DNA of 4,981 nt, taken from the IMG/VR virus record IMGVR_UViG_2648501787_000009; one strand, given 5' to 3'. The translations under genes and the position numbers were made by a program. Positions 1 to 4,981 of the stretch are shown in pieces; the stretch's first letter is position 1, and every line of letters begins with the position of its first letter. This DNA is from a virus (taxonomy: Duplodnaviria; Heunggongvirae; Uroviricota; Caudoviricetes). Under the pieces are notes generated by a model. It had not been told where the DNA came from. It worked only from the letters and a program-made list of their open reading frames with translations, and made no database searches.

Positions 1-207
1 CTTATCAGGGAAGGCGTAAATTTCTTTCGTCCACGGATTAAGGCCGTACTGGTTGGCGACGATCAACAATGCGATGAACTGCGCATCGCTGGCATCGCCT
101 TTAAATGCCGTCTGGCGAAGAGTGGTGATCAGTTCCTGTGGGTCGACAGAATCCATGCCGACACGTTCAGCCAGCTTCCCTGCCAGCGTTGCGAGTGCTG
201 TACTCAT
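1..207 (-). CDS. bet: Bet (Red-beta) single-strand annealing recombinase, N-terminal 69 codons only; the gene continues past the window start
   Basis: Minus-strand ATG at 207..205 translates MSTALATLAGKLAERVGMDSVDPQELITTLRQTAFKGD..., matching the remembered lambda Bet N-terminus. It begins 5 nt after the gam stop, as in lambda. The frame is open to position 1. Confidence 0.9.
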   Translation of the reverse strand, partial: MSTALATLAGKLAERVGMDSVDPQELITTLRQTAFKGDASDAQFIALLIVANQYGLNPWTKEIYAFPDK

Positions 208-212
208 CCGTT

Positions 213-509
213 TTATACCTCTGAATCAATATCAACCTGATGGTGAGCAATGGTTTCAACCATGTACCGGATGTGTTCTGCCATGCGCTCCTGAAACTCA
301 ACATCGTCATCAAACGCACGGGTAATGGCTTTTTTGCTGGCCCCGTGGCGTTGCAAATGACCGATGCATAGCGATTCAAACAGGTGCTGGGGCAGGCCTT
401 TTTCCATGTCGTCTGCCAGTTCTGCCTCTTTCTCTTCACGGGCTATCTGCTGGTAGTGACGCGCCCAGCTCTGAGCCTCAAGACGATCCTGAATGTAATA
501 AGCGTTCAT
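213..509 (-). CDS. gam: Gam, RecBCD inhibitor (98-aa GamS form)
   Basis: The 98-aa ORF ([21 protein letters not shown]...[10 protein letters not shown]) is near-identical to remembered lambda GamS. Stop TAA at 215..213. Gene order bet-gam-cIII matches lambda. Confidence 0.9.
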
Positions 510-619
510 GGCCGAACTCCTGAAAATGGCTGTGAAAATATCGCCCGCGAAATGCCGGGCTGATTAGGAAAACAGGAAAGGGGGTTAGTGAATGCTTTTG
601 CTTGATCTCAGTTTCAGTA

Positions 620-763
620 TTAATATCCATTTTTTGGGACTCCTGGCTGATTAAGTATGTCGATAAGGCGTTTCCATCCGTCACGTAATTTACGGGTGAT
701 TCGTTCAAGTAAAGATTCGGAAGGGCAGCCAGCAACAGGCCACCCTGCAATGGCATATTGCAT
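620..763 (-). CDS. cIII: CIII, FtsH-inhibitor that stabilises CII (47 aa; lambda CIII is 54 aa)
   Basis: ATG at 763..761 translates [47 protein letters not shown], matching lambda CIII through residue 46. AAGGAG Shine-Dalgarno lies upstream. It sits 72 nt downstream of the ea10 stop, exactly as in lambda. Confidence 0.85.
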
Positions 764-835
764 GGTGTGCTCCTTATTTATACATAACGAAAAACGCCTC
801 GAGTGAAGCGTAATTGGTATGCGGTAACGCCGCGC

Positions 836-1204
836 TCAGGCGGCCTTGATAGTCATATCATCTGAATCAAATATTTCTGATGTATCGATATCGGTAATTC
901 TTATTCCTTCACTACCATCCATTGGAGGCCATCCTTCCTGACCATTTCCATCATTCCAGTCGAACTCACACACAACACCATATGCATTTAAGTCGCTTGA
1001 AATTGCTATAAGCAGAGCATGTTGCGCCAGCATGATTAATACAGCATTTAATACAGAGCCGTGTTTATTGAGTCGGTATTCAGAGTCTGACCAGAAATTA
1101 TTAATCTGGTGAAGTTTTTCCTCTGTCATTACGTCATGGTCGATTTCAATTTCTATTGATGCTTTCCAGTCGTAATCAATGATGTATTTTTTGATGTTTG
1201 ACAT
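836..1204 (-). CDS. ea10: Ea10-like early protein (lambda ea10/ssb-like, 122 aa)
   Basis: The 369-nt ORF has the same length and relative position as lambda ea10. GAGGA Shine-Dalgarno precedes the ATG at 1204..1202. The product is acidic. Identity was recalled, not searched. Confidence 0.75.
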   Translation of the reverse strand: MSNIKKYIIDYDWKASIEIEIDHDVMTEEKLHQINNFWSDSEYRLNKHGSVLNAVLIMLAQHALLIAISSDLNAYGVVCEFDWNDGNGQEGWPPMDGSEGIRITDIDTSEIFDSDDMTIKAA

Positions 1205-1224
1205 CTGTTCATATCCTCACAGAT

Positions 1225-1250
1225 AAAAAATCGCCCTCATCTTGGAGGGC
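1225..1250 (-). terminator. Rho-independent terminator candidate on the leftward transcript, just upstream of ea10
   Basis: On the minus strand: GCCCTC-CAAGAT-GAGGGC stem-loop (1250..1233) followed by GATTTTTT (1232..1225). Confidence 0.5.
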
Positions 1251-1392
1251 AAAGAAGATTTCCAATAATCAGAACAAGTCGGCTCCTGTTTAGTTACGAG
1301 CGACATTGCTCCGTGTATTCACTCGTTGGAATGAATACACAGCGCTGTGTTTATTCTGTTGTTTGCGTGAAAATGAAATCCGCCTGAGCGGG

Positions 1393-2262
1393 TTATGACC
1401 ACTTTTTGTTTGGGTTTCGTTGGTGAGCGTGGTTTACAGGATTATTTGATATACCCCATAACTCTGACTCGCTTATCTCTACACGAGAGAAAGACCTGCT
1501 TTCTTTCAGTTCTTTTATAAACCTAGAACCTAAGATGACATCTATTGTACCAGAAAGTTCTTGTAAAAGATCTTTGTTTTTTCTGAGGAAGAAAATATCT
1601 TCTTTATATTTAATTTTTACATAGAATTTATTCTGTATTTTTAATATATCAAAGCATGGCAGATATCTATATCCCTCATATTTTCGCCACTGCTTAACAA
1701 TTATAACATCTTTTTCATTTACTGCATTAATCAGCCCAAGACCAAGTACAGGTATGAATATTCTATTGTCTGCCGAAAGCGTACAATTATCACCACCAGG
1801 CAAATATGTATAAATCATGTCGGAATTTTTATACGCATCAACGAATGCACGTAAGAAGCGTACATATTTTTGCCATCCGTTTATACCGAATTTACCATAT
1901 AAGTATTCTTTATTTGTTAGAAGAAAACTATTTGTATCAGGATCCTTATCTACAGACCTGTCGATAAGATCTCCAACTACGTTTACAAAGTCAAAGACAG
2001 AGTTTAATAAGAACAATTGTCTTTCAGTAGGGCGAATTTCAATTATGTAGCCAGGATGAAGACGATATTGCATCTGCTTACGAAGTATACCGAACGCTTG
2101 GGTCCGAGCATCTGAAAGCAACTTCTTGTCGCCATCGCCGTGAGCATTGTTTCTAATAAAACTGATATAATTTGCTAATTTTTCAGCCTCTTTTTTGTGT
2201 TTTTTTCGCTCTGATGCTGAGTCTATTGGTTTTGGTATGGACTTGTAATCAATCTTCTTCAT
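1393..2262 (-). CDS. Hypothetical 289-aa protein, no family recognised; AT-rich gene occupying the sieB/ral position between N and ea10
   Basis: Long uninterrupted minus-strand ORF. Preferred start is ATG 2262..2260 (MKKIDYK...), with GAGG 6 nt upstream. An alternative ATG at 2274..2272 overlaps the N stop as ATGA. Stop TAA at 1395..1393. Composition is visibly more AT-rich than the flanking lambda-like DNA and codon usage is rich in K, I, N, Y and F. No part resembles lambda Ral or any protein I can name. Confidence 0.7.
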   Translation of the reverse strand: MKKIDYKSIPKPIDSASERKKHKKEAEKLANYISFIRNNAHGDGDKKLLSDARTQAFGILRKQMQYRLHPGYIIEIRPTERQLFLLNSVFDFVNVVGDLIDRSVDKDPDTNSFLLTNKEYLYGKFGINGWQKYVRFLRAFVDAYKNSDMIYTYLPGGDNCTLSADNRIFIPVLGLGLINAVNEKDVIIVKQWRKYEGYRYLPCFDILKIQNKFYVKIKYKEDIFFLRKNKDLLQELSGTIDVILGSRFIKELKESRSFSRVEISESELWGISNNPVNHAHQRNPNKKWS

Positions 2263-2270
2263 TACGTACC

Positions 2271-2594
2271 TCATGCCAATGGAATGGATTCCCCTTTAAC
2301 CTTTTGTCTTCCTTGACAAGTTATACCGAACTCACCTGGCTTGCTATACCAAACTCGATGATTCTTGCGCTCAATACGTTGCAGGTTGCTTTCAATCTGT
2401 TCGTGGTATTCAGCCAGCACCGTAAGGTCTATCGGATTCAGTGCGCTTTCTACTCGTGATTTCGGTTTGCGATTCAGCGAGAGAATAGGGCGGTTAACTG
2501 GTTTAGCGCTTACCCCAACCAACAGGGGATTTGCTGCTTTCCATTGAGCCTGTTTCTCTGCGCGACATTCGCGGCGGCGTGTTTGTGCATCCAT
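2271..2594 (-). CDS. N: N transcription antitermination protein (107 aa, lambda-type)
   Basis: ATG at 2594..2592 translates MDAQTRRRECRAEKQAQWKAANPLLVGVSAKPVNRPILSLNRKPKSRVESALNPIDLTVLAEYH..., lambda N with a handful of substitutions. It lies 222 nt downstream of the inferred pL start, as in lambda. The longer track ORF 2271..2726 is the same frame extended upstream. Confidence 0.9.
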   Translation of the reverse strand: MDAQTRRRECRAEKQAQWKAANPLLVGVSAKPVNRPILSLNRKPKSRVESALNPIDLTVLAEYHEQIESNLQRIERKNHRVWYSKPGEFGITCQGRQKVKGESIPLA

Positions 2595-2751
2595 CTGGAT
2601 TCTCCTGTCAGTTAGCTTTGGTTGTGTGTGGGAGTCGTAGTCCTGAACGAAAACACCCCGCAATGGCACATTGGCAGCTAATCCGGATTCGCACTTCCGG
2701 CCAATGCTTCGTTTCGTATCACACACACCAAAGCCTTCTGCTTTGAATGCT

Positions 2752-2782
2752 GCCCTTCTTCAGGGCTTAATTTTTAAGAGCC
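2752..2782 (-). promoter_or_regulatory. nutL: nutL (boxA + boxB) N-utilisation site
   Basis: The minus strand reads GGCTCTTAAAAATTAAGCCCTGAAGAAGGGCA. boxB is GCCCTGAAGAAGGGC (plus 2752..2766) and boxA is GCTCTTA (plus about 2774..2782). The site lies between pL and N. Confidence 0.85.
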
Positions 2783-2815
2783 TCACCTTCAATGGTGGTC
2801 AGTGCGTCCTGCTGA

Positions 2816-2895
2816 TGGCTTAAAATTACAAGGAAGATTGTATGTTGTAAACAAGAAATATTGTAAAAAGGGGCGTGAAAAACAAACTCCATTGT
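2816..2895 (-). promoter_or_regulatory. pL promoter with 434-type OL operators
   Basis: Three 14-bp ACAA-N6-TTGT sites are present: ACAAGGAAGATTGT (2828..2841), ACAAGAAATATTGT (2851..2864) and ACAAACTCCATTGT (2882..2895). On the minus strand, -35 TTTACA (2851..2846) and -10 TAATTT (2828..2823) are 17 nt apart. The inferred transcript start is near 2816 (ATCAGCAGGACGCACTGACC..., the lambda N leader). Confidence 0.8.
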
Positions 2896-2945
2896 TTTTA
2901 AACGGAAAATAGTTTGTTTTTTTGTTATCGAGATTGAGGTGGGGA

Positions 2946-4298
<1,353 letters not shown>

Positions 4299-4306
4299 GA
4301 CATTCC

Positions 4307-4338
4307 CGCTCTTACACATCCCAGCCCTGAAAAAGGGC
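4307..4338 (+). promoter_or_regulatory. nutR: nutR (boxA CGCTCTTA + boxB GCCCTGAAAAAGGGC)
   Basis: boxA CGCTCTTA is at 4307..4314 and boxB GCCCTGAAAAAGGGC at 4324..4338, immediately downstream of cro as in lambda. Confidence 0.85.
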
Positions 4339-4351
4339 ATCAAAATAAACC

Positions 4352-4383
4352 ACACCTATGGTGTATGCATTTATTTGCATACA
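4352..4383 (+). terminator. tR1-region RNA hairpins in the cro-cII spacer (lambda tR1 is Rho-dependent)
   Basis: Inverted repeats ACACC/GGTGT (4352..4364) and GTATGCA-TTTATT-TGCATAC (4363..4382) lie between nutR and the cII ribosome-binding site. There is no clean U-tract. The function is assigned only from position in lambda. Confidence 0.4.
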
Positions 4384-4404
4384 TTCAATCAATTGTTATC
4401 TAAG

Positions 4405-4440
4405 GAAATACTTACATATGGTTCGTGCAAACAAACGCAA
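4405..4440 (-). promoter_or_regulatory. pRE (CII-activated promoter for repressor establishment), including the CII-binding direct repeats
   Basis: The minus strand reads TTGC-GTTTGT-TTGC (plus 4427..4440), the TTGC-N6-TTGC CII recognition repeats. An AAGTAT -10 candidate follows on the minus strand (plus about 4408..4413). The site overlaps the cII start, as in lambda. Confidence 0.7.
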
Positions 4441-4711
4441 CGAGGCTCTACGAATCGAGAGTGCGTTGCTTAACAAAATCGCAATGCTTGGAACTGAGAA
4501 GACAGCGGAAGCTGTGGGAGTTGATAAGTCGCAGATCAGCAGGTGGAAGAGGGATTGGATTCCAAAGTTCTCAATGCTGCTTGCTGTTCTTGAATGGGGT
4601 GTCGTCGACGACGACATGGCTCGATTGGCACGACAAGTTGCTTCGATTCTCACCAATAAAAAACGCCCGGCGGCAACCGAGCGTTCTGAACAAATCCAGA
4701 TGGAATTCTGA
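4418..4711 (+). CDS. cII: CII transcriptional activator (97 aa, lambda type)
   Basis: ATG at 4418 with AAGGA Shine-Dalgarno at 4402..4406. Translation MVRANKRNEALRIESALLNKIAMLGTEKTAEAVGVDKSQISRWKRDWIPKFSMLLAVLEWGVVDDDMARLARQVASILTNKKRPAATERSEQIQMEF matches lambda CII. The track ORF 4358..4711 is the same frame extended upstream. Confidence 0.95.
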   Translation: MVRANKRNEALRIESALLNKIAMLGTEKTAEAVGVDKSQISRWKRDWIPKFSMLLAVLEWGVVDDDMARLARQVASILTNKKRPAATERSEQIQMEF

Positions 4712-4733
4712 GGTTATTACTGGAACTATCAAC
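4653..4733 (-). ncRNA. oop: oop antisense RNA candidate with its terminator, overlapping the cII 3' end
   Basis: On the minus strand, a GC-rich hairpin (plus 4662..4685: AACGC-CCGGCGGCAACCGA-GCGTT) is followed by TTTTTTATT (plus 4661..4653). The position between cII and O matches lambda oop. The 5' end is placed by analogy only. Confidence 0.55.
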
Positions 4734-4743
4734 AGGAGTCATT

Positions 4744-4968
<225 letters not shown>

Positions 4969-4981
4969 AGCTATAACCCCG

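Follow-up and report, generated by a model that had tools for sequence, protein, structure and literature searches.

Gene content of a 434-type early-left and immunity region

The DNA analysed in this work, a stretch of 4,981 nt referred to here as the window, was found from its open reading frame (ORF) list and its sequence to cover the early-left (pL) and immunity region of an E. coli prophage, lambdoid and of the phage-434 type. The best megablast match among phage records was Escherichia phage 434 (OL657226/OL657227, 99.8%), and pairwise alignment gave 99.9% identity to this phage over positions 1..4884. Gene names were taken from the curated 434 annotation. The gene order is that of 434, namely bet, gam, cIII, ea10, a Nun-like gene, N, hex, cI434, cro434, cII and O, and the 98-aa gam protein is the same in both. 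The features of the window are as follows.

Minus strand: bet, 3' portion only (ORF list, 434 annotation)
213..509, minus strand: gam, 98-aa GamS form, intact (Pfam Gam, PF06064, E=2e-64, positions 1-98 of 98)
478..630, minus strand: 50-codon ORF ending ...HSGSS (ORF list, part of the 478..756 frame)
523..528, minus strand: haplotype marker 5' of the gam ribosome-binding site, TTTT for TTT and C for T at 528 (differences from 434 and lambda)
543..560, minus strand: terminator-like hairpin, GCCCGGCATTTCGCGGGC then GATATTTTCA (terminator-pattern scan)
585..635, minus strand: kil remnant, codons 32-47 plus the stop at 587..585 (tblastn of lambda Kil, 635..588, 100% identical)
620..763, minus strand: cIII, 47 codons plus stop (ORF list, Pfam match)
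625..635, minus strand: deletion junction, the lone kept copy of an 11-bp direct repeat, AAAAAATGGAT, present in the parents as two copies 98 nt apart (overlap of BLAST segments)
640..644, minus strand: former kil Shine-Dalgarno AGGAG inside cIII (read from the sequence; in the 434 record, OL657226, the kil ribosome-binding site is annotated at the equivalent position)
836..1204, minus strand: ea10 (ORF list, 434 annotation)
1393..2274, minus strand: Nun-like gene, 293 aa (ORF list; same annotation in 434)
2271..2594, minus strand: N (ORF list, 434 annotation)
about 2946..3350, minus strand: hex (ORF list, 434 annotation)
3347..3979, minus strand: 434 repressor, cI434 (ORF list, 434 annotation)
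Plus strand: 434 cro, cII and the start of O (ORF list, 434 annotation)
4885..4981, plus strand: end of an IS100-like (IS21-family) element in O (homology to 434 stops at 4884; window 4870-4981 is ~96% identical to the istB ends of IS100kyp-family elements)

Over 1..4884, the complete list of differences from 434 comprises a 98-nt gap, one base added at 523 and four substitutions (528, 876, 2567 and 2855). Unlike the window, phage 434 has these 98 nt, and with them an intact 47-aa Kil (annotated 'FtsZ inhibitor') and a 54-aa CIII, and it has neither the extra T 5' of gam, nor the IS in O, nor the R10C substitution in N. A laboratory lambda-imm434 hybrid or cloning vector was also considered and was ruled out, since the ea10-N region is 434-specific (with its Nun-like gene) and the sister contigs are chromosomal E. 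coli, at the lambda attachment site or at icd. The 293-aa protein encoded at 1393-2274 on the minus strand falls in phrog_12139, whose function is unassigned; over its final 20 residues, it matches HK022 Nun-like termination factors (phrog_5632, E=7e-5) at their C-terminal peptide. At oL2 (position 2855 of the window, 6952 of L002), the 434 reference record reads ACAATAAATATTGT, as against ACAAGAAATATTGT in the window and in most of the natural prophages examined (L003-L007, L013); the T at this site may be private to the laboratory stock of 434. The oL2 of L010 bears an additional change, ACAAGAAACATTGT.

The cIII gene encodes 47 aa rather than 54, as a previous reading of the sequence alone (the sequence-only reading) had noted and as the ORF list indeed gives. 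Residues 1-46 are identical to those of lambda and 434 CIII, the C-terminal SN(N/T)YGYPD being replaced by a single Y, and the protein matches the Lambda_CIII family (PF02061, E=1e-30) over profile positions 1-42 of 42. Residues 14-37 of CIII have been reported to be both essential and sufficient for its activity, the inhibition of FtsH (PMC1838920). A shortened CIII also occurs in L169 and five similar kil+ IMG/VR loci, where point changes stop cIII after 46 residues (...PKNG*) and Kil begins MDKKL, which shows that the last 8 residues of CIII are naturally dispensable or variable. Since residues 1-46 are kept, the whole Pfam profile is covered, residues 14-37 are present and a 46-aa CIII exists naturally, the 47-aa CIII of the window is probably still functional.

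The start of gam had been placed at 630, with cIII ending inside gam. This part of the sequence-only reading had to be abandoned, as the ATG at 630 corresponds to the annotated start of the 138-aa GamL of lambda, a legacy start which is frameshifted from gam in the window. gam itself starts at 509, and hence does not overlap cIII; it has its own Shine-Dalgarno (AGGAG at 521..517, 7 nt 5' of its ATG), it matches the 98-position Gam profile over its full length, and it is annotated in 434 as a 98-aa RecBCD inhibitor. The ATG at 630 is out of frame with gam owing to an extra T at 523-526 (TTTT, vs TTT in lambda). In terms of lambda's annotated 138-aa GamL, GamS represents residues 41-138 (PMC5218532).

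Unlike the situation annotated in lambda, the GamL frame is broken (into ORFs of 50 or 21 codons) or the extension is missing in the window and in many relatives, and the 98-aa form alone is conserved. Among IMG/VR loci with an ATG of the 630 type, the frame was open in 88 and broken in 56, the breaks in many relatives occurring through T-run and C-run length polymorphisms in the kil-gam leader (IMG/VR loci L015-L254). In ~77 loci, another gene module lies 5' of gam, and homology resumes just past the position of the kil stop codon. The 40-codon extension lies outside the Pfam Gam profile, which is exactly the 98-aa form, and the terminator-like hairpin (560..543), which is unaffected by the deletion, sits between the kil stop and the gam start, within the supposed extension. 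Taken together, the widespread TTTT variant, the proportion of broken frames, the module swaps and the hairpin show that the GamL extension is not conserved coding sequence. With regard to annotation, the 138-aa Gam label inherited from lambda is misleading for this phage group, in which the conserved gene is the 98-aa form.

Loss of kil between two copies of an 11-bp repeat

Kil is a peptide which blocks FtsZ-ring assembly, and which kills or filaments the host once pL is derepressed. In lambda, kil (encoding a ZipA-dependent FtsZ inhibitor) occupies the same locus and likewise overlaps the end of cIII. Its absence from the window, already noticed by the sequence-only reading, was borne out by tblastn, in which lambda Kil matched over residues 32-47 only. 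This remnant runs into the kil stop and has no in-frame start codon, the 93 nt for residues 1-31 being deleted, and the window contains no ORF of about 47 codons with its own start and the Kil core residues 4-38. No ORF of the window matched the Kil-matching part of any PHROG, while the control, lambda Kil against phrog_3924, gave 2e-36. A kil homologue was also sought elsewhere in the window and in 14-20 kb sister loci, where tblastn gave just the 16-residue remnant and nothing resembling Kil came out of the PHROG and Pfam scans of unassigned ORFs. In PHROG, the 89-position 'Kil protein' profile phrog_2461 is matched by the 47-aa CIII over positions 2-39 and by lambda Kil over positions 43-89. 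It looks like a cIII-kil read-through or fusion family, so that a match to it is no evidence for Kil. A 42-aa Kil variant (P0020), recorded on 269 contigs, may start at Met6.

The geometry of the junction had been correctly described, the cIII stop (TAA, 622..620), the 47 codons and the ATGGAT at 630..625 of the minus strand all agreeing with the sequence and the ORF list. The distance from the cIII start to this ATG is 133 nt, vs 231 nt in lambda J02459 (33463 vs 33232), so that the loss is exactly 98 nt, as previously estimated. Pairwise alignment with lambda and with 434 (OL657226) indeed gave a single clean 98-nt gap, with no further indel nearby. The two BLAST segments obtained against either phage share exactly 11 nt, at 625..635, i.e., the kept copy of the repeat. 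The proposal that the junction fell on a short repeat common to the kil start and the old gamL start was thus upheld, and the two copies are identical at 11 of 11 positions in 434-type parents: both 434 and the nearest kil+ relative (L013) carry AAAAAATGGAT twice, as a perfect 11-mer with a spacing of 98 nt. In L002, the repeat finder placed the pair at 4624-4634 and 4722-4732 (spacing 98), and this pair was the sole perfect direct repeat of at least 11 nt in the 421-nt stretch examined. In lambda, unlike the 434-type parents, the left copy is imperfect (10 of 11), with AAAGAATGGAT at the kil start vs AAAAAATGGAT at the gamL start; written in gene orientation, the lambda sequence is CCCAAAGAATGGATCAAAC where kil begins and TATAAAAAATGGATATTAAT where the old gamL begins.

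The 98-nt spacing was constant in all 147 kil+ loci checked, which differed in the match between the two copies as follows.

Perfect 434-type 11-mer: 81/147 kil+ loci
Other perfect 11-mer: 6/147 kil+ loci
10-nt match: 20/147 kil+ loci
Lambda-type match (7+3 nt): 40/147 kil+ loci

Deletion between short direct repeats, through replication slippage or short-homology deletion, is a well-known process, classically described in lacI of E. coli. The window shows its signature, as the parents (434, L013) have two copies identical at 11 of 11 positions, the product has one, and the number of nucleotides lost is the same as the spacing of the repeat. As in the classic cases, there are no filler bases at the junction and the mechanism is no different; the locus stands out by a repeat that is drawn from two coding contexts and conserved at a fixed 98-nt spacing across a phage group. 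In the parental phage, the first copy would lie at the kil start within the end of cIII, and the second within kil codons 32-35, where the legacy GamL ORF begins. Slippage during replication, or recombination over short homology, would then misalign the two copies and remove one of them together with the intervening 87 bp, a putative mechanism to which the geometry of the locus points. The mechanism of kil loss is ordinary, and the deletion is real but rare.

The direction of the change was also considered. According to the sequence-only reading, kil might alternatively be a lambda-specific insertion. This was contradicted by its presence in 434, in the nearest relative (99.9% identical), in 153/153 IMG/VR loci with a matching cIII and, for each allele, on 1000 contigs or more. 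In a broader version, kil would have been gained by both lambda and 434, the window keeping an ancestral kil-less state, and a duplication on either side of the insert might, in principle, account for the two 11-bp repeats. Against this, the repeat halves are themselves coding sequence (cIII PKNG and kil YKKWI) and not insertion scars, codons 32-47 of kil and their stop are still present in the window, and the kil-less allele, present on about 20 contigs, is nested in haplotypes 99.9% identical to kil+ phages. An ancestral kil-less state is thus highly improbable: given this nesting, the remnant and a frequency hundreds of times lower, the kil-less form is derived.

An assembly or sequencing artefact was given equally little credence. 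The allele is indeed seen in draft assemblies and one metagenome scaffold, with no complete genome among its carriers, which is the pattern that an artefact might leave; however, the same junction is found in 10/10 retrieved contigs, which represent three haplotypes and were produced by different pipelines (NCBI, ENA, Logan), and the flanks are otherwise perfectly colinear. Repeat collapse would moreover not be expected, an 11-bp repeat being far below assembler k-mer sizes. A derived 98-bp deletion in a 434-type prophage is our preferred explanation of the locus as a whole, including origin, consequences and context, with a probability of roughly 0.88.

Regarding function, residues 4-38 form the essential helix-turn-helix core of Kil, and deletion of any core element abolishes its activity (PMC11762379). 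As residues 1-31 are gone, the window is null for Kil. The gene is lost, and no Kil peptide can be made from this locus; the phenotype that should follow is inferred from the published work on lambda. A functional analogue of Kil might be encoded in another part of the prophage, beyond the regions examined. On induction of defective (replication-defective) lambda prophages, kil causes filamentation and host death, whereas engineered kil- lambda (a start-codon mutant, or an in-frame deletion of codons 20-26) neither filaments nor kills; kil- lambda is viable, with a slightly shorter latent period (PMC3961180). The natural 98-bp deletion should behave like these engineered mutants. It differs from them in being natural, in removing codons 1-31, in trimming cIII by 7 residues and in fusing the kil start signals to the downstream leader.

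As a result of this fusion, the former kil Shine-Dalgarno now stands in front of the ATG at 630 and of the 50-codon ORF, which consists of the kil start signals and the 5' part of the legacy GamL extension, and which overlaps cIII at one end and reaches 32 nt into gam at the other. This ORF (478..630) matched no family in Pfam or PHROG, its exact protein occurs on only 17 contigs by exact-protein look-up, and it is probably a by-product of the deletion. Its labelling as 'host-nuclease inhibitor protein Gam' by some pipelines is an artefact of the deletion and of the frameshifted leader. With a kil ribosome-binding site and an ATG opening an ORF across the gam start, the translation of gam might be modestly altered, a speculative effect of the relocated kil start signals. 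The TTTT/C variant in this leader is shared by L013 and L014, both kil+, and by at least 120 IMG/VR loci, and the lambda-type variant likewise occurs in at least 120. Being common in kil+ relatives, TTTT/C is not linked to the deletion. A compensatory role for the extra T, acquired after the deletion so as to stop a GamL fusion, was ruled out on the same grounds, and by its absence from L003 and L012, which carry the deletion.

Frequency and origin of the deletion allele

Contigs with the deletion allele were found solely through exact-protein look-up of the 47-aa CIII, which listed 20 contigs, all named E. coli; overall, about 20-26 draft contigs carry it. The protein was indexed in 26 blocks of the collection, of which the look-up covered the 24 whose contigs were longest. 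In the same look-up, each of two 54-aa CIII alleles and each Kil allele was on at least 1000 contigs. Searches with the junction itself used a 40-nt query, as a 76-nt query against complete genomes could not by itself separate deleted from intact loci. This 40-mer cannot seed on intact loci, and it detected all ten deleted loci in a local positive control with the same BLAST settings. It matched none of 5,426 complete E. coli genomes and none of 50,697 phage records. An exact junction 35-mer gave no match in the genome-representative set; in IMG/VR, neither the exact 35-mer nor a degenerate junction pattern was found, and the degenerate pattern was likewise absent from JGI metagenomes.

The intact locus, by contrast, is widespread. 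The flanking sequence occurs in 1,441 complete E. coli genomes and, among the matches listed, all were kil-annotated, with the two halves 98 nt further apart than in the window. The survey of IMG/VR relatives returned full-length kil in every locus with a matching cIII, and more than 99% of relatives still have the gene. These counts do not support the suggestion that stably carried prophages typically lose kil, as none of the 1,441 locus-bearing complete E. coli genomes is deleted. Among resident prophages with this locus, those that keep kil form the vast majority, which indicates that its loss is clearly not favoured in general. The deletion allele is young and rare.

The deletion is carried by three haplotypes. 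The 434 type is represented by L003, which has all ~45 haplotype markers of kil+ 434 and 3 private SNPs (SNP table), and which differs from 434 by 7 mismatches over 8.7 kb. The L013 type is represented by L005 (GCA_049894145.1), which has the haplotype markers of kil+ L013, a prophage of E. coli 19KM2326N, with 8 mismatches over 7.9 kb; L005 belongs to the lineage of the window, from which it differs by 1 mismatch in 4,976 nt, with the same truncated O. The lambda type is represented by L012, which has lambda-type markers and ral. In this last locus, an ENA metagenome scaffold, the same kil deletion is seen at about 590-650, and ea10 is wholly missing, about 400 nt corresponding to 823-1222 of the window being lost. 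On either side of the junction, discriminating sites occur at a distance of 100-240 nt, with no informative site between -113 and +235 relative to the cIII start. As for location, L003 and L005 adjoin ybhC, while L004 is a deleted prophage at icd with a different integrase, and alternates 434-like and L013-like tracts.

Two accounts of this distribution may be proposed. In the first, a single deletion event would have been followed by spread among lambdoid prophages through homologous recombination. The junction is the same in all ten loci, mosaicism is pronounced in lambdoid prophages (as L004 illustrates), and a conversion patch of 340 nt or less is possible given the lack of informative sites within ~340 nt of the junction. 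This account nevertheless requires two crossovers within 340 nt or less, at least twice, into 434-type and lambda-type backgrounds, while each deleted haplotype has a kil+ sibling at 0.1% difference or less; moreover, as the repeat is present in most relatives, independent slippage would give the same product. A single origin followed by spread therefore seems somewhat improbable. In the second account, which is the simplest reading of the haplotype comparison, the same repeat would have given rise to the deletion on at least two or three occasions, and we lean slightly towards such repeated origin. A wider proposal, for which we regard the odds as about even, is that the 11-bp pair at 98-bp spacing acts as a recurrent hotspot from which kil has been shed independently at least three times in public assemblies, selection on the lysogen favouring the loss and selection at the phage level purging it, so that the allele is kept rare and young. 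If the recurrence is real, the locus offers a small clean case of phage-host conflict, in which kil can be removed in one step, via a built-in repeat, when the lysogen benefits. In any event, a well-studied phage toxin gene is represented in the window by a natural null allele, and the identical precise deletion is found on several prophage backgrounds. The current understanding of lambda biology is unchanged by this finding.

Prophage decay and possible selective value of the loss

The window has the marks of a defective lambdoid prophage. O is interrupted at 4884/4885, after codon 47 (O fragment 4744-4884), leaving a truncated ORF of 65 codons (4744..4941), and the IS in O implies that the prophage is replication-defective. 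The sister locus L005 is integrated next to ybhC (pectinesterase), a neighbourhood which we take to be the lambda attachment region. In addition, the substitution at 2567 changes R10 of N to C within the arginine-rich boxB-binding (RNA-binding) motif (MDAQTRRRECRAEKQ). This change is private to the window and L005, R10 being kept in 434, in L013 and in all other deleted loci, and it may weaken antitermination in the pL operon.

The order of these events can be approached through the other deleted prophages. O and P are intact in L003, L004 and L006-L010, which indicates that the deletion is not confined to defective prophages and that any selective value is putative. Among them, L006-L010 have the same haplotype as the window, with O intact and N wild-type; in the window lineage, the kil deletion thus probably came first and decay later.

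In a lysogen whose O is interrupted and which is unable to complete lytic growth, deletion of kil would amount to relief of Kil toxicity. As kil kills the host upon derepression of a replication-defective prophage, a lysogen with the deletion should better survive a transient or abortive induction. The deletion may instead be neutral decay or hitch-hiking, with no adaptive relief from Kil toxicity. The allele is very rare and each occurrence is apparently recent, most prophages retain kil, and the window lineage is gathering further lesions (IS in O, N R10C), all in line with neutrality. In the same direction, the division inhibitors KilR and DicB are kept by well-known cryptic prophages (PMC12482147, PMC6832061). 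On the other side, kil is the very cause of host death in derepressed replication-defective lambda prophages, so that its loss should raise survival (PMC3961180), and some selection would make it easier to account for an allele that apparently recurs on several haplotypes. Neutral decay or hitch-hiking falls, in our judgement, a little short of even odds.

Division inhibitors of another kind were met at the same place. In many relatives, among them L014 (365-571) and IMG/VR loci such as L020, L016 and L038, an unrelated 68-aa gene (MVHQHYGTQTV...) stands in place of cIII-kil, and its RefSeq name is 'phage encoded cell division inhibitor protein'. The slot 5' of gam appears to be an exchangeable site for division inhibitors.

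Follow-up and report, generated by a model that had tools for sequence, protein, structure and literature searches.

What does phage 434 carry in the part of the pL operon where lambda has ral and sieB? The window analyzed here, a 4,981-nucleotide stretch of DNA from a defective phage 434-like prophage, holds at this place a gene for a 289-residue protein, which in 434 comes second, after N, in the pL early operon. A preliminary description of the locus had proposed an AT-rich gene, acquired horizontally as a moron, in the slot between N and ea10, and the DNA comparisons agree with that proposal. The open reading frame has a GC content of 34.6% (30% at third codon positions), compared with 45.2% in the rest of the window. 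Lambda homology spans only positions 625 to 1364 and 2281 to 2820, thereby defining a replaced block of 916 bp (982 bp in lambda) that extends 10 nt into the 3′ end of N on one side and 28 nt past the stop codon of the reading frame on the other. The interval from the N stop to the ea10 start measures 1066 bp, against 1132 bp in lambda, matching the similar lengths of 1.07 and 1.13 kb given earlier. This gene-sized AT-rich cassette at the ral/sieB position of the pL operon supports horizontal acquisition. The gene shares with lambda ral and sieB its position and a similar cassette length, but no sequence or family relationship; a search of the 289-residue protein against Pfam, which presumably includes models for both Ral and SieB, gave no match.

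The minus-strand reading frame at 1393 to 2274 encodes 293 residues when counted from its first ATG, which overlaps the N stop codon (ATGA) and at which homologues do not start. The ATG at 2262, 8 nt past the N stop and thus adjoining it as first described, gives 289 residues, in agreement with all homologues and with the GenBank coding sequence CPT_434_48; the stop codon is TAA (1393–1395). The terminator expected after the gene was located as a hairpin with a T-run about 140 nt past this stop, where it ends the transcription unit shared with N. Feature coordinates are collected in Table 1, for which GenBank features of the phage 434 record were placed by subtracting 30380 from the record position.

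Table 1. Features of the 289-residue gene, its protein and its surroundings in the window.
Feature	Position	Strand	Basis and remarks
Intrinsic terminator, GCCCTC-loop-GAGGGC and T-run	1223–1252	minus	Hairpin scan and record annotation; inside lambda-homologous DNA
DNA 94.7% identical to the HK022 nun 3′ end and downstream sequence	1326–1438		DNA comparison
Block without lambda homology (moron cassette)	1365–2280		DNA comparison with lambda
Gene for the 289-residue protein	1393–2262	minus	Protein identical to phage 434 CPT_434_48 / UMO75312.1
Putative arrest-peptide tail, aa 276–289, VNHAHQRNPNKKWS	1396–1437	minus	Identical to HK022 Nun residues 96–109
Linker, variable, predicted disordered, aa 267–275	1438–1464	minus	pLDDT <50 (residues 260–281); alignments
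Pre-tail motif, aa 254–266, ESRSFSRVEISES	1465–1503	minus	S-x-S-[YF]-[SA]-R-V-[DE], conserved in the whole family
Family-wide core, predicted TnpB/Cas12 WED+REC-like fold, aa 70–220	1603–2055	minus	P78..Q82, FLLxNK, C160-T-L-S163, LGL, R199-Y200..F204
Basic (Lys/Arg-rich) helical hairpin, aa 1–66	2065–2262	minus	AF2 helices 16–37 and 43–65, pLDDT 84–96; alignments
N junction	2263–2274	minus	N stop TGA 2271–2273; GAGG ribosome-binding site 2268–2272; alternative ATG 2272–2274
N, lambda-type antiterminator	2271–2594	minus	Directly upstream of the 289-residue gene, co-transcribed; R10C in this window
pL transcript start (2816) and nutL boxB hairpin (2751–2767)	2751–2816	minus	Drive the operon; mapped GenBank features, hairpin also detected

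The possibility that the reading frame is a fusion created by a sequencing frameshift, raised at the outset, can be set aside. Two phage 434 records carry the identical sequence, 83 of the 5426 complete E. coli genomes examined contain the gene at full length, the 90% cluster of the protein contains 1042 member sequences, and homologues of the same length were found down to 38% identity; the gene is therefore real, and neither a frameshift artifact nor a chance reading frame. Several other prophage copies are broken by IS1, frameshift or truncation. The 434 genome announcement contains no discussion of the gene. The earlier view that the protein belongs to no family held in part: over its full length it matches PHROG 12139, to which no function is assigned, whereas its last 20 residues, and these alone, match the Nun-like PHROG 5632, and GenBank names the product of CPT_434_48 a "Nun C-terminal peptide-containing protein." The Nun arrest tail, the decisive feature of the protein, was absent from the preliminary description.

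Nun of phage HK022, a textbook case, excludes heterologous phage by freezing RNA polymerase (RNAP) and is usually treated as a one-off, composed of one arginine-rich motif, which recruits it by binding lambda boxB RNA, and one tail. Its arrest of E. coli elongation complexes is relieved by the rpoC (β′) substitutions R322H, D264G and D329G. Residues V276 to S289 of the 434 protein are identical to V96 to S109 of Nun (P18683) at 14 of 14 positions, covering all of the RNAP, RNA and DNA contacts within N97–S109. In the cryo-EM structure, N97, H98, H100, R102, K106, K107 and W108 of Nun touch RNAP, RNA or DNA and N103 serves as a no-contact control, and Nun without its last 13 residues no longer binds RNAP (PMC5386594). 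In both proteins the tail stands at the extreme C terminus after a flexible segment, in the same slot downstream of pL and nutL or putL, and the 3′-flanking DNA is common to both. A scan of IMG/VR identified the tail at the extreme C terminus (0–1 residue after the tryptophan) in 60 distinct proteins, including the long family and many proteins of 83 to 124 residues with differing arginine-rich N termini. These sequences mark the tail of Nun as a portable module.

Beyond the tail, the 434 protein and Nun differ. Nun is 109 residues long and the two share no further homology; the body is disordered in Nun, whereas that of the 434 protein is predicted to be folded; the 434 protein lacks a detectable boxB-binding arginine-rich motif; and in 434 the gene has a lambda-type N as its neighbor. 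The long family also has no counterparts of Nun H93 and R94: 434 has N273 and N274 there, and other members have DK, GQ, VS or GS. The upstream contacts of Nun read DAMH[RK]V before VNHAH, and short Nun-tailed proteins mostly keep a histidine or aromatic residue followed by a basic one at these positions. Since the substitution R94A strongly weakens binding of Nun to the elongation complex (PMC5386594), the bare 434 tail may bind the complex poorly.

The body of the protein resembles a different kind of machinery. AlphaFold run on a 4-sequence alignment gave a pLDDT of 42, and a usable model required remote relatives from an exhaustive profile search (hhalign probability 99.8%, E 5.9e-30, establishing homology). 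The resulting AF2 model (pLDDT 80.8, pTM 0.71, residues 260–281 disordered) contains a core with the WED+REC arrangement that marks the N-terminal half of TnpB/Cas12 proteins, and Foldseek against the PDB and BFVD agreed weakly with this assignment. The structure prediction and Foldseek comparison suggested earlier thus yielded a TnpB WED/REC-like body and no nuclease domain. We suggest on the basis of the model that the core resembles the nucleic acid–recognition half of TnpB/Cas12, and we claim likeness of fold but not homology because sequence comparisons with TnpB were not significant: hhalign against a 69-sequence profile of the TnpB N terminus (PF12323 region) aligned 28 columns in the expected register with an E value of 0.0035 and a probability of 9%, and hhalign against ISDra2 TnpB alone was not significant. 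No Pfam match to PF12323 was found, nor any to PF01385 or PF07282 in 21 family members, and a profile search of the PDB by sequence returned nothing meaningful. Unlike TnpB and Cas12f (IS200/IS605 OrfB), the protein has neither the RuvC domain (D-E-D) nor the zinc-finger/TNB domain, and about 40 helical residues remain after the core.

The N-terminal basic hairpin is found in the Nun-tailed phage subfamily, and the first 35 residues of the 434 protein contain 10 lysines and arginines. As an N/Nun-type arginine-rich motif, its helix is a marginal candidate at best: shuffle tests against such motifs gave p values of about 0.01 to 0.04 (about 0.02 for the lambda N motif) before correction for 24 tests, and the Pfam N36 model did not match the protein.

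The Nun arrest peptide is joined here to a predicted nucleic acid–binding domain, which makes it probable that the gene specifies a transcription-arrest (exclusion) factor of a new kind, of the Nun type with a new folded targeting domain. We tentatively prefer a fuller reading, to which we give slightly less than an even chance: the product would be a modular arrest factor of transcription elongation ("long Nun") acting in phage competition. According to this proposal, the extended tail would thread the active-site cleft of elongating E. coli RNAP, as in HK022 Nun, and targeting would be provided by the folded body of about 260 residues instead of the short arginine-rich motif. The body would presumably bind some feature of RNA or DNA, or a factor associated with the polymerase, and thereby concentrate the tail locally on particular transcription complexes. 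Such a protein would serve to interfere with rival phages or with other incoming DNA in the early development of 434, and action in the lysogen would be possible if pRM read-through transcripts reach the gene. Because the gene lies alongside a lambda-type N, the protein cannot act on lambda nut complexes in the way that Nun does, and the phage's own nut complexes of lambda type cannot be what it targets unless it is self-limiting. Among the roles first suggested for the locus, an exclusion-type function is our best guess, whereas an abortive-infection or anti-defense role is conjectural.

The long gene invariably lies either 1 to 8 nt downstream of N or, in HK022-like phages, precisely where nun would be. 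The N genes upstream of it carry three different types of arginine-rich motif. In the HK022-like phages, which have putL and no N, the long gene directly follows cI/pL, and in two of these (L004 and L054) it opens the pL operon. The long family thus occupies the position of the Nun family, at the start of the pL operon and past nutL or putL. In the window, the terminator scan found no terminator between N and the gene, and the promoter scan found no upstream promoter able to express it in a lysogen, as classical exclusion would require. An untargeted polymerase plug encoded beside a lambda-type N in a lytic pL operon would harm the phage itself, which is a counterpoint to the long Nun reading.

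This setting brings in another reading, in which the tail does jam polymerase but the product, made right after N, is an untargeted inhibitor that either shuts off host transcription in lytic growth, with N-modified complexes somehow spared, or exerts negative feedback on the phage's own early transcription. The immediate-early pL unit with its tight coupling to N and the lack of a detected lysogenic promoter would suit such a function, as would the placement of the gene next to N genes with several specificities, a linkage more readily understood for a function tied to antitermination than for one directed at a single foreign target. In addition, Nun at high concentration arrests any elongation complex in vitro (PMC5386594). 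Nevertheless, we consider this reading unlikely, since the gene is also present in HK022-like phages without N and since its conserved core of 150 residues, with a nucleic acid–binding-like fold, exceeds the needs of an untargeted plug. Furthermore, lambda manages without the gene, and resistance of N-modified complexes to the tail would have to be assumed.

A second alternative places the real function wholly in the body and regards the tail as a recombination relic of lambdoid module exchange at the 3′ end of nun. The homology between 434 and HK022 DNA indeed begins exactly at the tail (position 1438) and runs at 94.7% identity past the stop codon into non-coding DNA, and IS903 interrupts HK022 at the point matching positions 1326 to 1334. 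Selection on the tail makes a relic improbable, however. In five diverged homologues (38–68% identity), 6 to 7 of 13 tail codons differ synonymously from those of 434, and the 2 to 3 nonsynonymous differences in each are confined to Nun positions 101, 103, 104 and 105. The contact residues listed above are all invariant among these homologues, whereas position 103, the no-contact control, varies among the tail-bearing long homologues. The homologues of L004 and L006 keep the Nun tail although their downstream DNA is unrelated, and in none of the 60 distinct proteins does the tail leave the extreme C terminus. Remote relatives end at the same point in a different basic tail of similar length, so a C-terminal tail is a feature of the family. 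Because the RNAP-contact residues were kept despite this synonymous divergence, the sequences indicate that the Nun tail is maintained by selection and is not a recombination scar.

The remote relatives also bear on a possible link to bacterial defense. In BREX operons with confirmed BrxA, BrxB, BrxC and PglX, some are flanked by brxC and pglX, and another belongs to an island of DISARM-like genes (PLD, MZB, helicase); the BREX loci are themselves close relatives, and other remote relatives are in non-defense contexts. A scan of GTDB representative genomes returned no relative. The brxC-pglX gene is homologous to the 434 gene in its core and in the pre-tail motif (S-x-S-Y-S-R-V-D), but the identity is about 20%, most copies lack the basic N-terminal hairpin, the C terminus reads G-x-x-V-x-GGLPSLGKRR in place of the Nun tail, and the gene is chromosomal or plasmid-borne rather than part of a phage early operon. 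The contexts are consistent with a conflict-related role. One could go further and regard the phage copy as an anti-defense decoy that mimics the BREX-operon accessory protein, interferes with that defense and stands in for the anti-restriction gene ral of lambda, whose locus it occupies. The low identity and differing tails, the relatives outside defense loci and the lack of any PADLOC match for the 434 protein or its relatives make this a poor prospect, and it would leave the selection on Nun polymerase-contact residues unexplained. With its gene in a phage early operon, the 434 protein did not qualify as a BREX component either.

A more far-reaching version of the arrest proposal, which we rate as quite unlikely, is that the family descends from a TnpB without RuvC and retains sequence-specific, possibly RNA-guided, recognition that delivers interchangeable C-terminal plugs to the transcription machinery: the Nun plug in temperate phages and the GGLPSLGKRR tail in BREX-embedded and plasmid copies. 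TldR and dCas12f-sigma proteins still have a RuvC lobe, though an inactivated one, along with guide RNAs, and they act at promoters. The 434 protein, in contrast, lacks the RuvC lobe, and its proposed effector would be a peptide that plugs elongating polymerase. Common to both would be the reuse of a TnpB-like recognition scaffold for transcription control, sometimes by temperate phages, as TldR and dCas12f-sigma are TnpB/Cas12f homologues that have been exapted for RNA-guided regulation of transcription (bioRxiv 10.1101/2023.11.30.569447; PMC13472631; 10.1101/2025.07.22.666180). With regard to an associated guide (omega) RNA, an Rfam scan of the window matched only the cIII thermoregulator and no RNA family near the gene, the structured DNA downstream is mostly common to lambda, which lacks the gene, and the spacers of BREX-embedded relatives are only 22 to 35 nt. 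Our literature search found no paper connecting Nun with TnpB or with phage 434.

A PD-(D/E)xK-type nuclease or abortive-infection toxin, suggested by a visual D...EK pattern around GGDNCTLSADN...NEKD, has a negligible chance of being correct, as D158, E183 and K184 are not conserved in the wider family (C160, S/T161 and S163, of the "CSIS" core strand, are), the region forms WED-like strands in a predicted fold without a nuclease domain, and the recommended searches of Pfam and PADLOC, together with NCBIfam, matched no nuclease or other model in the protein or its relatives.

These results place the Nun tail on dozens of different targeting modules, of which classic phage 434 bears a long version, with the tail on a large folded domain of predicted TnpB/Cas12-like recognition fold. 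The widely used lambda imm434 hybrid has lambda sieB at the locus instead, and the gene thereby escaped genetics. The presence of homologues in BREX operons suggests a further use of the scaffold in bacterial defense. Should the descent from a RuvC-less TnpB prove true, the family would represent a transcription-arrest device that can be programmed, and would connect transposon-derived scaffolds, phage exclusion and BREX in a new way. Provided that the tail acts as it does in Nun, the 434 protein would show how the specificity of polymerase arrest can be re-programmed and would offer a new handle for site-selective transcription blockade.

The last 14 residues of the target protein (276–289), VNHAHQRNPNKKWS, are identical to those of Nun, the 109-aa transcription-arrest and exclusion protein of phage HK022, whose sequence was taken from the HK022 genome for comparison. 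In PHROGs, the entire protein matched family 12139 of unknown function, and its last 20 residues matched the Nun-like termination-factor family. The resemblance is already known, being recorded in the GenBank product name 'Nun C-terminal peptide-containing protein'; the phage 434 genome announcement contains no discussion of the gene. The preliminary description was accurate on the open reading frame, its AT-richness (34.6% GC against 45.2% for the remaining window) and the length of the N-to-ea10 interval, where ral is located in lambda (1066 bp against 1132 bp in lambda), but overlooked this tail.

In the cryo-EM structure of Nun on an elongation complex, only residues 87–109 are ordered, extended in the active-site cleft, with N97, H98 and H100 in contact with the rudder, RNA and template DNA, R102 paired with the C-terminal carboxylate, K106, K107 and W108 filling a pocket beside the rudder, and N103 making no contact; Nun loses polymerase binding when its last 13 residues are removed, and the R94A substitution strongly weakens binding in vitro (PMC5386594). 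A caveat to tail function is that Nun has H93 and R94, whereas the long family (289–301-aa proteins with the Nun tail) has no equivalents.

The obvious rival explanation is that the tail is a recombination scar from the 3′ end of HK022 nun, because homology between 434 and HK022 begins exactly at the tail: the two DNAs are 94.7% identical from window position 1438 past the stop codon into downstream non-coding DNA, a region broken into by IS903 in HK022. This explanation fails on comparative data. The tail is kept in five diverged long-family proteins (38–68% protein identity) whose downstream DNA is unrelated, and their codons differ from those of 434 synonymously at 6–7 of 13 tail positions and non-synonymously at only 2–3, always at Nun positions 101, 103, 104 or 105. 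Nine residues (V96, N97, H98, A99, H100, R102, K106, K107 and W108) were constant in all five, and the pattern of variation is the one predicted from the Nun structure. In the AlphaFold model, the tail follows a disordered segment (residues 260–281, pLDDT below 50), as an inserting peptide requires.

A search of IMG/VR with a back-translated DNA pattern of the tail gave at least 119 matches, representing at least 60 distinct proteins. Among the matches listed, the tail ended 0–1 residue past the tryptophan in every protein; most of these proteins were 83–124 aa long with quite varied arginine-rich N-termini, the rest belonged to the 289–301-aa family, and the N-terminus of one group resembled lambda N. 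This C-terminal placement behind varied N-termini argues that the tail is a portable effector joined to diverse targeting parts. The short Nun-tailed proteins (loci L059–L137) are highly diverse and apparently undescribed. Those of one 88-aa group begin MDAQARRREKRKEKQEEWK, closely like the lambda N motif, and look like products of N-to-Nun conversion or like Nun variants directed at other nut sites.

In lambdoid prophages, among them 434-like and Pantoea-like ones, the target gene lies 1–8 nt past N, and the N proteins encoded upstream have arginine-rich motifs of at least three kinds. Two HK022-like phages, with HK022-type cI and cro, putL-like sequence and no N, carry the long gene directly after cI/pL, the exact slot of nun, and ordinary short nun genes were also found behind non-lambda N-like genes. 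Taken together, the long gene in the place of nun and short nun after N-like genes make the post-nutL position a general 'nun slot', filled in 434 by the long form. A lambda-boxB-directed Nun would be suicidal in 434, since the N protein of 434 is itself lambda-type.

The target gene is real, because full-length copies are present in 83 of 5426 complete E. coli genomes, its 90% cluster holds 1042 sequences and same-length homologues reach down to 38% identity. Lambda homology ends at 1364 and restarts at 2281, leaving a 916-bp block in place of 982 bp in lambda. No terminator was found between N and the target gene, the first terminator-like site being at 1252–1223. Downstream of the gene, 196 nt fold far better than shuffles (z −5.7), and this stretch is common to lambda save for the first 28 nt past the stop, where the small hairpin lies; beyond these the structure is shared and therefore not specific to the target gene. 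Disrupted prophage copies of the gene carry IS1 (L055), a frameshift (L045–L046) or a 5′ truncation (L007, L049–L051); in L007, with IS1 just upstream, only residues from about 108 onward are left, in a cryptic prophage remnant adjoining cusS.

Features of the window, of the predicted protein model and of related operons
Feature	Position	Strand	Remarks
87-bp deletion	~625–635		By comparison with phage 434 and with lambda; flanked by 11-bp overlap of two alignments
3′ structures	1205–1400	minus	Small CCGC hairpin directly past stop; 14-bp hairpin (GUGUAUUCAUUCC...); terminator
Target ORF, first ATG	1393–2274	minus	293 aa
Target ORF, start backed by all homologues and GenBank	2262	minus	289 aa; GAGG ribosome-binding site; 8 nt past N stop
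434 hex	2946–3350	minus	rex position, after cI; GenBank: repressor-protection protein
IS100 end (IS21-family, istB side)	4885–4981		Non-phage last 97 bases; in replication gene O
Basic helical hairpin (model)	aa 16–65
Core of strand, helical bundle and beta-barrel (model)	aa 70–220
Helices (model)	aa 221–259
Disordered tail (model)	after aa 259		C-terminal
BREX-like operons, loci L010–L013, L016, L018	e.g. L012 3128–16559		BrxA-BrxB-BrxC-family member-PglX

Window positions 1–4884 are 99.9% identical to Escherichia phage 434 (OL657226.1; for positions 625–4884, window coordinate equals record coordinate minus 30380), and the target ORF matches 434 gene CPT_434_48 at 100% identity. Because of the kil-region deletion and the IS100 end inside gene O, the window is a 434-like prophage that is defective and resides in an E. 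coli chromosome, and is not phage stock; the target gene is intact despite this. The deletion removes most of kil and alters the cIII C-terminus (47 aa against 54), and loss of the toxic kil is typical of domesticated or defective prophages. The same 97 IS100 bases occur in 2979 of 5426 E. coli genomes, in up to 25 copies per genome. At N codon 10 (2565–2567), RRRECR replaces RRRERR, an R10C change within the boxB-binding arginine-rich motif that is absent from other 434-like copies (e.g. the L020 locus) and may cripple antitermination in this prophage. The Rfam Lambda_thermo element, the translational thermoregulator of cIII (718–776, minus strand, 88.5 bits), is intact despite the nearby deletion. 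For hex, GenBank notes an error in the published start codon; the longer reading, of 158 aa, runs into the end of cI.

Pfam, PADLOC and NCBIfam models gave no match to the target protein. When 1.8 billion representatives were searched exhaustively with a profile, 24 relatives emerged, the close ones all with the Nun tail. Distant relatives (213–326 aa, ~20% identity) share the core motifs P..Q...L..LF.GP, FLL.NK, CSIS, LGL and RY..F and the pre-tail motif S.S[YF]SRV[DE], and end in G..V.GGLPSLGKRR rather than the Nun tail. Profile-profile alignment of the two groups (probability 99.8%, E 5.9e-30, 200 columns) reaches the residue where their tails start. In the AlphaFold model (21-sequence alignment, pLDDT 80.8, pTM 0.71), the body corresponds to the WED+REC half of TnpB, whereas nothing corresponds to the RuvC and zinc finger of TnpB. 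With a TnpB N-terminal profile, hhalign aligned only aa 71–98 with TnpB 6–33, in the expected register (E 0.0035, probability 9%); because sequence support is lacking, we claim fold resemblance and not TnpB membership. The D...EK stretch once read as weakly nuclease-like maps to the region of the conserved CSIS strand; conservation within the family does not extend to its acidic and lysine residues. The basic helix at aa 15–32 (2167–2220), SERKKHKKEAEKLANY, aligns with lambda N residues 3–18, AQTRRRERRAEKQAQW, and a 301-aa relative has DKQTRRAARK against DAQTRRRERR of N, a likeness that is suggestive only (shuffle p ~0.01–0.02, uncorrected).

In four related contig sets, the gene of a distant relative lies between brxC and pglX, 22–35 nt from its neighbours; for one such operon, PADLOC confirmed BrxA, BrxB, BrxC and PglX. 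Downstream, the contigs that are long enough (L010–L013) carry a pair of unannotated genes (376 and 423 aa) together with an Hsp70-like gene and another MmeI-type methyltransferase; PglZ did not appear within the range read. The BREX-embedded member ends in GGLPSLGKRR. Another relative shares an island with NYN, RelA/SpoT and DISARM-like (PLD, MZB, helicase) genes. Two have no defence neighbours: one has a plasmid TrfA gene nearby, and the other is flanked by a glycosyltransferase gene and cheX. These contexts fit, and do not prove, a conflict-related family.

Operon position, tail identity and selection, tail modularity and wider-family homology are shown, along with the predicted fold. On the model of Nun, the tail would plug elongating RNA polymerase, the body would give specificity by binding a nucleic acid or a factor, and the biological role would be competition with other phages. 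A promoter scan found no promoter for expression of the target gene in lysogens, and no obvious terminator able to stop pRM read-through was seen between hex and pL. Of four rivals, an untargeted inhibitor that serves host shut-off or timing ranks first, followed by a recombination relic, an anti-BREX decoy and, last, a nuclease.

No publication on the target protein was found in the searched literature. As far as that literature shows, the selection on the tail within the long family, the nun-slot equivalence, the predicted TnpB-like body and the BREX-embedded relatives with an alternative tail are new. Conceptually closest are Nun itself and those TnpB/Cas12f homologues that have been exapted to regulate transcription; the latter, unlike the target protein, are known to keep a RuvC lobe, along with guide RNAs. 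It is improbable that the target protein is a programmable TnpB-derived transcription-arrest device; if true, such a device would be categorically new.
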